In this document: positions 1 through 64,000 of the stretch, piece after piece
Layout of the letters: each line of letters starts with the position of its first letter
How positions within the stretch are numbered: the stretch's first letter is position 1
IMG/VR virus record: IMGVR_UViG_3300013137_001132
Coordinates: 650 to 64,649 of that record
Reading direction: 5' to 3' (one strand)
DNA: 64,000 nt
From: a virus
Lineage: Duplodnaviria; Caudoviricetes
Program-made: the position numbers and the translations under genes
The notes under the pieces: model-generated
What the model saw: only the letters and a program-made list of their open reading frames with translations
Databases searched by the model: none
Told to the model about the DNA's origin: nothing

Positions 1-579
1 CGTGGATAGGTGCTTCAGGTAGGCATAGATGCTGCGCGTCCCCGCCGCCGCCTTCAACTGCCGGCCCCACGCCCCCTGCGAGAACGCATACACGCCGCCC
101 GCGCCGGCCTGGTATTGCAGGTCGGTCGTGATGGGCATGACGCCCAGCACCTTCAGTTGGTCAGCCGCCGCCAGCGCGAACGCGCCGTTATCCGCAATGG
201 GCGTCGCAAGGTCGGCGTTGAAGAACCACAGTTCGAAGGCGATGGCCGAGGTCATACCAATCAGCGTCAACGAGTTCAGGATGCTTTCTTTGCCGTTGTC
301 CCGCACCGCGAGAGGGAACGTAATCAACCCGCCGACGACATCCTGCGCGGTGTACGCGCCGTTGGTCACGGTCAGCGTCGCCTGAACGCTCAGGCCGTCG
401 CCAATGACTGATGCCGGCTGGTCGCTCGCCAACACGAAGCTCGTGCTCTCGGCGGCCGTCTTCTGGCCGAGCGAGGCGGGGAGTTGAGCGGCGGAAACGC
501 TCTCTGCATACGTGGCAGTCCCACCGATCGCGGCTGCCTTATAAGGAATGCCCTGCTTCCATCTAATCTTGTCGGTCAT
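1..579 (-). CDS. Virion/tail-associated protein, partial (runs off the left edge)
   Basis: ATG at 579 just after the stop of 589..5010; my translation is open to position 1 (MTDKIRWKQG...TRSIYAYLKHLST); not in the ORF track. Confidence 0.65.
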   Translation of the reverse strand, partial: MTDKIRWKQGIPYKAAAIGGTATYAESVSAAQLPASLGQKTAAESTSFVLASDQPASVIGDGLSVQATLTVTNGAYTAQDVVGGLITFPLAVRDNGKESILNSLTLIGMTSAIAFELWFFNADLATPIADNGAFALAAADQLKVLGVMPITTDLQYQAGAGGVYAFSQGAWGRQLKAAAGTRSIYAYLKHLST

Positions 580-588
580 CTCGATCTC

Positions 589-3500
589 CTATGGGGTTGC
601 TGTGGGAGTGGGCGTCATGTTCCCAACTCCGAAACTAGGCCATGCCCACCACTGAGGCGTAGCGGTCATGTCTCCATCCGGCCGTCTCTGATATGTGTAT
701 TCTGGCGTGGCCCCCGGAATGTACAGCGAGTCCATGAGCACGCCGCTTCTATTGTACAGGCTGATATAAGCCGTGTTGCTAATGTCATTCCTGAAGGCGT
801 AGTAGGGCCAAATGATTACAAAGTCGTTACCGCCCACATTGACGCCAGACGGGATGTAGTAGGTGTACGTGTGGGTGTTCGTCACGGTATCGCCCACATT
901 GGTAAGCTTGACGTAGTACCGATAGAAACCCATCGTCCCGCCGTCTTTGTTGTAAATCTCGATCCACTGGTCGTGGGTGTCGATGGCCCCATCCCCATTC
1001 CAGTCTACCAACATCGGGAGCATCATCACTTCGTTGAGAACGAAGTTGTAGTATGGTGTCTCAGTCGGCGTACGCGTGGGACTGGGGGTGTACGTTGACG
1101 TTGGGGTGCGCGTCTGCGTTGCCGTCGATGCAGGGGGAACCGTATTCGTACTCGTGGGCGTCGCGGAACCAGTCGGCGTCTTGGTTGGCGTGATCGTCCG
1201 CGTATTCGTAGGCGTCCATGTAGGCGTCCGCGTGAACGTCGATGTATTTGTCGGCGTCGCCGTCGGTGGCGTTGGGGTAGCCGTCGGCGTCGGCGTGTTG
1301 TTGGTGAACGTGATTACGGATGTCACGTCTGATGCAAAGCAGTTGTCGCACGCCCACAGACCCAGGGTGTGTGTCAATGTGATCGGGCCGTATGGCAATG
1401 CCGGGTCAATCTCACCGATAGCATAAACCGTCTGTGTCGTCTCAGTCAGCGCCCCAGAGACCGGGAAGACATAGATAGCACCCGACTCGTATGTTGGCAC
1501 TGGCGTCCCCGCCACAGGCGTCATTTGCGCTGCAAACTGACTATAGGGATATAGGTTCAGCGCGGTGTCATTCTCGGCCGAATAGGAAAGCGTGTACGTG
1601 ATGTACCCCCCCGGCGCCGGCGTCCCGCCTGTGTCGGCCGTGATTGCCAGGTGGACAAGCGGGGTGGGCGTTGGCGTCAATGTGGGCGTCGAGGTGGGCG
1701 TCTCGGTCGGCGTTGGGGTCAGCGTGAATGTCGGCGTCGCGGTCGCGAGTTGCAGTACCAGATAGGGCGCAGATTTGGTCGCCCCGGCCACCGGCGTAAT
1801 GGTCGCGTCTTCGACTGAGCCAAACCTGTCATCGGAATCGTTCGTGTCAGTTCGGTCGAGGATGAGGCCGTTGTTTGTGCCAGCCACCTGCGTCTGGATG
1901 GCCGGTTTCACATCCCACGTCAGCCACGTGCCGACCGTAGATGCCGAAATGGCAACCGGTGTGCCGTAGACCTCAGAAGAGGTGTCCACGTCGCGATTTA
2001 GCCCACCAGCAATCGACCACGCCGATGCCGCAGCGTAATTATTCCACGTCACATTGGCGTCGGCCGACATTGCCTGCAACACGCGTCGGATAACCGCTGT
2101 GCCCGTAATCAATACCCCGTTGTGGTAGTACTGATAGATGTATAGCGTCGCGCCGGCGATACTGGCGTTAGGATAGGCCGACAGGTTGAATTTCAGGATC
2201 GTCTCACGCTGGATAGCGCCCGACGCGACTTGCAGGGCTAGATAGCCGCTGGTCTCGTAGTTCGTAATCGGGTTGCCCGCGTCGATACGGGTATCATAGG
2301 TGTCTGTGATGCTCACCGTAACGTAGGTTGGCGTGCTCGTCGCCGCCGGCGTGTTCGTGGCTGTTGGCGTCCAGGTCGCATTCGCTACGCTCAGGTATGC
2401 GCCATACCCCGGCGTCGATTCGATGCTCCTGAAGCGATAGATCGCCGTCGGCGTCCTCTGGTCGGCGCGCACCACCAACCCATAGTTGTTGGCCGAGCCG
2501 TTCGCCCAGGTCTTCACCAAATCCGTCACGTCCCAGGAAGTCCAACTGGGGGTCGAGGAGAGCGACAGTCCGCTTTTCACTTGCGCGCAGTCGTTCACCC
2601 CCACGCACCCGGCTATGTCCCAGGCGCTGCCCGTCGCGTACTGATTCCAGGTCATCTGCGCCAGGTTGCCGGCTTTCTTGACGCGTGCAATGCTTACACC
2701 TACTGCCGGCGTCCCCGCTGGCGCCGTCGTGTTGTACATATACATATGCAAACTAGCCGAGTAGATCGTCGTGTTGGTGATGCCCGTCAGTGGGAACAGC
2801 AGCACTGGTTTGCGGTTGCGTACGCTGTCGAAGTCCACTTCCAGCAACGCGCCCTGTGGCGTCGCCGCGGCCGCCGCGTTCAGGAATGTATCCGCCGTCG
2901 CTACCACCGTGAGTATTGGGAACGTGCCTGTTGGTGCCGGCGTGTTCGTCACCGTCGGCCCGCCGCCTGTAGCCGTTGCCGTGGCTGTAGGCGTGTGCGT
3001 GCTCGTCGAGGTAGGCGTGTGCGTGTACGTTGGCCCGCCCGTTGTGACCGTGGGCGTCGGCGTCGGCGCGCGATAGGTGACAATCAGTTGCGGCCACACA
3101 TGGTAATCCGCCTGCTCTTTCGTAGCCAGGTGCACCGTCTGTGAGATGGCCGAATACCCGATCAGTTCGACGCCGGCCTGTGTCGTGCTGCCATTCAGCC
3201 ATGAAACGACCAGACTCGTCACATCGACCGTGTACGTGCCGGCCGCCTCGATGTTCATGGCTCCCCAGGGAATCTCGCCATAGTCGCCCCCCGCGGTGGC
3301 CCAGTAGTTTATACCATCGTACTTGTTCCACGTGACGCCCATCTCCGTCCAGGCGGGATTCGTCAGCGCGTAGATCGACACGTTGAACTGAGTGGCCGGC
3401 ACGCTATTGTCGGTCGCGTAGACTTGCAGCGTGGCGTTACTGATCGACGCGTAGGCCGGGATGCCACTCAGGTCGAAATTGATGACGCCGCGCCGGATGT

Positions 3501-5010
3501 TGGTCTCCTCCAGCGTCATCTGCGACTGTGCGCCGCTATTGAAGTTCGGCCCCACGCCCGTGATATAGGCATCGGCACTGGCGATGATCGCCTGCTGTAC
3601 CGTGCCGCCGCCCACCGGCGTCGCGCTGGGTGTCCAGGTGCGCGTTGCCGTTGGCCCACCCGATGTGGCGGTCGCCGTGCGGGTGCGCGTGGGCGTGTTC
3701 GTGTAGGTGGGTGTCGAGGTCGGCCCGCCCGGCGTATTCGTCGGCGTGCGCGTGAACGTGGGCACGGGCGTGCCAATCACCGGCGTTGGAATGGCTTTGT
3801 AGAGATTGTAGTTTGCCTGTAAGGTTGGCACAAACCACGATAGGTAAGCCTGCGCGTCCGGCTGCATGGACGATGTTACACAGGCCGCTGAGGTACGATA
3901 CTGCGCAGCCTGCTGAAACTCGTAGATGTCCGGCGCGGCATTATGCCCATTCTCCCACAGAATGCGTGTCTGATCGTCATAACGGTCGAAAAGAGTGTAG
4001 TATCCCTGGCAGTTGCCACGATCATCACCCCAGCAATTCTTTTTCAACCAGAAGGCTTTCCCATACTTTGCCAGGGCGTACTGTGTGGGGCGCTCCGAGA
4101 CGCCACCTCGCAAAGGGTTGGTAAAGTTGACATCAAAGCAGCCCGGATGTCCCGCAGCATTGTTCAGGCCAGACCCTACCTGCAAGATAAGTGGCGTGGC
4201 GATGAAGTGCGACCGGTATAGGTCTGTTATCTGCTTAACCTGCTCCGAGATGTAATAGCACGATTTCTCGTTCCACGCGTAGCCGTCAGTGTCTGTGTAT
4301 GGCTGTGTCAGACTACCCAGTGTGACGCCCTTGCCGGAGGCGATCATAGGGCGCACGTCAGTTTTGCCCTCTTCACAACCCTCGGTCTGACACCAGTTAA
4401 GTTCACCATAGTCGCCAATGCTCAGGTGAATTGCCACAACGCCTGGGTTGTTGTCATACCGTTCTGCCATCTCCGCGATCAGTTCATCCCAATACTCCAT
4501 GAACAACGGAGAGAAAATGTTCACGCGCCCGTTGGGATACGCGGAGGAACCCGTATATCCCGCTGCGTCGAATGCTTGGATTGTCCATTGAGGGATAACT
4601 TGATTGCTGTTAGGCTCGCTATGCGTAACCTGAAGAATAACCTTATTCGACGCGTTTGTTTTAGCCACCGCTGCGTCGAGGGCGTTCCAATTGTACACGC
4701 CGCGCTGTGGCTCTATTTCGCTCCAATAGACATTAGGATACCCCCAGGTCGTATTGTATAAGCCAGGCGAAAAGGCTTGACACATTCCCCAATACCCAGG
4801 GTTGCTGGGCTGTTTGAACGGCACCCGCGTCGCCGTTTGCGCCGGCAGCAACTGCGGCCCCTGAATCGTCGGCGGGATCGTCGGCTTTACGATGGGTGCC
4901 GGACGCGTCAACTGGCTGAGCAGCACGATGCCACCGGCCAGCAGCGCCAGGAAGACGATTGCAAGGACTACGCGTACGCGAGGTCGTGCCATGTTACTCC
5001 ATCGCTCCAT
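589..5010 (-). CDS. 1473-aa multidomain surface-type protein: N-terminal TM/signal, glycoside-hydrolase-like barrel (GH42/GH-A-like), three DNRLRE/CBM96-like domains, lamin-tail domain, Thr/Pro linkers
   Basis: Hydrophobic N-terminus; WSEIEPQRGVYNWNALD; ADAYI/ADTFL/YDTRI followed by FDLS/FPLT/FNLS; C-terminal VLNEVM...DWNGDG...QWIEIYN; many TPT runs. Confidence 0.7.
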   Translation of the reverse strand: MERWSNMARPRVRVVLAIVFLALLAGGIVLLSQLTRPAPIVKPTIPPTIQGPQLLPAQTATRVPFKQPSNPGYWGMCQAFSPGLYNTTWGYPNVYWSEIEPQRGVYNWNALDAAVAKTNASNKVILQVTHSEPNSNQVIPQWTIQAFDAAGYTGSSAYPNGRVNIFSPLFMEYWDELIAEMAERYDNNPGVVAIHLSIGDYGELNWCQTEGCEEGKTDVRPMIASGKGVTLGSLTQPYTDTDGYAWNEKSCYYISEQVKQITDLYRSHFIATPLILQVGSGLNNAAGHPGCFDVNFTNPLRGGVSERPTQYALAKYGKAFWLKKNCWGDDRGNCQGYYTLFDRYDDQTRILWENGHNAAPDIYEFQQAAQYRTSAACVTSSMQPDAQAYLSWFVPTLQANYNLYKAIPTPVIGTPVPTFTRTPTNTPGGPTSTPTYTNTPTRTRTATATSGGPTATRTWTPSATPVGGGTVQQAIIASADAYITGVGPNFNSGAQSQMTLEETNIRRGVINFDLSGIPAYASISNATLQVYATDNSVPATQFNVSIYALTNPAWTEMGVTWNKYDGINYWATAGGDYGEIPWGAMNIEAAGTYTVDVTSLVVSWLNGSTTQAGVELIGYSAISQTVHLATKEQADYHVWPQLIVTYRAPTPTPTVTTGGPTYTHTPTSTSTHTPTATATATGGGPTVTNTPAPTGTFPILTVVATADTFLNAAAAATPQGALLEVDFDSVRNRKPVLLFPLTGITNTTIYSASLHMYMYNTTAPAGTPAVGVSIARVKKAGNLAQMTWNQYATGSAWDIAGCVGVNDCAQVKSGLSLSSTPSWTSWDVTDLVKTWANGSANNYGLVVRADQRTPTAIYRFRSIESTPGYGAYLSVANATWTPTATNTPAATSTPTYVTVSITDTYDTRIDAGNPITNYETSGYLALQVASGAIQRETILKFNLSAYPNASIAGATLYIYQYYHNGVLITGTAVIRRVLQAMSADANVTWNNYAAASAWSIAGGLNRDVDTSSEVYGTPVAISASTVGTWLTWDVKPAIQTQVAGTNNGLILDRTDTNDSDDRFGSVEDATITPVAGATKSAPYLVLQLATATPTFTLTPTPTETPTSTPTLTPTPTPLVHLAITADTGGTPAPGGYITYTLSYSAENDTALNLYPYSQFAAQMTPVAGTPVPTYESGAIYVFPVSGALTETTQTVYAIGEIDPALPYGPITLTHTLGLWACDNCFASDVTSVITFTNNTPTPTATPTPPTATPTNTSTFTRTPTWTPTNTRTITPTKTPTGSATPTSTNTVPPASTATQTRTPTSTYTPSPTRTPTETPYYNFVLNEVMMLPMLVDWNGDGAIDTHDQWIEIYNKDGGTMGFYRYYVKLTNVGDTVTNTHTYTYYIPSGVNVGGNDFVIIWPYYAFRNDISNTAYISLYNRSGVLMDSLYIPGATPEYTYQRRPDGDMTATPQWWAWPSFGVGNMTPTPTATP

Positions 5011-6128
5011 CGCGGCTTGCCCGTCTCCGGGTCTGGCCGCAAACGAAAGACATTAATTTCTGGCGTTGTCTCTCCGGGCAACCCACGATCTACGTTCCCG
5101 TCCGTGAAGACTTTCCAACAGATGTCACCGCCATAGAAGTTGAACCCATCCAGGCCGACGCCCAACATGGGGTAGGGCGTACTCGATGTGTACGGCCCGA
5201 TGCGTACCTCATCGCCCCACAGGTCGAAGTCGGTATCCGCGTTACCCAGTGTCCGGCTCCCGATATTCAACCAGTATTCATTCGCCAGGGAAGACATGCT
5301 AATGCGAGAGGGAGATAGACTTATCGTCTCATCGCGGGTATACGATGCGATTTCCAAGTCGGCTGCTTCCGTGTCTGCGTTGGCCGACCGCAACAAAACG
5401 TGTCCGTAGTGCGTGTGGTACAACGCCACTTCCTGCACCGCGGCGCTCTCAAGGTATGACTGCATTCGCAACGGCGTGTAGTATTGATTCGGGGGGTCAT
5501 TGTAGAGAGACGTGTAGTCTGCCTCATACGGACTCATCAGGCGTAATGCGCCCGCCCCGATGTACACGCCATCCTCGTAGTCACCGGCGGTCTTGATCGA
5601 GTATAAGTTGCCCTCATGAACGCGCCACCGCTCAACCGGATTGGAGCCAGACCACTCGCCGCCAGCAAAGTCAGCGGCAAGGCGAAAGCCGGTGGTCGTC
5701 TCGAAGTAGTCATTACTCAGAAACGCGGTGGCGAAGTCATCCAGCGCCAACCGATCAGCGGGAATACTGTCTACCTGATTACAGCGCCCGTTGACCGCCG
5801 CGTTACCCGTATCCTTGTCATACCAGATTTGCCAGTGGTCGGCCAGGCCAAGCACCCAGTAGTCCGTAGAGTATGTCGTGCGCCAGAAAGGGCGGTTTTG
5901 CTCGTCGAATGTGGCGAACCCGTCCGTATCACCATCGCCAAACTCGACGTGCCGCTGAAGCAGTTGCCCAAACACGCCCCCGCCACTCTCGACTGAGCCA
6001 ATATCCTTAGAAATCTCAGACAGTTCGGAGATGTTCGTATGCTTGGCGCGCCATCTCGGATGCCCCCCAGAGAGGGCATCGGCGAAGTATTGCTCTAGGG
6101 TTGCAAGGCGCTGTTCTACGGTTGGCAT
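4968..6128 (-). CDS. Putative tail/virion protein
   Basis: 386-aa ORF packed in the structural operon. Confidence 0.55.
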   Translation of the reverse strand: MPTVEQRLATLEQYFADALSGGHPRWRAKHTNISELSEISKDIGSVESGGGVFGQLLQRHVEFGDGDTDGFATFDEQNRPFWRTTYSTDYWVLGLADHWQIWYDKDTGNAAVNGRCNQVDSIPADRLALDDFATAFLSNDYFETTTGFRLAADFAGGEWSGSNPVERWRVHEGNLYSIKTAGDYEDGVYIGAGALRLMSPYEADYTSLYNDPPNQYYTPLRMQSYLESAAVQEVALYHTHYGHVLLRSANADTEAADLEIASYTRDETISLSPSRISMSSLANEYWLNIGSRTLGNADTDFDLWGDEVRIGPYTSSTPYPMLGVGLDGFNFYGGDICWKVFTDGNVDRGLPGETTPEINVFRLRPDPETGKPRWSDGVTWHDLAYA

Positions 6129-6133
6129 TTATA

Positions 6134-6778
6134 TCACAAAAAGTAGCCGACAACATAGATGTAGACAGTCAGCCCACCAAGCACGCCAGAGCCGGCAATG
6201 CTATAGTACGATGTTCCAGCGGCAGAGATCGGAACAACTCCGCGGTGCTCGACGTAATTCCCCCAACCGGGTTCTGGATACGCCTGCGCGGGGCCATAGA
6301 CATTGAATGTCCAGATAGAGCCAGTAGACTTCGCCTTCATGCGAAAGAGAGCAGACTGACTACGCGTGCTCTGGTTCCCGTCCTGGATGATTACACACAG
6401 ATCAACCGCGCGCGCAATCGCCGGAACGCTGAAAGTAGAGTTCCAGTTGATAGTTCCAGCGCCGTCCGCTGCCTCCATAGGTGCCCAAGTCGCTGCCCAC
6501 CGCGGGTCAAAGTCCCCATCTCCATCCACATCACAGCGTACATACCCATCAATGGCCGTAGTGCCCTTGATGAAATCATCATCCGTGCCCAGGGTAATGT
6601 CTCCCGCGCACACGATAGACGTGGGCGTGATCGCGCCGTGGGTGCCGTCAGCGTCATGCTCTACTGCCAGGGCGGTATCAATCTCCTGAATGCAGGCATT
6701 CATCTGCGTGGCCCAGCCCGGCCCGTCGTCGTTTACAGAGGGACGAGTAAAAGCGAAGGTCGTCGTATCCGTGGACAT
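6134..6778 (-). CDS. Putative tail fibre/virion protein
   Basis: RBS GGAGAG; N-terminal WATQMNACIQEIDT..EHDADGTH and C-terminal VVGYF resemble phage fibre proteins. Confidence 0.55.
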   Translation of the reverse strand: MSTDTTTFAFTRPSVNDDGPGWATQMNACIQEIDTALAVEHDADGTHGAITPTSIVCAGDITLGTDDDFIKGTTAIDGYVRCDVDGDGDFDPRWAATWAPMEAADGAGTINWNSTFSVPAIARAVDLCVIIQDGNQSTRSQSALFRMKAKSTGSIWTFNVYGPAQAYPEPGWGNYVEHRGVVPISAAGTSYYSIAGSGVLGGLTVYIYVVGYFL

Positions 6779-6795
6779 AAATATTCTCTCCTAAT

Positions 6796-7302
6796 CTATT
6801 TGAGTTCCCCTAAATATTGCTCACACCAGCGATCAAAGAGTTCCTTGTCATAGCATTCCCAGTCCCAAATGCGCAGCACGGTGTATCCCATACTCTCAAG
6901 GGTTAGCCTTTGATGCGCGTCGCGCGCTTCGGCATCTATTCCGGTATGCCAAAGTACGCCGTCAATCTGTATGATGATCTTGTAGAATGGAAGGATGAAG
7001 TCAGCGACGATGCCACCAAGCTGCTGTCGGCCTCCAAGCATCGAACTCTGGAAGGACATATCGAGTCTTCTGCGTTCTAGTTCCTTGTACATGATGCGTT
7101 CTGGCAGAGAGCCGTAGATGCCCTGAACCGCACGCTGTTCTTGCTCGGACTCCCCGATGATGGGACGGTATACATCAGGCCCGCCCTTCCTGTAGATGGG
7201 GCCGTGTTTCGTCCTCATCGCGGGGAGTTTGAGATAGTCTGCTTTGGGGAAACTCAGGGGCTTCCATTTAGTAGGGAAGCGCGACTTCTTCCTAAGTGTC
7301 AT
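6796..7302 (-). CDS. DUF559/Vsr-like PD-(D/E)XK nuclease
   Basis: ADFILP...IQIDGVLWH...RDAHQRLTLESMGYTVLRIW; likely start MTLRKK overlapping the upstream stop. Confidence 0.75.
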   Translation of the reverse strand: MTLRKKSRFPTKWKPLSFPKADYLKLPAMRTKHGPIYRKGGPDVYRPIIGESEQEQRAVQGIYGSLPERIMYKELERRRLDMSFQSSMLGGRQQLGGIVADFILPFYKIIIQIDGVLWHTGIDAEARDAHQRLTLESMGYTVLRIWDWECYDKELFDRWCEQYLGELK

Positions 7303-9286
7303 CTTCGTCTTCGCTCTCGGCACTGGCGAAGGTGGCCCGGATGATACCCTCAATTTCTTTGGGCATGGAAGAGGAATCAGGAGCCATAGAACGCGGGAGC
7401 CACTCGACCGCTGTGCAATAGCAACTGCGCTCGATTCCCCAACGGTCTTCAAGCGTAACAGGAGACTTGTGATTGCGCGCCCGCTTGAGGAACGTGTAGA
7501 ATTGATAGGACGTATGCTGGTCAAGGCGCTGGTCTAACGTCTTAATCAAGTCTGCCGATATGATGTCCAGCGTGTGCGAGTAGATCGTATCTGGACGTGG
7601 CATGTATTGCAGGATGATGGCTTCCAAGACGGGAGATACATCCTGGTTGTCTGTCTGGAAGTTCAGTCGGAATGAAATGGCCTTGCCCGTAACGTTCGCT
7701 GGGAATGAAATCACGAAGGGAGCGGCATCAGAATACACATCGGCCGTTCCGAGGGCAATCCACCCTCCCCCATCCACTGAATAGTACACATCGACGGTCG
7801 CGTGCGGAGAAGTCGTACCCTTAATTGCTAGTGACGAGAAATGCTTGGTAATGGTAGCCAGTCCGGCGTCGAAACGAGACGTGTATAGATAATGAGGGGT
7901 ATCACCATTCTGCGGTGGGGTATCGGTTGTTTCGTAGAGTTCGTAAGGAAGGTAACTGGTGGTTCTGAGGGGGATGTAGTAGGTTTTGTCGTCGGTTCCG
8001 CCGTATCCATATTTGCCCCACCCGTAGGGTTGTGCGCCATAATTATCCAGCCCAGACGCGAGATTAACTGAAATCCACAGCTTGTCATTGACCGGCGTGT
8101 AGTTCATGCCCGTCACGGTATCGCCAGAATCGCATATCTCTACGAGCTTGTGCCAGGCAACCCCATCGTAGCACAGCAAGACCTCTTTGGAATTGCCGCC
8201 GCCATAGGTGCCCACGCCATAGGGCAATGCACCATAAGCAGAACTGCTTCTACTTTCGTCTGCCACTACATAGAGATATGGGCCAACCGGAGTCAGGAAT
8301 CGGAAGTTACCATGTCTTTCGTAAGGGAATGAATTGCCGTATGTGGACGGCGTGATGTTCTGCACTGAACTTCCCACGCGCTTGTACAACTCATTCTTGA
8401 GCGTGTAGATCAGGGCGTCTTGCCAAACGCACATGCTCTTGAAATTACGCGGGTGCCGTTCACTTTCCTTATTGACGGCTTGATACGAAAGGCTCGCCGT
8501 ATCGTCGTTCGGCATGTACCACAGGCCATCTTCGCGCGCAACCCACGTCGCATTGTTCCACGGGATGATACCCTGGATGGGTATATTACCTGGCCCCACG
8601 CGAATCGCGTCAGGGTCGCCCGTATCGGGATCGCCCCCCTCCATTTCGGTGGCAGGAGTAGCGGAGTAATGCACGTATGGGAGCACATCATCCGTGAACC
8701 AGATGAAACCGCCCGATCTACAGCCCCATTCCAGGTCATTGGCGTTGTCTTGCACGAAATCGTGCCACGTACCGTCATACCACTGGGCACGCCCGTCATC
8801 GAAGGACACATAGAGAAACGTGCCATCTTCTACGCCGTCTCTACAAATGCCCGTGTCCATTCCGGTGCTGAGCCATTTGAGATTGGTCGTATCCCACTTG
8901 TACACTCCATAGACGGTGAGCATGTATACGTCATCGCCGTACTCAATGAACTTGACCGCCTTGTAATTGGTAAGCCCCGTGTCCATCGCAGAGGCATCTA
9001 CCATCTTGGTCATCATCATTACCGCGTGGGGCATACGCGTGTCGATATACTGCCCGGAGAAGGAGTACCCGGTGGGATCGGACAAGTCCTTGAACCCATA
9101 GCCATGCGAGAAGTCGTCTTGCGCCAGCGTCTGATACAGCGTCTGGTCAGACCACTTCATATTGCCAGCCGCGAGTTTGGCAGAGAAGGAGCTGATGTCT
9201 TTCTCGCTAAAGTTTCTGACCATGAGGCCGTAGGTGGTAGTCCCGACAGTCAGGGTAACATGGTGCGTATCTTGGGCAGTAGGCAT
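7292..9286 (-). CDS. Tail tube/head-stabilisation (nozzle-like) beta-rich virion protein
   Basis: 664 aa, beta-propeller-like, follows the adaptor gene as in podoviruses. Confidence 0.55.
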   Translation of the reverse strand: MPTAQDTHHVTLTVGTTTYGLMVRNFSEKDISSFSAKLAAGNMKWSDQTLYQTLAQDDFSHGYGFKDLSDPTGYSFSGQYIDTRMPHAVMMMTKMVDASAMDTGLTNYKAVKFIEYGDDVYMLTVYGVYKWDTTNLKWLSTGMDTGICRDGVEDGTFLYVSFDDGRAQWYDGTWHDFVQDNANDLEWGCRSGGFIWFTDDVLPYVHYSATPATEMEGGDPDTGDPDAIRVGPGNIPIQGIIPWNNATWVAREDGLWYMPNDDTASLSYQAVNKESERHPRNFKSMCVWQDALIYTLKNELYKRVGSSVQNITPSTYGNSFPYERHGNFRFLTPVGPYLYVVADESRSSSAYGALPYGVGTYGGGNSKEVLLCYDGVAWHKLVEICDSGDTVTGMNYTPVNDKLWISVNLASGLDNYGAQPYGWGKYGYGGTDDKTYYIPLRTTSYLPYELYETTDTPPQNGDTPHYLYTSRFDAGLATITKHFSSLAIKGTTSPHATVDVYYSVDGGGWIALGTADVYSDAAPFVISFPANVTGKAISFRLNFQTDNQDVSPVLEAIILQYMPRPDTIYSHTLDIISADLIKTLDQRLDQHTSYQFYTFLKRARNHKSPVTLEDRWGIERSCYCTAVEWLPRSMAPDSSSMPKEIEGIIRATFASAESEDEDDT

Positions 9287-9294
9287 GAGCTATC

Positions 9295-10395
9295 TCACCA
9301 CGGGTTTAGAACATCGCCAGTTAGCGTTGTGGCACCAGACGGGCCACTCGGAACCTCGCACTCAACCCTGATGCTGTTGGCGGGGAAGAGCAGGGCGTGT
9401 TTCTTCATGAAGTCGTCCGCAAGCCCCTGGTATAGCGGGATCAGCGACTTGTCCACGTCAACTTCATTCCCAGGGGCATACTGCATTCGCATCATCTCCA
9501 AGAACGTTGCGGCCTGATAGGTGAGCCACTCGATAGGCACATCGGTCGTAGCCGAGTCAGTGGTCATCACGGCGGGTTCGGCCAGATAGTGGAAGCGCAG
9601 GAACATCCCATCCGTGTAACTGGTCGTCAGATACAGCAAACCCGGAGCGTCCCGCGTGTCAGTCCGAAAAGCATGGATGGCACGGTAATCGCTTACCCGG
9701 TTGTCGGGATTCTTAATCATGTACTCGGAAGTTGAGTCGGGCGCGGTTGTCCACTCGTGGTCATCTAGTATGAGATTGCCGGTAAGCGTTGTGGCCGTAT
9801 TGGACGCAACCACCATGTACTGACCGGCACCAGTCCCGTCGTAGATGACTACGTTCCATCCGGCATACTCATCGGTAGTCCATGACTTCGACGTGTCTAT
9901 CAGCGTGCCGGTCAACGCACCCGCCGCCCCGCCCGTAGCCGTCCCAGTAACGTATTCATCGCAAACCTCTACCCACACGTCAAGTAGCCTGGTCATCGTG
10001 GGCAGGTCGTATTCCAGTTTCTCGGTACAGATTACCGCGACATCGCCCGCGCCGCTGACGCTCTCCGTGAACCACGCCGGGTACGCCGTGCGGATTGCCA
10101 TGTCAATCGCGCGGTGGTAGTCCGATGGACTCCACTTGCTGAATAGCTCATAGGCAGTTCCATTTGGCACGAGCGTGGGGGATGTAGTATCTACGGTAAA
10201 CTCATCGGGGGTGTAATCGCGAATCTGGCGTTCTATATTGTAGACCCACAGCCACGCGCCGTTAAACGCGTCGATTTCTTCTGTACGCGCGGTGTCCCCA
10301 ATCAACGTGTAGCTGGCGGAAGTAACCGTCCCCCTGCGGTTATCTTTCATCATGTCGGCAAGCTGCTGCCTGACCTCGGCGCGCGTATGGCTCAT
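9295..10395 (-). CDS. Head-tail adaptor-like protein
   Basis: MSHTRAEVRQQLAD...YHRAIDMAIR, adaptor-like ends and position. Confidence 0.55.
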   Translation of the reverse strand: MSHTRAEVRQQLADMMKDNRRGTVTSASYTLIGDTARTEEIDAFNGAWLWVYNIERQIRDYTPDEFTVDTTSPTLVPNGTAYELFSKWSPSDYHRAIDMAIRTAYPAWFTESVSGAGDVAVICTEKLEYDLPTMTRLLDVWVEVCDEYVTGTATGGAAGALTGTLIDTSKSWTTDEYAGWNVVIYDGTGAGQYMVVASNTATTLTGNLILDDHEWTTAPDSTSEYMIKNPDNRVSDYRAIHAFRTDTRDAPGLLYLTTSYTDGMFLRFHYLAEPAVMTTDSATTDVPIEWLTYQAATFLEMMRMQYAPGNEVDVDKSLIPLYQGLADDFMKKHALLFPANSIRVECEVPSGPSGATTLTGDVLNPW

Positions 10396-10907
10396 ATTAC
10401 ATCCTTGATAACTGCATTAAGTGCATTGAACGTTTCGTCTCTCGTGCGGTCATTGGAAACCTGCATGGCGCGCGCCGTCATCTCCCTCGCGCGCATCTTA
10501 AGCTTGTTGTCCGCCATAATTAGTTCATAGAACGGAACAGGAATCATGGCCGTCTCACCGGCGGGAATGTAGATACTACACCCATTTAACGCCTTGCTAA
10601 TCGGCTTATCCCCCGCCGTATACGGGACTTTGGGAGCGTTCTTGATAGCGTTCACGGCCTCTTGTTGCTTGGCGGCGCCGTACTGCTCCATAGCCTTTTT
10701 GCGCTCAGCCTCTTGTTCGGGAGTAAGCGGCGCGGATTTCTCCGCTTTCATCGTCTCGATCTGCGCGGCCTGTTGTCTCACGATAGCCGCAAGCTGCGCC
10801 AGTTCTTCACGCCATGCCTGTTCGCCAGACTCGGCGTGCCGCGCCTTGTGAATCTTCATCCCCGCTTCAGTTTTGAACTCGCGTCCGCAAATGTCACACT
10901 TGCTCAT
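10392..10907 (-). CDS. C2H2 zinc-finger-containing protein
   Basis: CDICGREFKTEAGMKIHKARH. Confidence 0.6.
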   Translation of the reverse strand: MSKCDICGREFKTEAGMKIHKARHAESGEQAWREELAQLAAIVRQQAAQIETMKAEKSAPLTPEQEAERKKAMEQYGAAKQQEAVNAIKNAPKVPYTAGDKPISKALNGCSIYIPAGETAMIPVPFYELIMADNKLKMRAREMTARAMQVSNDRTRDETFNALNAVIKDVI

Positions 10908-11557
10908 TGTGCTATTTCTTCCTCGCACTTTCTGATAGTCTTAACGGGCATTTCTTCTGGAAGCATGTGGCCCCTATAGGCCGGCGAGCTTCCCGCGCCC
11001 TCAAGGATTTTGTCATAGTGCCGCATCAGGGCCTCGCGTTCTGTCCTGGGCCTCTGCCCATACTTCACATGGAAGATGTGGGTGTTTAGCTCTACATCAT
11101 TCCCCTGAAACGATGGGGACGTGTGGATCACCGGGTAGTGCCTGATTGTCCCGCGCCTGAAAAGTCTCGGTTGCAGGTCTGGGTAGAGCCTGTCGAAGTA
11201 GTAATCTTCCTTGCGCCCCGCCAGGTTGTAACGCGGCAGCCAACACAGGTTTTCAGGCTTGGCAAGGATAGAGTCGCGTTGCTCGACGAAGCGCGTCCCT
11301 AGGAGTTCATCAGCATCAAGTCTGATGACCCACTCCGTATCGGGTACGGCATACACATCATTGAGGATGGGTTCGATATATCCCGGCACGTCAATCGTCT
11401 CAAGGTGGTCAACCAACGGCCTGCATACATCCAGCGTGTTGTCGCTGGATGCTTGATCTATAAACGCCATCACAACATCCGCGTAAAGCCTTGACTGTCT
11501 CAAAAGACGCTCGATGTATTTACCAGCATCTTTGGCGATGACTACAAGTGTGAGCAT
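10904..11557 (-). CDS. Glycosyltransferase family 2
   Basis: DQASSDNT, WVIRLDADE (DxD), YPDLQPRLFR. Confidence 0.85.
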   Translation of the reverse strand: MLTLVVIAKDAGKYIERLLRQSRLYADVVMAFIDQASSDNTLDVCRPLVDHLETIDVPGYIEPILNDVYAVPDTEWVIRLDADELLGTRFVEQRDSILAKPENLCWLPRYNLAGRKEDYYFDRLYPDLQPRLFRRGTIRHYPVIHTSPSFQGNDVELNTHIFHVKYGQRPRTEREALMRHYDKILEGAGSSPAYRGHMLPEEMPVKTIRKCEEEIAQ

Positions 11558-12354
11558 CAGTACTGTGCCTTGCAGCGCGCACAGAGAGGAATGTCTTTCT
11601 TCATACCATGCAGATGCTTAAAGCGAAACTGAGTGTAACGCCTGCCATTCCACACGGCCTCAACACCCTTCTCAAAGACATTGCCCAGTGGCACTTCCGC
11701 ATTCCAGTCCATACAACAAGCCACGCTTTCGCCATTGGTTAGCACGATCATGGCGGTAAATGGTTGAGCGCAGGGTTTGTCCGATGACCTATCCTGATAA
11801 GCGGGAACCTCATTGCGCCCCTCGCAGGGATGGTATGAGATGGTATTGGCTCCCGTCCACGTATTCTCCATCATGCCAATCTCATGTTCATTGTCTGGCA
11901 TGATTGTCATGTGAATGCGTGCCCAACACTTGTCCTTGTGATCGAGGAAGTATCTGACATTTTCCCTGACGGTATCCCAACTTAACCCAACCCGGATCTT
12001 CTCATACGTCTCTTTGGTCGCCGCGTCAATGGAAAGGGCAATGGCATCTAGTCCGGCCTTCACAAGCCCATCAGAACGTTCCGGCGTCAGCAGGGAGGCG
12101 TTAGTGAAGAAGAAAGACCTTCCACCCCTATCGTGGATGTAGGCGACTTTCTCCTCAAGCTGTTTGTCTAGCAGCGGTTCCCCGTATTGACACAAAGAGA
12201 ACATCTTGGCGCCAAGCCCGATGCCCTCGTCTATGATGGCCTTGAACTTGTCGTGTGGCATGAAGGGATCGCGATGTATTTGATTGATAGGGCACATGAC
12301 ACATCGCGAGTTACACAGACTGGTGATCTCAAGATTGATGGACGCTAGTTGCAT
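11557..12354 (-). CDS. Radical SAM/SPASM (twitch) protein
   Basis: CNSRCVMC (CxxxCxxC), GEPLL, C-terminal C...CC...GN...CARC. Confidence 0.9.
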   Translation of the reverse strand: MQLASINLEITSLCNSRCVMCPINQIHRDPFMPHDKFKAIIDEGIGLGAKMFSLCQYGEPLLDKQLEEKVAYIHDRGGRSFFFTNASLLTPERSDGLVKAGLDAIALSIDAATKETYEKIRVGLSWDTVRENVRYFLDHKDKCWARIHMTIMPDNEHEIGMMENTWTGANTISYHPCEGRNEVPAYQDRSSDKPCAQPFTAMIVLTNGESVACCMDWNAEVPLGNVFEKGVEAVWNGRRYTQFRFKHLHGMKKDIPLCARCKAQY

Positions 12355-12824
12355 GGGATTTTCCTAAGATGAAACTGAAGCGTACCAGCATCAGGCATCT
12401 CAATCTTGAGAATCTTGAACTTGCAAGCAGAGTAGTGTGGGAGTAGTCCGCCGATGACTGTAGAGGGATCGAAGTAGTCGAATGACCGGTCGGTAAAAAA
12501 CATCTGGTGGGTCGGATCAGTGAAAGCATTGTAGTTGGCCGCGTTGGGAACCTGGCAATGGAACTCGCCATTGGGTTTCAGCATACGCCAGACCTCTTCC
12601 ATAATCTCAACGAACGTTCCGCCGGCGAGGTGCTCGATGCCATCACGCATGATAACGTGGTCGCACCAGCCGTCACCCCACGGCCACGGTTTCTCGTTCA
12701 AGTCGTAGCACACGAATTCATTGTCCCCGACCTTATCGGGAAACTTGCGGGCAATGTCTACCTTGTCAACGTTGACAAAATCAGGGAGCAGTTTGATGCC
12801 ACAGCAGAGGTTTAATCCTGTCAT
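12345..12824 (-). CDS. Class I SAM-dependent methyltransferase
   Basis: LNLCCG...NVD, EHL, EVWRMLKPNG, DPTH. Confidence 0.85.
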   Translation of the reverse strand: MTGLNLCCGIKLLPDFVNVDKVDIARKFPDKVGDNEFVCYDLNEKPWPWGDGWCDHVIMRDGIEHLAGGTFVEIMEEVWRMLKPNGEFHCQVPNAANYNAFTDPTHQMFFTDRSFDYFDPSTVIGGLLPHYSACKFKILKIEMPDAGTLQFHLRKIPCN

Positions 12825-14029
12825 GCGAGATACCTGTCTACATCGGCTTCCGAGTTGATACGCTCTTCCAGCATGGCAAGCGTTGGAAGCCAATGCTCCC
12901 GCACCACCTTATCGGCATCGAATCTCTCGGCGCTCCGCCGGGCTTTAAGGCGCATACAGGCCCATTCGTCGGGGTCTTTGCTATAGGTCTCCCACAACTT
13001 ATAGATGGCCGCGGCAATGTCTTCGTCCTTCACAACGGCCTGATACGAACCATCCTCGCGGCAGATGTTCATGGCTACGGGATCAATCCCAATGCCATAC
13101 GCGACTTCTGGCATAGACGTGAAGTTGGTATAGACGGCCGGGCATCCACAGGCATTGCCCTCAGTTAGTGGAAGTCCCCATCCTTCACCAGCAGAGGGGA
13201 GAGCGATAACGTCAAAACTGTTATAGAGCGCCGCCATTTCAGACGACTTCAGGCCGATGTTGTATCTGTCCTCTGGCGTAACCGACGAAATATCTACGAT
13301 GTTCTGTTGCTTCAACAGATGCCGAACGTTCACCCCAAATGAGCTATTGAGGTAGCCGTGGAACATGAAACGCAGTTCGGGAATCTCTTTCTTCAACATG
13401 CCGATGGCCCGGATGACGCGATGGGTGTTCTTGCGCGTGTCCTGGTTCATCGCCACCATGCCGACCACAAAGGCATCGCGGTCGCCATAGAACTTGCGCT
13501 TCATTCCCGTATGCGTGATAACCTGTCCACTTTCATCCTCAAGGCCATCCAGGATACGGTAGTTGTTGGTGTCCACACACAACGGAACTACAGTTTGATT
13601 CTCGTACCCACCCTCTTTGAGAACACTCGCGGCGTCTTGGCACCAGGGAAGAACCCAGTAGGCAGACTTGAGGCGCTGCTTGATGATGACAGACAGCGGA
13701 TGCCGATCAATGGGGAGCCAGGGAACCCAACGCTTCGCAGCATAGCCAAAGTCATCAGGATAGGCCCAGGCGTCCCAGTGCGAAATCACGAGGTCAAGGT
13801 TAAACTCTTTGACGTAGTGTTCAATCAGGTCACGGCAAGTAATGTCGGCGTCCGAGCGCGGCACCATTGGCATTCCACACCACTCACCGCGTCCGCCGAA
13901 CAAGCCGTAGTTGCAAATAATGACAATATCATGACCCGCCACTTTCAGGCGGGGAGTCACAAGGGCCGTCTCTGTTGCATAGCCAGACGTGCCGAAAGGA
14001 GCGTTCGACAAAAATCCGATCCTAAGCAT
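12821..14029 (-). CDS. Glycosyltransferase family 4
   Basis: SNAPFGTSGY; PSAGEGWGLPLTEGNACG (Ex7E). Confidence 0.9.
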   Translation of the reverse strand: MLRIGFLSNAPFGTSGYATETALVTPRLKVAGHDIVIICNYGLFGGRGEWCGMPMVPRSDADITCRDLIEHYVKEFNLDLVISHWDAWAYPDDFGYAAKRWVPWLPIDRHPLSVIIKQRLKSAYWVLPWCQDAASVLKEGGYENQTVVPLCVDTNNYRILDGLEDESGQVITHTGMKRKFYGDRDAFVVGMVAMNQDTRKNTHRVIRAIGMLKKEIPELRFMFHGYLNSSFGVNVRHLLKQQNIVDISSVTPEDRYNIGLKSSEMAALYNSFDVIALPSAGEGWGLPLTEGNACGCPAVYTNFTSMPEVAYGIGIDPVAMNICREDGSYQAVVKDEDIAAAIYKLWETYSKDPDEWACMRLKARRSAERFDADKVVREHWLPTLAMLEERINSEADVDRYLA

Positions 14030-14130
14030 TGTGGTTGTTCCCTTTCTTTGCCGCGTGTTCACGTATTTTAGTCGTGTAGGGTTAACTCGCTTCCCCCACA
14101 CAAGCCCACTATGGCGAGAAGGGCAACGGC

Positions 14131-14775
14131 CTATGCAGCCACAGGATACCAGACAACAACGGCCTGAGAGTCCGCAATTGCCGTTCCACCGGCCACAGTG
14201 GCCTTAGCAAGCGTAAGAACATCGCCTGCCGCCAGGGTTCCACCAGTCACAGAGCCAAGCGTCTTGGCCTGATGCGCCAGCCACGTTCCGGCCGTGCCGG
14301 AGTTCGCAGTGCAGAGGGTGCCACCGAGGACGCCCGCCGTGTACTTCTTCAAGTACAGAGTATTGTAGTCGGTGCCATTGCCCACCACATTCGCGGCCGT
14401 GATCGCGTAGGCCGCGGCCACAACGCAGGCAACGGGCGCATAGAACACCGGGAGTTCAGTATCGCCAGCCGTGCTCGACGCAAGCCACTTGCTCGTATTT
14501 GCGTGCGTCTTGGTTGCCGAACTCAGATACGCGCTCGTGATGTCTCCGGCCAGCTTAGTAGCAGCGATGCTACCGGCCAACTGCGCGTTAGTGATGGTGC
14601 CACTAAGCGATGAGGTCAGGATAGCAGTCCCATCGACCGTACCCGTATGGGTGTGCCCTAGAGCAAAAGCCCGTAGCCCAACGAGGAGATTGTAGAGGGA
14701 ATTGCGAGTGTTACCAATCCCCAACCCCTGCTTCATTCCCGTTACGATACTCGTAAGGGTCGTAGTAATAGCCAT
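14131..14775 (-). CDS. Capsid decoration/minor structural protein
   Basis: Ala/Thr/Gly-rich, downstream of the capsid gene, C-terminal half similar to 14814..15323. Confidence 0.55.
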   Translation of the reverse strand: MAITTTLTSIVTGMKQGLGIGNTRNSLYNLLVGLRAFALGHTHTGTVDGTAILTSSLSGTITNAQLAGSIAATKLAGDITSAYLSSATKTHANTSKWLASSTAGDTELPVFYAPVACVVAAAYAITAANVVGNGTDYNTLYLKKYTAGVLGGTLCTANSGTAGTWLAHQAKTLGSVTGGTLAAGDVLTLAKATVAGGTAIADSQAVVVWYPVAA

Positions 14776-14813
14776 GATTTTCCTCCGGGGGCGCTATTCA
14801 CGCCCCCTCATTC

Positions 14814-15323
14814 CTAGAGCGTGTAGTTGATGTACAGCAGCATGTCAGGAACCGCAGTCCCCGACGCGCCAGTGCCGCGGTAGAAGTCCAGGAAATACCC
14901 GGCCGTCACCGTGCCACTCGTGGCCGAACCCAACGATTGCGCGACCATCGCGGTCATCGTACCCGCCGTACCACTCCACGAGAACGGCGTGCCCTGCACC
15001 GTGCCGCCAGTGTCGTAGTAGCGAATCGAGTAGGTGTTGAAGTCCGTACCATCGCCAACCACAGCCGCAGCCGGCACGAGATACGCAGCAGTCAAGACCA
15101 TCGTCGCCGGGGCCTTGAACAACGGGATCGTATCAACGCCCGCGCTCGCGCTCGGAATCGAGAACTGAAGACGCGCCGTGTTCAGCGTGATCGTCTCTCC
15201 GCCAGCCTCAAGTTCCTCGACCACAAGGTTCAGGAGTTCATCGGGAACCTGGTGGGTCGTGCCAGTCAGTTGCAGGCCATACCGCTCGTACTGGATCGAG
15301 CCGCCCGTAGTGAAAGTAGCCAT
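14814..15323 (-). CDS. Capsid decoration/minor structural protein
   Basis: Directly after the capsid gene; shares P.F.AP...AAY...A.VVG.GTD.NT with 14131..14775. Confidence 0.55.
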   Translation of the reverse strand: MATFTTGGSIQYERYGLQLTGTTHQVPDELLNLVVEELEAGGETITLNTARLQFSIPSASAGVDTIPLFKAPATMVLTAAYLVPAAAVVGDGTDFNTYSIRYYDTGGTVQGTPFSWSGTAGTMTAMVAQSLGSATSGTVTAGYFLDFYRGTGASGTAVPDMLLYINYTL

Positions 15324-15337
15324 TGTCTTATATCTCC

Positions 15338-16848
15338 TTATTCGACGCTCGACGCCGACATGAGTCGGATGTAGAAGTTATCATCCAAGACCTTAGCTAC
15401 AAACGTCGTAATCCACAATTTGTTGCTTCTACGATTTGACAAACATTCCAATTTATGCTATCATGGTGATCGTAGCGGCCAGGTCATTTCTGCCTAGCTC
15501 TGCATGTCGCCATGCAGTTCAGACTGTACCTTGACACTTGCGTGTCCCATCCGTCCAGTCGTTACACACGCCCGGAATAGGACTAAGCGTCCCATTCCTG
15601 CTTGGCTCGGTATTGTCTCATTGCGAGAGTTTCACCGACTTTGGATGATTTATCCTGGGCTAGAAATCTTCCACCCAGCGTCTCAAACTGGTTCAACGGC
15701 CCGCCGATCTCTTCGCGAGTGTGATGAATCAAACTCACGGGCATGACTTTCTTGCCAGTAAGCGGCTCATCAATCGTCTCAGGAACCTTGCCGGCCATCA
15801 TCGAGGCCATACCGCCCGTGCCAAACGCGTCGCGCGCCAGCAACAGGTTGTAGTACACATACCGCGAGCCGTAACCAGTAGCCGCGCGGTAGGCGTTGGA
15901 ACTCTGGAACACGTCCACATCCAGGAACGAGCCGATCTTACCAGTCCACAGGCCATTCCGCTCCTCGGTAGGAGCGTGGATGAACATGGGCTGAAGCACG
16001 CTATCCTGGAACAGGTCGTAGACCACGTTCGGATGGCAGATCAACTTGTACTTGCCATCCTCAAACGGACGCGCATCGTTCTTCTTCAGGGTCGTCAGTG
16101 CCAACAGGATTTCGTTGAACGTCAGCACGTCGGTGCTCTCAAGCGTGCCAACCGCGGTGTTGTTAGCGCCATCGATGTACTGCGCCGTGCCGTTGGCAAT
16201 CAACTGCGCGCGGGTCAGCAGGTCGATGACCATGCCAGCCTGGTAGCCCAACTGATCGCTGAAGGCGGCCAGAATCGGGTCGATACTCGCCGTAGTAACC
16301 AGATCGGAGAACTTCATGTACGCGCCGTACTGGTCAACGGTCGCCGTCACATGGCTGACAGTCCCCTCGGTCGGCGGGGGCGGAACAGCTTCGGTGAGAG
16401 GAACAAGCGCTTGGGTCGTAGACAGGACTGGGATTTTCAATCTGTTACTTGTGAACTTGACAAATGTCAAGCGGGTGAGTAATTTCTTCTCACCTCTCCA
16501 CCTTCGCTTGAGCATTATACGTGGAGTTCAGAGCACGTTATCACCCCTATGGGGCGCTCTCTATATGCTCGTTACGCACGCCTGGCCTTTCGGCCTGCTT
16601 GGTTCGGCGTTGTCCTTGCCAGGAGTTTCACCGAGTTAGGAGAGTTTTCAATCCGATATTTCTATCGGATGGCGCTACTGGAAACGCCAGTCAACAGTCA
16701 TTCCTTGCTTGTTCGGGATGCTAATGCCACGGTGCTTCTGACCGAAGGCCGCATGAACCAGGTTCGGCAGGGCGGTTATCAGAAGCTCAGTCTCGTAATA
16801 CGTACGCTGCTCATAAGTAAGACCAGCATACGTGGTCGCGGTAGCCAT
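15338..16848 (-). CDS. Major capsid protein (N4-gp56-like), spliced: exons 16848-16684, 16437-15673, 15415-15338 (335 aa)
   Basis: Joined exons read in frame (...GMTVDWR|KIPVL...PLTE...QYGAY...GPLNQFETLG|WITTF...), matching N4-gp56 family motifs. Confidence 0.85.
15416..15672 (-). mobile_element. Group I intron 2 (257 nt, no ORF) in the capsid gene
   Basis: P1 CUGGGU/GCCCAG with U-G wobble; TCGGTGAAACTC, ACCGAGCCAAGC, GTAACGACTG/CAGTCTGAACT; terminal G; restores the G|W motif. Confidence 0.85.
16438..16683 (-). mobile_element. Group I intron 1 (246 nt, no ORF) in the capsid gene
   Basis: P1 exon GGCGU pairs with GCGCC with a U-G wobble at the splice site; core motifs TCGGTGAAACTC, GCCGAACCAAGC, GTAACGAGCA/TGCTCTGAACT; terminal G; restores frame. 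Confidence 0.85.
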
Positions 16849-16860
16849 TTCCTTTGTCTC

Positions 16861-17526
16861 CTAGAGATCGGATTGGCTGTACCCGCTCCTTTTGCCTTTT
16901 TCAAGGATTCTGCTCACAGTAGCAAGATCGCCTTTGGCCTGTGCCTCAAGAAGCTCTTTCAGCACGCCGCCAGACCTCCCGCTCGGAACAGTAGAGGTAA
17001 CTTTGGGTACAGCCGGTGGGGCAGCAAAGGCTTTTTCTCTCAGTTGTCCGACAAACCACGTCTCAAACTTCCGCAGGTTATCGGGAGTATCCGCATACTG
17101 CTCGATCTTATCACGTGGAATGCCGAGTCGGGTAGCAACATCATCAATCGCGTTTTCACGGTTCTGCCGTGCCACCCTATCGGACTCAACTTCGCGCAGC
17201 CTTTGCTCCAATTCTTGATTCTTCGCATCTCGCTGTTGAATAGCGAGTTGCGTGTCGTATTGGCGCCTCTGCTCTGCGTCCATGCCAGTAGTCTTCTCTT
17301 TGTACAACTCTGCGTCGCGCGCTTCAATCTCTTTTCTGGCCGCTTCGAGTTGACTGAGATAGTACTGTTGCTGTTCGTACTGCTGGCGCTGTAGACTAGA
17401 CTTCAGAGCGTCAATGTCGGTCACGGGAACCATTGGAACGTCGGCTGGCTTCTGTTCGGGCGTCGCGGCTGCAACCCCGGTCGTCTGCTGTTCCTGCTGA
17501 ACGTTGCCAGTAACTTCCTCTGCCAT
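16861..17526 (-). CDS. Capsid scaffolding protein
   Basis: Gln/Glu-rich coiled coil immediately upstream of the capsid gene. Confidence 0.65.
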   Translation of the reverse strand: MAEEVTGNVQQEQQTTGVAAATPEQKPADVPMVPVTDIDALKSSLQRQQYEQQQYYLSQLEAARKEIEARDAELYKEKTTGMDAEQRRQYDTQLAIQQRDAKNQELEQRLREVESDRVARQNRENAIDDVATRLGIPRDKIEQYADTPDNLRKFETWFVGQLREKAFAAPPAVPKVTSTVPSGRSGGVLKELLEAQAKGDLATVSRILEKGKRSGYSQSDL

Positions 17527-17710
17527 TCTGTTTCTCCTATTCCTTCACTTTCAGTGTTTCTCGTACTTCAATCAGCCCTGAGAACCGATAGTTCTCAATC
17601 CTGAACGCCACATTCCCCCATCCAACGCCAGAGCGAAATGCGACAATATCACCAATCTGCCGCCACTGCTCATCCAGGGGAATCTCTTTCTCATCCATGT
17701 GACTCCTCCA

Positions 17711-20700
17711 TTATTTATTACGATTCACAACGGCCGGATTTTCTGCTTTCCACGCCCGCTGCCATGTCCAGTATGCCTTAAGTTCGGGATGACTCACCAC
17801 ATAAGCATCCCTCTTAGCCTTGTTGGCTTCGGGAATCTTATAGTATTCACTTTGCTTATCGTAGATGTCTCGACCGAACTTGAGTTTCGCTTCCTGGATG
17901 TGCTTATCGTATGCCTCTTGATATGCGTCGTATGTGTCCAGACTTCGTTTGGCCTGCACAATATCGGGGCGCATAAGCTCGAACTTGTCCTTTAGCTCCC
18001 AGTACATTTCAATCTCTGGGTGCTTCTTCAAAACAGCATCCGCAGCAATATCCCCCAGCATGTCGCGCGTTCGGTAGTACTCATCACGCGACTTCCACAA
18101 GTCGCCGGGGAGTTGACTCACCACCTTGTCGAACTCATATACCGCTTCTTGCTGATTAGGAGTAAGCCTACTGTCTGGTTCATTCACCAGTCGGGCGATT
18201 TCAGGGTGCTTGCCGTAGAAAGAACCCTGCTCTAGCTGGTACTTCTTCATGGTCGCATCGGGGGGAAGGCCAAAGCGCGTGCGATCATAAATGCGCGTGC
18301 CCATATCCTCCCCATACTTCTTCGCCATGTACTTCTTAAACTCGTCGTAGAGAGTTGACTGTTCTGGCGTCGCGCCGGTAAGGGGTTGGGCTTTCTCATG
18401 TGGGGGCTGTCCAACGAAGGGAACTGGCTTCTCACCGGATACTGGTTGTGGGATGTCAAACAACTTGATGCCAGCGGCCTCGGCCAGTCTTGCCACATCC
18501 TCATAGGACTGTTGCTTAGTTCTAAGCCGCTCCATTTCTTCTGGGTACTGCTTCCACAACTGAGAGCGTGTGAGTTCTGGCAAATCCCATATCTTCTGAC
18601 TTGCAGAACCCTTCCAGCGTTCTCCGGGAAGTTGGAACAGTTGCTGATTGATGCGATACTCAGGGTGATCGTCGTACCACTTGGAGATAGCGGCCTGATC
18701 TTCTGGCTTATATTGCGCGAACGGAACGTCCCCGGCGTTTTTCTTAGCGGCCTCATAAAGAGCGCCAAGCCCACCTGAAAGCGCGCGCGAGTTCTTTTCG
18801 CCAGCAGGATAGAGGCTCATCTGGTATGCGCCAGAAAGTTCTTCCTGTCCCGCTCTCTGAACCGCCAAGTCCCACGCGCGTCCATTATGTTCATTAAGCG
18901 CCCGCTCCGCCTCTTCTGGCGTAAGTGTGCCATCATTCGCCATATTGCGAACCATACGTTCTACGCGGTAGGTATCGAACTGGCCCTTGACCGGAAAGAC
19001 TTGCTGCATCCAATCCGGCATCTTAGAGCGAACCGCTCCTTCAATGTCAATCGGATGACCGAGCGCAGTAGAAACCTGCCTGATAAGTCTTCCACCAGAC
19101 CACAACTTATCAACGGGACTTCCACCGAGAAGCGCCATGCCCGCAGAAAAGACAGGACTCATAGATGACATGATTGCCAGAGAATCACCGACCTCCTCAT
19201 TAGGAGCGATGTCTAGGGCCTTCTGTAGTTCGTCAATCTTTTCAGGATTCTCGCCCTTTGCGATTGCTTCGTCCAGGTTCTTTTGCGCCTGTTCTCTCTG
19301 GGAACCATACTCGATGTTTTGGAGGGGAACCAGCCACGCGGAGAACGGAAGGCCAACCAGCTTCATCAGATCAACACTTACGTCTCCCGCCCAATCTGGT
19401 AGGAAGGGGAGCCAGTGCCCCAGGTTGGTCTTGCCCTTCAATCGGGAAGGATAACCAGGATCATCATTCACGGCACGAATAGCACGTTGCGCCTGCACGA
19501 TGTATTGCAGGTAGTTGGGTTTGGAGATAAACTTCCTGGCCCAGTTCGCCATTGAGGTCGTGTACCAGAACTCATAGGGGTAGACATACGAGAGAACATC
19601 GTTGAAGCCGTGCCGCCTTGTATAATCCAAGAGGGCCTGGTTGCCCCAGAACTCAGCAAGTTTCGTGGCCCCGATCTTGATGTCGAACATGGCGGGAGAG
19701 GCTTCGTTCTTGATCCAGTCCAACAGAAGATTCATCTGGTCTGGCTGAAGCCCGTTGAACTTGTACTGGCCCTGTACCATTGCCTGTTCGAGTACGCGGT
19801 TGAGCGTTTCCATGTTGTTGCGCTCGATAGAGGCGCGGTCAATTGTAGGGAGCGTGAAATCCATTGTAATGGGACGCGTCGGGGGAGCCGCCGCTGGCCC
19901 ATAGAACACCGCCCTTTTACCATCGGCCTCTGCGGGGCCAACGATCCCATTGTTCTCTAGGCGCTTCATAACGCGGTTGATGTCACTAGCGCCAACACCC
20001 AACTCGCGCTGAAGATCACTTGCGCCGACCTCTTTCATGCCACGAACCAAAGATTCAGCGCGGGTATAGAGGTCATCGGCTTGGGGAGTCACTTGCCCCA
20101 TAAGAGACGCCGCATTTTTAGGCGCCACGGAAGAGTTGGCGATGCTTGCCTCTGACGGCAATACGCCAGATTCGCCCAACTGCGCCAATACTTTCTTGTT
20201 GGGCTTATTGACCTCTCCGATCATCTTCTCAATCTTGGCGATGGTTTTGGGGTCGTTCATGTCGAAGTTAGGGTTCTTCAGTCGCTTGCCCAACACAGAA
20301 CGCGTGACGATCCCATCGGGGTCTTTACGAAGCCGCGCAAGTTCAGAGAACGCATCTTGCGCTGAACGTGCGGGGGGCGTGAAGGCTGTGCCGGAGTTGA
20401 CGAATCCGCCCAGTGCCCTTGTCTTGTCTCTAAGCGCCTGCTCCCATAGATCACTACGAAACTTGTTGAACTTTGTATATGCAATGGTACGCTGCTGGTT
20501 GAGGTCGGGAACCTTGTCTTTCATGAGTTTCTTGATTGTGTTCACAAGGTCTAGTTTGGCTTGCCAGTCAGCGGCAGCGGCCTTTTGTGTAATAGCGTTG
20601 ATCTGTTTAGCAAGTTCTGCGGCCGCGGGGCTTTTACCGTACATGGCTTCTGCAAGAGTAGTATTCGCACGTCCTATCTCGCCATAGTACAGTTTATTGT

Positions 20701-23479
20701 AGTCGTCCCATGTCTTGACGTTGAAAAGTAGGTCTTCAGCGGGTTCCGTGGCTACTTCCTTCGCCATAGAGCCGCCACGCCTAACAGCGTGGTTCGCGTC
20801 AAGTAGCATCTTGCGGTTGGGAACCGTGAGTTTCGCAACTTCAGGGTCTACGCCATTCTTGATAAGGTGGTCTACGATAAGCGCGTCGCGCTTCACTACA
20901 TCGTCAAAGATAAGAGACGAGTAGTTGGACGTAAGTCTTGCATCGAGAGCGGGCCATGCGTCATAAAGACCGGCCTGGAAAAGCTCATCCTTTAGCTTAT
21001 CGGCGTCGTCAAAGAAGTTGCGGAATCCACGGTCGATGTCGTGCAAAAGCCCCCACACGCCAGAGAAACCAGCTTCCTTGCCGTACTTCGCGTCATTCAG
21101 CACCATCTCGTCGCGCTTGATGATGTCCCTGAAAAGGTTGGCGTGCGTTTCACTGGTTTTCAGTGCGGCATCGGTTCTAAACTTCTCGATGCCCCTTGCA
21201 ATGTCTCCGGCCTCGTCAATGTACTTGTCGATGATCGTCTGCGCGCCCTGGATGAACTCGGCGTCTCCCTGCGAAAGCCCATCTATCGAGAGGCGTATCT
21301 TTCCAGGCTTCATAATCTTATCTACGAACTCATCCATGCTCCAAGAGGTATTCCAGGCGTTCTTGAGCGCCTTGATACCATCTGGGCCGATAACCCTGGC
21401 GAGGTCATCACTGATTGCGGGCATAGACTCTTGAAGAAGCCAATGCATAGCCCTGGAAAGTCCAGCGGAAGTAGCAGCCTTGCGCGCAATCCCCTCTACT
21501 GATTCGGCCGCACGAGAAATACGCAAGTTCCCTGGACGCTCTGTGAGCTTGCTGGTTAGGCGCTCTGCCTTAGAAAGGAATCCGCTTGTCTTCGGATTCT
21601 TAGCAGTTCCCTTCTGCATACCCGCTTCGATGACTTTGCCGACGCCCTTCGTTTTTCCGCCGTGAACGGCAAGGGCTTGCTCTGCGATGGCGGGTTTCCA
21701 CCCGAATCGCTTGAAAGCTGTTTCTGGATCGTTAAGCCATCCGGTAAGTCCTGTGGCGGGAAACATGACAACATCGTTCATTGTGTTGCTATAGACATAC
21801 ATGGGGCTATCCGAAAGAAACAGGGCGTTCGATACGTTCTTGGAAATGTTACGCATCTGGGCAAGCGAAGATGGCGTCTTCACCCCATAGAGTTTTGCGC
21901 CCTCTTCCGACATGGCCCCGCCCATCTTTAGGACAAGGTTAGCCCCAAAGTGCTCGTCGTTGAACGGAATGTCCTTGACCTTCTGGAATGCCTTGAACAG
22001 TTCAGGCGTGGGCCACTTGGTAACATCATTCCGATTCGCTTCAATGAACTTCGCCAGAGAAGCCTCATCGACCGCGCCAATGCCACGTTTGATTTCTTCC
22101 CAAATGGGTTTGGCGGCGCTGTACAACTTGAACTCATTGTCCGGGAGTTGGGCGGCAGTTTGCATCATAATGTGAGCGCGCTGGCCCGCGAGGGTTTTGC
22201 CAATCTTCGTCTTGCCCAGCTTAGTCTGTCCAAGCAGGTCTGGATTGATGATACCCTTCATAAACCCGACGAGTTCTTCGGGCTTCTTGTTCATAGAAGC
22301 CGCGACTCCAAGCACGTCAATCGCGTCACGAGTGGATTCAATGGCCCTAGAATCTGCGTTCAACTTAGGAAGATTGCCGAACCACGCCGGGAGTCCGGAT
22401 TTCAGCGGTTTCATGCCAAGTTCTTCCGCGGTGTGTACCCCTGCCCCCTTCGGAGCGCCAGACCATGCACGCAGAAGCCAGTTCATTTCCTCGGTGGGCT
22501 TAGTAGCCTTCGCAAGAGTAAGTCCCTCTCGGAACCCACCCTCGGAGCCGAGAAATCCGCCCATCGTCTTCAGGTCCATAGCCTTACCGGCCGCAGCGCG
22601 CGCTCCGACACTCAAAAGCGGAGCAAAGTTCGTGATGTCTGTAAAGACTTCTCCCGCCGTCTTAACACCTTCAGGAAGGTCATATCGAGCAGTAGTACCT
22701 TCCTTGAATACTTTACCGAACTGCTTTAGTAGGTTTGTACTCCCCGTAGATTTAGCCAGTTCCTGCCCTACTGGATTGTTAGCGCGAACCATTTGCCCGA
22801 TAGAGCGCCCCATAAGTCCCAACCCTCCCACAAGCGGTTTCGCAATGGATGGGATGATGTTTGCAGCGCCAGTGGCATAAGTAGGGGCGCTCGGAAGACC
22901 CATAGAATTAGCGGGTTCGTGAAATTGCCAATCACTCTTGTTGTACTTCTCAAGCCACGGATCGAATGTCTCTTTCTTGAAAGTTGGAGAGAAGCGCGAC
23001 AGCGCGGGGGCAACGCCGACGAGGGGGTTGGTAAGACTCTCATTGAGCGCTGTGATGCCCTTGATAAACTCGTCAAGTGGAGTGGCAACCGCACGCGCCA
23101 CAAAGGCCGGAATACCCTTCGCCTTACCAGACATGATCCTGGGGAACAGATCGCGCGGGCGGTTCTCTTTCAGATAATTGTAGGCCGCGAGGGGTCTGCC
23201 AGCGAAGTTGTTTCCGCCCATCAACTGTTTAGATGGTTCTTGGGGAGTTTCTATACGTTGTGGAGGCGCGACCTGGCGCCGTGCCTCTTCCTGATTACCG
23301 GCGCGTTCCACCGACTCAAGCCGTTTACGACCCATCTCTTCGTTAAACGCATTGAGACGATTCTTCGAGCTTACTTGTCGATTAAACGCATTGAGGTCTA
23401 CAGACACTACCAGCCCCCACCCGTAGCCTGATTCGTGTTGTTGTATCCAGCCTGTCGATCCCAGTAACTTGCCTTCCAA
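17711..23479 (-). CDS. Large internal virion/DNA ejection protein (real start probably GTG 23407)
   Basis: ~1900 aa helical protein between portal and scaffold. Confidence 0.6.
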   Translation of the reverse strand: MEGKLLGSTGWIQQHESGYGWGLVVSVDLNAFNRQVSSKNRLNAFNEEMGRKRLESVERAGNQEEARRQVAPPQRIETPQEPSKQLMGGNNFAGRPLAAYNYLKENRPRDLFPRIMSGKAKGIPAFVARAVATPLDEFIKGITALNESLTNPLVGVAPALSRFSPTFKKETFDPWLEKYNKSDWQFHEPANSMGLPSAPTYATGAANIIPSIAKPLVGGLGLMGRSIGQMVRANNPVGQELAKSTGSTNLLKQFGKVFKEGTTARYDLPEGVKTAGEVFTDITNFAPLLSVGARAAAGKAMDLKTMGGFLGSEGGFREGLTLAKATKPTEEMNWLLRAWSGAPKGAGVHTAEELGMKPLKSGLPAWFGNLPKLNADSRAIESTRDAIDVLGVAASMNKKPEELVGFMKGIINPDLLGQTKLGKTKIGKTLAGQRAHIMMQTAAQLPDNEFKLYSAAKPIWEEIKRGIGAVDEASLAKFIEANRNDVTKWPTPELFKAFQKVKDIPFNDEHFGANLVLKMGGAMSEEGAKLYGVKTPSSLAQMRNISKNVSNALFLSDSPMYVYSNTMNDVVMFPATGLTGWLNDPETAFKRFGWKPAIAEQALAVHGGKTKGVGKVIEAGMQKGTAKNPKTSGFLSKAERLTSKLTERPGNLRISRAAESVEGIARKAATSAGLSRAMHWLLQESMPAISDDLARVIGPDGIKALKNAWNTSWSMDEFVDKIMKPGKIRLSIDGLSQGDAEFIQGAQTIIDKYIDEAGDIARGIEKFRTDAALKTSETHANLFRDIIKRDEMVLNDAKYGKEAGFSGVWGLLHDIDRGFRNFFDDADKLKDELFQAGLYDAWPALDARLTSNYSSLIFDDVVKRDALIVDHLIKNGVDPEVAKLTVPNRKMLLDANHAVRRGGSMAKEVATEPAEDLLFNVKTWDDYNKLYYGEIGRANTTLAEAMYGKSPAAAELAKQINAITQKAAAADWQAKLDLVNTIKKLMKDKVPDLNQQRTIAYTKFNKFRSDLWEQALRDKTRALGGFVNSGTAFTPPARSAQDAFSELARLRKDPDGIVTRSVLGKRLKNPNFDMNDPKTIAKIEKMIGEVNKPNKKVLAQLGESGVLPSEASIANSSVAPKNAASLMGQVTPQADDLYTRAESLVRGMKEVGASDLQRELGVGASDINRVMKRLENNGIVGPAEADGKRAVFYGPAAAPPTRPITMDFTLPTIDRASIERNNMETLNRVLEQAMVQGQYKFNGLQPDQMNLLLDWIKNEASPAMFDIKIGATKLAEFWGNQALLDYTRRHGFNDVLSYVYPYEFWYTTSMANWARKFISKPNYLQYIVQAQRAIRAVNDDPGYPSRLKGKTNLGHWLPFLPDWAGDVSVDLMKLVGLPFSAWLVPLQNIEYGSQREQAQKNLDEAIAKGENPEKIDELQKALDIAPNEEVGDSLAIMSSMSPVFSAGMALLGGSPVDKLWSGGRLIRQVSTALGHPIDIEGAVRSKMPDWMQQVFPVKGQFDTYRVERMVRNMANDGTLTPEEAERALNEHNGRAWDLAVQRAGQEELSGAYQMSLYPAGEKNSRALSGGLGALYEAAKKNAGDVPFAQYKPEDQAAISKWYDDHPEYRINQQLFQLPGERWKGSASQKIWDLPELTRSQLWKQYPEEMERLRTKQQSYEDVARLAEAAGIKLFDIPQPVSGEKPVPFVGQPPHEKAQPLTGATPEQSTLYDEFKKYMAKKYGEDMGTRIYDRTRFGLPPDATMKKYQLEQGSFYGKHPEIARLVNEPDSRLTPNQQEAVYEFDKVVSQLPGDLWKSRDEYYRTRDMLGDIAADAVLKKHPEIEMYWELKDKFELMRPDIVQAKRSLDTYDAYQEAYDKHIQEAKLKFGRDIYDKQSEYYKIPEANKAKRDAYVVSHPELKAYWTWQRAWKAENPAVVNRNK

Positions 23480-24258
23480 TCGTTCTCAGACGGCGGCCGG
23501 CCATACATACGTTGGAATCTTTCGCCCCATTGTCTGTCCTGGTCTGCTTGGAAAAGCGCCTCTCCAACCGAGTCTGGCGCGCCTGGATTGTTGCCGCTCA
23601 TGTACTGTGTGATTGGATCGTTGCCCTGGTGCTTCTGTTGGAATGCACTCACCCAAGAAGGATCAACTCCCCTTGATGCATAGTAGTTGATATAGGGGTT
23701 CGACCAGGGAGAGCTACCGCTAGAGTCGGTGCTAGATGCGTTACCACTAGCAGGGCCATAGGCATCTCGGTAGGCTTGGATGATGGTGTCCCGATTGGGC
23801 TGTTCATTAACCCACGCCATCCACTCCTCGAAAGTGGCCTGTGGGTCGATCCCAGGTTTTTCCTTGTTGTTGGGATCATACGCCTTCTGCCCCCATCCAA
23901 ATATCTGGCGCAACTCCGCATCTTGACTAGAAGTCTGCGGAGTAGCGTCTGGTTTCTGCGAAGGCGCATTCTGGCTTTCGGGTGTGCCCCACGGATTCTG
24001 CGATTCTGATGGAGAGAAGATAGAACGGTCATTGGCCGTTTCTGTGTAAGGAGTAAATGTACTTACCGGCATGTTCTCAAGCGTCCTACCGGCAGCAAGC
24101 GGATTCAACGTGGCCCCACTTTTCCACGGCGTAAACGGAGTCGGGCTAGGAGTTCTAGTTGGGAACGGCGTCGGCGTGTTGGTTGGCGCCGGCGTTGGCG
24201 TGTTGGCAGTCTGCCAATATGGTTTATACTGTTCTACCCAAACGTTTCGATTAGGCAT
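23407..24258 (-). CDS. Low-complexity internal virion protein
   Basis: Pro/Thr/Ser/Gln-rich ORF, coupled to its neighbours. Confidence 0.5.
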   Translation of the reverse strand: MPNRNVWVEQYKPYWQTANTPTPAPTNTPTPFPTRTPSPTPFTPWKSGATLNPLAAGRTLENMPVSTFTPYTETANDRSIFSPSESQNPWGTPESQNAPSQKPDATPQTSSQDAELRQIFGWGQKAYDPNNKEKPGIDPQATFEEWMAWVNEQPNRDTIIQAYRDAYGPASGNASSTDSSGSSPWSNPYINYYASRGVDPSWVSAFQQKHQGNDPITQYMSGNNPGAPDSVGEALFQADQDRQWGERFQRMYGRPPSENDWKASYWDRQAGYNNTNQATGGGW

Positions 24259-24261
24259 CTA

Positions 24262-25227
24262 TCACCCCCACGGATTCGCCTGACTGTAGCCACGTTGCGT
24301 GGTTCCACTCAGCGCGCCCATAGAGCCAGTCGGGGCAATGAACTTAGCCGTGTTGTAACTCGGAGTCACAAGCAACTTCAGGATGTCGGAGTATTCTTTG
24401 GGAAGCATACCAGACATGGTTCCGATAGAGTCATAGTAAGCCGTTCGGCCGCGGCGACTCATATTGCCCTGCCCATAAGAAGCAAGCAACTGTCCAATCA
24501 GGTTGTCAATCTGGCGTCCCTCTTGATTCCACTCGCCCTCGCCGACGGGTTGACCGGCAGCGTTAGTCCCACCCTCTTGCGTGTAGTAGTTCGTGTTGGC
24601 CCGTCTGATAGCTTCTAGTCGTGCTCGTGTGTCGTACTGCGGGATGTTCTCTTGCCACTGGCCCACGCCAAACTGGGTGCCCATATCCGCAAGGCGATTC
24701 AGATATTGCCGCTGCTCTTCCGGCAAATCCAAGAAGTCAGGACTGTTCTGAAGCGTGGTAATCGCAGACATCCGGTCTTTGGGCAGCAGATACGGAAGCA
24801 TCTGGTGAACCCAGTTCATGTAGCCCAACTGCGCCCTTGCCGTATCGTCCATCTCCGTATCGGGATTCGCAAACCGGAAGTTGGGGTCGTACCCCATCGC
24901 GCCCCATCCGCCCTGCGGAGTCCAATTTCCTTGCGTGCGCGGGTCGTAGTTACCAGTCTCCCAGGGAGAATTAACCGTAGCAGTTCCAATAGGAGTCGGT
25001 TTGGGCGTCTGTCCTGGACGCCAGTCGCCGGGATTCGTTCCGGGCGTCGGCTCACCTTCCCCCCACGTGTTATTACTACCCCACGGACTAACCGTAGCAG
25101 TTCCAATAGGAGTCGGCTTGGGGTTCTGCCCAGGTCTCCAATCACCAGGATTTGTACCTGGTATCGGTTCGCCTTCGCCCCATCCCGGCTTCATCCATCC
25201 ACCACTACCACCATTCCATCTAGGCAT
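24262..25227 (-). CDS. Internal virion protein with a duplicated Gly/Pro/Trp segment
   Basis: WGEGEP.PGTNPGDWRPGQ.PKPTPIGTATV occurs twice. Confidence 0.55.
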   Translation of the reverse strand: MPRWNGGSGGWMKPGWGEGEPIPGTNPGDWRPGQNPKPTPIGTATVSPWGSNNTWGEGEPTPGTNPGDWRPGQTPKPTPIGTATVNSPWETGNYDPRTQGNWTPQGGWGAMGYDPNFRFANPDTEMDDTARAQLGYMNWVHQMLPYLLPKDRMSAITTLQNSPDFLDLPEEQRQYLNRLADMGTQFGVGQWQENIPQYDTRARLEAIRRANTNYYTQEGGTNAAGQPVGEGEWNQEGRQIDNLIGQLLASYGQGNMSRRGRTAYYDSIGTMSGMLPKEYSDILKLLVTPSYNTAKFIAPTGSMGALSGTTQRGYSQANPWG

Positions 25228-25430
25228 AACATTTCTCCTTTGTGTCTTATACTCATTGGAGAGTTGTTCTTACTCGCTCCATCTCGAACTACTGAACCAC
25301 GCCCTATTTGTACTGCCACGGCGTATACTTATTAGGCGCTGGCTTATTTGCCCTTGCCTGTTTATCCAATAACCTTTGCCATATATCGCCGGCCTTAGAA
25401 AAAGCCGCAAGCCATTGATCTCCCCACATA

Positions 25431-27299
25431 TTAGAACCTCCGTGCGCCCTGAAGCGCCCTCAATAAATCGGGCGGGAGCATGTTACTCGGCGGTTCCTGC
25501 CCGAACGTCTGCGGCGGCCCCTGCCCCGCCATATCAGGCGGCATCACAGCAGCAGGAAGCATGGGGGCTTGCGGGGGCATCGGTTGCGGTCTCTTACCAG
25601 CCATCGCCTGCTCTGCCATGTTCTGCTGCATGGTCTGTGGCTGCATTGGAATGGACTCCCCCGACCACTGCTGAAGCGCCTCGGCCATCTTCATCTTCAT
25701 CAACTCTGGGTTCTCAAGGGCCATCTCAACCAACTGGCGCTCCCGTTCATCGTCAGGATGATCCACATTGAGATACCTCTGCTGAATCGTATTGGTAGAG
25801 AGAAGCTTCTGTGCCTTGATCTGCGTAGCCATCGCCACATCACGGCTTTCATCCTGCGGGAAGCGTGGTTTGATCTGCACGTCTACGCGGAATCCAGCTA
25901 CCTTGTCCCCGGTCGTGGAGAACATATAGGGATCGGCCCCCTCGCGCCCATATACCGGAATCTCTACCCCACGTCCAAATGTCTCGACAAGGTGCAGAAT
26001 CTTCCTGAACACGGTCTGCCAGCCACGTTCCTGCGAACGTTGGAACTGATACAACCGAGTCCTACCGCTCTCGCTCAACAGACTCACCGCGTATCCAGAC
26101 GAAGAACTCGCCGCCTGTCCGTAAGAGACTTGCGGGAAAGACCCCTCTTGAATCAACTCCTCGGTTGCCTGCATGAAGTTCTTTACATCAGGCGGAGTTC
26201 CGGGCCACTGAGGGAAATAAATCTTCGTCCCCTCGACTACAGGAACCGCCTTGCCATAAACCAAATCAATCTCAGGCGGTTCCTGTCCGACTGGATGCTC
26301 TACGATCATGGGCATAGCATTGAAAATCTCAATGATGCGCCGATAATGCGTCAACTGTTTCGCCAGGTCTTTGATCGCATCTTCTGTGGGATGCAGGATG
26401 GAAAGGCTATGTTCCTCTGGCTTGGTAGAAGTCGTGAGTCTTCCCGGAAAGACCGTAAATGGAATGTCATCATACCCCTCAACGATCTTCGGTTCGACAA
26501 CCCACTCATTCCCCGCTAGAATAGCGTTCTGAATCTTCCAACTGCGCTTCTTGGGAAGGCCAGGAACTACCTCTTCTGGAATCTGCACGTGGATGAAATC
26601 TGGCACTTCGGTCTCTTCGACCTGCACCCATCCCCAGTAGTCGTAGTATTCAATCTCGATCTTGTCTTTTTCGGTCTGGTTCTTGTAGTCCTGAAGCTCG
26701 ATGTCCCACTCGTCTTCAATGTCTTCTACGGTACGCGTGTCGTGGTAGATAACCCACTTGAACCTGCCCCTGTCCCCACCTTCCTGGTACCAGATGTTAC
26801 TCAGGGGAATCAAGTCCATCTCGATAGGAAGCTCGTCGTAAGACCTGGACGGTGTGCCAAGCTCAGATGTTCCCTCGTTGTATTCAGCGTCGTCGTCCCA
26901 CACAGCCCGAATACACGCCCCGCCTAGAAGCTGGTCGAACGTCACCTCGTTCACAATATCAGTTTCGTGGCGCTCGTCGTTCATGTACACGACCGCTTTT
27001 AACAACTTCTCGGTGGCCGTTGAATCCGCTTCGTCTTGTTTATCATCATGTATCCGATACGCGCGGATAGACATGGGATTAGAGGTCAGAATGCCAGTGG
27101 CTAAGTCGATTACATTGCAGGCTTTGTTTACCACTACAGGCACCTCCCCAACCTTGAGGGGAAGCGCGCGGAAGTAATTCAGAAAATAAAGGTCGCGCAG
27201 CCGCGCCATAATCGCATCGCGGGGCGCGAACTTACCCCGCGCATCCTGGACGTAGCGCAGCAGCTTCTTCTTGGCAAGATCAGTTTCTTGTGGGAGCAT
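25431..27299 (-). CDS. Portal protein
   Basis: 622 aa downstream of the terminase; VVVNKA, IPFTVFP, SSSGYAVSLL, Pro/Gln/Met-rich tail. Confidence 0.8.
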   Translation of the reverse strand: MLPQETDLAKKKLLRYVQDARGKFAPRDAIMARLRDLYFLNYFRALPLKVGEVPVVVNKACNVIDLATGILTSNPMSIRAYRIHDDKQDEADSTATEKLLKAVVYMNDERHETDIVNEVTFDQLLGGACIRAVWDDDAEYNEGTSELGTPSRSYDELPIEMDLIPLSNIWYQEGGDRGRFKWVIYHDTRTVEDIEDEWDIELQDYKNQTEKDKIEIEYYDYWGWVQVEETEVPDFIHVQIPEEVVPGLPKKRSWKIQNAILAGNEWVVEPKIVEGYDDIPFTVFPGRLTTSTKPEEHSLSILHPTEDAIKDLAKQLTHYRRIIEIFNAMPMIVEHPVGQEPPEIDLVYGKAVPVVEGTKIYFPQWPGTPPDVKNFMQATEELIQEGSFPQVSYGQAASSSSGYAVSLLSESGRTRLYQFQRSQERGWQTVFRKILHLVETFGRGVEIPVYGREGADPYMFSTTGDKVAGFRVDVQIKPRFPQDESRDVAMATQIKAQKLLSTNTIQQRYLNVDHPDDERERQLVEMALENPELMKMKMAEALQQWSGESIPMQPQTMQQNMAEQAMAGKRPQPMPPQAPMLPAAVMPPDMAGQGPPQTFGQEPPSNMLPPDLLRALQGARRF

Positions 27300-27607
27300 G
27301 TAACCTCTAGTTTTCTGGTGCGCCGCAGCGCGGGCAGTTGTCGTGTCCTTCTACGTTAGAGCCGCAGTACAAACACTTGCGACGATAGGGAGTATCGTCA
27401 TCGTAAGCGCGGGGAAATGGAAACGATCCATTGCCCCTAGCGGAGAACCAATTAAAAGCAGTTCCACCAATATAGGATTGATGCCATCTAGTGTCTTCGG
27501 CGCGCTCTTCCTGTCCATAAGTCGCTAAATGCGGCTCGTCTTTTTCAACTACATATGGTCTTGGATTTACATGTGCAACGTCATTCCCAAAGTCGTCAGG
27601 AAGGGCG

Positions 27608-28058
27608 TCACGAAACAGTTTCTTGAGATTCATCGGGTTGTTCCTCCTCGAATCGCTCTCCACACCACGGACAGAACTTAATCTGAGATACAAATTGGCG
27701 TTGTTTTGGCGTGACCTTGTACAGAAGTGCCGCCCCCGCGACTTGCCAAATCTCAAACCGACGGTTGCCACTTAGGGGCATGTGTTCACAGAAATGGTTA
27801 GTAATCTCGTCACTCATAGGGTTGTTCCTCCTATAACTTAACACCACAGAACGGACAGTATGTAATATCGACACGCGACCGATGAACAAGATAGTCTTCT
27901 ATGTAGGAGTCCATGTACCAACCATATTCATAGCGCCAGATGTCAACATCCTCAGCAGCGTCAACGCACTGATGGTATTCCTTTTTTGCAGTGCTCATCT
28001 TTATATCCTCAATGCAGCAGGCAACCATAATTGGTCGATTTGTGGTAATGCAGTCCAA
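27608..28058 (-). CDS. Two small CPxCG zinc-ribbon proteins
   Basis: IKFCPWCG and ITYCPFCG C-termini; repeated leader GGAGGAACAACC. Confidence 0.5.
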
Positions 28059-29476
28059 TCTGAAAAAGGAGAAGATAGAAGTAACCCATCACGCTTTGGT
28101 ACCTCACAAGGCCCAAAGTAGTTAAACTCTAAATACGTAATTGCGCGAATTCCGTGATTGAACTCGTCGCGAGGAAGCTCTCGCGAATCCCGGTCTTCCT
28201 TCGGCCTGTTGTACTTGTACAACTGATGCTCTTCGATGGTATTCTTGCACCGCGGAGAGAAGTAAATCCTGGGCCTACCAGACGGCCCCACCTTCAGGAA
28301 AGACCTGTATCGCTCGATACCATCCATGATTCCTACGGGAGTGGATTGTAGGTGAATCTTGGCCTCATGGCCCCAAATCTCTACCTGACTCTCCGCTCCC
28401 GGATGCTGCCTACCAGCTACATCAATGACGCCGCCGACCAATTTCTCCGGGTTCCACCACCATCTCTTCTTGCAAAGCTCGATGACCTCACGCACGCCCT
28501 TGCCCTTCTCATACACTTCATCCATGACATAGATGTTTTCGTCAATCATCTTGCAGGCAAGAACGGCATAGGCCCCCGCGTACCCAGGGTCAACCGCCAG
28601 ATATGTCTCAGAGGTGTGCGGGACGTTGATCTGCACCAATTTCCCGTTGTCCTCGATGAAGTCTACCTCGTGGCCCTTCGGCACAATGGGCACTACATGG
28701 ATTCTTGGGTCAAACTCTCTCATCACTAGCGTTGAGGGCGGACTGGGAACGGCTCCAAACCGCTCCATGAACATATCCGAGGGGTACATGCCCTCAAAAC
28801 GCTTGATTTCGGGGTCTTCGCGCCCCCCAGGGTAGACCGTCAGGTTGCACCAGCTCGGAATAGAGAAGCTTTTACCCCCATCGGGGTTCTCAGCCTGCCA
28901 CATATTCCAAACGCGCGGGTACCACATGCCTGCCATCGCTTCAAATGTCCCCGAAGCGACCAATTTAGCCCGCTTTTCAGACGTTCTGCCCAAGATCGTA
29001 AGCCAAGTGTAGTAATCTAGCTGCCCAACTTCACATACGATGATGCCATCGGGCGCTTTTCCAGCGATTTTCAGGGCATCTTCAGCACTTTTCGTCTCAA
29101 CTAACCCAAACGGGAGCGTCATGGAGCACTGGCCGTTCTTCGGAGCACTAATATCACTCCGCTTTATCAGCCCTAACTCCAAAACGTCGCCCATCAGGTA
29201 ATTGAACTCAGGCTTACATAGCTCATACGTAGGCCCGACTATCCACCACAACCCCTGCTTACCCGAATAAACGCGCTTCCCGCCCTGAACTACCGTAGCT
29301 GAATTGCCAAACTCCACAATCCACCACAGCAACTCCTTCTCCGCCATCAGAGACTTGCCCGCACGCCATCCGCCAGAATACATCTTCCAACGTGTCGGAT
29401 CATTATGGGCTATAGACTGCTCGTACCACGGCTTGTAGTGCAGGGCTTCCCATAACCTGTCCCTAACAGAACTCAA
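28001..29476 (-). CDS. terL: Terminase large subunit
   Basis: Walker A GGWRAGKS, WIVGPTY, Walker B IIVCE, nuclease AVDPG, VMDEVY, FNHGIRA. Confidence 0.9.
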   Translation of the reverse strand: MSSVRDRLWEALHYKPWYEQSIAHNDPTRWKMYSGGWRAGKSLMAEKELLWWIVEFGNSATVVQGGKRVYSGKQGLWWIVGPTYELCKPEFNYLMGDVLELGLIKRSDISAPKNGQCSMTLPFGLVETKSAEDALKIAGKAPDGIIVCEVGQLDYYTWLTILGRTSEKRAKLVASGTFEAMAGMWYPRVWNMWQAENPDGGKSFSIPSWCNLTVYPGGREDPEIKRFEGMYPSDMFMERFGAVPSPPSTLVMREFDPRIHVVPIVPKGHEVDFIEDNGKLVQINVPHTSETYLAVDPGYAGAYAVLACKMIDENIYVMDEVYEKGKGVREVIELCKKRWWWNPEKLVGGVIDVAGRQHPGAESQVEIWGHEAKIHLQSTPVGIMDGIERYRSFLKVGPSGRPRIYFSPRCKNTIEEHQLYKYNRPKEDRDSRELPRDEFNHGIRAITYLEFNYFGPCEVPKRDGLLLSSPFSDWTALPQIDQLWLPAALRI

Positions 29477-30779
29477 TAACGCGCCCTCTTCTTCCTCGGC
29501 TTCTCTCTAACAGGCATATCCTCTAACAACGTCCGCTTCGGGTACAACTTACTTTTTGTCATGCCTATGTAGACCACGGACTATTGCCAATACGCGCGGC
29601 CATCGCAACGTCGCGCTTCGCATAATTTAGCGCCCTTATTTTCTCGTAGAATCCAATAACGCGTTTATTGTGATACACACACGCCAGCGCATCTAACGCC
29701 GCATCGCAAAATATACCGATGATATTCTCGCCGTCGTCAAGGCCACCAGACACCATACACTCTAATGCTTTCGTGGTGTAAAAGTTCTTTATACGCGACC
29801 AAGAATGAAACGCTTCGTTCTTTCTTTTCATGTTTCTCATTCTTCAACTACACGACAATACAGGAATCTCGTCCCACCAAAACATAGTGATGTAAAACCT
29901 CATGCCATTATGTTCAGCGACGCGGGGACAGCTCCCCACGGCATCACCTTGACTTTTTCCTCTTCTTTGACTTTGGAATCCCCCCCATTTTCCTCAATTG
30001 CTTCGCAGCAATCGCCCACGCCTCACTCTCGGGCATATTCGGATTGCCCGCCTTGATCTTCCTTACACGATCATGCAGAATCTTCGGCATTGAGAATTCC
30101 CCACATTACTAGCAGATTGTGCACGGCCGCACGCCAACCGAACCGCCCTCGGTTGTACCAGAACATCTCCCACGAAGACATTGGGCCAACGACAGCCCAC
30201 TTATCACCAAGCGGATAGACACCAACAATTTTCATGGGGTTATTCCTTCCTGCACTCAGTTGCCATGCGGTAAAGCTCGTGTATCATTCCCTGTGAGTTG
30301 TCTAAATGCACCGCACGCCGAATCGCTTCGCAAACGGTAAAAAACTGCTCCATATTACCACGCTCTAGTAACCATAACGCTAGTATACACAGGTTGTTGA
30401 CGTATATACAATTGTTGTCGCTTTCCTTGATGTAGTAGGGTAACATAGAGTTGTTCTCCTTGTGCTAATCGAGAATTGTTTTACTAACCAGAAGGGGCCA
30501 CTTGTTACCATAAACAAGCCCTAAACGAGAAATTGTTTAATATCTCGGAAAGGAGGTCAAACAGAGACGTGATAGCAACAAGACAGTGGTGGGGCCGTGG
30601 TAGTAGCGAGACAGTACCGTGTCCACACTATTCTCTATTCTCTCGCTCATCCATCCCACGCGTTCCGAATCTCGCGTCGCCCCTGCCCGCGCCACGCGTC
30701 CACTGCCAGCACCGCGCCATCCCCGCGCCACCGTGCCACTACAACGCATGGCAGCCTCGCCATTGAACGCACGCACGCG

Positions 30780-31406
30780 TTAGGCACTGCCTACCACAAT
30801 GCCATCATCGTCGCTCCTGTCGCCTGCCAGGCGCTCACTCATTGCGTCGAACAGCCGTGCCAGTGCGGGCGCTACCTCCTGGCTGATAACACTATCGTCC
30901 AGCCCATGCATCTTGGCAACGCGCGCACTGGCATCAATCATCAGCCGCCCCTCAACCGTTGCACCCTCGCCACCAGCTAGATACCTCTGCTCCGCAACCT
31001 GCGCTACGCCCAACAGCCGACGCGTCAGTGTGGCTCGCAGCGCATCACTGCTGTAGCTGTGCTTGGCGACCTCTGCCAGATACGCACAATCAGACTGCGC
31101 CGTGACAAGCGGCATCCCCAGCTCGCGCGCTATGGACGTTGGCGACAGACCTTGCAGTAGTAAGTACTCGACTTGGGAGCGACGCGCGGCTGTGTCCAAA
31201 ATCGAAACGTTACCAGGTCTGTGAGAATTGACGTACTTTCCGCGTGTATCATCCAAGTTAACAGACTTAACTACAGCATCATTTATACTCGCGCCGTCAT
31301 CTGTTGCGTCAGACGCAACACTATCATATAGACAATCGTCTATGCGTTCGTCACCCGCGCGCGTCGCGTCGTCAATCCCACACATAACCGATACACTATC
31401 TATCAT
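30780..31406 (-). CDS. Putative terminase small subunit (HTH)
   Basis: GLSPTSIARELGMPLVT HTH and RVAKMHGLD; upstream of terL. Confidence 0.55.
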   Translation of the reverse strand: MIDSVSVMCGIDDATRAGDERIDDCLYDSVASDATDDGASINDAVVKSVNLDDTRGKYVNSHRPGNVSILDTAARRSQVEYLLLQGLSPTSIARELGMPLVTAQSDCAYLAEVAKHSYSSDALRATLTRRLLGVAQVAEQRYLAGGEGATVEGRLMIDASARVAKMHGLDDSVISQEVAPALARLFDAMSERLAGDRSDDDGIVVGSA

Positions 31407-31624
31407 CTATCCTATCCGTTAGCACGTATGTTCTGCCACCAGGAAGCCCTACAACGGGCGTATAGGCGCGCGTCTTGTGATTGTACCTCTATGTGAGATC
31501 GTTCAACCTGGGACTTCCTGTGCGTTGTAGTGGCACGTTCGCACTATTGCGCTTTGCGCCAGGTTGACAATAATGAGATTCGTGCGCCAGGTTGTTAACT
31601 CACACTGTACAATATGTACAAGCT

Positions 31625-31691
31625 ACGTCAGCTAAACGTCAGCTAAACGTCAGCTTCGCGTCAGGTTACTACTCCCACCATGTGATACTAT
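31625..31691 (+). promoter_or_regulatory. 11-bp-period CGTCAG repeats upstream of an extended -10 (early promoter candidate)
   Basis: acgtcagctaa acgtcagctaa acgtcagcttc gcgtcagg, then TG-A-TACTAT. Confidence 0.45.
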
Positions 31692-32775
31692 GTATCTGTA
31701 AGCGAAAACGTTACAGCCCCACATGAGCGAGAGACTAGAGGCGGGGGCGGACGGCGACAGGTTGACTGGTACAAAGCCCAGCGTGAAACCGGCTTAGTCC
31801 CGAACGGGCTGGCATCGTTGGCAACGTTTAGGAACGGCGCGACGGGATAGCATCCCCGAACGTCAGAACCTAGACATGGGTGTCCTTAACAATCACATAG
31901 GCCGATATAGGATTATATCGTGATGACATAACATACCATCGGCCGGCAGGGGAGAAATCCACACGTTGCGCCCCTGTCACAGTCTACAACATCAGTGTTG
32001 CGGATTGTAAGAGGCGCGGAACGTCCGCGAATAATGGAGATGGAGGATGAAGATGGATACGGCACGCTTTATCGCAGATGGACACGCAGTAATCGACATC
32101 GTTGACGACGCGTCGGGTCAGATACTCGCCCTGGCGGGAGATACAGTTGATATGGACATACTCGCCATGTTCCGCGCGGCAATCGTCACGCCTGAGACCA
32201 CATACCTGATTGACTAGCGCCGTCCGCGATAGATCAACGGGAGGTGACAACAATGAGAACTGAACTTGTAAACGAATGGTACTACTACCGCCTGACCGTC
32301 TACGCATTCGGGCGCATGTTTGTAGCAACGTGGTGGCGGTACCACCGCAACGACGGCCATAGATTCACGACCTACGTCATCTAGCGCCGGCGCGGCGCTC
32401 TGTCTACACAAAGAAGCCCACCATGCTACTCGCTCTTATCGTCGGGTGCGTCATCATACTGCTGGGCGCGTGGGCGCTGGCAGTCAACTGCTATGGAGGA
32501 TGAACATGAACCGCAAACTTCGCCCATGGCAATATGTTCGCAACGTCGCATCAATCCGCAATCTCCCGCCATACTGCGAAATTAGCGACGACTTTGACGG
32601 CAATCCCATAGTCACGCCCAACAAATGGGACGCGCTGTCAGACTGCCCTAACATTGACGATGTACCAGATAACTTTCGCGGCTTTGTCGTCAGCGTGTCC
32701 GACCACGGAAACGTATCGCTGCTAATGCGTTTCCGCAATGGCAATACCCGCGAGATATGGGGCGTCGTATAGCAC

Positions 32776-32840
32776 GCCGAATCGCCGCACCGCGCGGCGA
32801 CTGTCGCGGATGACAACCGCGGCACTGATGAGGCAAGTCA
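32776..32840 (+). ncRNA. Type II hammerhead ribozyme, U15.1-A16.1 variant
   Basis: GCC-GAA-[TCGCCGC/GCGGCGA]-C-[TGTCGCGG/CCGCGGCA]-CTGATGA-GGC; loop TGAC can pair with downstream GTCA; intergenic. Confidence 0.75.
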
Positions 32841-33175
32841 CACAGGGAGGGCAGATTATGCTTAAGGCACGCCCAGAGATTGACGCGATGATCGAGCGAT
32901 ACATCCAACTACGCGATACAGCCCGCGAATGGCTCTACTATCGCGGCCCACTACCGAAAAGGCAGGCTACCCACGCTTGGCACACATGGGAGAACGCGGC
33001 CAAGAAGCAGCACGCGGAAATCATGGAGCAGGTTGACGCGTACCACGCATACGGCAATAGATGCCATTCCGCTACCATCGCCAGCGCGATGCACGCCGCG
33101 GCCGTTGACATACTGCAAACTCTAGCACACCTGGACTAGGCCCACCCATAAGCGAAACCCATAGGAGGAAACGAA

Positions 33176-33442
33176 ATGGAACGCATCACAAGTAAGGCCA
33201 TCACCCGCGCCGTGCATGACTTCTTGTGGGCGATCAACAAGCCCACCGCAACCGCCGACCGCGACGGATTCGCCATTGATAGTTACGCCCCTGGCGATGG
33301 ATGGACGCGCTACCGCCTCGTGTGGCGCGAGGCCAAGACCGGCGCGGAATACTCTATCGGAGGCACCACGGCATACATGAATGCCCGCGAGTTTGTGGCC
33401 GCCCTGCGCTTCGCAACCGCCATCCAGTATCTCGACAAGTGA
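33176..33442 (+). CDS. Early-region hypothetical protein
   Basis: RBS AGGAGG, one of many small coupled plus-strand ORFs at 32-38.6 kb. Confidence 0.6.
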   Translation: MERITSKAITRAVHDFLWAINKPTATADRDGFAIDSYAPGDGWTRYRLVWREAKTGAEYSIGGTTAYMNAREFVAALRFATAIQYLDK

Positions 33443-34491
33443 GTTGATCGGCCAAGAAGCCTTCTAGTCACACCCGCCCGCCGGTGGGCACGTACGCCGG
33501 CCGGAGACCGCCGAGCTCCAACCCCGTGAGTGAGGAGCCGGATACACGAAAGGAGACTGCTATGGCACGCGAATACTACGAAGTGACAATCCACCCGTCC
33601 GACGCCGGCTTTGGAGAATATGACGTATCGCCAGACACCGGCGACCACTACACCGACTTGTGCGATCTTATCGCCGACATCCGCAATAACGTCGGGGCAT
33701 TCTACATCCTGAGCGGCGGCGAAGTGCAAGAAATCTCCCGCTTCAGCGACGCCGAGATGCCGGCTGAGGCCGAGGACATCTGCGGCCGCATCCACAACGA
33801 GCCGCCCATCGTGCTTGTGTACACCGGGGCGCGCGCCGGCGACCTGCACTATGCCGGCATCGACTGGATCGATGCCTAGTCACCGACGGGGCATCCAATC
33901 ATAACCGATACAGGAGGCAACCCATGAACAAGAAACGCGACGAACGAAACTACTATATTGATAAACTGGCACAACTGCGCACCGGCAAGATCAAGCCAAA
34001 GGCAATCATCGGAACGGGATACAGGAATCCCCGCGAGGTCGCAGAACGCTGGCTTGCAGAACAAATAGCACGCTTCTCACAATAGCGAGGCAACACATGA
34101 CCACAACCTACAAGAAACTGACCCTATTGCTCAACCCTGCTGATGCGGAGAAGTGGAACCTGGTAGGCCGCATATACTCAGATACCGTACGCCACCCGCC
34201 CAAGACCAACATCGCGCTAGTCAGATGGATGCTCGACAAGGTGCTAGAAATGAAACCCGACTAGCGGATAGGGCCGCAAACAGAAAGGAGAGACACAATG
34301 TTGAACAAGTGGCCCAAACTTCAGATCACGTATTGCAAGCGATGCAGTAGGGCCATCGTCTCAACGATAGAAACCAATGCCCCACAAGCCAGGAGCAGGT
34401 GGGGTTCGATATGCGAGGACTGCCTGACTGAGCAAGAGAAATGGCAACAGACCACCGAGATCGGAAGGGAACTCGCAAAAAATGCACGACA

Positions 34492-35178
34492 CTAGGAGCG
34501 TTGCCCATAAACCGGATAGGGCCACTTGTCATTCTTAGACGCGTTGCAACTCCTGCAAATAGGGCGCAAGTTACATGGGTAATGCGCCCCTCCCTTAGAA
34601 AGAGGCTTGACATGATCCGTCTGGGTCGCGGGTTCTCCGCATATCCAGCAGCAATCGCCCCACATCTCCCAACGCGCCGCGATCATCGCAGCAGTAGTGT
34701 AATCCCATCCGGGAGCAGACAACTTGCGAGCCTTGCGCCTTGCCACATTCGCATTGACCTTATCCGGGTTATCGAGTCGCCACTGGCGATCTTTAGCGGC
34801 TATCTCTTCGGCGTGGTCAATACGATACTGGTGACGGTTGGCAGCAAGTTCTTCGGCGTGTTCAATACGGTACTGGTGATTGTAGGTCGCCACACCGTCG
34901 AGGTGGCCGAGCCGCCACTGTCGCCGGCCATCTCGCCTCTTCTCGGCGTGTTCGATGTCCCATCGGCGACTATACTCGCGCCGCTCTTCCAGGTGGTCTT
35001 GATTATACTGATGATGGCGAGCAGCGGTCTCTTCAACATGATCCATACGATACTGACGGCCGTACTCGCGCTGACACTCCTTGCACCAATACTGCAAACC
35101 ATCCGGGTTCTTGGCACACCTGTTAAATTCAGAGACGGGCTTAACAATGCCACAATGTGGACAACGCTTCTCATCCAT
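34492..35178 (-). CDS. HNH homing endonuclease with N-terminal Zn ribbon and helical repeats
   Basis: KRCPHC...WCKEC; HQYRIDHAEE repeats; CWICG...TDHVKPLSKGG...NLRPICRSCN. Confidence 0.9.
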   Translation of the reverse strand: MDEKRCPHCGIVKPVSEFNRCAKNPDGLQYWCKECQREYGRQYRMDHVEETAARHHQYNQDHLEERREYSRRWDIEHAEKRRDGRRQWRLGHLDGVATYNHQYRIEHAEELAANRHQYRIDHAEEIAAKDRQWRLDNPDKVNANVARRKARKLSAPGWDYTTAAMIAARWEMWGDCCWICGEPATQTDHVKPLSKGGAHYPCNLRPICRSCNASKNDKWPYPVYGQRS

Positions 35179-37342
35179 AAGATTCACCACTTCTTCACCT
35201 ATGAGATTAGGTTCAGCCAGGCGGTAGGTGAGCCGCTTTTCGGGGATCAACCTAGACTGAACCACAAACACAAAGAAAGGAGAAAACTTCACATGACCAT
35301 CGAGATAGGCCGCGAGTTGGCCGAACGGAGGGCACCATGACTTGGGAAAAGCGTAACGAACACTGGTCATCGCCTGAAACGCTTGTAACCGATCTCGCGC
35401 TCGACGGCGTGGTCGCGGTGCGGGTATTCGACAACATCAGTCGCCGTTACATGGCTAACGACATCTTCCGCGCCATCAACACTCACGATACACTCGTGGC
35501 GGCTTGCCGAAATGCGCTGCGGCTGTTGCCCCGTGACAGTACCGCATATAACAAGATGCGCGCCGCGCTCGTCGGGGCCACGGAGGGATGATATGTACGG
35601 AGAGTTCATCGTAAAACCGCAAGACGATTTCTACATCATCGAGAACCAGAGCGGACAGCGTATCGCCCTGTGCTGGAATGAGCGCATCGCGCAGGGCGTG
35701 GCTCGCGCGGTCAACGCGCACGGACATCTGGCGCATCTCATTCGGCGCATCGTGGACATATCCGAGAACGGCAAGCCGGGCACACGCTTCCAGCGCATCA
35801 ACGCGGCCATCGAAGACGCGATGCCGGCGCTCATTGAGGCTGGTGTCGTTGACGCTGCGGCCACGGAGGAACAGAAATGAGCACTGCGAGGCAAGAAGAG
35901 TTGACGGCACGACTTGAAGCAACGTTCGAACGCGCAAGAGAACTGGCTGACATCGTGACTCAAATGTGTGGCGCGCCGGCGACGAATGCGGGCCTCCGCG
36001 ACGCGCTCGATGCCATTGCAATTTTGGCAGACAGCGCGCAGGGTGATTGGGCCGGCGTTCAGATACCCTATGCGCCAGAATGGACGCATGGATACAAGAA
36101 TATTGCAGAATTCGCCCGCGCCGCCGCGCTCGCCGCGGCCACAGGAGAGACGCCATGAAACTGCTGCAAGAATACCGCATCACCCGCCGGCTGTATGCCG
36201 ATGACACCGACGGGCGCGACCCCGGAACCCATGCGCGATGCAGAGTCTACATGGAACTACTCGACCGCTACCCCGCAGACATTGTGCGCCGGCATCTACC
36301 ACGCATCGCCGCAATACTGGCACGTAATAAGTAAGGGCTATGGCCCGGAAAGGAATCACATGAACCAGATTGACTTCGAGGAGGTGACCGCCGCTGGTTG
36401 CGGACTGGCCTTCGGTCTCACAATCATGGTGGTCGCAGCCTTTGTGCTGTGGCTATTACTCAGGGTGATAGCATGAGGTACACAGCAATCACAGATCAGG
36501 AATGGGTCGCGAAAGCGATTTGTGACATCGCCCGCGGCAAAGGCTGCGGGGAATCCTTCGACGTGCTTCTAGCGCGCGGCTACGAAGTAATCTGTGACGC
36601 ACTCGCCGAACTCAATCAAGCGATGTCAGACCGCTCTTCGGGGATCAACCTAGACTGAACCACAAATACAAAGAAAGGGGAAGGGAACATGCTACAATCC
36701 GAGTTCGAAGCAAGGCTCGCAATGATCCCCGCCATCATCGAGGGGCGGGTCAACACGGAATACACCGTCGTACAACGCGAGCTGTGCAAGCTCATCATCG
36801 AAGAGGCTTTCGCGCTCTTGGAGAAGGTCAACAGTGGCAAAGACGGCAGTCTATAGTGTCATCATCCTGTTCGTGCTGGCGATTGTTCTCGTGCTGCGCC
36901 TTCCCGGTACGGCGACACCAAATGGACACACTTGGGAATCGTGGCATCCAGAAGTCCTGTTCCTGACGCATCCAGATTCTGAGTTCGCCTGTAAGTACAA
37001 TAACGGCGCGCAGTCTCTTTGGTTGCAGTGCGATCCGGAACAGCCTGGATGCCCACCCAAGTTCGGCGGCGCGTTCCTGACGCTAGGCGGCCTGCTCATC
37101 ACGGCCTTCATGGGCACCGCCCTATACTGGCTCAATGCCATCAAACGTGGTGGCTACGAAAAGGAAGAATGACATGCCAGACGCTATCTGCCTCTTCAGC
37201 CTCGGAGTGTTCGCCATCGCCGTCGGGCTGTTGCTGCTGTGTGACAGAGACAAGACGGCCAGAAGGAACGGCCTGTTATCACTCGCCTGCGGCATCGTAA
37301 TCGCGGGCGGCACCATCTGGGCTATGCTATAGGAGCTACCAT

Positions 37343-37747
37343 ATGTACGTAAATGAAATGACTCGCAAAGACTTCGCTGCCGTGCCGTGGCGAGAGAACT
37401 ACTCCGATAAGGTTGAATGCGACTTCATCGTAATTCTGCCGCAACGCAGCCGCCACGACTCAGGCTATCGCAACATGGACTTCGTTGCCTGTAGAGACAA
37501 TGAGCCGGTATGCCGCCTGTCCGGTTGCTCTGATGTCATTCATGTTGACGGCACCGGTGGATACGGATACAACTGGCTTGCAGAACACGACCGCGTACCC
37601 GATGGGGTTCGCCCTTCGGGGTGGTCAATCGACTGCCTGCCGAAGAGTGGGTTGCTCAGAATGTGGTCAACCAGAGGACACATGGTATGCGCCGGGGCAT
37701 TCTCGTCATTCGAGATTTTCGCCAAGCATGATCGCGGAAACAAGTGA
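37343..37747 (+). CDS. Hypothetical phage protein
   Basis: RBS AGGAG; HDSGYRNM...CSDVIH...WSIDCLPKSG. Confidence 0.6.
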   Translation: MYVNEMTRKDFAAVPWRENYSDKVECDFIVILPQRSRHDSGYRNMDFVACRDNEPVCRLSGCSDVIHVDGTGGYGYNWLAEHDRVPDGVRPSGWSIDCLPKSGLLRMWSTRGHMVCAGAFSSFEIFAKHDRGNK

Positions 37748-37760
37748 AAGGGGAGACATC

Positions 37761-38402
37761 ATGAAACTGTACAAGCTGACCAACGAGCACGACCAAACCT
37801 ACAACCACACACAGTGGGGTGAGGGCGTTACACACACCGCCCCCGGCACGGGTGAACTCTGTTCACCCAGCTACATCCATGCTTACACAGACCCCCTCCT
37901 AGCCATGTTAATGAACCCAATCCACGCGAACTTCACGTGTCCCCATCTGTGGAGAGCAGAGGGTAGCGTGGCGCTGGCCCGCCCAGACAAGGTGGGTTGC
38001 ACGAGCCTAACGACAATCGAACGCATGAAACTGCCCGCCATCACTACCGAGCAATGCGTCGGTTTCGCCATCCTGTGCGCCCAAGCCGTGCGCCACTTGC
38101 TTGATGATACCCACATGGAAACGTGGGACGCGTGGGCGGGGAGGTGGCTGTCAGGCAAAGACCGAACTCCACGCGCCGCAGACGCCGCCGCAGACGCCGC
38201 CACGCTGGCGAAACGCGCCGCCGTCAGCGCCCCTCCCGTCTCTGCCAGCCGCGCCAGGAGCGCCGCCGGCATCGCCGCATGCGCCGCCGGCATCGCCGCA
38301 TACGCCGCACGCGCCGCCGCATGCGGCGCCGCAGACGCCGCATGCGCCGCAGACATTGATCTTGTGACCCTCGCATACCGGGCGGTTGGCGAAACCCCGT
38401 GA
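37761..38402 (+). CDS. Phage protein with Ala-rich repeats
   Basis: MKLYKLT...TQWGEGVTH...LC...IHAY followed by an AADAA-type tract. Confidence 0.65.
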   Translation: MKLYKLTNEHDQTYNHTQWGEGVTHTAPGTGELCSPSYIHAYTDPLLAMLMNPIHANFTCPHLWRAEGSVALARPDKVGCTSLTTIERMKLPAITTEQCVGFAILCAQAVRHLLDDTHMETWDAWAGRWLSGKDRTPRAADAAADAATLAKRAAVSAPPVSASRARSAAGIAACAAGIAAYAARAAACGAADAACAADIDLVTLAYRAVGETP

Positions 38403-38615
38403 ACAAGCCACCAGATCACATCATCGCAGAAGTAAGCGCATGGGTAGAGGCATACCTGGCGCACACCGCAGCCCGCGAATGGGGTACTGCCAACGGGTGC
38501 TTTCTCTATCTCGCGGGTATGTACTCTATGGCACATCACCTGAAGGCGCGTTATCAGTTGTGGCTAAACACGATAATGAATGCCATCGTAGAAATGGAAG
38601 GGCTGGCAGCAACGA

Positions 38616-38969
38616 TCAACCTTCAACTACTTCAACAGTGATGCGTAGAAGGGGGGCGTCGTTCTTCTCAAGGTACTCAATCATCTTGCGGAGAATAGAA
38701 ACATCATCACGAGCATGACCGAGGGCGCTGTTGCAACGCAAACATAACAATCCCCTCACCGTCCCATTGGCATGATCGTGGTCTATGTAAAGACGCCTCC
38801 CATTCTCATTGGCACACCCGCAAATGGCGCATACACCACCCTGAGATTCCAGCATAGAGTTATAGCCGTCAACCACTTCGACCGTAACCTTCAGCAAGCA
38901 GTTGCCCATAGCTATCAAGGGCAATGCCCCCGACATCTCAGTAGCACTTACCTCAAACTGAACCCGCAT
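38616..38969 (-). CDS. Endonuclease VII-like (His-Me) protein, chimeric
   Basis: QGGVCAIC...IDHDHANGTVRGLLCLRCNSALG. Confidence 0.8.
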   Translation of the reverse strand: MRVQFEVSATEMSGALPLIAMGNCLLKVTVEVVDGYNSMLESQGGVCAICGCANENGRRLYIDHDHANGTVRGLLCLRCNSALGHARDDVSILRKMIEYLEKNDAPLLRITVEVVEG

Positions 38970-39375
38970 AGAGTCGCCACCGTCTTTGAGGGGATCAACC
39001 TATCCCCAAGCACAAGCGCTACGAGTCTATAGCTCGGATTGTTACCTCTAGCAAACAATTCTGAAAGGCAAGCAATGGAAGCGCCTGCCCTATCTCAACA
39101 GAGCTAATCTCAAGTTGGATACGCATGGTATCCGCTCCTATTTTGATCGCGCTTTGCGTTTGCGGCAAAATCGCATGGAATACAGCAGTCCGTTCCTTAG
39201 GTTGCTTCTCGTCCATTGTCTTCCTCCAAATCCTCTCCCCATTCCTCTATGACGCGCTTCCTTACAATCTGTGAAGCGCAGTCCACAACGTTGATAGCGT
39301 CAATTAGCGGAGCCCTCACCAAAAAAAGGTAGAAATCTCGCACGACATCTTCCAAAATATCCCCCATCTATCTCA

Positions 39376-39963
39376 CTACGCCGTTACAATTGGGTAGGGC
39401 CACTTGTCTTTCTTTACAGAATTACAGTGCCCGCAGATAGGGCGCAGGTTTGCGGGATAATGAGAGCCGCCCTTGCTCAACGGTTTAACGTGATCTGTTG
39501 CCGTCGCTGGTTCTCCGCAAATCCAGCACCTACCACCCCACATCTCCCAGCGCGCGGCAATCATATTGGCAGTAGTATAATTGTATCCCGGAGCACCGCG
39601 CTTAAACGCTCGACGTCTAGAGGTAATGGCTGAAATCTTCTCAAAATTACCGAGTCTCCACTGGCGGGCATGGGCCGCCACCTCTTCGGCATGGTCAAGA
39701 TACCACTGGTGCTGATATGCCTGTGTCTCTTCAGCGTGTTCAGCATAGTACTGGCGATGCCAAGCAGCCATTTCTTCCACATGGTCAGCACGATACTGGC
39801 GGCCGCGAGCGGCCTCTTCTTCGGCGTGCTCAATACAATACTTGTGCTTGCACGCCTTACACCAGATTTGCAAGCCGTCCTTACTTCTAGCTCTCTTACT
39901 AAACTCAGAGACGGGCTTAGTCTCCCCACAGCGCGGACAACGTTTCATACCATCAACAATCAT
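39376..39963 (-). CDS. HNH homing endonuclease, paralogue of 34492..35178
   Basis: Shares YTTA.MIAARWEMWG..CWICGEPAT.TDHVKPLSKGG.HYP.NLRPIC. Confidence 0.9.
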   Translation of the reverse strand: MIVDGMKRCPRCGETKPVSEFSKRARSKDGLQIWCKACKHKYCIEHAEEEAARGRQYRADHVEEMAAWHRQYYAEHAEETQAYQHQWYLDHAEEVAAHARQWRLGNFEKISAITSRRRAFKRGAPGYNYTTANMIAARWEMWGGRCWICGEPATATDHVKPLSKGGSHYPANLRPICGHCNSVKKDKWPYPIVTA

Positions 39964-40091
39964 ATTGCACCTCCTGTAAGTGCTCCTGAAACTAGGGCTT
40001 GCCAGATGACTCAGGATTGTCACCGTTCGCTTGCAAGGCTAGGCAAGCCCACGCTCTAAAAACCAACAATGTCTGTCACCGGATCGTTCAT

Positions 40092-40394
40092 CTATACCCC
40101 GTCCACGTCTGGCGCCACCAGATACTGTCTGAACTCTGATCCGTATACGTACCCGTATCGCTTGGCGAGTAGAGCGAGTAGCGCGGCAGTGTATCGCTTG
40201 GGATGCTTGTGGGCCTCGTCGTGGTGATACAAACACAGGGACGCGAGATTGTGTAGTGCGTTGACTGCCGCCAACGCCGCAGAGCGGTGAGCACAGTGAT
40301 GCACAGCGCCCGCAGCGCGGCCGCATATAACGCAAAGACCACCATCGCGACGCAAAGCCTTCTCATAGACGTTCACCGCGACTCTTCGCGACAC
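40092..40394 (-). CDS. Small HNH nuclease
   Basis: RDGGLCVICG...VHH...NLASLCLYHHDEAH. Confidence 0.7.
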   Translation of the reverse strand: MSRRVAVNVYEKALRRDGGLCVICGRAAGAVHHCAHRSAALAAVNALHNLASLCLYHHDEAHKHPKRYTAALLALLAKRYGYVYGSEFRQYLVAPDVDGV

Positions 40395-41075
40395 TTATCA
40401 CAGATGATAGGCAGGAAGCACATATATTCCAGTGTACACTTGGGACACAGATCGTATACCTCGCCAGCTAAGAAAATCTTAGACCACCCGCCGCCCTCTA
40501 CGCTGGCCCATACATCATCTTCATCGCCCTCTAGATGAAGATGCGCCTCGCACATGTCACATTGTACCACAATCTTACGTTCTACGCTACCGCTCACGTT
40601 ATTCTTTCTCCTTGTGCTCAGAATATCTTTCCGCGCTTAACTCCAGATAACTAATTGCGCTCTCGCTCTATGCTTCTTACTTTGCCTTTCTCTTGGTTGG
40701 CCCAATCATAACCAATATATCAATGCAACAGCTTCTGAATCGCAAACAACTCAGGGTTAACGTACATGCCACGTACCTGAGCATACAACGCAATGCAGGC
40801 CGTTATAGCCAGGGCAGACACCACGAATAGGAGCAACGCGATTTCCGTCTCGCCCTCTAGGCCCACACGCACCTCAAAGACAATGACAACAAGAGTAACG
40901 ATGCACAACAGAACCAATATCGCCAGATAACATCCGGCCTCGATTTTTACTTGTCGCAGCGCCGCATTCCACACGGTAGGCGCTACGTCCTCTAACAACC
41001 TCACCAGATCGGGCAACCCATCCATTGCTTATTGCTCCTTTGGATAGTCTCTAATTCCGGTTTTCCTCACAAAAA

Positions 41076-41420
41076 TTACGCAGACTTCTTGACCTTCTTC
41101 TTGCGTTTTCGCTCCGCGTTGTGTGCCCCGATAGACGACTCGACCTTCAGGTTGGAGGGATCGTTATTCTTTGGATTTCCGTCACGGTGATGGACTGGCT
41201 TTTTAGGCGGAGCCTTCACGACAGCACGCTCAAGCCTCACATAATTCCGTGAGTCGGCATTCTTATCGCCGGGACGCATTACCAGAATTCTGCCCTGCTC
41301 TTCGATAACACCCGCGCCCAGTCCGCTCTTGCCGGTCTGGCTATTCTTCAATCCGGCGCGCTTGCCCTTCTTCAGTTTCACCAGCGACTGTGCTTGTGTC
41401 TTGGCTTTAGCCTTCGGCAC
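41076..41420 (-). CDS. Basic HNH-like protein
   Basis: VHHRDGNPKNNDPSNL. Confidence 0.6.
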   Translation of the reverse strand: MPKAKAKTQAQSLVKLKKGKRAGLKNSQTGKSGLGAGVIEEQGRILVMRPGDKNADSRNYVRLERAVVKAPPKKPVHHRDGNPKNNDPSNLKVESSIGAHNAERKRKKKVKKSA

Positions 41421-41421
41421 G

Positions 41422-41917
41422 CTACTTCCCCTTCTTCTTTGGCTTTTTTCCGACAAGCACGTTCTCAAGAAAAAGCTCCTGCTTGCGCGCTTTCGGCCCC
41501 AGTTTTCCACTCCTTGCCGCCTTATGCTTCGACGCAGGAATCTTCTTGTCCGTTGCCGTACCCGTCGATTCATGTAGACCACCAGGTTGAAACGCAATCT
41601 TTTTCTGTCCGGGTTTATTCGGCTTGAGCGTGACTTTCTTTCCCATGCTATTTCCCCAACCACGGAGGCAACGTCCCCTTAGCAACAGGCTTCTTCACAG
41701 GCTTTTTCTTCGGCGTCACCTTAGCTTTTGGCTTTCCCTTCACAACGGCTTTCTTTTTCGCTACGGTCTTCTTTTTGCGCGGAGGACGATCAATCGTTCC
41801 ATCCGAGTTGATGGGACGAGGCGCGCGCTTCTTTGCCATCGGTGGCTTGCCAAACGGCATCATCGGCATCTCAAGCGGCATGTCACTCGTAGTCATCGGC
41901 ATCATCGGTTTCGGCAT
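41422..41917 (-). CDS. Two small Lys-rich basic proteins
   Basis: KKKTVAKKKAVVKGKPKAK; PGGLHESTG...KKIPASK. Confidence 0.55.
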
Positions 41918-42060
41918 CTATCAGTTCCTTTGCTTGCTATGTTCTCTCGGATAGGGCTTCGCTTTCCCTGAAAATCTATTGAATGGACAAAGGCAAAATC
42001 GCTTCGCGATTTTAGAAGGTATTCTTCGTAGTAGTCTAGGAGTAATCTCAGTAGTAATCT

Positions 42061-42148
42061 AGGATCGGTGACATCTGTGGCACGGCCTCTTAACATCTAT
42101 GTCACGACCCCTTTACTTCTGTGTCACTACCCCTTAACATCTATGTCA
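42061..42148 (-). repeat. Four 22-bp iteron-like direct repeats (origin candidate)
   Basis: tgacatagatgttaaggggtag / tgacacagaagtaaaggggtcg / tgacatagatgttaagaggccg / tgccacagatgtcaccgatcct. Confidence 0.65.
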
Positions 42149-42537
42149 ACGTGTGTTTCTTCGCCTAAATCGGTGATTTTGAGCACTTCCCTTGCATTCA
42201 AGTCAATGAACAGGCGGTTGTGCCACTCACCATTGTCGGTATGGAACCCCCGCGTTTTGAGGTCAATGAGTCCCGCCGCGCTCAGCCTATTGAGCGCGTC
42301 GCGCGCTTGCTTGTGGGTGAGGCCAAACTTATCCTCGATCTGCTTGTAAGAAAGGTTCAACTCATCAGAGCGAAACTTCTGATAGGTAGTCTCCCCATCC
42401 TCAATGGGACGAAACCAGTAGAATATCTCTGCGAGAAGTATGATTGCGTTTACGTCCGGCTTACCGCTTGGTAAGCGGATGTGTTCATACCATGAGGTCG
42501 GGATGATGTTGCCCGTCAATCGCACCCCCCGTAGCAT
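42127..42537 (-). CDS. Phage replication initiator N-terminal wHTH domain (apparently truncated)
   Basis: GNIIPTSWY...AIILLAEIFYWFRP...SYKQIEDKFGLTHKQARDALNRL; stops inside the iterons. Confidence 0.7.
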   Translation of the reverse strand: MLRGVRLTGNIIPTSWYEHIRLPSGKPDVNAIILLAEIFYWFRPIEDGETTYQKFRSDELNLSYKQIEDKFGLTHKQARDALNRLSAAGLIDLKTRGFHTDNGEWHNRLFIDLNAREVLKITDLGEETHVDIDVKG

Positions 42538-43106
42538 GTAAACGTTACCGTTGGAATTAAAGTACCCTGACACGATGCCCCTCCGCGACAACTCTCCGCT
42601 AAAAGAGGAGCTAGGGCAGGGGCAGAAGCGGAGGTTCAACCCTTTTCGCGCCGTCGCGCTAGCCCCGGCATTATGTATGGAAAAGCAACGCTTGGTGTAG
42701 GCGATACACTAAAACTGGCGATGTCCGACCGGGACACTAACACGCCGTAACCAGTTCCACGTCGCTAATTCCTGAAATTGGCGGCTGCGGGGGATTTCAC
42801 CCCGCTCATCTGCCTATCTGCGGTGGCTGGCCGTCAGCGCCGCCGGCTTATAGCACATCTTCCTTCGCAGTTGACAATAACCAGAAATCACGGCAGGCAT
42901 TCCGCGCCCGTTTGCGCTCCTGGCGATTGCGTGATCGTTTATCTGGTACACACTCACATTCATGGATGCGCGCTCGTATGAACGGTATCCAGTCATTGAC
43001 GCGGAACTTGGCCGCCGGTTTTATAGTCTAGTGATTTGGGGGCGTCCAGGTCGCTCAAGATGCTGGCGCGCCGACCATCCAGCTATACCCTCGATGCGCC
43101 CCACAG

Positions 43107-43179
43107 GGTAGACGGCGGGATTCGAACCCGCATTAACTGGTTCCACAAACCAGCGCCATGCCATTAGGCTACGTCCACC
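43107..43179 (-). tRNA. tRNA-His (GUG), CCA not encoded
   Basis: 8-bp acceptor with G-1:C73 (GGTGGACG/CGTCTACC), anticodon arm CTGGT-TTGTGGA-ACCAG, T arm GCGGG-TTCGAAT-CCCGC. Confidence 0.93.
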
Positions 43180-43920
43180 GTGTGCTCCACAGTCCCGCGG
43201 AGTTAACCCGCTCCCACTAAGGGGCACGTATGTCAGGTTGCGGGAGTGGTTCGCCCCGCTCTTCGCGGCCAGTTGCCGTGGCCCACCTGAAAGGCGCGGC
43301 TGCCATGTATTCACCCGTTGAGAGCAGTGGCGTCAATTCGCCACGCGGTCAATACTGCGCTCGGCATTGCCGGGCCTCCCTGCTCACATTGCTGGTGGCG
43401 GGACACGTGTACTCACGCGTTGCTCATCGCAGGCTCCTGCGCGCCGCCCGCCAGGGCGATAATAACTTGTAAGCACGACTCACAAGTTGAACCGCGTAAC
43501 TGACAGTCCCCGCAAAACGGTGACCGATCTCTTTCCAGGCGTGCTGGATGAGTCTGTGGCGGGGCGGGAGGCTCCTCCCGTTGCAGCTAAGTGCAGGCCC
43601 ATTATATGCCGCCCGCCAGGGCCTTACTCGATAGTCGCCAGGTCGCTCATCTTGGTAATGCTACCTCTCCCCGACCAGGGGTTTTGCGGGCCGAAGCCAG
43701 CCCATCATCATAGCGCGTTAGTCGCCTAAGCCCTACCATACGCCTTAGTGACGCGATGCCCTCGCCGGACTATCGGAGGAGCACGGATTACTACCGTTGC
43801 CACAGAGCAAATGCCTGGGACTATTCCCCACACCAAACGGCAACCTAGACGCTCGCGCGCGCACGGCGTGAAGCCGACTTTCAGTTGCCGATGGATACAA
43901 ACTTGCCATCCCTCCACCGC
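43180..43920 (-). ncRNA. Candidate large structured ncRNA or ncRNA cluster upstream of tRNA-His
   Basis: No convincing ORF, many GC hairpins, a duplicated GCCCTGGCGGGCGGC...CCCGCCAC domain, AGUA and T-loop-like motifs. Confidence 0.5.
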
Positions 43921-44506
43921 GAAGCGTGTTGAGCTTTTCTACTAGGTCAGGACGCCATTCTGACAGTGTCTTTGTGCCCATCTTGGAATTACATGAGCGG
44001 CACAAACAAAAACAATTATCGAATGTGGTGGCCCCACCACGTACCACTGGCATATCATGGGCTATCTCAAGACGCTCACAACTATCGCATACCAAACAGC
44101 CATAGGACTTGATAAAAGCAGCTTCTTCATCCGTTAGCGTACAAATCGTCGCGCTTTTTCGCGCCCTGCGATTAAGACCTTGCCTTAGAATAATGTCGGG
44201 ATGGGTTGCTTTATACTGCTTATCGTACTGTCTCCTCCTATCCCTATTTTCCATTCTGTATTGGGCGTTATAAGTTCTTATTTCTTCAGCATGTTCGACC
44301 CTATATCGCCCATTATATTCCCTGATCTCGTCCTGGCGTATGGTATCACTTATTTCGCGAAGGGCATGCCTTCTTTCAATATACCCCGCCGCATAATATG
44401 GAGCGGACACCCGGTGGCGCACCCTCTCCTTAGCATTGTACGCCATAGTGCAGAGGGATTCTAATAATAGCAATCTCTCCCTTGACGTGACATCATTTTC
44501 TAACAT
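43745..44506 (-). CDS. HNH endonuclease whose C-terminal tail reads into the structured RNA region
   Basis: CLVCDS...AHDMPVVRGG...NCFCLCRSCNSKMG. Confidence 0.8.
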   Translation of the reverse strand: MLENDVTSRERLLLLESLCTMAYNAKERVRHRVSAPYYAAGYIERRHALREISDTIRQDEIREYNGRYRVEHAEEIRTYNAQYRMENRDRRRQYDKQYKATHPDIILRQGLNRRARKSATICTLTDEEAAFIKSYGCLVCDSCERLEIAHDMPVVRGGATTFDNCFCLCRSCNSKMGTKTLSEWRPDLVEKLNTLRGGGMASLYPSATESRLHAVRARASRLPFGVGNSPRHLLCGNGSNPCSSDSPARASRH

Positions 44507-44922
44507 ATCCCTTCCTTTGTTACCCTTAAGTTATGGCGCCGCCAAGTGGAAGGGTCTACCACCTTTCGGGAGCTACCCTAGACAGCGCCACCATATTTTA
44601 TTGTTAACGCAGGCCCATCCACCGCTGTATCCCTGCCCCGTAGGTTTATTACCTACACAGCTTCTTCTTCTCCATCATAGGGCTTGAGGGCGTCAACTAA
44701 TATGGTATGTTTACGCCACTGCATATCATTCCACCGCACGCGATGTTCGTCGTTCACGAGAAAGCGCAACCATTCAGGCCACCCTTCTCGCTTGCCGTAT
44801 TTCGATTGACACGCGGCGCATAAGACTTCGCGTCGGCTGCTCGTCGCTCGTTGGCACACTACGCAATGGTACAATGATATGCCCCCTACTCTCTATACGG
44901 ATTTAGAGGGCCAAAAGTCAAG

Positions 44923-45201
44923 TCATTTTGCAACGAGTTTTTGACGAATATTACATAATGTGTCTGCAATGCACTGTTTGGACACTCCCAGTACCACCGC
45001 TATCTCTTGCTGATTATACCCCTCATTCAGCATACGCGCAATCTCGCGTTGCCTCGACGTTAGCGCGTCAAGGAGCTCGTCGGCAGACTCAGAGGCAATG
45101 AGAGTATCAATCATCCTGCTCTTCTTCGCGCGTCCCGCCGTGCCAATAGCATCCATAGCACCACTCGCCAGGAACCCCACTGCCATCACAACGAATGCCA
45201 T
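44923..45201 (-). CDS. Sigma70 region 4/LuxR-like HTH regulator (start probably MIDTL)
   Basis: LTSRQREIARMLNEGYNQQEIAVVLGVSKQCI. Confidence 0.75.
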   Translation of the reverse strand: MAFVVMAVGFLASGAMDAIGTAGRAKKSRMIDTLIASESADELLDALTSRQREIARMLNEGYNQQEIAVVLGVSKQCIADTLCNIRQKLVAK

Positions 45202-45309
45202 GTTGCTTATCGAGAATCTTTACCCATGCTGCGGGTAACATTGCATCTGGCAATGTAAATAGCTTTTTATCCGCATTGCAGATATAAGTAGAGACTACGG
45301 TACGTTGTT

Positions 45310-45687
45310 TCATGGTTGCGCCGCCATCGCGATCAGGAAGGCGCGGCAGATAGCTAGTGGCGCGGTGTTGGCCTGTCCGCCGCGAAAGAGCGAGTCCCCA
45401 CCGCTTCTCGCCGACAAAAAAACGGTGGCAGTCCAATTCTGCCTCTCCGAATTGTACGCGACACAGACGTAAAAGCACGACCGCATCACGACCAGGGCAT
45501 CGTTCATGTCGGCAGAGGGATGCCACCATGTAACGCTCATTTGTGGCACACCCGCGTTGTCAACCCACATCGGGAACCCAATCTCATTGTTGGAGTGCCA
45601 TCCCAACGCCTCGGTGACCGCGGCGTCCATCTCAGGGCCAGCGGGCAGCGCGTCGATCTGCTCAGGCGTCAGCATAAGCCGCCTCAT
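45310..45687 (-). CDS. Phage ABA-sandwich-like protein
   Basis: AGPEMDAAVTEALGW...WHPSADMNDA...APLAICRAFL. Confidence 0.65.
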   Translation of the reverse strand: MRRLMLTPEQIDALPAGPEMDAAVTEALGWHSNNEIGFPMWVDNAGVPQMSVTWWHPSADMNDALVVMRSCFYVCVAYNSERQNWTATVFLSARSGGDSLFRGGQANTAPLAICRAFLIAMAAQP

Positions 45688-46030
45688 TGCATGCGGCGCA
45701 AGCGCCGGCTATGGTGCAGTATCCGAAAACAAATGCCTCTGGTCTATCCATCACTGCCCTCCCGAAGAAGGGGCACTCCCGCGTGCCGTGCTTTGACCAG
45801 TCCGCGACCGGCACATCGGCCGGCAGGTCAAGGGCGTTGCGCAACGCTTGGATCGCTGTCTCTGGGTCAACCGCGATTTCCCCCGGCCGGCAGAATATCC
45901 AGTGCTGGTCATCATAGCCAACCAGCGCCCGCGCCGCCGTCTCGATTCGCTCAGCTCGTGTCATGGCTCATTCTCCCTTCTCGCATGGCGCGAGCAGCCC
46001 CCAACCCGCGCCATGCCAATACGCAAGTGG

Positions 46031-47437
46031 CTACGAATCTTCGTCCTGTGATACGCTAATCCCCTCAAGCGCCGCGATGTACTCCAAGAAGTGCTGGCTC
46101 CATCCCGCGATCTCAGCAGTCCATACCCCATCGTAGTTCACGCCATGCGTATGTGCTCCCACGTCGATGATGTAGTTGCGCTCACCGAACGGGGCAGGAA
46201 CGCGCTTGCCGGGATAGTCGCAGTCCTGGGAGTCAGAGAACACCATGATACGAGCGGGCTTGCCTTCGCTATGTGCCTTGATGTATTCAAGGCACTGTCT
46301 CGTGAAGATGCCGCCGCCGCCCATACTGTTGAGCGCGTTCTGGATCTGATCTGCCAGAGCAAACCCGCGATAGGATTTGAGTTGCACCGTGTTGTGTAGA
46401 TGCCTGAAGTCGTCCCCGGCCGTCACCCAAATGTCCACGTGCTCGCACATTTCAGCGGCCAGCATCGCCATCGCCGCAGCAGCATCTAGGCGCGTCATGT
46501 CGCTCTTGTCACTGAGCGCGGCCCGCATGGAACCAGACACATCCACGACGACTACAGAACGTCCGGGGAGTTTTTGCTTCATGGAAAGGCCACGCAGCAT
46601 CAGGTCTTCCAACTCACGCGTCCACTCCGGCGCGTATCTTGCAGCCGCCATGTAATTGACAGGAAGAAGCCACTTGGGGTTGATCGTCTCAAAGCCGCGC
46701 TCGATGACCCCGCGGCTGACTTTCGCTTCCTTCATGTTACGCAAGTTCCGCACGAAGGCCAGCGCACCCAGCTTCTTCTCGCCGATAAGCCGTTCCCACG
46801 TCGCCTTCTTATCTGCGCCAGAGGACAACGCGACCTCCCAAGTGTCCGGCGTCGGAAGCGTATTCTCCGCGATCTGCTTGTACAGTTCTTCGCGTTCCTG
46901 GGTGGGCTTCGGGTGCACCATAAAGAGCACGTCCCTCAGCTTAACCGCCGCGTCGTCCTTCTTGTACTTCCCGAACTCGTAGGCGTTGAACTGCCCGAAC
47001 GCCACGGCGAGTCCGAGCTTGACCTGCTTTGCCAGCGGACATTTGCCGTCACGCCAATAGAGGGCCAAAAAATCGCTCAGTTGATCGGCCCGCGTGATGA
47101 TCTTGGGGAGAAGTCCCCCCAACAGTATGCAGTATTCTGGAAGCCGGGCCATCTCGCGCGCGATGAACAGCGGGACGTGACGAAGCCCCTGATTACAACG
47201 CGCCTCAATGGCGATGTCGAACACCGTGCCGGCAGGAACTTGCGGAATCAGATTCTTAATCTCATCCGCGACGAAGACGCCTGTCTGGTAATACTGATCT
47301 TCCCATAACAGATTTGCCATGACCGCGCGACGCAAAAGGGACTCGGCATCCTGCTTGGCTGCGAATGTTCCGTAGCCGCCAGCTAACCGAGTCCCCCTGT
47401 CCAACCGATAGTCCTTCGCCTTCTCGTTGACCTTCAT
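46031..47437 (-). CDS. rsr: Ro60/TROVE-vWA RNA-binding protein
   Basis: LLWEDQYY, RADQLSDFLA, FNAYEFGKY, KLRDVLFMVHPKP, PDTWEVALS, LGALAFVRNLRN, vWA MIDAS DVSGSM, FSDSQ. Confidence 0.92.
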   Translation of the reverse strand: MKVNEKAKDYRLDRGTRLAGGYGTFAAKQDAESLLRRAVMANLLWEDQYYQTGVFVADEIKNLIPQVPAGTVFDIAIEARCNQGLRHVPLFIAREMARLPEYCILLGGLLPKIITRADQLSDFLALYWRDGKCPLAKQVKLGLAVAFGQFNAYEFGKYKKDDAAVKLRDVLFMVHPKPTQEREELYKQIAENTLPTPDTWEVALSSGADKKATWERLIGEKKLGALAFVRNLRNMKEAKVSRGVIERGFETINPKWLLPVNYMAAARYAPEWTRELEDLMLRGLSMKQKLPGRSVVVVDVSGSMRAALSDKSDMTRLDAAAAMAMLAAEMCEHVDIWVTAGDDFRHLHNTVQLKSYRGFALADQIQNALNSMGGGGIFTRQCLEYIKAHSEGKPARIMVFSDSQDCDYPGKRVPAPFGERNYIIDVGAHTHGVNYDGVWTAEIAGWSQHFLEYIAALEGISVSQDEDS

Positions 47438-47455
47438 GTTTTTCTCCTTTCAGTA

Positions 47456-47727
47456 CCGGGGGAACGAACAGATCGGGTTTGTACTTTCCGAAGAAGTATC
47501 CCAATCCTACACCACCCGGACGATACGCTCATTAAGCTGGGGAACGGACGGAAAGAGTTACGGTTAGCACCCTACCCGAAGGCTAGGGAAGCCATCTTGC
47601 AGAAAGAAGTATCTCTTTCCTACACCACCAGCTTGTTGTTAAAGATGTCGGGGAACAAGCGGCGACGGGTATGTTTTCGCTTATCATTTACAGTGATATG
47701 AAGTACCCGTAACCTACGCCACCGACA
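47456..47727 (-). ncRNA. Array of three Y-RNA-like units (47727-47646, 47634-47534, 47519-47456)
   Basis: Each unit: closing stem, GGTGGYGTAGG, covarying stem, TACTTC, variable insert, stem, GTTCCCC; lies between a promoter and the TROVE gene. Confidence 0.75.
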
Positions 47728-47732
47728 ATATC

Positions 47733-47761
47733 ATTGTACCACGGGGAGCATTAGAAGTCAA
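47733..47761 (-). promoter_or_regulatory. Sigma70 promoter for the RNA array and TROVE gene
   Basis: TTGACT-N17-TACAAT with extended TG; predicted start at about 47727, the first base of the first unit. Confidence 0.8.
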
Positions 47762-47802
47762 GGGGTTGCGGTAAACAGAACCTTAAATTTTCATCACCCC
47801 CC

Positions 47803-47831
47803 TTGACTTTTGTATGACATTATTATAGAAT
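47803..47831 (+). promoter_or_regulatory. Divergent sigma70 promoter for the recombination/replication operon
   Basis: TTGACT-N17-TAGAAT followed by GGAGG and ATG 47849. Confidence 0.8.
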
Positions 47832-48650
47832 GAGTGCGGAGGTGAGAAATGGAGCCGACTTACGGAATAGTAACCCATGCGGATTCAAGTTCGATTATAG
47901 TTAATGACCTGCACGACATCCCGCCAGTCGGGACACACGTGCTGGTCTCGTGGACAGACGACCACGTTTGTCCGAAGTTGACCCAGGAACAGCAGGAACG
48001 CGCCAGTCTGGGAATCGTGGAGGGCCAGTGGATTATGCAGCTTCTTGGAAGGGATGGTTTGTGGTGCGATTCGTTTGACATCGTGGCATGTCCGTTCTGT
48101 GGGGAGAAGTTGCCATGAGACACACGATCAAGGGCCGGGTCGAAAGCGATGAGCAAGGCCGCTATATCTCGTCAGGGGAAATGCCCGACACTGGTACAGA
48201 GGTTGAGGTTTCTTGGGACGAACCCAAAGAGCCGCACAACTACAAGTACGAGCCTTCGGGAAGCAAAATACAGCCTATCTGTTATGCGGGGGGCCGTTCA
48301 TATCCCGTGGTACTCTGTCCGTGGTGTGGAGAGAGGCTATCATGAGAAGGCTGAAGATCGGTGGGAGCAGAATCAACGCAGAGCACATCGTTGCCGCTAA
48401 CGGAAACATCCAGTATGTAGACATCGTCTTTGCGAACAATGGATTGCTCACGCTTACCGACGAAGAAGCTGAAGCCTTCCTGTGGTGGTGGGACACCTAC
48501 CCCATTACCAGGAGCACTTTATGCATTGATGTGGTTGAGGCATATCGCGCAGTGAAGAAGCCAGACGTGACGCCAGGCGATTCAGACGACGACGACATTA
48601 CCCTAGAGGTGGATTGGTGTGATGGAATGGGAGATCAATAGGAGAAATCA

Positions 48651-49559
48651 ATGACTAATGCAATCGTGAAGGTAGACCCGATTCTGATGCCGCAGACCCT
48701 TGCGGCCGTGATGGAACTGAGCGAGGTGCTTGCTAAGAGCGGCATTCTGCCAAGTTACCTGAACACGCCGTCGAAGGTAGCAACGGTTATCTTGGCTGGA
48801 CGCGAGTTCGGACTGTCGGCAATCCAGTCAACCAAGCTGATCTTCGTAGACACAAAGGGTAGGTGGGGTATGATGACGGCGCTAATTGGGGCGCGCATCT
48901 TTCATCTGGGCCATTCCTATGAGGTCAAGGAACTCACCGTAGAGAAATGCACCATCGAGTTCACTCGCAAAGGACATGCCCCCGTATCCTATACCGTGAC
49001 CATAAAAGAGGCTCATGAGGGCAAATGGGATTCGGATTGGGACAACTCAAAGTCTGAGTGGAAGACTAAGGCAACGTGGCGCTCCTATCCCCGTGACATG
49101 CTATTCAATCGCTGCCTTGCGATGGGTGCCCGCAAGTTCATGCCAGACATCTGCGCGGGGTTCTATACGCCAGACGAGCTTGGAGTGTCAACTGCCGTTA
49201 CCGATGAGGGCGAAGAGATGGTGGACGGCGAGTGTAGACCAGTCCCAGAACCCGTCGGGGGAGACGAACCATCCCCCAAGACCGAGCCGGAACCCAAGTC
49301 GGAACCGCAGGAAGCATCCGATCTGACAACGCGTGGCGCAAGGCTTACCGCATTGCAAGACGTCCTGAAGCGGCTCGCGGGATTTGACCCCCAAGAGCAT
49401 GGCCCCTACTGGGCACGCAACCACGTGGCGAAGCATTACAATAAGAAAGCTAACTCTGATCTCACTGACCTGGAAATCAATGAGTTCTACGAAGAAGCGC
49501 TCGGCATCCTCGCGGGCGTACAAGAGCAACTAGCGAAGGAGGCTGGTAATGTGGCATAA
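48651..49559 (+). CDS. RecT/Bet-like single-strand annealing protein
   Basis: LAKSGILP...ILAGREFGL...WRSYPRDMLFNRCLAMGARKFMPD...YTPDEL. Confidence 0.75.
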   Translation: MTNAIVKVDPILMPQTLAAVMELSEVLAKSGILPSYLNTPSKVATVILAGREFGLSAIQSTKLIFVDTKGRWGMMTALIGARIFHLGHSYEVKELTVEKCTIEFTRKGHAPVSYTVTIKEAHEGKWDSDWDNSKSEWKTKATWRSYPRDMLFNRCLAMGARKFMPDICAGFYTPDELGVSTAVTDEGEEMVDGECRPVPEPVGGDEPSPKTEPEPKSEPQEASDLTTRGARLTALQDVLKRLAGFDPQEHGPYWARNHVAKHYNKKANSDLTDLEINEFYEEALGILAGVQEQLAKEAGNVA

Positions 49560-49887
49560 GGTGATGATTCTCGGTCGGTTGGGTGGCGATCCCGAAATGA
49601 AGTACACCGCGGAGGGCACGGCGGTAACCAATTTCTCGGTCGCGGCGAACCGCGGCGGGGACAAGCCCCCTGTCTGGTTCAGGGCATCGTGTTGGGAGAA
49701 GCAGGCCGAAGTAGTCAACACGTATCTGCACAAGGGCGATAGCGTCTTGATTGAAGGCAGCCTTGTCTCAGATGAAAGCGGAAGCCCGCGCGTGTACAAG
49801 AAGAAGGACGAGACTTACGGCGCGTCGTTCGAGGTCTACGTGGACAGGATTGTGTTCGCAGGAAAGGCAGCAGATCATGAAGACTGA
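49549..49887 (+). CDS. ssb: Single-stranded DNA-binding protein
   Basis: KVMILGRLGGDPEMKYT..GTAVTNFSVA...WF...YLHKGDSVLIEGSL. Confidence 0.92.
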   Translation: MWHKVMILGRLGGDPEMKYTAEGTAVTNFSVAANRGGDKPPVWFRASCWEKQAEVVNTYLHKGDSVLIEGSLVSDESGSPRVYKKKDETYGASFEVYVDRIVFAGKAADHED

Positions 49888-50387
49888 AGTGGAGCAACGG
49901 TTAGATGCACAGGGGAAGACTATAGAGTCGCTTGGCAATCGTCTTACGCGTGCCATCAACGAAATCGACAGTGAACTGGTGCGACAACGCGACTCGGCGG
50001 CGGCCACGCTGCTTGACCACGAGAAGCGGATCGTGCTGCTGGAAGATGTCCAGAGCCATCAGGCGGAGTCGTGGGAGAAGTGCCTTGCCGAGTTGCGTGA
50101 AGAACTGGGCCGCAAGATTCGCAGCGAAGCGATGGGCACAGAGAAGGTATTGGTGAATCACGAGGGGCGACTCAATGGTTTGGAAGCGCCAGAATTCGAC
50201 CCGCGCGATGACTTGCGGCCGACGGTGGTAGGCGATTGCGTGGTGGAAACGACAGCGCGCGATAAGGGCGTCTGGCAAACAGTTGTTCGGCGTAACGATA
50301 GATGCAAGGGGCTAACCTATTATCACAACCCCGAAGAGTGGCATACGCTCTTTGTGCAGATGGTGCGCTTCATCCAGGAGAAGTGAC

Positions 50388-50666
50388 ATGGAACGCGAGC
50401 TGACCGATCAACAAAGGTTAGTAGACGCGCTGGCTAAAGTGTGCCAAAGGGACTGGCACATCAGGGGGCAGGCGGCCCTCTTGGGGAAGTTCGCATCTCA
50501 ACTTATTAAGGCAGGGTATACCCCTGAAGATGTGGAGCAGTTCGGGACGTGGTGGTACAAGAATGACTGGCGTGGAAAGCGAGGCGACCCGCCAGCGCCG
50601 TACAACGTAGCGGAGTGCATCGGTCGCGTCGCGAAAATTGACTACAATGCAGGATGGGCGATATAG
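50388..50666 (+). CDS. Protein resembling a replication-initiator C-terminal domain
   Basis: LIKAGYTPEDV...WWYKNDWRGKRGDPP. Confidence 0.4.
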   Translation: MERELTDQQRLVDALAKVCQRDWHIRGQAALLGKFASQLIKAGYTPEDVEQFGTWWYKNDWRGKRGDPPAPYNVAECIGRVAKIDYNAGWAI

Positions 50667-52829
50667 GAGAAAGAAGATGAATGGATTGAAGGGGATAATT
50701 GAAGTGTTGCGCGAAGATGTCGGAGAAGATTTCGCCAACTCGTGTGACCACCCGTATGATTGCAAATGTGACTCGTGCCGTCAGTGGTGGCGTGACATGG
50801 GGCCTGACCCAGATACTGATGCTTACGGCCCGTTCACGAAAGAGGAGATTGAGGGGTAAGATGTACAAGAAGAACGTGGTAATTGAGAAGAGTTACGGCG
50901 CGACCCTAACTGTTCACATGGACAAGGGTGTTGCCGAGAAGGTGAAAGCGGCTCCGTGGACTGACGGTTGCTACCATCAATGGTGCGACGTGTACAGCGT
51001 GTACGCATGTCCACGCTACAACATCGAGGAGATCATCGCGCAAATTAAAGAGTGGGCGAATGGGAATACCACAGATTCCGTGACAAAAGATGCCGATGTA
51101 GTCTTGTGGCAGTCGGGCATTCCGCATACCTTCGGCTTGGTAGCTGACACGGACGCGGCACGCGAGATAGCCGATTGCCTATCTGGCAATGCGCGTTTGT
51201 CACCAGTGTACGCAACGCCGCGAAACTTCACCCTAGAGTCTCCTGGATGGTATTCAACGGCGGATGCCACCGGTGTCGTAGCCAAAAAGTGCGCGGAGCT
51301 TGGCCTATCGTTCAGGTATCAGCCTAAACAATAGCAATCCCGCTCGTGACGGCGAAAGCCATACGTATAGACGGCGGGTATTGCTAGGGGCGGCCGGTTG
51401 GATGAGACAACCATCGGGATTAAAACCGACGACCGCGTTTGAATCGCAACGCCCCGCTTGCCCCACGGGGGATAATTTGCCCAGGTCAGCAGGGCCAAGT
51501 TAGCTGACAAGTGCTGCGACCGAGACGGCGTTGACACCCAACCTCGGTAAATGGAGACAGGGGGCGTGCCGGGGTAACACGCCCCCACACAAATAGGAGA
51601 GTACCATGCACAACGCAGAAGGGGATGTTGCGCGGCTGTTACTGATCTTGTTCGTTGGCGTCATCGCAGTCATCGTCATTGCCGCGATGCTGTCTTACTA
51701 CGGCGTTACGCCATGAAAAAGCCTATCAAGTGCGTGTTCTGCGGGAAGGAACTGGGTTTCGGGCAACGGTTCATAAATGCCTGGTTAGGTGCATGGGAAT
51801 GCCATCCGCGTTGCCCCGAAGGTGAAGCGTGGCGTGCAGAGAACACCATTAAGGCGAAGGGATTCGTGTATCTGAAGTCAGACTGGGAGAAGATCAAGGA
51901 GCGGGAAGATGCTAAGCCGGCATAAACTGCGACTGACATACGGAGCGCGCGTGAAGCCAGACGCCGTAGAAACACTTGAGATTGTTCAATGCGACCCGTG
52001 GTCGATGGTAAAGCTTGGCGCTGTATACAGGGGGATGGGCCTGATGGCATACGGATTCTCAAAGCGACACTGGCGTGATGAACCTAGCGTAGAGGGTGAT
52101 CGACGCGCTCGTGGTCGGGCCGAAATCAGCCTTATGCGCCAGATGGAAAAGATGGATCGACAAGATGAAATCCCGTTCTAGGCGCATACGAATACAGAAA
52201 GGACTACCCATGCAAATCACATTATTGTCAATGGCAAAGGGCGGAGCGACAGAACTCATGATCGAGTGGGCTGCTGCTGGTAACGACATTCCGCCAGACG
52301 ACCGCGTAGACCTGACGCTCTACGATGACAGAACTCCCGATGCCGCGTGCCCGTTCATCTGCGTGAGCCTCAAGGAACTGCACGCCGCGGTGGTCGCTAT
52401 GTGGGAAGAACGAAAGGCGGAGAAGAATGGGCTGTGATGTCTACGATGTCGAAGGGACTCAGATACGATTCTCTGAGGATGACGGAACGGTCGGGTGTCT
52501 CTGTACGTTTCCACACAATGACGATGAAACAGTAAGCCTCGACAGGATTGAGTCGCTTGCCCTACTCGGAGCGGCGGTAGTTCTCCTACATCACGGCATC
52601 TTAACGGGGCCAGTCTACTTGCCCGTTGAACTGCCAGGCTGGATTCGTGCGGGTGTGGCAGATACCTTGTGGGGGAAGAAATGAACCGTAACCTGACAGT
52701 GAGCGTGCGGCTAACGCGAGAGGAATGGACAAGCTTGTGCCGCATCGCAGCGGAGAATGACATAACCTTGTCGGAGGTCGTACGCGCGGCAATCGCGCTG
52801 ATGAGAAGTCCTATCGCAGAGGTGAAGGG

Positions 52830-53273
52830 GTGAATGCGCTAATCATGGCTCTTCTCAAGAAAGAGGTAGAAGCGAACCGCCGCCTTGACGATGAGGGCCC
52901 GATGCAGACGCAATACGAAGGTATGGAGAACGTAGAGGAACCTCCTAAGAAGAAGCGCACGCGTGAGTGTGAACTTGAGTTCGAGACACAACGCGTTATT
53001 GCCGGGTTGCCAGAACCAGAGCACAACTATCTGTGGGATAAGCCTGATAGCAAGCGGCACGTAGACTATGCGTTTGTACCGGAGCGCGTAGCGGTTGAGG
53101 TGAATGAAGAAACGGCGCACGGAAAGTGGCGCAAACAGGAACAAGATGCCCGTAAGGGAATAGACCTGCTGCTGAGGGGATGGGTACTATTGCGGTTTAC
53201 GGGCACGATGCTAAAGAACGATCCTGGCTATTGCATGGATGCGCTGCGCAAAGTCCTAGAAGAAAGGTGGTAA
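52830..53273 (+). CDS. Vsr/DUF559-like nuclease
   Basis: PEHNY...HVDYAF...VAVEVN...DARKG...GWVLLRFT. Confidence 0.7.
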   Translation: MNALIMALLKKEVEANRRLDDEGPMQTQYEGMENVEEPPKKKRTRECELEFETQRVIAGLPEPEHNYLWDKPDSKRHVDYAFVPERVAVEVNEETAHGKWRKQEQDARKGIDLLLRGWVLLRFTGTMLKNDPGYCMDALRKVLEERW

Positions 53274-53277
53274 TGAT

Positions 53278-53679
53278 ATGCAGTCCTCAGAGGAACTTCA
53301 GTACGCAATCGTTAGCGCGGTCTACGCGCGGGGGTATGATGCGGGAGACGCGCCACGCCAGCTTGTGAAGATGCTCGAAGAGATCGCTGAACTCTCAGAG
53401 GCGTTTGATGTGGAAGCCCCGCGACTTGAGAAGCAGGCAGGATGCCTCTACTGCAATGTTGGCGCAATGGGTGAGGAGGCACGTGAGCTTTTCGATAGCA
53501 AAGAAGACTGCGGATTCGTGCGGGACGCCAACGCGGCAATCCATGAACTCAAGGACATGATGGTGACTGTATGCTGTCTGGCCCACGCGCTTGGAGTTGA
53601 CGACATCTTGGCGGAGGCGGCAACAAAGGCCGCACAAGACCTGAAGCGCGGTAGGAGGGGGGAGAATGAACATTCATAG
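53278..53679 (+). CDS. MazG-like nucleotide pyrophosphohydrolase
   Basis: QLVKMLEEIAEL...HELKDMMVT. Confidence 0.6.
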   Translation: MQSSEELQYAIVSAVYARGYDAGDAPRQLVKMLEEIAELSEAFDVEAPRLEKQAGCLYCNVGAMGEEARELFDSKEDCGFVRDANAAIHELKDMMVTVCCLAHALGVDDILAEAATKAAQDLKRGRRGENEHS

Positions 53680-55057
53680 GGTGCGAATAGGACACGCGTG
53701 CAATTCATCGTCGTCGCATAGCATTATCGTCGTCAAGGAAAGGCCGTACCAACTGGGGAGCCATGATTGCATGTCCTTCGGATGGGAGAGTTTTGTCCTC
53801 ACCGATAAGGACGCCAAGCGCCGCTACATGCTGGCGCAGTTGTATTCGGCGTTGCAAGGACATATCGGGGTAGATATGGCCGCTTATGTGGTAGCACAGA
53901 TGGCCGGCGAGAAGTACGCGGGGGATGAAATTGACATTGGCCTTGACCACCAGTCGTGCATCAACATCCCGCTTCGAGCAGATGCATGGGGCCGGCGGAA
54001 TCAGTTGAATTACGCGTTCTGGTCTGAGCTATACGATTTCGTCATGCGCGATGACGTGGTGATCGTCGGCGGGAACGACAATGAACCCGAAAGTAAGCCC
54101 GTGGTCGAGGGACGCGAGTTCATTATCCCGATGCTCACTGATGCACCGAACGGCATTCTGGCGCGGCACGATGCGTTGGGATTCTGGTCACTCTATGATC
54201 CGTCCAGTGGAAGTAAGATGTGGTTCAGCATGGGCGGGGATAGGCAATTCACCTACACCAGCGTGCCAGAGCTTGTGGACATCAAGATCACTGACTACTG
54301 CAAGTATGGGTGCCCGTTCTGTTATCAAGATAGTTCTGATAAGGGTAAGCCCGCGTCATTCAAAGACATCGAGACCATCGCGAGAGAACTCGCCCATATC
54401 GGCACATACGAAGTGGCAATCGGAGGCGGAGAACCCACTACTCATCCAGACTTCATCAGTATACTCAAGGAGTTCAGGCACAATGGCATCACTCCCAACG
54501 TGACAACTAACAACCCGAAAGTGCTCGACAATGCCGAGGTTGTGTCTCTCGTGGGGCGTATCGCCTTGTCCGTTAGTGGTTACACACGGGGCGCCGCATG
54601 TTCATTGGCGTCGAGAGAGGACAAGCTCGCCTTTCAGGTGGTCGATCAGACGGTGGATGATTACGCGGTCGGCGGTATCATCGCGGTGGCGAACGCGCTA
54701 CACATCCCGATTACGTTCTTGGGACTGAAAACATCGGGGCGCGGTGCAAAGTACAGACCGTTGAAATACGACGTGGGCCTTGCTCCGTATATGGCATCTG
54801 TTCGTCGCCTGTCCGTAGACACGGTGTTCGCCAAGCAATACGCGTCGGAAATTGCGGGCCTGAAAGTCAGCCCCAAGCTGTTTGCCACAGAAGATGGCAT
54901 GGACTCCATGTACATCGACGCCGTTGCGATGACGGCGCGTAAGAATAGCTATGAGCCAGGAACGGAATATAAGCTGCAAGGTACCATCGACATCAAAGCC
55001 GTGTTCGCGCAAATACACAACGAAATGGGATTGACATATGCCGACGGAACAGACTAG
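53666..55057 (+). CDS. Radical SAM protein fused to an N-terminal NSSSSHS domain
   Basis: RIGHACNSSSSHS; ELVDIKITDYCKYGCPFCYQDS; GGGEPTTHPDF. Confidence 0.85.
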   Translation: MNIHRVRIGHACNSSSSHSIIVVKERPYQLGSHDCMSFGWESFVLTDKDAKRRYMLAQLYSALQGHIGVDMAAYVVAQMAGEKYAGDEIDIGLDHQSCINIPLRADAWGRRNQLNYAFWSELYDFVMRDDVVIVGGNDNEPESKPVVEGREFIIPMLTDAPNGILARHDALGFWSLYDPSSGSKMWFSMGGDRQFTYTSVPELVDIKITDYCKYGCPFCYQDSSDKGKPASFKDIETIARELAHIGTYEVAIGGGEPTTHPDFISILKEFRHNGITPNVTTNNPKVLDNAEVVSLVGRIALSVSGYTRGAACSLASREDKLAFQVVDQTVDDYAVGGIIAVANALHIPITFLGLKTSGRGAKYRPLKYDVGLAPYMASVRRLSVDTVFAKQYASEIAGLKVSPKLFATEDGMDSMYIDAVAMTARKNSYEPGTEYKLQGTIDIKAVFAQIHNEMGLTYADGTD

Positions 55058-55556
55058 TTTCGAGGAACGGCTAGAAACCAATCGCCGTAGCCCGCTGTGG
55101 GGCTGGCACACTTCAACGGAACACTGTAGGGAGGGAGAGGGATGGTAATGGGGCGCAACCTTATCGTCGAAGCGGTGAAAGAACGGTATCTGCAAGGCGA
55201 GCCGGCGCACGAGTTGGCATGGCAGATCATAAAGATGACCGAAGGGATCTATAGGGCGGGGGCCGGAGTTGATGCGGATTGGTGCATGCACGACGATGAT
55301 CTGCTTTCGCTGTGGTGGAATGATCTCTTTGATGCCGCCCAGAGTGCCATTGACCTTTTCGATAATGATACCCACTATGGGGACATCACCGTGCAAAAGC
55401 GCGATATCCCCGCAGTGCGTTCCGAACTTATCGACGTCGCGGTGGTGCTGGCCTGCGCGTGGGAGTTGTGTCGGCAGATCGACGGCGACGAGACATTGCT
55501 GGACGTGGCAGCGCTGGCGAAGGCGCGGGGGGATGTCGAGAGGGGGATGCGGGGCG

Positions 55557-55751
55557 ATGGGAACGAGTAAGATCGAGTGGCTGGCCGGGTCGGATGGGAA
55601 GCCCGGCATGGTCTGGAATCCGACAACCGGCTGCACGAAGATCAGCCCCGGCTGCAAAAACTGCTATGCCGCGCGCATGGCGAGGCGGCTGGCGGGACGA
55701 TATGGCTATCCGGCCGGCGACATCCCGGAGGGAGAGAGAGTGAGAGAATGA
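55557..55751 (+). pseudogene. Truncated DUF5131 (gp37/gp68 radical-SAM-like) gene
   Basis: SKIEW...[19 protein letters not shown] then a stop after 64 aa. Confidence 0.75.
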
Positions 55752-56851
55752 TAAACGAGTTACATGTCTACGGGCAGGGCGCTCCACATGATGATGTGGT
55801 AATCGTGGGGACGCTTGAAGCATTTGATGCGCTACGCGTAGCACTTAGGCGGTTCTTTTTGACGGGCGTGAATGTGCCGGGATTCTTCACGGCAGATGGC
55901 GAGGGCTATGTGGTCAAATTGCGCTGCGTGGATGGGGCCACACTGGATACGCTCCCGGCCACATACACCGATGATGCCTTTGAGACGCGGGGAGAAGATC
56001 CGCGCTGGGGCGTGTTCGCGCAATTGGTGGACATGTTTTCGTGACGCGCTACGACTCCGCGACTGTCGAGACCGAGGTGCCAGCGCGCGCTGGAGGAGAA
56101 CATGCGAGTGTGCCGATGTGAGGCGGCGATGCCGCACGCCGCGCCGGTGGTCGTGGCGGGAGAGTTGATCGTGATGAGGGTGGAGGATTGGAGGGGGACA
56201 GAATGAAATGGTATTGGAAGTTGGCGGTGGTTTCGGGCGCGGTGTTGTGGGCAATGCTCTGGTATTGGGCTGGCGCGGCAGATGGCTTGCGGGAGGCGCG
56301 GCTGGCAGACGGTACATCGCCAGCCGCCGTGACGCCGGACGCGCTTGCGACCGCTATCAACGTCGCGGTGCGGACGCCGTACCCGACACCGACGCCGCAG
56401 ACTGAGCCACGGCGCGTGGTGCGGTCGATCTATAGCGAGAAGGGGGTATTTGGTTGTAGCGGGTGGGTATGGACAATTGTCCCTCTACCCACAGATGACA
56501 AGTTCATGCGTCCCTTCCGCATGTTGAAGCGCGAGTATCCCCCCGATTTTGTCGGCGAGGGGTATCAATACTACGTGTCGAGCAACCCCTTGTGGGACTG
56601 TAGCGCGATGAAGCGCGCGATTGAGGAGGCAACACGGTGACACCTGAACAAATCCTGATGGCGTGGCTGCGCGAGGGCGGGTGGAGGCCAGGAGTATTGA
56701 ACATGTCGTGGACATCCTATCCGCACGAGAATTTGTCTCTACTCGATGCCTGTGAGATTCAGGGCTATCGAGAGCGCGGCTGGCCGATAGCAGAGAGCAT
56801 ACAAGCCATTGTCCGCGCTGTTAGCGCCCCTCGCGATGCAGAAGAATAGCG

Positions 56852-57517
56852 ATGGCTGGTATAATCTGGACGAAGACGCCCGATGGATTGTTGTGCCCAC
56901 ACTACGCTGACAACATAGACGGCCTTACCGCTAAGTATCCTGGCGTACCAGAGATGGGCTTGGACTGGACGCTAGACACGTTTCCGGGAGATAGAGCGGC
57001 ACTAGAAAAGACGCGGGCACTTCTGGATAGCGATAGGTGGGTTCTACTCAACGGGAACTACGGAACCGGTAAGACTGGACTGGCAGTGTGCATCTACAGG
57101 GATGCGATAGATAGACTCGTCGCGAAATATGGCGAGGCAGCCGTCATCATAGGATACTACGAGAACAACCAACACGTGTTGATTGACGAGCCGCAGTTCT
57201 GGAACGTCGATGAACTCCTGTCGCAACACGCGAAGTCATGGCACAACGAAGACCTGATCGACCCGCTAGAGAGACTTAAGACGCGCTGTCCCCTGTTAGT
57301 CCTGGATGGGGTCGGAGAGACGACTTACCCCGACACCCTCAGAGACGACTTGGCACAACTGATCGGGCAACGTTACACGCGATGGAGAACACTGAGAACC
57401 GTGATGACAAGTAACTGGCGATTGCCCGACTTCAGCACGAAGTTGGGGGATTGGTCTGCAAGTAGGCTGAAGGACGTGTGCGAAGTCATTACACCCAGAG
57501 AAAGGTTGAGGAAATGA
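56852..57517 (+). CDS. DnaC/IstB-like AAA+ helicase loader
   Basis: GNYGTGKT, LLVLDGVG, RY...TVMTSN, SRL. Confidence 0.8.
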   Translation: MAGIIWTKTPDGLLCPHYADNIDGLTAKYPGVPEMGLDWTLDTFPGDRAALEKTRALLDSDRWVLLNGNYGTGKTGLAVCIYRDAIDRLVAKYGEAAVIIGYYENNQHVLIDEPQFWNVDELLSQHAKSWHNEDLIDPLERLKTRCPLLVLDGVGETTYPDTLRDDLAQLIGQRYTRWRTLRTVMTSNWRLPDFSTKLGDWSASRLKDVCEVITPRERLRK

Positions 57518-58617
57518 AAGCGTGCAAGGCGTGCCAGCATAGCACATACCAGCCCGGCCCAACGTTCATGGCTGACTTGTGGATATGCGAGGTGTATGGA
57601 GATGAAGATGGCGTGCTTGTAGCCGGAGATGAGTATTGCGATAGCTACGAAGAGCGGGAGGAGTAATGCCACGCGGGGGAGAGCGCGCGCGCTGGACACA
57701 AGAAGAAGTCGATCTGGCACGCGAGCTATATAAGACGATGGGCCCGGATGAGATCGCGGTGCAGATGGGACGCGGGCGTTCGTTCGTGGCGAAGGTCGTA
57801 GCGGGGTACACGCCGCCGTATCTGCTAGAGGAAGACGATGAAGTGAGACTGACGCCGTTTAATCTGTTGGCACCGAGGGCACAAGCATATCTCAGGAGGA
57901 TGCTGGAATGGTAGACGAACTACAGGCAAAAGTCGAAGGGTTGAGGAAGGCACGGGCGGTATTGGCTCGCCGCGTGGAGGATGCGGCTGAAGTGAAGGCC
58001 GGGCTTGAGGCGACATTTGAGTGGAGGGCCAACGAAGCCTGCAACTACGAAGTTAGTGTCGCCAAGCAAGAGGTTGAAAATTACGAGGCTGACGTGCGGG
58101 ACTGTGCATTAGCGATGCACGCGGAGACCGGCAACACAAAGTTCGCTGGCGTAGCGATCAAGATGATGACGAGGCTCATCTACAGCGCCGAAAGGGCAAC
58201 GGAATGGGCGCGGGTCTACGCGCCGGCAATGATGATCTTGGACAAGAAGTCCTTTGAGGCGGCGGCGAAGTCTGGTGCCATGCAGATGCCGGTAGAGTTG
58301 TGGAAGGAGCCGCATGTGTACATTGACAAAGACTTGGGCGAAGTAGCGGGGTAGAGATATGAAAGGGGAACCGATGACTGAGAAAGAGATCAGGGAAGAG
58401 ATTGCAGCTTTTCTAGAAGAAATAAGAGAAACCGTTACCAATGTTCTTCTTCTTGGCACTGACGGTTTCTTTCTCAGGACTGGGAAACTCAGCGAGGGCG
58501 GGTTCCTTGACAACGTGGACGTAGACCTATTTCTTCAATTAGCAAACTCCTCCGGGCTAGACTGGACGCGCGACGAGATTCTTGAGTTGACGGGATGGAA
58601 GTTGCGATAGACGCAGA

Positions 58618-58641
58618 ACGCCCCTGATTTCTCAGGGGCGT
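58618..58641. terminator. Hairpin between convergent operons
   Basis: ACGCCCCTGA-TTTC-TCAGGGGCGT; no U tract. Confidence 0.55.
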
Positions 58642-58647
58642 CGGTGA

Positions 58648-58959
58648 CTACTGCGGCGGGGTGACTACATTCTCTTTCTTGCTCACAGCGTCAATGATAG
58701 CGTGAATAACCTGCGAGCCAGAGCCGAACGCGACGGCTGTGACGATCTGGCCGGCGACTGGCGCAAGGCCGAAGATCGGCAGCATGTTGAGTCCAGTCAG
58801 TCCGCCCAGGACAGAGCCGATCACGAGGTATACGAGTCGCTTCAAGTTGGGGTTGACGCCGCCAGGAATGAGCGCGATAATCGGCTCACCGACGGCCTCA
58901 AGCAGGCGCTCGATAACAAGCGCACCAATCAACACGATAGAGAGAGCATCCCAGTTCAT
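58648..58959 (-). CDS. Holin-like membrane protein
   Basis: ~103 aa with several TM segments in the lysis region. Confidence 0.6.
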   Translation of the reverse strand: MNWDALSIVLIGALVIERLLEAVGEPIIALIPGGVNPNLKRLVYLVIGSVLGGLTGLNMLPIFGLAPVAGQIVTAVAFGSGSQVIHAIIDAVSKKENVVTPPQ

Positions 58960-59142
58960 TATAGTTATCCTTTCACATTGGGGGTTCACTTGAAAATAGA
59001 CACGATTCTGGCGGCTCACCATTCTCAATGGGAGCGCCCTTGACGATGAGCGGCAGGCTAACCTTGATGCGACGATAATGCGTGGCGATGCCGTTCTCGG
59101 TAAGGGTAAGGGTATCGCCGCGACGCCCAAGAAATACATCGC

Positions 59143-59754
59143 TCATCTAGCGAAGAAGAAGCCTACAATGATGTCGATAAGTGAGGGCTTGGTGTCCTTC
59201 CAGACCCCGAAGAACGACCAATGGTTGTTCAGGGGCATCCCAAGACCCACTAGCACGTCACCATTGAGCGGATACCAGATGTATGGCCCCTGTCCATTAG
59301 CGGGGTTCCAGTTTTGTCCCGCCATAGGCAAATTGGCCCACCCGTCAGCTTCGGGGGTTCTCGATGCGACACCGCCATTCTGCATCACGAAGGTCTTGTT
59401 GAGAACATTACCGCTCGCATCCAGGCAGCGCCCAAAGACATGGTGATCGCCACCGAGCGTATCAAGTTGCCACTGATGCGCCCAATCTGGGACGTCCCAA
59501 GAGCCATTCTGGGTCACCCAGGCGGCGATAAGTTTATACCGCGCTCCATCGACGCGCTTGACCGTAACGCCGATACTATCCAGCTTGCTATCCCACAAGA
59601 TTGAGACTGGCGTTGCAGTAGCCGGAGGGTAGGTCGGGGTTGCTGTGGGCTGAATCGTGGCGCATGGCGTACACGGCGGGCCGATGGTGATGGTACACGC
59701 GACAAGCGCAATGCAGATAATGGACAAAAACGCGATATTACGGAAGCGAATCAT
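59143..59754 (-). CDS. Lipoprotein
   Basis: MIRFRNIAFLSIICIALVAC lipobox, PTATP linker. Confidence 0.55.
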   Translation of the reverse strand: MIRFRNIAFLSIICIALVACTITIGPPCTPCATIQPTATPTYPPATATPVSILWDSKLDSIGVTVKRVDGARYKLIAAWVTQNGSWDVPDWAHQWQLDTLGGDHHVFGRCLDASGNVLNKTFVMQNGGVASRTPEADGWANLPMAGQNWNPANGQGPYIWYPLNGDVLVGLGMPLNNHWSFFGVWKDTKPSLIDIIVGFFFAR

Positions 59755-59925
59755 AGAGAACTCCTGTGTGCAGTTAGTTAAGAAAAGTGTAACGAATTGC
59801 TCACAAAGTATTGACATTCACACGGGGATGTGATATACTAAAGATGTCACAGTTAAGTCGGCTACGGCTGACACCGGGGGGCCTCGCGAGGCCCCCTATT
59901 ATAATTCTGGTACAAGGGGAGGGCG

Positions 59926-60381
59926 ATGAGAAAACACGAGAAAATAGAAGATGGTTTCTGGGAAAAGGTGACAAAAACGCCAGATTGTTGGGTGTGGCAC
60001 GGCTCACAAAATAAGCAAGGATATGGTAACTTCTGGTATTCTGGTAAATGCTTGAAGGCGCACAGGGCGTCATGGATGATGGCGTATGGAGAGATACCAT
60101 CCGGCCTAGATGTGTTGCATAAGTGTGATAATCCGGCGTGTGTAAGGCCAGAACACCTATTCTTGGGTACGGATGTAGATAATGCTAATGATAGATCGCG
60201 CAAGGGCAGGTCTAAGCCGAGAAAAGGAGAGACAAACGGAAACGCAAAACTCACCGAACAAGATGTGGCTGAGATTCGCAGCATTGGCGGTAACAGACAT
60301 GCCCTTGCTAAGAAATATGGGGTTTCAGATAGTCTCATTAGTCATGTGATAAACAGAAGGATATGGAGGCACGTGCCATAG
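59926..60381 (+). CDS. HNH homing endonuclease with its own promoter (TTGACA-N17-TATACT at about 59812-59840)
   Basis: CWVW...GYG...AHRAS...VLHKCDNPACVRPEHLFLGT...N, C-terminal HTH. Confidence 0.9.
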   Translation: MRKHEKIEDGFWEKVTKTPDCWVWHGSQNKQGYGNFWYSGKCLKAHRASWMMAYGEIPSGLDVLHKCDNPACVRPEHLFLGTDVDNANDRSRKGRSKPRKGETNGNAKLTEQDVAEIRSIGGNRHALAKKYGVSDSLISHVINRRIWRHVP

Positions 60382-60390
60382 CACGACATA

Positions 60391-60888
60391 TTACAATGCA
60401 TTCTTTCTTCTGTATACATAAAAACTGAGCACATCCCGCGCGGGGTTAGCCATCGGGCGCACTTCACCGAACCACGGGTCGATACACTGGTCGTTTTCAA
60501 TCATTAGGACGTAGTGCTCCCTTTTGTCATTACGCACGCCCCGCCAATCATCTACCTTGCAGATAACAGGACGACCCTCTTCGATATGCTTATGGAGCTT
60601 GTCCATTGGAGCAGGCTCATCGAAGCATGTACCAGAGTCATAGACCGTGATGGGAGCCACGCGGCCGACGGCGAACCAGGCAAAGAGGTTCTTCTGTTCG
60701 TATCCGCCAACATATTCCAAGAGCACATCTAGCTCATTCGGCCACAAGTCTGCGCCAAAGTAGTTGGCAACCATCGTGATAACGGTCAGCAGGCACCCGG
60801 CCTCTCCGATGGTAAGGTTGCTTGTACCAAGAAGGCGCTCGGCCCACTTGGGATCACGCTGCGAAAGGGGAGTTATGTTCATGCTCAA
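60391..60888 (-). CDS. Peptidase C39-like protein (putative endolysin)
   Basis: SQRDPKW...TIGEAGC...HYVL...DPW. Confidence 0.8.
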   Translation of the reverse strand: MSMNITPLSQRDPKWAERLLGTSNLTIGEAGCLLTVITMVANYFGADLWPNELDVLLEYVGGYEQKNLFAWFAVGRVAPITVYDSGTCFDEPAPMDKLHKHIEEGRPVICKVDDWRGVRNDKREHYVLMIENDQCIDPWFGEVRPMANPARDVLSFYVYRRKNAL

Positions 60889-60990
60889 ATCTCCACATGA
60901 ATAGGGTTGCTGTCTGCTCCAGGGGTAATGATAATCTTGGCCCTATAGTCAACCGCTCTACCAATATCGCCCGTTGCAAGGCATCATTGA

Positions 60991-61917
60991 CTAAATCCAC
61001 ATTGACCAGTCCGTATGCTCTAACGAGAGGGCGTGCCCGTATCCATTACGAATCACTACAAAGCCCGCGCACCAAGCGGGGTGTCTGGTCGTGTTCTCCA
61101 CCTTGTACAATGTCCTGGTCACATCGCGGCAGTGGCCCCCATCGAGTGCCGAGTGTCTCCCATCCTTCGTTATCGAGAATGACAGCAGGTGCGTATGCGC
61201 GGCGACTACGTTGACGTTCTCTATCTCGGCGATGTCCCTTGCCAAAGCACCCGGAACCTTGCTGTAGTTCTTGGGGTGACAGATAAGCCATTCTTGCTTG
61301 TTGCTCGTGAGGTACATACGAGAGTACGGGGTAGTGACTACGCCAGGGAGGTCGCTCAAGAGAAAGTCGGCAGTAAACTCACCGCGCGTGCCCCATCGCA
61401 ACCGTCGGCAATGGTTTCCACTAACGACATAGATATGCGAGAACCAGTCTGCTAGAGACGTGATGACCTTGCGGGCTAGTTGCACGTCCTCTTGTGCGGT
61501 AGTAGCCGGCGATCTAGCTCCAATGGGATGATTACTCAACCCATCTGCCGCGACGGTATCTCCATTGATGATAAGCGTCTTGATGCCCTGCTTCTTGCCA
61601 ACGGCACGAGCAAGTTCTAGCACTTCAGCGGAATGATCCGGTATTTCCAGATCGCCAACGATTAGGGCGTTGCCCTTGATCCTGAGAAGTTCCAGGGTAT
61701 ATTGGGGGGTCTGACTGATAGGAATGGGCGGGGGAAGGTGCTGTGCCCTGTAGCGGATACGTCTCTCGGTACTCGTAGAGTGCTCTAGGTCAAGTGCTTC
61801 GTAGTCTACACCACCGTAACTGGCCGTAAGGTACTGCGCGACCGCCGTATCCTTCTCTTCTTCCGTTAGGTCGCCCCACGATCTAGGCAAACTTTTCCTC
61901 CATGATAGTCTACGCAA
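60991..61917 (-). CDS. Calcineurin-like metallophosphoesterase
   Basis: GDLE, INGD, GNH, CH, AHTH; promoter TTGACT-N17-TATACT at 61941-61969. Confidence 0.8.
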   Translation of the reverse strand: MRRLSWRKSLPRSWGDLTEEEKDTAVAQYLTASYGGVDYEALDLEHSTSTERRIRYRAQHLPPPIPISQTPQYTLELLRIKGNALIVGDLEIPDHSAEVLELARAVGKKQGIKTLIINGDTVAADGLSNHPIGARSPATTAQEDVQLARKVITSLADWFSHIYVVSGNHCRRLRWGTRGEFTADFLLSDLPGVVTTPYSRMYLTSNKQEWLICHPKNYSKVPGALARDIAEIENVNVVAAHTHLLSFSITKDGRHSALDGGHCRDVTRTLYKVENTTRHPAWCAGFVVIRNGYGHALSLEHTDWSMWI

Positions 61918-61973
61918 CGATAGTAACGCTACACGCTATCAGTATAGCATAGACCCATGCAAAAGTCAATAGG

Positions 61974-62645
61974 TTATGTCGAACCCAGAAACTTGGAGAG
62001 CAAATACGCCAAACTGATGAACACGAAAAGGTGAGCCAGCGTAAGCCAGTCACGGAACGCGGGCGCGTAGCCAGGAAAGACTTGCCGGATGTAGTTGTGC
62101 AGCGCCATCCCCAAGTTATTCACGAACACGGCCAGCAGAATCAAGCCTACAGATGTTTTGACCTCATCGTTGCGAGCGCGTCGAAAGAAGATGATTGCGG
62201 CGACTGCGGCAAGGAGTGTGTTGACGACGAGCAGCGCGCCGCCGATGGTGTCTGCGATCATATCTACTCCTTCATGGCTTCCTTAACCTTGCTCACCACT
62301 GAGTTCGCGAACAGTTCGCTACATGCCCTTACTTCTGTGGAAAAGTCCGCGATTTCTTGGAACAACCGTTTACGCGCGGCCCTCCAATCTGTCATTATGC
62401 TCTCGTCGCGACCAGTAATCTTAGTAATCGTGCTCATTCTTTAACACCTTGCAGAACATCTCTTTCAGGTCTTTCATCGCCTCCGCGTACTGAAGCATCG
62501 CCGCCGTATTCTCTTTGATGATCTCCGTCCGCTCCTTCGAGTCCTCCCGCAACGCCTTCCACAGCTTCGCTTCCAGGTACAGGAGCACGATGATTACCAG
62601 TCCGAGTGCTCCCGTGTCGATTAGGCTCTTGATTGTCGCGTCCAC
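61974..62645 (-). CDS. Small membrane proteins (holin-like; 61974..62261 and 62421..62645)
   Basis: TM helices; 62421..62645 has a TM plus coiled-coil layout like BhlA/UviB holins. Confidence 0.45.
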
Positions 62646-62750
62646 CTATACTCTCCAACTGCTTCAACACTTCAATGAACGCTTCGCTGCGTCCCTTGAA
62701 AATCAGAGATTGCTCGTAATACCCCTGCGCTTGTTGCGCTAACCACTGTT

Positions 62751-63266
62751 TCATAGTTCAACCTTACCCACGTCAATCTTACCATCGTCCACCGCCCACA
62801 ACTCGCGCGCCTTGTCCGGCGTCAAATCCTTCTTACAGATGTGCGCCTTCAGGCACACATAAGTCACCTTCCCATAGACGCGTTGCCATTTCGCGTCCAC
62901 CTTCTCGCCGGCGACCCACTCCAACACCGCCGGCGCATCGGCCTTCCACGTCACAAACAGGTCTGGCACGTCTGCCGGCGCGTCTTTCGTCCGCGCGTGC
63001 GCCTGCCGCGCAATCACCATATCGCCGGCGTAACTGTAGACCTCGCCGGCCTCGACGCGCTGGCCGACAGCGGGTAGTGGCTTGTACGTCCCCGCCGCGC
63101 CCTTCGCCGCGGCCAGGAACGCGCTCTCGCCCTCGCCGTACAGCGTCTCGTAGGCCGGATTCACGCCGGTCAACTCACCCACATTCGTGATGCCGTCCGT
63201 TTCGATTTTGCCCGCCAGGCGCACTATCCAGCGCGCCGGCTGTGACTTCGGGAGAATCGTTGCCAT
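62751..63266 (-). CDS. Protein with CBM5/12-like carbohydrate-binding motifs
   Basis: WVAGEKV...YGKVTYVCLKAH...TPD....W. Confidence 0.6.
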   Translation of the reverse strand: MATILPKSQPARWIVRLAGKIETDGITNVGELTGVNPAYETLYGEGESAFLAAAKGAAGTYKPLPAVGQRVEAGEVYSYAGDMVIARQAHARTKDAPADVPDLFVTWKADAPAVLEWVAGEKVDAKWQRVYGKVTYVCLKAHICKKDLTPDKARELWAVDDGKIDVGKVEL

Positions 63267-63285
63267 TGTATGTACCTCGGCCGCC

Positions 63286-64000
63286 CTAAACCGTGAAAGT
63301 CACCGTCGTCCAGTGCTTGCCCGACACGTTACACCCATCGTTGACCAACTCGTGCGCGGTCTCCTTGCCCGGCGTCGCGCCCGTCACCGGGCAACTGGCC
63401 GCGGCCTGATACGTTCCGCTCGGCGCGGCGTTCGTGCCAGCCACATTGATCGTGCCGGCCGTGCCGGTGCGTGTGGCAAAGCCGTTCCAAATGTCGAGCA
63501 AGATGGCATCTACAGTTGCCTGTGATAGTCCCAACCCATCACAGCGAATTGTCGTCGCCGCAGCCCAGGCGAACATGCAGTTTGCCGCGAATGTGTAGGA
63601 CGAGCCGCCCGCTGGCATGGCGTACAGTACCCAGGTCGTCGGTCGCCACGCCACCATGTCCGCGCTCGCGATGTTGTATGTCCCCGCTGGCATGGCGAAC
63701 AGATACCAGCTCGTCGGTTGCCACGCCACCATGTCCGCGCTCGCGATGTTGTATGTCCCCGCTGGCATGGCGAACAGATACCAGGTCGTCGGTCGCCACG
63801 CCACCATGTCCGCGCTCGCGATGTTGTATGTCCCCGCCGGCATGGAGTACAGTTGCCAGTACACCGGTCGCCACGCCACCATGTCCGCGCTCGCGATGTT
63901 GTATGTCCCCGCTGGCATGGCGTACAGTACCCAGGTCGTCGGTCGCCACGCCACCATGTCCGCGCTCGCGATGTTGTATGTCCCCGCTGGCATGGCGAAC
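63286..64000 (-). CDS. Tail-fibre/receptor-binding-like protein with 25-aa (75-bp) tandem repeats; 5' part lies outside the window
   Basis: At least 5 copies of MPAGTYNIASADMVAW+x9; C-terminal LSQATVDAIL cap resembles LRR-like phage proteins. Confidence 0.7.
   Translation of the reverse strand, partial: FAMPAGTYNIASADMVAWRPTTWVLYAMPAGTYNIASADMVAWRPVYWQLYSMPAGTYNIASADMVAWRPTTWYLFAMPAGTYNIASADMVAWQPTSWYLFAMPAGTYNIASADMVAWRPTTWVLYAMPAGGSSYTFAANCMFAWAAATTIRCDGLGLSQATVDAILLDIWNGFATRTGTAGTINVAGTNAAPSGTYQAAASCPVTGATPGKETAHELVNDGCNVSGKHWTTVTFTV

What the first reader, a model, noticed from the sequence alone, without database searches (positions are those of the whole stretch)
46031..47761. Phage Ro60/TROVE gene led by an array of Y-RNA-like units with a fixed scaffold and variable payloads
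Seen: a near-consensus promoter whose predicted start coincides with the first of three units (82, 101 and 64 nt). Each unit has its own closing stem (TGTCGG/CCGACA, AAGCTGG/CCAGCTT, CCGG/CCGG). Each also has conserved GGTGGYGTAGG and GTTCCCC flanking an internal loop, a second stem whose sequence differs but still pairs, a conserved TACTTC and a different insert. The last unit ends 18 nt before the TROVE start codon. Established: Ro60/Rsr binds Y RNAs encoded next to it, and bacterial YrlA RNAs mimic tRNA. Inference: a modular phage RNP in which Ro60 displays interchangeable RNA payloads, possibly as decoys against anticodon nucleases or as tethers for RNA repair/decay enzymes. The scaffold is not the canonical Y-RNA GGUCCGA stem.
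Basis: partly seen in the sequence, partly recalled or inferred. Interest (0 to 1): 0.9.

Follow-up and report, generated by a model that had tools for sequence, protein, structure and literature searches.

The report
Phage Ro60 gene with three Y-RNAs
A lake-water phage carries a gene for the RNA-binding ring protein Ro60 preceded by three small RNAs that share one docking stem but differ in their middle parts: a divergent, so far uncatalogued version of the known Ro60/Y-RNA partnership.

Summary
On the minus strand a sigma70-like promoter (47761-47733) is followed by three structured units (47728-47645, 47634-47534, 47521-47454) and then by a 468-aa Ro60/Rsr gene (47437-46031).

A covariance model built from relatives finds exactly these three sites in the 64-kb window. 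In 100 related TROVE loci it finds 168 sites, all on the TROVE strand.

The shared scaffold is a closing stem with a bulged U, then UGGYGUAG, a covarying second stem and UACUUC, and on the 3' side GUUCC. It is a 1-2-letter variant of the bacterial Y-RNA motif GNCGAAN0-1G. In relatives the same scaffold carries the YrlA-type tRNA-like T/acceptor/D domain. Rfam's YrlA model hits these only below threshold (33-50 bits against a cut-off of 69).

None of the window's three units has that domain, and none matches any Rfam family. They are therefore Y RNAs, a known kind, of a new variant.

The payloads do vary across the family. They include a permuted tRNA-like domain, a whole tRNA, and hairpins that look like anticodon arms. 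Unit 1 has a 5-bp stem with loop CUGUAAA, identical to the loop of phage tRNA-Tyr genes in two related loci.

Ro60 binding, RNA processing and function remain untested.

The parts
47733..47761 (-). Sigma70-like promoter TTGACT-17-TACAAT with an extended -10 TG. The predicted start falls at the 5' end of unit 1.
   Evidence: 10 of 12 matches. The same design, a promoter-like site ending 4-12 nt before the first unit, occurs in 17 of 118 first units of relatives, against 28 of 1600 random positions.
47645..47728 (-). Y RNA unit 1. It has a closing stem, a bulged U, GG/CC, the GGCGUAG internal loop, stem 2 and UACUUC. These are followed by an anticodon-arm-like hairpin (47698-47682; 5 bp, loop CUGUAAA at 47693-47687) and an A-rich linker.
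   Evidence: R1 62.9 bits (this unit was in the seed). The minimum-free-energy fold shows the hairpin. The loop is identical to that of the tRNA-Tyr genes in L048 and L051.
47534..47634 (-). Y RNA unit 2. It has the same scaffold. The payload is a long irregular hairpin capped by the pyrimidine loop UCCCU, plus a small second hairpin. It has no T or D arm.
   Evidence: R1 60.7 bits, E 2e-14, and not in the seed. Fold z = -3.2. No similar payload was found in 106 loci.
47454..47521 (-). Y RNA unit 3, the minimal form. The payload is a short hairpin in which UACUUC pairs with GAAAGUA around a UUCG loop.
   Evidence: R1 56.3 bits (in the seed). Fold (z = -0.5).
47444..47448 (-). Shine-Dalgarno AGGAG of the Ro60 gene, 7 nt after unit 3's closing stem. 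No terminator lies between the units and the gene.
   Evidence: Sequence. No terminator-like site was found in 45900-48000.
46031..47437 (-). Ro60/Rsr homologue (TROVE HEAT ring plus vWA domain), 468 aa, with an invariant DxSxS (MIDAS) motif.
   Evidence: (D299, S301 and S303 are invariant in 30 sequences).

Best explanation
The three units are Y RNAs: small non-coding RNAs that dock on the phage's own Ro60 protein.

Proposed mechanism (inferred):
- They are transcribed with the Ro60 gene from one promoter as a single precursor. Host RNases cut in the 11-14-nt spacers to give unit-length RNAs.
- Each RNA binds the outer face of the Ro60 ring through the conserved bulged helix. This helix is the closing stem, a bulged U, GG/CC, and the GGYGUAG / CGNYUGUU internal loop.
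- The variable middle parts give each RNP a different property. They could gate the Ro60 cavity, or tether Ro60 to a host partner such as PNPase, as shown for D. radiodurans, Salmonella and Thermus phage phiLo.

Shown here: the homology and conserved structure of the scaffold, its exclusive association with TROVE genes on the same strand, and that the protein is a Ro60. Inferred, not shown: transcription, processing, binding and partner recruitment.
For: (1) Structure. In 45 short units from the window and relatives, the 16 scaffold pairs are 92.3% paired, against 61% in shuffles and 42-53% with slid partners. Fifteen of the 16 pairs show compensatory changes.

(2) Specificity.
- R1 gives 3 hits in the window, all at the locus.
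- It gives 168 hits at E<=0.01 in 100 related loci (552 kb). All are on the TROVE strand and none on the other. At most 43 are seed sequences.
- 80 of 100 loci have at least one hit. Nine of the 20 loci without a hit have no DNA upstream of a truncated gene.
- There are 11 further hits, all on the + strand, in 6 metagenome loci.
- In five whole large phage records (1.59 Mb) there are 14 hits, all on the TROVE strand. Eleven lie within 2.5 kb of the gene and three lie 5.7-8.9 kb downstream.

(3) Link to known Y RNAs.
- Longer units with the same scaffold carry T arm, closed acceptor stem and D arm in YrlA order. For 36 pairs, 94.2% are paired against 70% in shuffles; T arm 100%, acceptor stem 97%, D arm 98.5%.
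- These units match Rfam YrlA RF02553 at 32.9-50.1 bits: 14 hits in 11 loci, and 44.7 bits in L067.
- GGYGWAG sits where YrlA has GNCGAAN0-1G, and UUAC fits YrlA's conserved YUAY (Chen 2014 passages; Wang 2018 preprint passages).

(4) Precedent.
- M. smegmatis YrlA and YrlB lie upstream of rsr and are processed from one precursor (Chen 2014 passage).
- phiLo Ro60 binds two upstream Y-like RNAs and PNPase (abstract and passages).

(5) The protein is a Ro60.
Against: - No unit matches the published motif GNCGAAN0-1G exactly.
- No unit matches any Rfam family, even at E<=10.
- None of the three has the tRNA-like domain. Chen 2014 found such a domain in at least one Y RNA of every species examined.
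- There is no expression data: no RNA run was listed.
- No terminator or known processing site separates the units from the coding region. They could therefore remain part of the mRNA leader.
- U3 does not fold better than shuffled sequence (z = -0.5).
- The seed units were picked with a pattern that demanded the motifs and at least 4 of 5 closing pairs. The closing-stem statistics are therefore partly circular. Stem 2 was not selected for.
- Many loci are close relatives of one another, so counts are not independent events.
Confidence: 0.8

Rival explanations
1. The three structures act mainly in cis as the leader of the Ro60 mRNA. Ro60 binds its own leader, in particular unit 3, whose stem ends 7 nt before the Shine-Dalgarno. 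Binding would shut off its own translation or alter mRNA decay. Under this reading no free RNAs are needed.
For: - No terminator-like site lies between the units and the start codon.
- U3 ends 18 nt before the ATG.
- In many relatives the last unit also ends 17-35 nt before the TROVE start, for example L002, L003, L041, L045, L065, L068, L069, L070 and L076.
Against: - 69 of 168 related units lie downstream of the TROVE gene.
- In L067 and L074 a hairpin followed by a T run separates units from the gene (read by eye).
- These points show that the module works away from the leader.
- Autoregulation and free Y RNAs are not mutually exclusive.
Confidence: 0.1
2. The payloads are tRNA anticodon-arm mimics. 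They would be displayed on Ro60 as decoys, sensors or substrates for host enzymes that cut or modify anticodon loops.
For: - U1 has a 5-bp stem and the loop CUGUAAA. Two tRNA-Tyr genes in related phage loci have the same loop on a 5-bp stem.
- Across the family, 16 of 112 units have a hairpin of at least 4 bp with a 7-nt loop carrying U at position 2, a purine at 6 and A at 7, right after UACUUC. The figure is 15 of 5600 for shuffles and 16 of 2630 for other ACTT sites.
- Real tRNAs in the same loci show this signature in 66 of 93 cases.
- ARAGORN reads this hairpin as the anticodon arm in 7 units.
Against: - Only one of the window's three units has such a hairpin.
- The hairpin may simply be inherited from a tRNA ancestor. 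This fits the dimeric-tRNA origin model quoted in the Wang 2018 preprint.
- No anticodon nuclease, RNA ligase or RtcB was found in the 64.6 kb held.
- Units are related to one another, so the counts overstate independent events.
Confidence: 0.1
3. The units are decaying tRNA-derived debris or a local repeat with no function of their own.
For: - The TROVE genes of relatives sit among tRNA and tmRNA genes. After setting aside 5 loci whose only calls lie inside Y units, 48 of 96 loci have at least one ARAGORN call.
- The payloads have no detectable relatives.
Against: - Both stems show compensatory changes across dozens of divergent phages.
- The motifs are invariant, and the strand bias is 168 to 0.
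Confidence: 0.02

Closest known systems
YrlA (Rfam RF02553; S. Typhimurium, M. smegmatis, mycobacteriophages; Chen et al. 2014)
   Same: - Encoded beside Ro60 on the same strand.
- The 5' and 3' ends pair into a stem.
- A purine-rich 5' motif (GGYGWAG here, GNCGAAN0-1G there) sits opposite a U-rich 3' strand (UUGUUCC here; UuGucGcc in the Rfam consensus printed).
- A second stem is followed by YUAY (UUAC here).
- Relatives of the window's units add T arm, closed acceptor stem and D arm in the same permuted order.
   Different: - The window's three units have no T or D arm and no RF02553 hit at E<=10.
- Even the tRNA-like relatives score 33-50 bits against the cut-off of 69.
- Two Watson-Crick pairs of the YrlA docking helix are replaced by Y-U and G-U oppositions.
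- Many relatives carry an extra 5-bp/7-nt hairpin between UACUUC and the variable loop. The Wang 2018 preprint states that S. Typhimurium YrlA lacks an anticodon loop.
YrlB / Yrn2-type short Y RNAs (S. Typhimurium, M. smegmatis, D. radiodurans)
   Same: - They are second and third Ro60-bound RNAs without a full tRNA-like domain.
[quoted passage not shown] U2's main hairpin ends in UCCCU.
[quoted passage not shown]
   Different: - No sequence similarity could be tested, because no Rfam model for them matched.
- In those species they accompany a tRNA-like YrlA. In this phage none was found.
Thermus phage phiLo Ro60 with Yrl1 and Yrl2 (NAR 2025, PMC12135203)
   Same: - A phage Ro60 with Y-like RNAs in the upstream non-coding region.
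- It is the nearest solved protein: E 1.2e-13 and the top Foldseek hits.
- Binding to the RNAs and to host PNPase was shown there (abstract and passages).
   Different: - Only 21% protein identity.
- The phiLo RNAs were defined by a CGAA motif. The window's units have GUAG at that place.
- There are three units here rather than two.
Animal Y RNAs (GGUCCGA bulged helix)
   Same: - A terminal stem with a single bulged pyrimidine next to G-C pairs serves as the Ro60 docking site.
- A variable internal module is present.
- There are two to four paralogues per genome.
   Different: - The sequence motif differs.
- Animal Y RNAs are Pol III genes not linked to the Ro60 gene.
- Rfam family Y_RNA gave no hit.

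Membership tests
Ro60/Rsr protein (TROVE + vWA) | TROVE (HEAT-repeat ring) domain | tested here: met
   - Pfam PF05731: E 1.1e-9, 38.4 bits against a cut-off of 23, but covering only residues 194-243.
- phmmer to phiLo Ro60 over residues 15-458, E 1.2e-13.
- The Foldseek top 13 are all Ro60/Rsr, TM 0.56-0.66.
Ro60/Rsr protein (TROVE + vWA) | C-terminal vWA domain with a MIDAS DxSxS motif | tested here: met
   - VWA_2 scores 24.1 bits, below its cut-off of 27.
- D299, S301 and S303 are invariant in 30 aligned homologues.
- The model shows an alpha/beta fold from residue 290.
Bacterial Y RNA | Encoded within a few kb of the Ro60 gene on the same strand | tested here: met
   - The units lie 16-290 nt upstream of the gene on the same strand.
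- In the family, 168 of 168 hits are on the TROVE strand.
Bacterial Y RNA | The ends pair into a stem carrying the Ro60-binding motif GNCGAAN0-1G | tested here: not met
   - The stem is present and covaries.
- The motif reads GGCGUAG (U1) and GGUGUAG (U2, U3), which is 1-2 letters off.
- An exact match occurs in 4 of 114 related units and in none of the window's three.
Bacterial Y RNA | Bound by Ro60 and dependent on it for accumulation | not testable with these tools
   No RNA run was listed. The complex predictor takes proteins only.
YrlA (RF02553) | tRNA-like module: T arm, closed acceptor stem and D arm | tested here: not met
   - No RF02553 hit at E<=10 in 47300-47900.
- The only weak hits in the record are 17.1 bits, overlapping tRNA-His, and 11.6 bits.
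- ARAGORN finds only tRNA-His in the window.
YrlB/Yrn2-type Y RNA | [quoted passage not shown] | tested here: inconclusive
   U2's predicted hairpin ends in UCCCU. The definition is descriptive (passage), and no model exists to score it.
tRNA | Cloverleaf recognised by tRNA finders | tested here: not met
   Neither ARAGORN nor Rfam tRNA calls any of the three units.

The most novel reading that the evidence does not exclude
This large, mostly phage-borne Ro60 clade may use one docking stem as a chassis for exchangeable tRNA-derived modules. Three kinds of payload are seen:
- A whole cloverleaf tRNA (L048, L050).
- A permuted T/acceptor/D body that still keeps an anticodon-arm-like hairpin.
- That hairpin alone. 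Window unit 1 has a 5-bp stem with loop CUGUAAA, letter for letter the anticodon loop of phage tRNA-Tyr genes in two related loci.

Under this reading the Ro60 RNP would present anticodon-loop look-alikes of varied 'anticodons' to host enzymes that cleave or modify tRNA anticodon loops. It would act as a decoy or sensor in phage-host conflict. The hairpins would also be direct evidence for the proposed origin of Y RNAs from tRNA dimers.
Probability: 0.12. Interest if true: 0.85.

Novelty: new variant of a known kind. Interest (0 to 1): 0.55.

Why it matters
Ro60 and its Y RNAs are conserved from bacteria to humans, yet their bacterial and phage roles are known from only a few systems. This locus belongs to a very large family. 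In one search, 7943 of the 8000 candidates that were scored passed E<=0.001, and the best 120 hits were 58-81% identical proteins of 429-495 aa.

Standard annotation is blind to the family's Y RNAs, because the Rfam YrlA model either misses them or scores them below threshold. The scaffold consensus and model R1 make these RNAs findable. They also define which nucleotides to mutate in binding tests.

Three departures from the published picture may interest specialists:
- A phage whose three Y RNAs all lack the tRNA-like domain.
- Scaffolds that carry a whole tRNA.
- Anticodon-arm-like hairpins.

A phage Ro60-like protein has recently been reported to counter a bacterial defence system (Bas63 gp130 against ppl; preprint passage). 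A tractable RNA partner would therefore help mechanistic work.

Tried and rejected
- Rfam at gathering thresholds on the whole window gave only tRNA-His and three int-alpA hits. At E<=10 on 47300-47900 it gave only a chance snoR14 hit.
- Searching viral contigs with the single protein returned no confirmed relative. The alignment A1 was used instead.
- Payload homology: blastn-short of the three units against 106 loci matched only scaffold segments of 13-26 nt.
- Antisense or target search of the payloads against the window gave nothing longer than 11 exact or 15 near-exact bases, E>=0.2.
- Expression: no RNA holder was listed.
- Laying contigs of four DNA runs on 47300-47900 showed no differences from the window where contigs covered it; only X1, the possible source sample, spans the three units.
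- RtcB (PF01139) and RNA ligase (PF09414) were not found in the 64.6-kb record, which is 71% complete. This does not show that the phage lacks them.
- A first loose descriptor scan was too unspecific and was replaced.
- The 2020 Annual Review on bacterial Ro60 (PMC10870794) is not held.
- The supplements of Chen 2014, which list the 254 species and 22 phages, were not seen. They might already include members of this clade.
- U2's payload could not be assigned to any known module.
Full report
WHAT IS THERE

The window is nearly all of a 64.6-kb IMG/VR virus record, estimated 71% complete. DNA holders are lake-water metagenomes.

On the minus strand an ORF at 47437-46031 encodes a 468-aa protein. 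The evidence that it is a Ro60/Rsr homologue is as follows:
- Pfam TROVE gives E 1.1e-9. VWA_2 gives 24.1 bits, below its cut-off of 27.
- PHROG 850 'RNA-binding protein' gives E 7e-29.
- The nearest solved sequence is Thermus phage phiLo Ro60 (9KOP/9L5Y), E 1.2e-13 over residues 15-458.
- An AlphaFold model built on 30 homologues has pLDDT 79. Its 13 best Foldseek matches are all Ro60/Rsr structures: phiLo, Xenopus, human and D. radiodurans.
- D299, S301 and S303, the MIDAS DxSxS motif, are invariant in those 30 sequences.

Between this gene and a divergently transcribed block lie 324 bases that carry the finding. The divergent block holds RecT-like and SSB genes on the plus strand.

- The promoter TTGACT-17-TACAAT has a TG before the -10 hexamer (10 of 12 matches). 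It ends at 47733. A start about 7 nt downstream falls on the first bases of unit 1.
- The three units, their closing stems, the shared GGTGGYGTAGG, TACTTC and GTTCCCC, and the differing but paired second stems are all as described.
- Unit 3's stem ends 18 nt before the ATG, with AGGAG in between.
- No terminator-like site is found in 45900-48000.

WHAT IT IS

I collected 62 loci from viral contigs and 39 from genome contigs that encode relatives of the protein. Six more came from metagenome contigs. Their flanks show the same scaffold again and again.

I aligned 45 short units: two from the window and 43 from relatives. They had been picked with a pattern requiring the motifs and at least 4 of 5 closing pairs. 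On this alignment the 16 proposed pairs give these results:
- 92.3% are paired, against 61.0% in shuffles (0 of 500 shuffles reach the observed value).
- With slid partners the figure is 42-53%.
- 15 of 16 pairs show compensatory changes.
- Stem 2 was not part of the selection pattern. It is 90.9% paired, with changes on both sides in all 7 pairs.

The covariance model R1 was then searched in four settings:
- In the window it finds exactly three sites, at 62.9, 60.7 and 56.3 bits. Unit 2 was not in the seed.
- In 100 related loci (551,907 bases, both strands) it finds 168 sites at E<=0.01. All 168 are on the TROVE strand. At most 43 are there by construction.
- Eighty of 100 loci have at least one site. 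Nine of the 20 without one have no DNA upstream of a truncated gene.
- Ninety-nine sites lie upstream of the gene and 69 downstream.
- In five whole large phage records (1.59 Mb) there are 14 sites, all on the TROVE strand. Eleven lie within 2.5 kb of the gene and three lie 5.7-8.9 kb downstream.

Many loci are close relatives or duplicates, for example L024/L026, L074/L075 and L017/L079. These counts are therefore not independent events.

LINK TO KNOWN Y RNAS

By simple motif tests, 27 of the 168 related sites carry both a T-arm and a D-arm motif. Twenty-two carry a T arm only, 4 a D arm only, and 115 neither.

An alignment of 33 long units supports the full YrlA architecture. In order it has the scaffold, UACUUC, a hairpin, a 5-nt variable loop, the T arm, a closed acceptor stem, the D arm, and the scaffold's 3' strand. 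Over 36 pairs, 94.2% are paired against 70.1% in shuffles. The T arm is 100% paired, the acceptor stem 97% and the D arm 98.5%.

Rfam's YrlA model hits these long units only below its gathering score of 69 bits:
- 44.7 bits in L067.
- 14 hits of 32.9-50.1 bits in 11 loci.
- No hit at the gathering threshold in 14 loci.

The published bacterial Ro60-binding motif is GNCGAAN0-1G, near the 5' end, followed further on by a conserved YUAY (Chen 2014, passages read). In this family the same place reads GGYGUA in 49 of 114 units that have TGGYG, and GGUGAA in 11. It matches GNCGAAN0-1G exactly in 4, and in none of the window's three units. UUAC fits YUAY.

The scaffold is therefore a variant of the bacterial Y-RNA docking module. 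It is not a new kind of structure.

The window's own three units have no T or D arm:
- They give no RF02553 hit at E<=10.
- The record as a whole gives only chance-level YrlA hits, one of which overlaps tRNA-His.

Chen 2014 reported that each characterised species has at least one tRNA-like Y RNA. This phage, like several relatives with only plain units, departs from that. The missing 29% of the genome leaves this point open.

HOW IT PROBABLY WORKS

By homology and precedent, the three RNAs are made as one precursor together with the Ro60 mRNA. [quoted passage not shown] The RNAs would then be trimmed to unit length and bound by Ro60 through the bulged helix.

The payloads would then differentiate the RNPs:
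- Unit 2's long hairpin with a pyrimidine-rich end loop recalls the YrlB/Yrn2 type.
- Unit 3 is a minimal form.
- Unit 1 carries an anticodon-arm-like hairpin and an A-rich single strand.

Tethering to PNPase is the documented effector mechanism in D. radiodurans and Salmonella, and binding to host PNPase was shown in vitro for phiLo. All of this is inference for the present locus.

A cis role is a rival, or an addition. Ro60 bound to unit 3 could mask the adjacent Shine-Dalgarno. The 69 downstream copies in relatives show that the module does not need to be a leader.

A promoter-like site ending 4-12 nt before the first unit of a cluster occurs in 17 of 118 cases. The comparison figures are 28 of 1600 random positions and 1 of 46 inner units. 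This fits primary transcripts that begin at the first Y RNA.

PAYLOAD VARIETY AND A LEAD

Directly after UACUUC many units have a hairpin with a 7-nt loop. A hairpin of at least 4 bp with a 7-nt loop is the best hairpin in:
- 16 of 45 T-arm units and 12 of 67 plain units.
- 186 of 2250 and 220 of 3350 shuffles.

Loops with U at position 2, a purine at 6 and A at 7 make up:
- 10 of 16 and 6 of 12 of those unit loops.
- 6 of 186 and 9 of 220 in shuffles, and 16 of 217 at other ACTT sites.
- 66 of 93 tRNA genes called in the same loci.

ARAGORN itself calls the 5' halves of seven units as tRNAs, using this hairpin as the anticodon arm. These are L003, L032, L044, L064, L065, L067 and L086. Rfam's tRNA model does not accept them at threshold.

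In L048 and L050 the scaffold encloses a complete cloverleaf tRNA-Gln.

Window unit 1's hairpin (47698-47682) has a 5-bp stem and the loop CUGUAAA. The two tRNA-Tyr genes called in L048 and L051 have exactly this loop on 5-bp stems.

The Wang 2018 preprint states that S. Typhimurium YrlA lacks an anticodon loop. It also quotes a model in which YrlA arose from a tRNA dimer (passages). The hairpins seen here fit that origin.

Whether they are relics or working mimics cannot be decided here. My paper searches for Ro60, phage, Y RNA and anticodon together turned up no description of such hairpins. The Chen 2014 figures and supplements were not seen.

VERDICT

This is a real, well-supported feature of a known kind: Y RNAs beside a phage Ro60. 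It is a new sequence variant that Rfam does not capture, and it has an unusual payload set. Its claim of a non-canonical scaffold needs tempering, and its functional ideas remain untested.

Noticed in passing
L032:2054-2448 (between Y-RNA units and the TROVE start at 2501): Six copies of a repeat of about 36-47 nt sit at 66-73-nt spacing, separated by variable spacers of about 25-30 nt. The arrangement looks like a CRISPR-like mini-array. The repeat contains GTTCGTTCCC, which resembles the 3' strand of the Y-RNA scaffold.
   Followed up: partly
L009, L018, L025, L048, L050, L052, L059 (+ strand); L100 (- strand): Phage-encoded tmRNA genes lie within about 2.5 kb of the TROVE gene in 8 of 96 loci scanned. 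They are often directly upstream of it.
   Followed up: no
L048:722-858 and L050:1928-2064: An R1-positive scaffold (21.9 and 26.8 bits) encloses a complete, non-permuted tRNA-Gln(UUG) cloverleaf called by ARAGORN.
   Followed up: partly
L011, L018, L023, L027, L033 at about 3938-4010; L038 at 3897-3969: A tRNA-Lys(UUU) or tRNA-Arg(UCU) gene starts about 37-41 nt after the TROVE stop. In sister loci (L008, L010, L012) a short Y-RNA unit occupies this place.
   Followed up: no
window 42596-42669, 35198-35262, 44523-44588 (all - strand): Three matches to the Rfam int-alpA RNA family score above its gathering score (40.2-44.4 bits against 35.8). They are on the same strand as the Ro60 cassette and tRNA-His.
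   Followed up: no
window 47803-47831 (+): A second near-consensus promoter, TTGACT-17-TAGAAT, points the other way, towards small ORFs and then the RecT-like and SSB genes. The Y-RNA/Ro60 cassette therefore starts at a divergent promoter region.
   Followed up: partly
window 43106-43178 (-): A tRNA-His(GUG) gene lies 2.9 kb downstream of the Ro60 gene on the same strand. Its anticodon arm has a 5-bp stem and the loop UUGUGGA, the same loop signature as unit 1's hairpin.
   Followed up: partly
related loci L003, L032, L044, L064, L065, L067, L086: ARAGORN annotates the 5' halves of tRNA-like Y RNAs as tRNA genes (Pro, Ser, Lys and others). Automated phage annotations may therefore list such Y RNAs as tRNAs.
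   Followed up: yes

Follow-up and report, generated by a model that had tools for sequence, protein, structure and literature searches.

A Y-RNA-like gene beside a phage Ro60 gene probably carries an isolated look-alike of a tRNA anticodon arm

The hairpin analysed here forms the tip of the first of three tandem Y-RNA-like genes, a known class of genes, lying between a sigma70-like promoter and a phage Ro60/TROVE gene, and the RNA that it caps (unit 1) is probably a Y RNA variant whose apical module is an isolated anticodon-arm look-alike. That Y-RNA-like genes accompany a phage Ro60 gene is known; what is new is probably the reduction of the effector module of unit 1 to such a look-alike. 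From its context and from comparison with relatives, we lean towards regarding this tip as a genuine anticodon-arm-type module of a Y-RNA-like RNA, and consider that reading rather probable. The window (the whole 64-kb stretch of DNA analysed) derives from an IMG/VR virus record of 64,649 bases, estimated by CheckV to be 71% complete, and belongs to a lake-water phage with major head, portal, large terminase and RecT-like genes. Coordinates of the features are collected in Table 1.

Table 1. Features of the Y-RNA/Ro60 region and its surroundings (positions in the window)
Feature	Position	Strand	Details
Unit 1, Y-RNA-like	47647..47727	-	R1 58.0 bits, E 1.4e-12; outside the R1 training set
Apical hairpin of unit 1	47682..47698	-	UAUCA-CUGUAAA-UGAUA; 5-bp stem, 7-nt loop; nested inside the UUC/GAA helix
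Unit 2, Y-RNA-like	47536..47633	-	R1 55.2 bits, E 6.9e-12; outside the R1 training set
Unit 3, minimal Y-RNA-like (YrlB-like hairpin)	47456..47520	-	R1 66.7 bits; unit in training alignment A1
Sigma70-like promoter	47733..47761	-	TTGACT-17-TACAAT with TG extension; 10/12 matches
Ribosome-binding site	47444..47448	-	AGGAG, 6 nt before the Ro60 ATG
Phage Ro60/Rsr orthologue	46031..47437	-	468 aa; TROVE and vWA with MIDAS DVSGS; Pfam, PHROG and structure match
Divergent promoter-like site for rightward genes	47803..47831	+	Upstream of ORF 47849-48118
ORF with strong ribosome-binding site	47849-48118	+	GGAGGTG; behind the divergent promoter-like site
RecT-like gene	48651-49559	+	Downstream of ORF 47849-48118

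The protein encoded beside the units matched Pfam TROVE (E 1.1e-09, 38.4 bits, cut-off 23) and PHROG 850 'RNA-binding protein' (E 6.7e-29), and its best solved-structure match was phiRo60 of Thermus phage phiLo (9KOP/9L5Y; E 1.2e-13, residues 15-458); matches to Pfam VWA_2 and vWA_Ro60 fell under the cut-off, with the MIDAS motif DVSGS present. The three units (47727-47456) and the TROVE open reading frame (47437-46031) adjoin one another on the minus strand. Three promoter-like sites were found against 0.7 expected from shuffles, and transcription from the site ahead of unit 1 is predicted to start at about 47727-47725, which would be the first bases of that unit. Relatives L223, L230 and L234 have a TTGACA/TTGACT ... 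TACAAT/TAATAT pair directly 5' of their first unit. A single transcript fits the arrangement because the units follow a promoter, no terminator-like site was found within 47300-48000 (none, in particular, between unit 3 and the Ro60 gene), and a ribosome-binding site and the TROVE start codon follow, the latter 18 nt past the end of unit 3. One sigma70-type promoter would thus drive units 1, 2 and 3 and phage Ro60 as one RNA, and the units would be excised from this precursor by analogy with Mycobacterium smegmatis.

The same layout could be read differently: the three units would then be chiefly cis-acting, forming a structured 5' leader by which Ro60 autoregulates its own mRNA, rather than stable RNAs that act in trans. 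Their position in the 5' untranslated region, ending just short of the start codon with no intervening terminator, would suit such a role, but in M. smegmatis YrlA and YrlB also lie upstream of rsr and one precursor yields stable Ro60-bound RNAs, in the account of PMC4201824. Nor is the leader position conserved, because the units of crAss-like phages and of locus L261 sit downstream of the Ro60 gene. We therefore consider a mainly cis-acting leader highly improbable.

The closest parallel to an operon of excised Y-RNA-like units is that of Thermus phage phiLo, where Yrl1 and Yrl2 lie upstream of phiRo60 and bind it, and the complex with host PNPase attenuates the nuclease, as reported in PMC12135203. 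Both phages place tandem Y-RNA-like genes directly upstream of a phage Ro60 gene, both sets of RNAs have a stem/internal-loop/stem plan with a CGAA-type motif or a variant of it, and phiRo60 is the protein whose solved structure the window protein matches best. The window differs in having three units rather than two, GYGUAGG in place of CGAA and an anticodon-like tip on one unit.

To collect homologues, viral contigs were pattern-scanned with the conserved 5' motif, TACTTC and the 3' motif. This descriptor yielded 190 distinct units, of which 171 were kept and 19 dropped, either for reading through into the next unit or for having no 5' motif; the 171 were split into 54 with a T arm (long, YrlA-type) and 117 without (short). 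Alignment A1, of 33 short units (unit 3 of the window and 32 from other phages), gave an RNAalifold consensus of 15 pairs, 13 with compensatory changes, comprising an outer helix (GG/CC pair, bulged U), an internal loop with YGWA opposite UUGUU, and an inner helix. Covariance model R1, built from A1, found exactly three matches in the 64-kb window, which are units 1-3. Units with the same motifs adjoin the Ro60 genes of relatives. A replicate set, anchored on the TROVE protein instead of on RNA motifs, comprised 63 loci with 82 new units; a single-protein query had found none of the Ro60 relatives in viral contigs, and an alignment query 63. The first-pass annotation had regarded the units as cassettes of an array, a description that gives way to Y-RNA-like genes with covarying stems and predicted co-transcription with the Ro60/TROVE gene. 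A CRISPR-like or other tandem cassette array was ruled out, the units being structured RNAs whose stems covary.

Unit 1 runs 5' to 3' through an outer stem, GGUGGCGUAGG (47723-47713), an inner stem, UACUUC (47705-47700), the apical hairpin, an A-rich linker and GUUCCCC (47656-47650), and folds at -26.9 kcal/mol (z -2.75). As in the other window units, its two ends base-pair to form a long stem that a conserved internal loop interrupts. Unit 2 has a larger apical insert of 51 nt with a CCCUAGCC-UUCG-GGUAGGG-type hairpin and without a T arm; the CTGCAAG with a weak stem reported there at first pass was found as described. The UUCG cap reported for unit 3 is present as c(UUCG)g, but it is not the only structure available to that unit, since UACUU-CUUCGGA-AAGUA (5 bp, 7-nt loop) can be drawn equally well.

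TACTTC is the conserved YUAY plus UUC element of the Y RNA family, which is described together with the GNCGAAG Ro60 site in section 6 of Chen et al. 2014 (PMC4201824). The family 5' motif in our alignments, G-N-Y-G-W-A-G, encompasses that published site, and UAC corresponds to the published YUAY. At the GNCGAAN0-1G position the window units read GGCGUAGG and GGUGUAGG, with one or two departures from the motif, and the same alignment column in homologues (L143, L181 and L210, for example) holds GGCGAAG; judged by this column, the 5' motif of the window units is a variant of GNCGAAG, the putative Ro60 site. In each unit, the conserved stem and internal loop (5' GGUGGYGUAGG, 3' UUGUUCCCC) would be the contact site for the Ro60 ring, and the resulting particle would present the variable tips to other factors, among them a putative partner of the unit 1 loop.

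Several features of this binding region recall a tRNA. The 5' motif GGUGGYGUAG (47713-47723) resembles a tRNA D loop and is taken by ARAGORN as a D arm, the 3' motif UUGUUCCCC (47650-47660) resembles a T loop, and one short unit was called by ARAGORN as tRNA-Pro(cgg) (177-1). A descent of the Ro60-binding internal loop from a tRNA elbow is a speculative hint in these resemblances.

Some relatives are more completely tRNA-like. In Xanthomonas phage MET23-P3 (L004) and metagenome contig L226, units that share the motifs of the window have in addition a T arm, a closed acceptor-like stem and a D arm, and these long units match the Rfam YrlA model RF02553 at E 1.4e-9 to 2.8e-5, all under its gathering score of 69 bits. 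The window units share with YrlA (RF02553; PMC4201824; bioRxiv 10.1101/312249) the link to Ro60, the 5' motif, YUAY and the closing stem, but the tRNA-like domain of T arm, closed acceptor-like stem and D arm is absent from all three and none matches RF02553, so that they are not YrlA members, though homologues are. This sets them apart from the Y RNA sets surveyed in Chen et al. 2014 (PMC4201824), where every species is described as having the T/acceptor/D module in one or more of its Y RNAs. They also recall the YrlB/Yrn2-type RNAs, the short hairpin-like Ro60-associated RNAs that the same article places beside YrlA and rsr on a common precursor, from which unit 1 differs in having a 7-nt CUGUAAA loop.

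The minus strand from 47698 to 47682 reads TATCA-CTGTAAA-TGATA, as first noted, although the hairpin begins one base after TACTTC and not two as had been stated. The earlier identification of its loop with that of bacterial tRNA-Tyr(GUA) holds, the same seven nucleotides occurring in Escherichia coli tyrT (GCAGA-CTGTAAA-TCTGC), likewise on a 5-bp stem; the unit 1 stem has another sequence, lacks a cloverleaf and is embedded in a Y-RNA stem. Every feature of a tRNA anticodon arm is present at the tip, namely a 5-bp stem, a 7-nt loop, Y32, U33, R37 and A38, and the loop itself reads C32, U33, GUA, A37, A38. The cloverleaf setting (D arm, variable loop and T arm) is absent around it according to Rfam and ARAGORN, in agreement with the original observation that no D or T arm flanks the 17-mer, neither program giving a tRNA or YrlA match in the array. 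Across the whole window, the sole ARAGORN call was a tRNA-His at 43106-43178, with none at the array; Rfam returned no RF02553 or tRNA match in 46500-48500 at E up to 10, only two weak unrelated matches, and none in the array when the whole window was searched at gathering score.

By itself the 17-mer is real but near chance level. The 29-nt hairpin folds in isolation at -1.3 kcal/mol (z -0.08), with 72 of 200 shuffles folding equally well, and the tip stem, rich in AU, is weak. Counted on both strands, the window has 7 perfect 5-bp/7-nt hairpins whose loop fits YU...RA, against 1.6 +/- 1.3 in 20 shuffles, and 1 whose loop is CTGTAAA, against 0.05. The 17-mer alone is therefore weak evidence, on account of its isolated-fold z-score and the shuffle hairpin counts, and its weight derives from its context and its relatives. 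Compared with those relatives, the unit 1 hairpin is placed 4 nt past the register usual in YrlA-type units.

The relatives that bear most directly on the question are the long YrlA-type units, many of which carry a canonical anticodon-type arm collinear with tRNA positions 27-65. Of the 54 long units, 18 have 22 nt between UUC and the T stem and 16 have 21 nt, a spacing that equals tRNA positions 27-48 in length. A hairpin with a 7-nt loop and a stem of 4 bp or more begins no further than 7 nt from UUC in 32 of the 54, against a shuffle mean of 8.9; the modal loop length of these hairpins is 7. Under a strict definition of the arm (a stem register of 5 bp in which four or more pairs form, closed by a 7-nt loop and separated from the T stem by 3-6 nt), 22/54 long units have one right after UAC-UUC and 32/54 do not. 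U33 is present in 20 of the 22 strict arms, R37 in all 22 and A38 in 21, and the three occur together in 20 units, against a shuffle mean of 0.33 and a maximum of 4 in 500 shuffles. Positions 36-37 read UA in 12 arms, GG in 7, AA in 2 and CA in 1. The connector between arm and T arm is 3-6 nt long, most commonly AGGUC (9 units), and the cloverleaf setting of the arm in these units is confined to this 3' side, where connector and T arm follow the hairpin. The signal persists after clustering at 70% identity (U33 and R37 in 9/24 long units; shuffle mean 0.5, maximum 3), and the hairpin helix is 90% paired across 18 ungapped sequences, with two of its five pairs variable and both covarying. The replicate added 19 long units, 4 of which bear the arm, each with the three features (shuffle mean 0.07, maximum 2). 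The enrichment of anticodon arms after TACTTC that the first-pass annotation had proposed looking for is thus found in YrlA-type long units, in the first set and the replicate alike; in short units it is weak, and the replicate is not significant.

The 20 full-signature arms hold 13 different triplets, and 13 of the 20 share one D-arm type (TAGCTCA-type) whatever the triplet, so that one conserved scaffold bears varying triplets. For the same reason, recent copying of each arm from the matching tRNA was mostly rejected as its origin, the exception being L206:849, which pairs a Glu-type D arm with UUC.

Standard tRNA finders also respond to these arms. ARAGORN made 29 tRNA calls on the collected loci, 16 of which (17 by eye) are 5' halves of YrlA-type units with the hairpin serving as anticodon arm, and the Rfam tRNA model scored 28.2 bits (gathering score 29) on L004 2237-2307, placing UUCGA-CUGUUAA-UCGAG in its anticodon-arm columns. 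The miscalled 5' halves are found in loci L008-L222, for example L004 2237-2307, L190, L194 and L220. When YrlA-type units were permuted to normal tRNA order, 28/50 were called by ARAGORN, but mostly with odd anticodons because of the 6-9-nt linker behind the D arm, which leaves these calls uninformative. Some tRNA genes annotated beside phage Ro60 genes may accordingly be Y RNAs, and since ARAGORN called 16 Y-RNA units tRNA, counts of phage tRNAs near Ro60 genes are probably inflated. The PhageMaP preprint, in a remark on Bas63, suspects that a tRNA annotation by the Ro60 gene is a Y RNA.

The recurrence of the arm in YrlA-type phage RNAs runs counter to their usual anticodon-less description. 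In the text of Wang et al. 2018 (bioRxiv 10.1101/312249), YrlA of Salmonella Typhimurium is without an anticodon loop, as the solved YrlA structure is also described, and in the main text of Chen et al. 2014 (PMC4201824) the element is only a 'V' stem-loop, "less-conserved" and set in the position of a variable arm. An anticodon-like nature of this stem-loop is not stated in the literature searched, which included the main texts of both articles (PMC4201824, 10.1101/312249); the supplements of Chen et al. (Tables S1/S2, Fig. S1) may show it. Many phage relatives thus bear the 5-bp/7-nt arm before a T arm, whereas unit 1 keeps only the arm. Its tip would be a stand-alone form of the YrlA-type stem-loop after UAC-UUC, which in the long units is followed by a 3-6-nt connector and the T arm, and the hairpin would belong to the tRNA mimicry of phage Y RNAs and not be a cassette of an independent array.

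Whether the tip of a short unit such as unit 1 is itself under selection is a separate matter, and here the main competitor is a neutral apex: unit 1 would be Y-RNA-like, with selection on the Ro60-binding stem only, a fast-drifting tip, and a match to tRNA-Tyr that is chance or a decaying remnant. The hairpin lacks stability of its own, about 1.6 strict anticodon-like hairpins are expected by chance in a 64-kb window, and the hairpin is absent from the closest relatives, whose first units have other apices (Ro60 identity 63% for L230, 61% for L234, 59% for L235 and 58% for L223). Strict loops occurred in 9/117 short units of the first set against 0.2 in shuffles, which speaks against neutrality, and in 6/56 clustered short units against 0.10, but in only 2/63 replicate short units, no more than in the best of 300 shuffles. 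The short-unit enrichment is thus weak and not clearly replicated, and the Y-rich (U/C) 5' and A-rich 3' sides of the apices could favour YU..RA loops, a bias outside the shuffle model.

Against a neutral apex, the exact CUGUAAA recurs on a paired stem in three Y-like units with three different stems, those of the window, L226 and L261. The L226 stem, too, matches tRNA-Tyr: its short-unit apex, GCAGA-U-CUGUAAA-UCCGC, has 16 of the 17 bases of the E. coli tyrT arm plus one inserted U; its loop comes to 8 nt, and to 6 nt in the fold of lowest energy. In L261 the hairpin is UUUCA-CUGUAAA-UGAAA, with AGUCU and a T arm behind it. For a neutral apex, in turn, L227, a near-twin of L226, has UCCUUGAA in place of CUGUAAA and differs at 3 loop positions, short-unit apices are highly variable, and arrays swap units, as the middle units of L225 and L226 illustrate. 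Weighing these observations, we regard a neutral, drifting tip as a contender that is nonetheless unlikely, and continue to prefer a genuine anticodon-arm-type module.

The related arrays also illustrate how units change. Across about 900-1300 of L225, L226 and L227 a whole unit has been replaced, the middle unit of L225 differing from that of both L226 and L227, and between L226 and L227 three substitutions are confined to the apical loop of one unit. Units seem to turn over like cassettes. In a comparison of whether changes concentrate in the loop, the three close unit pairs that were usable differ at 2 of 21 positions in the loop and at 9 of 298 elsewhere. A 9-mer, GCGAAAACA, shared by unit 1 and the post-D-arm linker of L011, was considered as a sign of an origin by deletion and judged undiagnostic, A-rich linkers being found family-wide.

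A different arrangement of the same parts is seen in crAss001 (L001, a Bacteroides phage) at 4142-4287 and in L261 at 3037-3164 and 3179-3318, where tRNA-like genes lie in an unannotated gap past the Ro60 gene. These genes are in normal tRNA order, with a 7-bp acceptor stem, a D arm and a 3' T arm, and have, between the D arm and the anticodon-arm region, an insert that forms a closed, circularly permuted Y-type module (GUUCC first, then GGUGUAG...UUACUUC). In L261 3179-3318 the insert is followed by the CUGUAAA hairpin, AGUCU and T arm given above. Fold z-scores are -1.67 for crAss001 4142-4287, -2.09 for L261 3037-3164 and -3.32 for L261 3179-3318. Such genes would be tRNA-Y RNA chimeras, and they fit a Y stem emerging at the tRNA 26/27 junction.

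As to function, the hairpin displayed by Ro60 could be a decoy, sensor or substrate for enzymes that act on the tRNA-Tyr anticodon loop, whether host-defence anticodon nucleases or modification enzymes. The loop contains U33-G34-U35 and A36-A37-A38, which are recognition elements of tRNA-guanine transglycosylase and MiaA, respectively. The retention of the signature across 13 triplet types on largely one scaffold, the TAGCTCA-type D arm being shared by 13 of 20, also points in this direction. Host defences that destroy tRNA-Tyr exist, Retron-Eco7 being described as one (PMC12673091, PMC11555353), and a phage Ro60-like protein, Bas63 gp130, is reported in PMC11482910 to counter the defence system ppl. 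Conversely, searches of the window with Pfam and PHROG recognised no anticodon-nuclease, RNA-ligase or tRNA-repair gene, the loop differs between L226 and L227, and the stem in unit 1 is AU-rich and weak. A role as decoy, sensor or substrate specific to tRNA-Tyr enzymes strikes us as very unlikely.

A broader synthesis would join these elements into one picture, which we also hold to be improbable as a whole, if a shade less so. Phage Ro60 particles would display exchangeable tRNA anticodon arms on tRNA-derived Y RNAs that retain a true anticodon arm and whose Y stem leaves the tRNA body at the 26/27 junction. Two circular permutations would exist: the termini would fall in the Y stem in the YrlA type and in the acceptor stem in the crAss-like tRNA-Y chimeras. 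The stripped-down unit 1 would be a tRNA-Tyr look-alike acting as bait, sensor or sponge for anticodon-loop readers such as anticodon nucleases and modification enzymes.

The role of the tRNA-like module in bacterial and phage Y RNAs has been a standing question since 2014. If many of these RNAs bear genuine look-alikes of the anticodon arm, and some consist of the arm only, as we favour for the tip of unit 1, attention would shift to factors that read anticodon loops, and the question would become testable with short RNAs.

The surroundings of the operon show some further features. In four further metagenome runs from lakes or sediment, contigs stop at the edges of the array, leaving 47513-47722 uncovered, probably because repeated units break short-read assembly. 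The region 47740-47850 is a divergent promoter region, from which the Y-RNA/Ro60 operon runs leftward, and a minus-strand open reading frame at 47860-48156 that overlaps ORF 47849-48118 is probably not a gene. Elsewhere on the minus strand, the Rfam int-alpA RNA (RF02996) matched above its gathering score at 42596-42669, 35198-35262 and 44523-44588 (44.4, 40.6 and 40.2 bits), near HNH/endonuclease VII genes and the tRNA-His gene.
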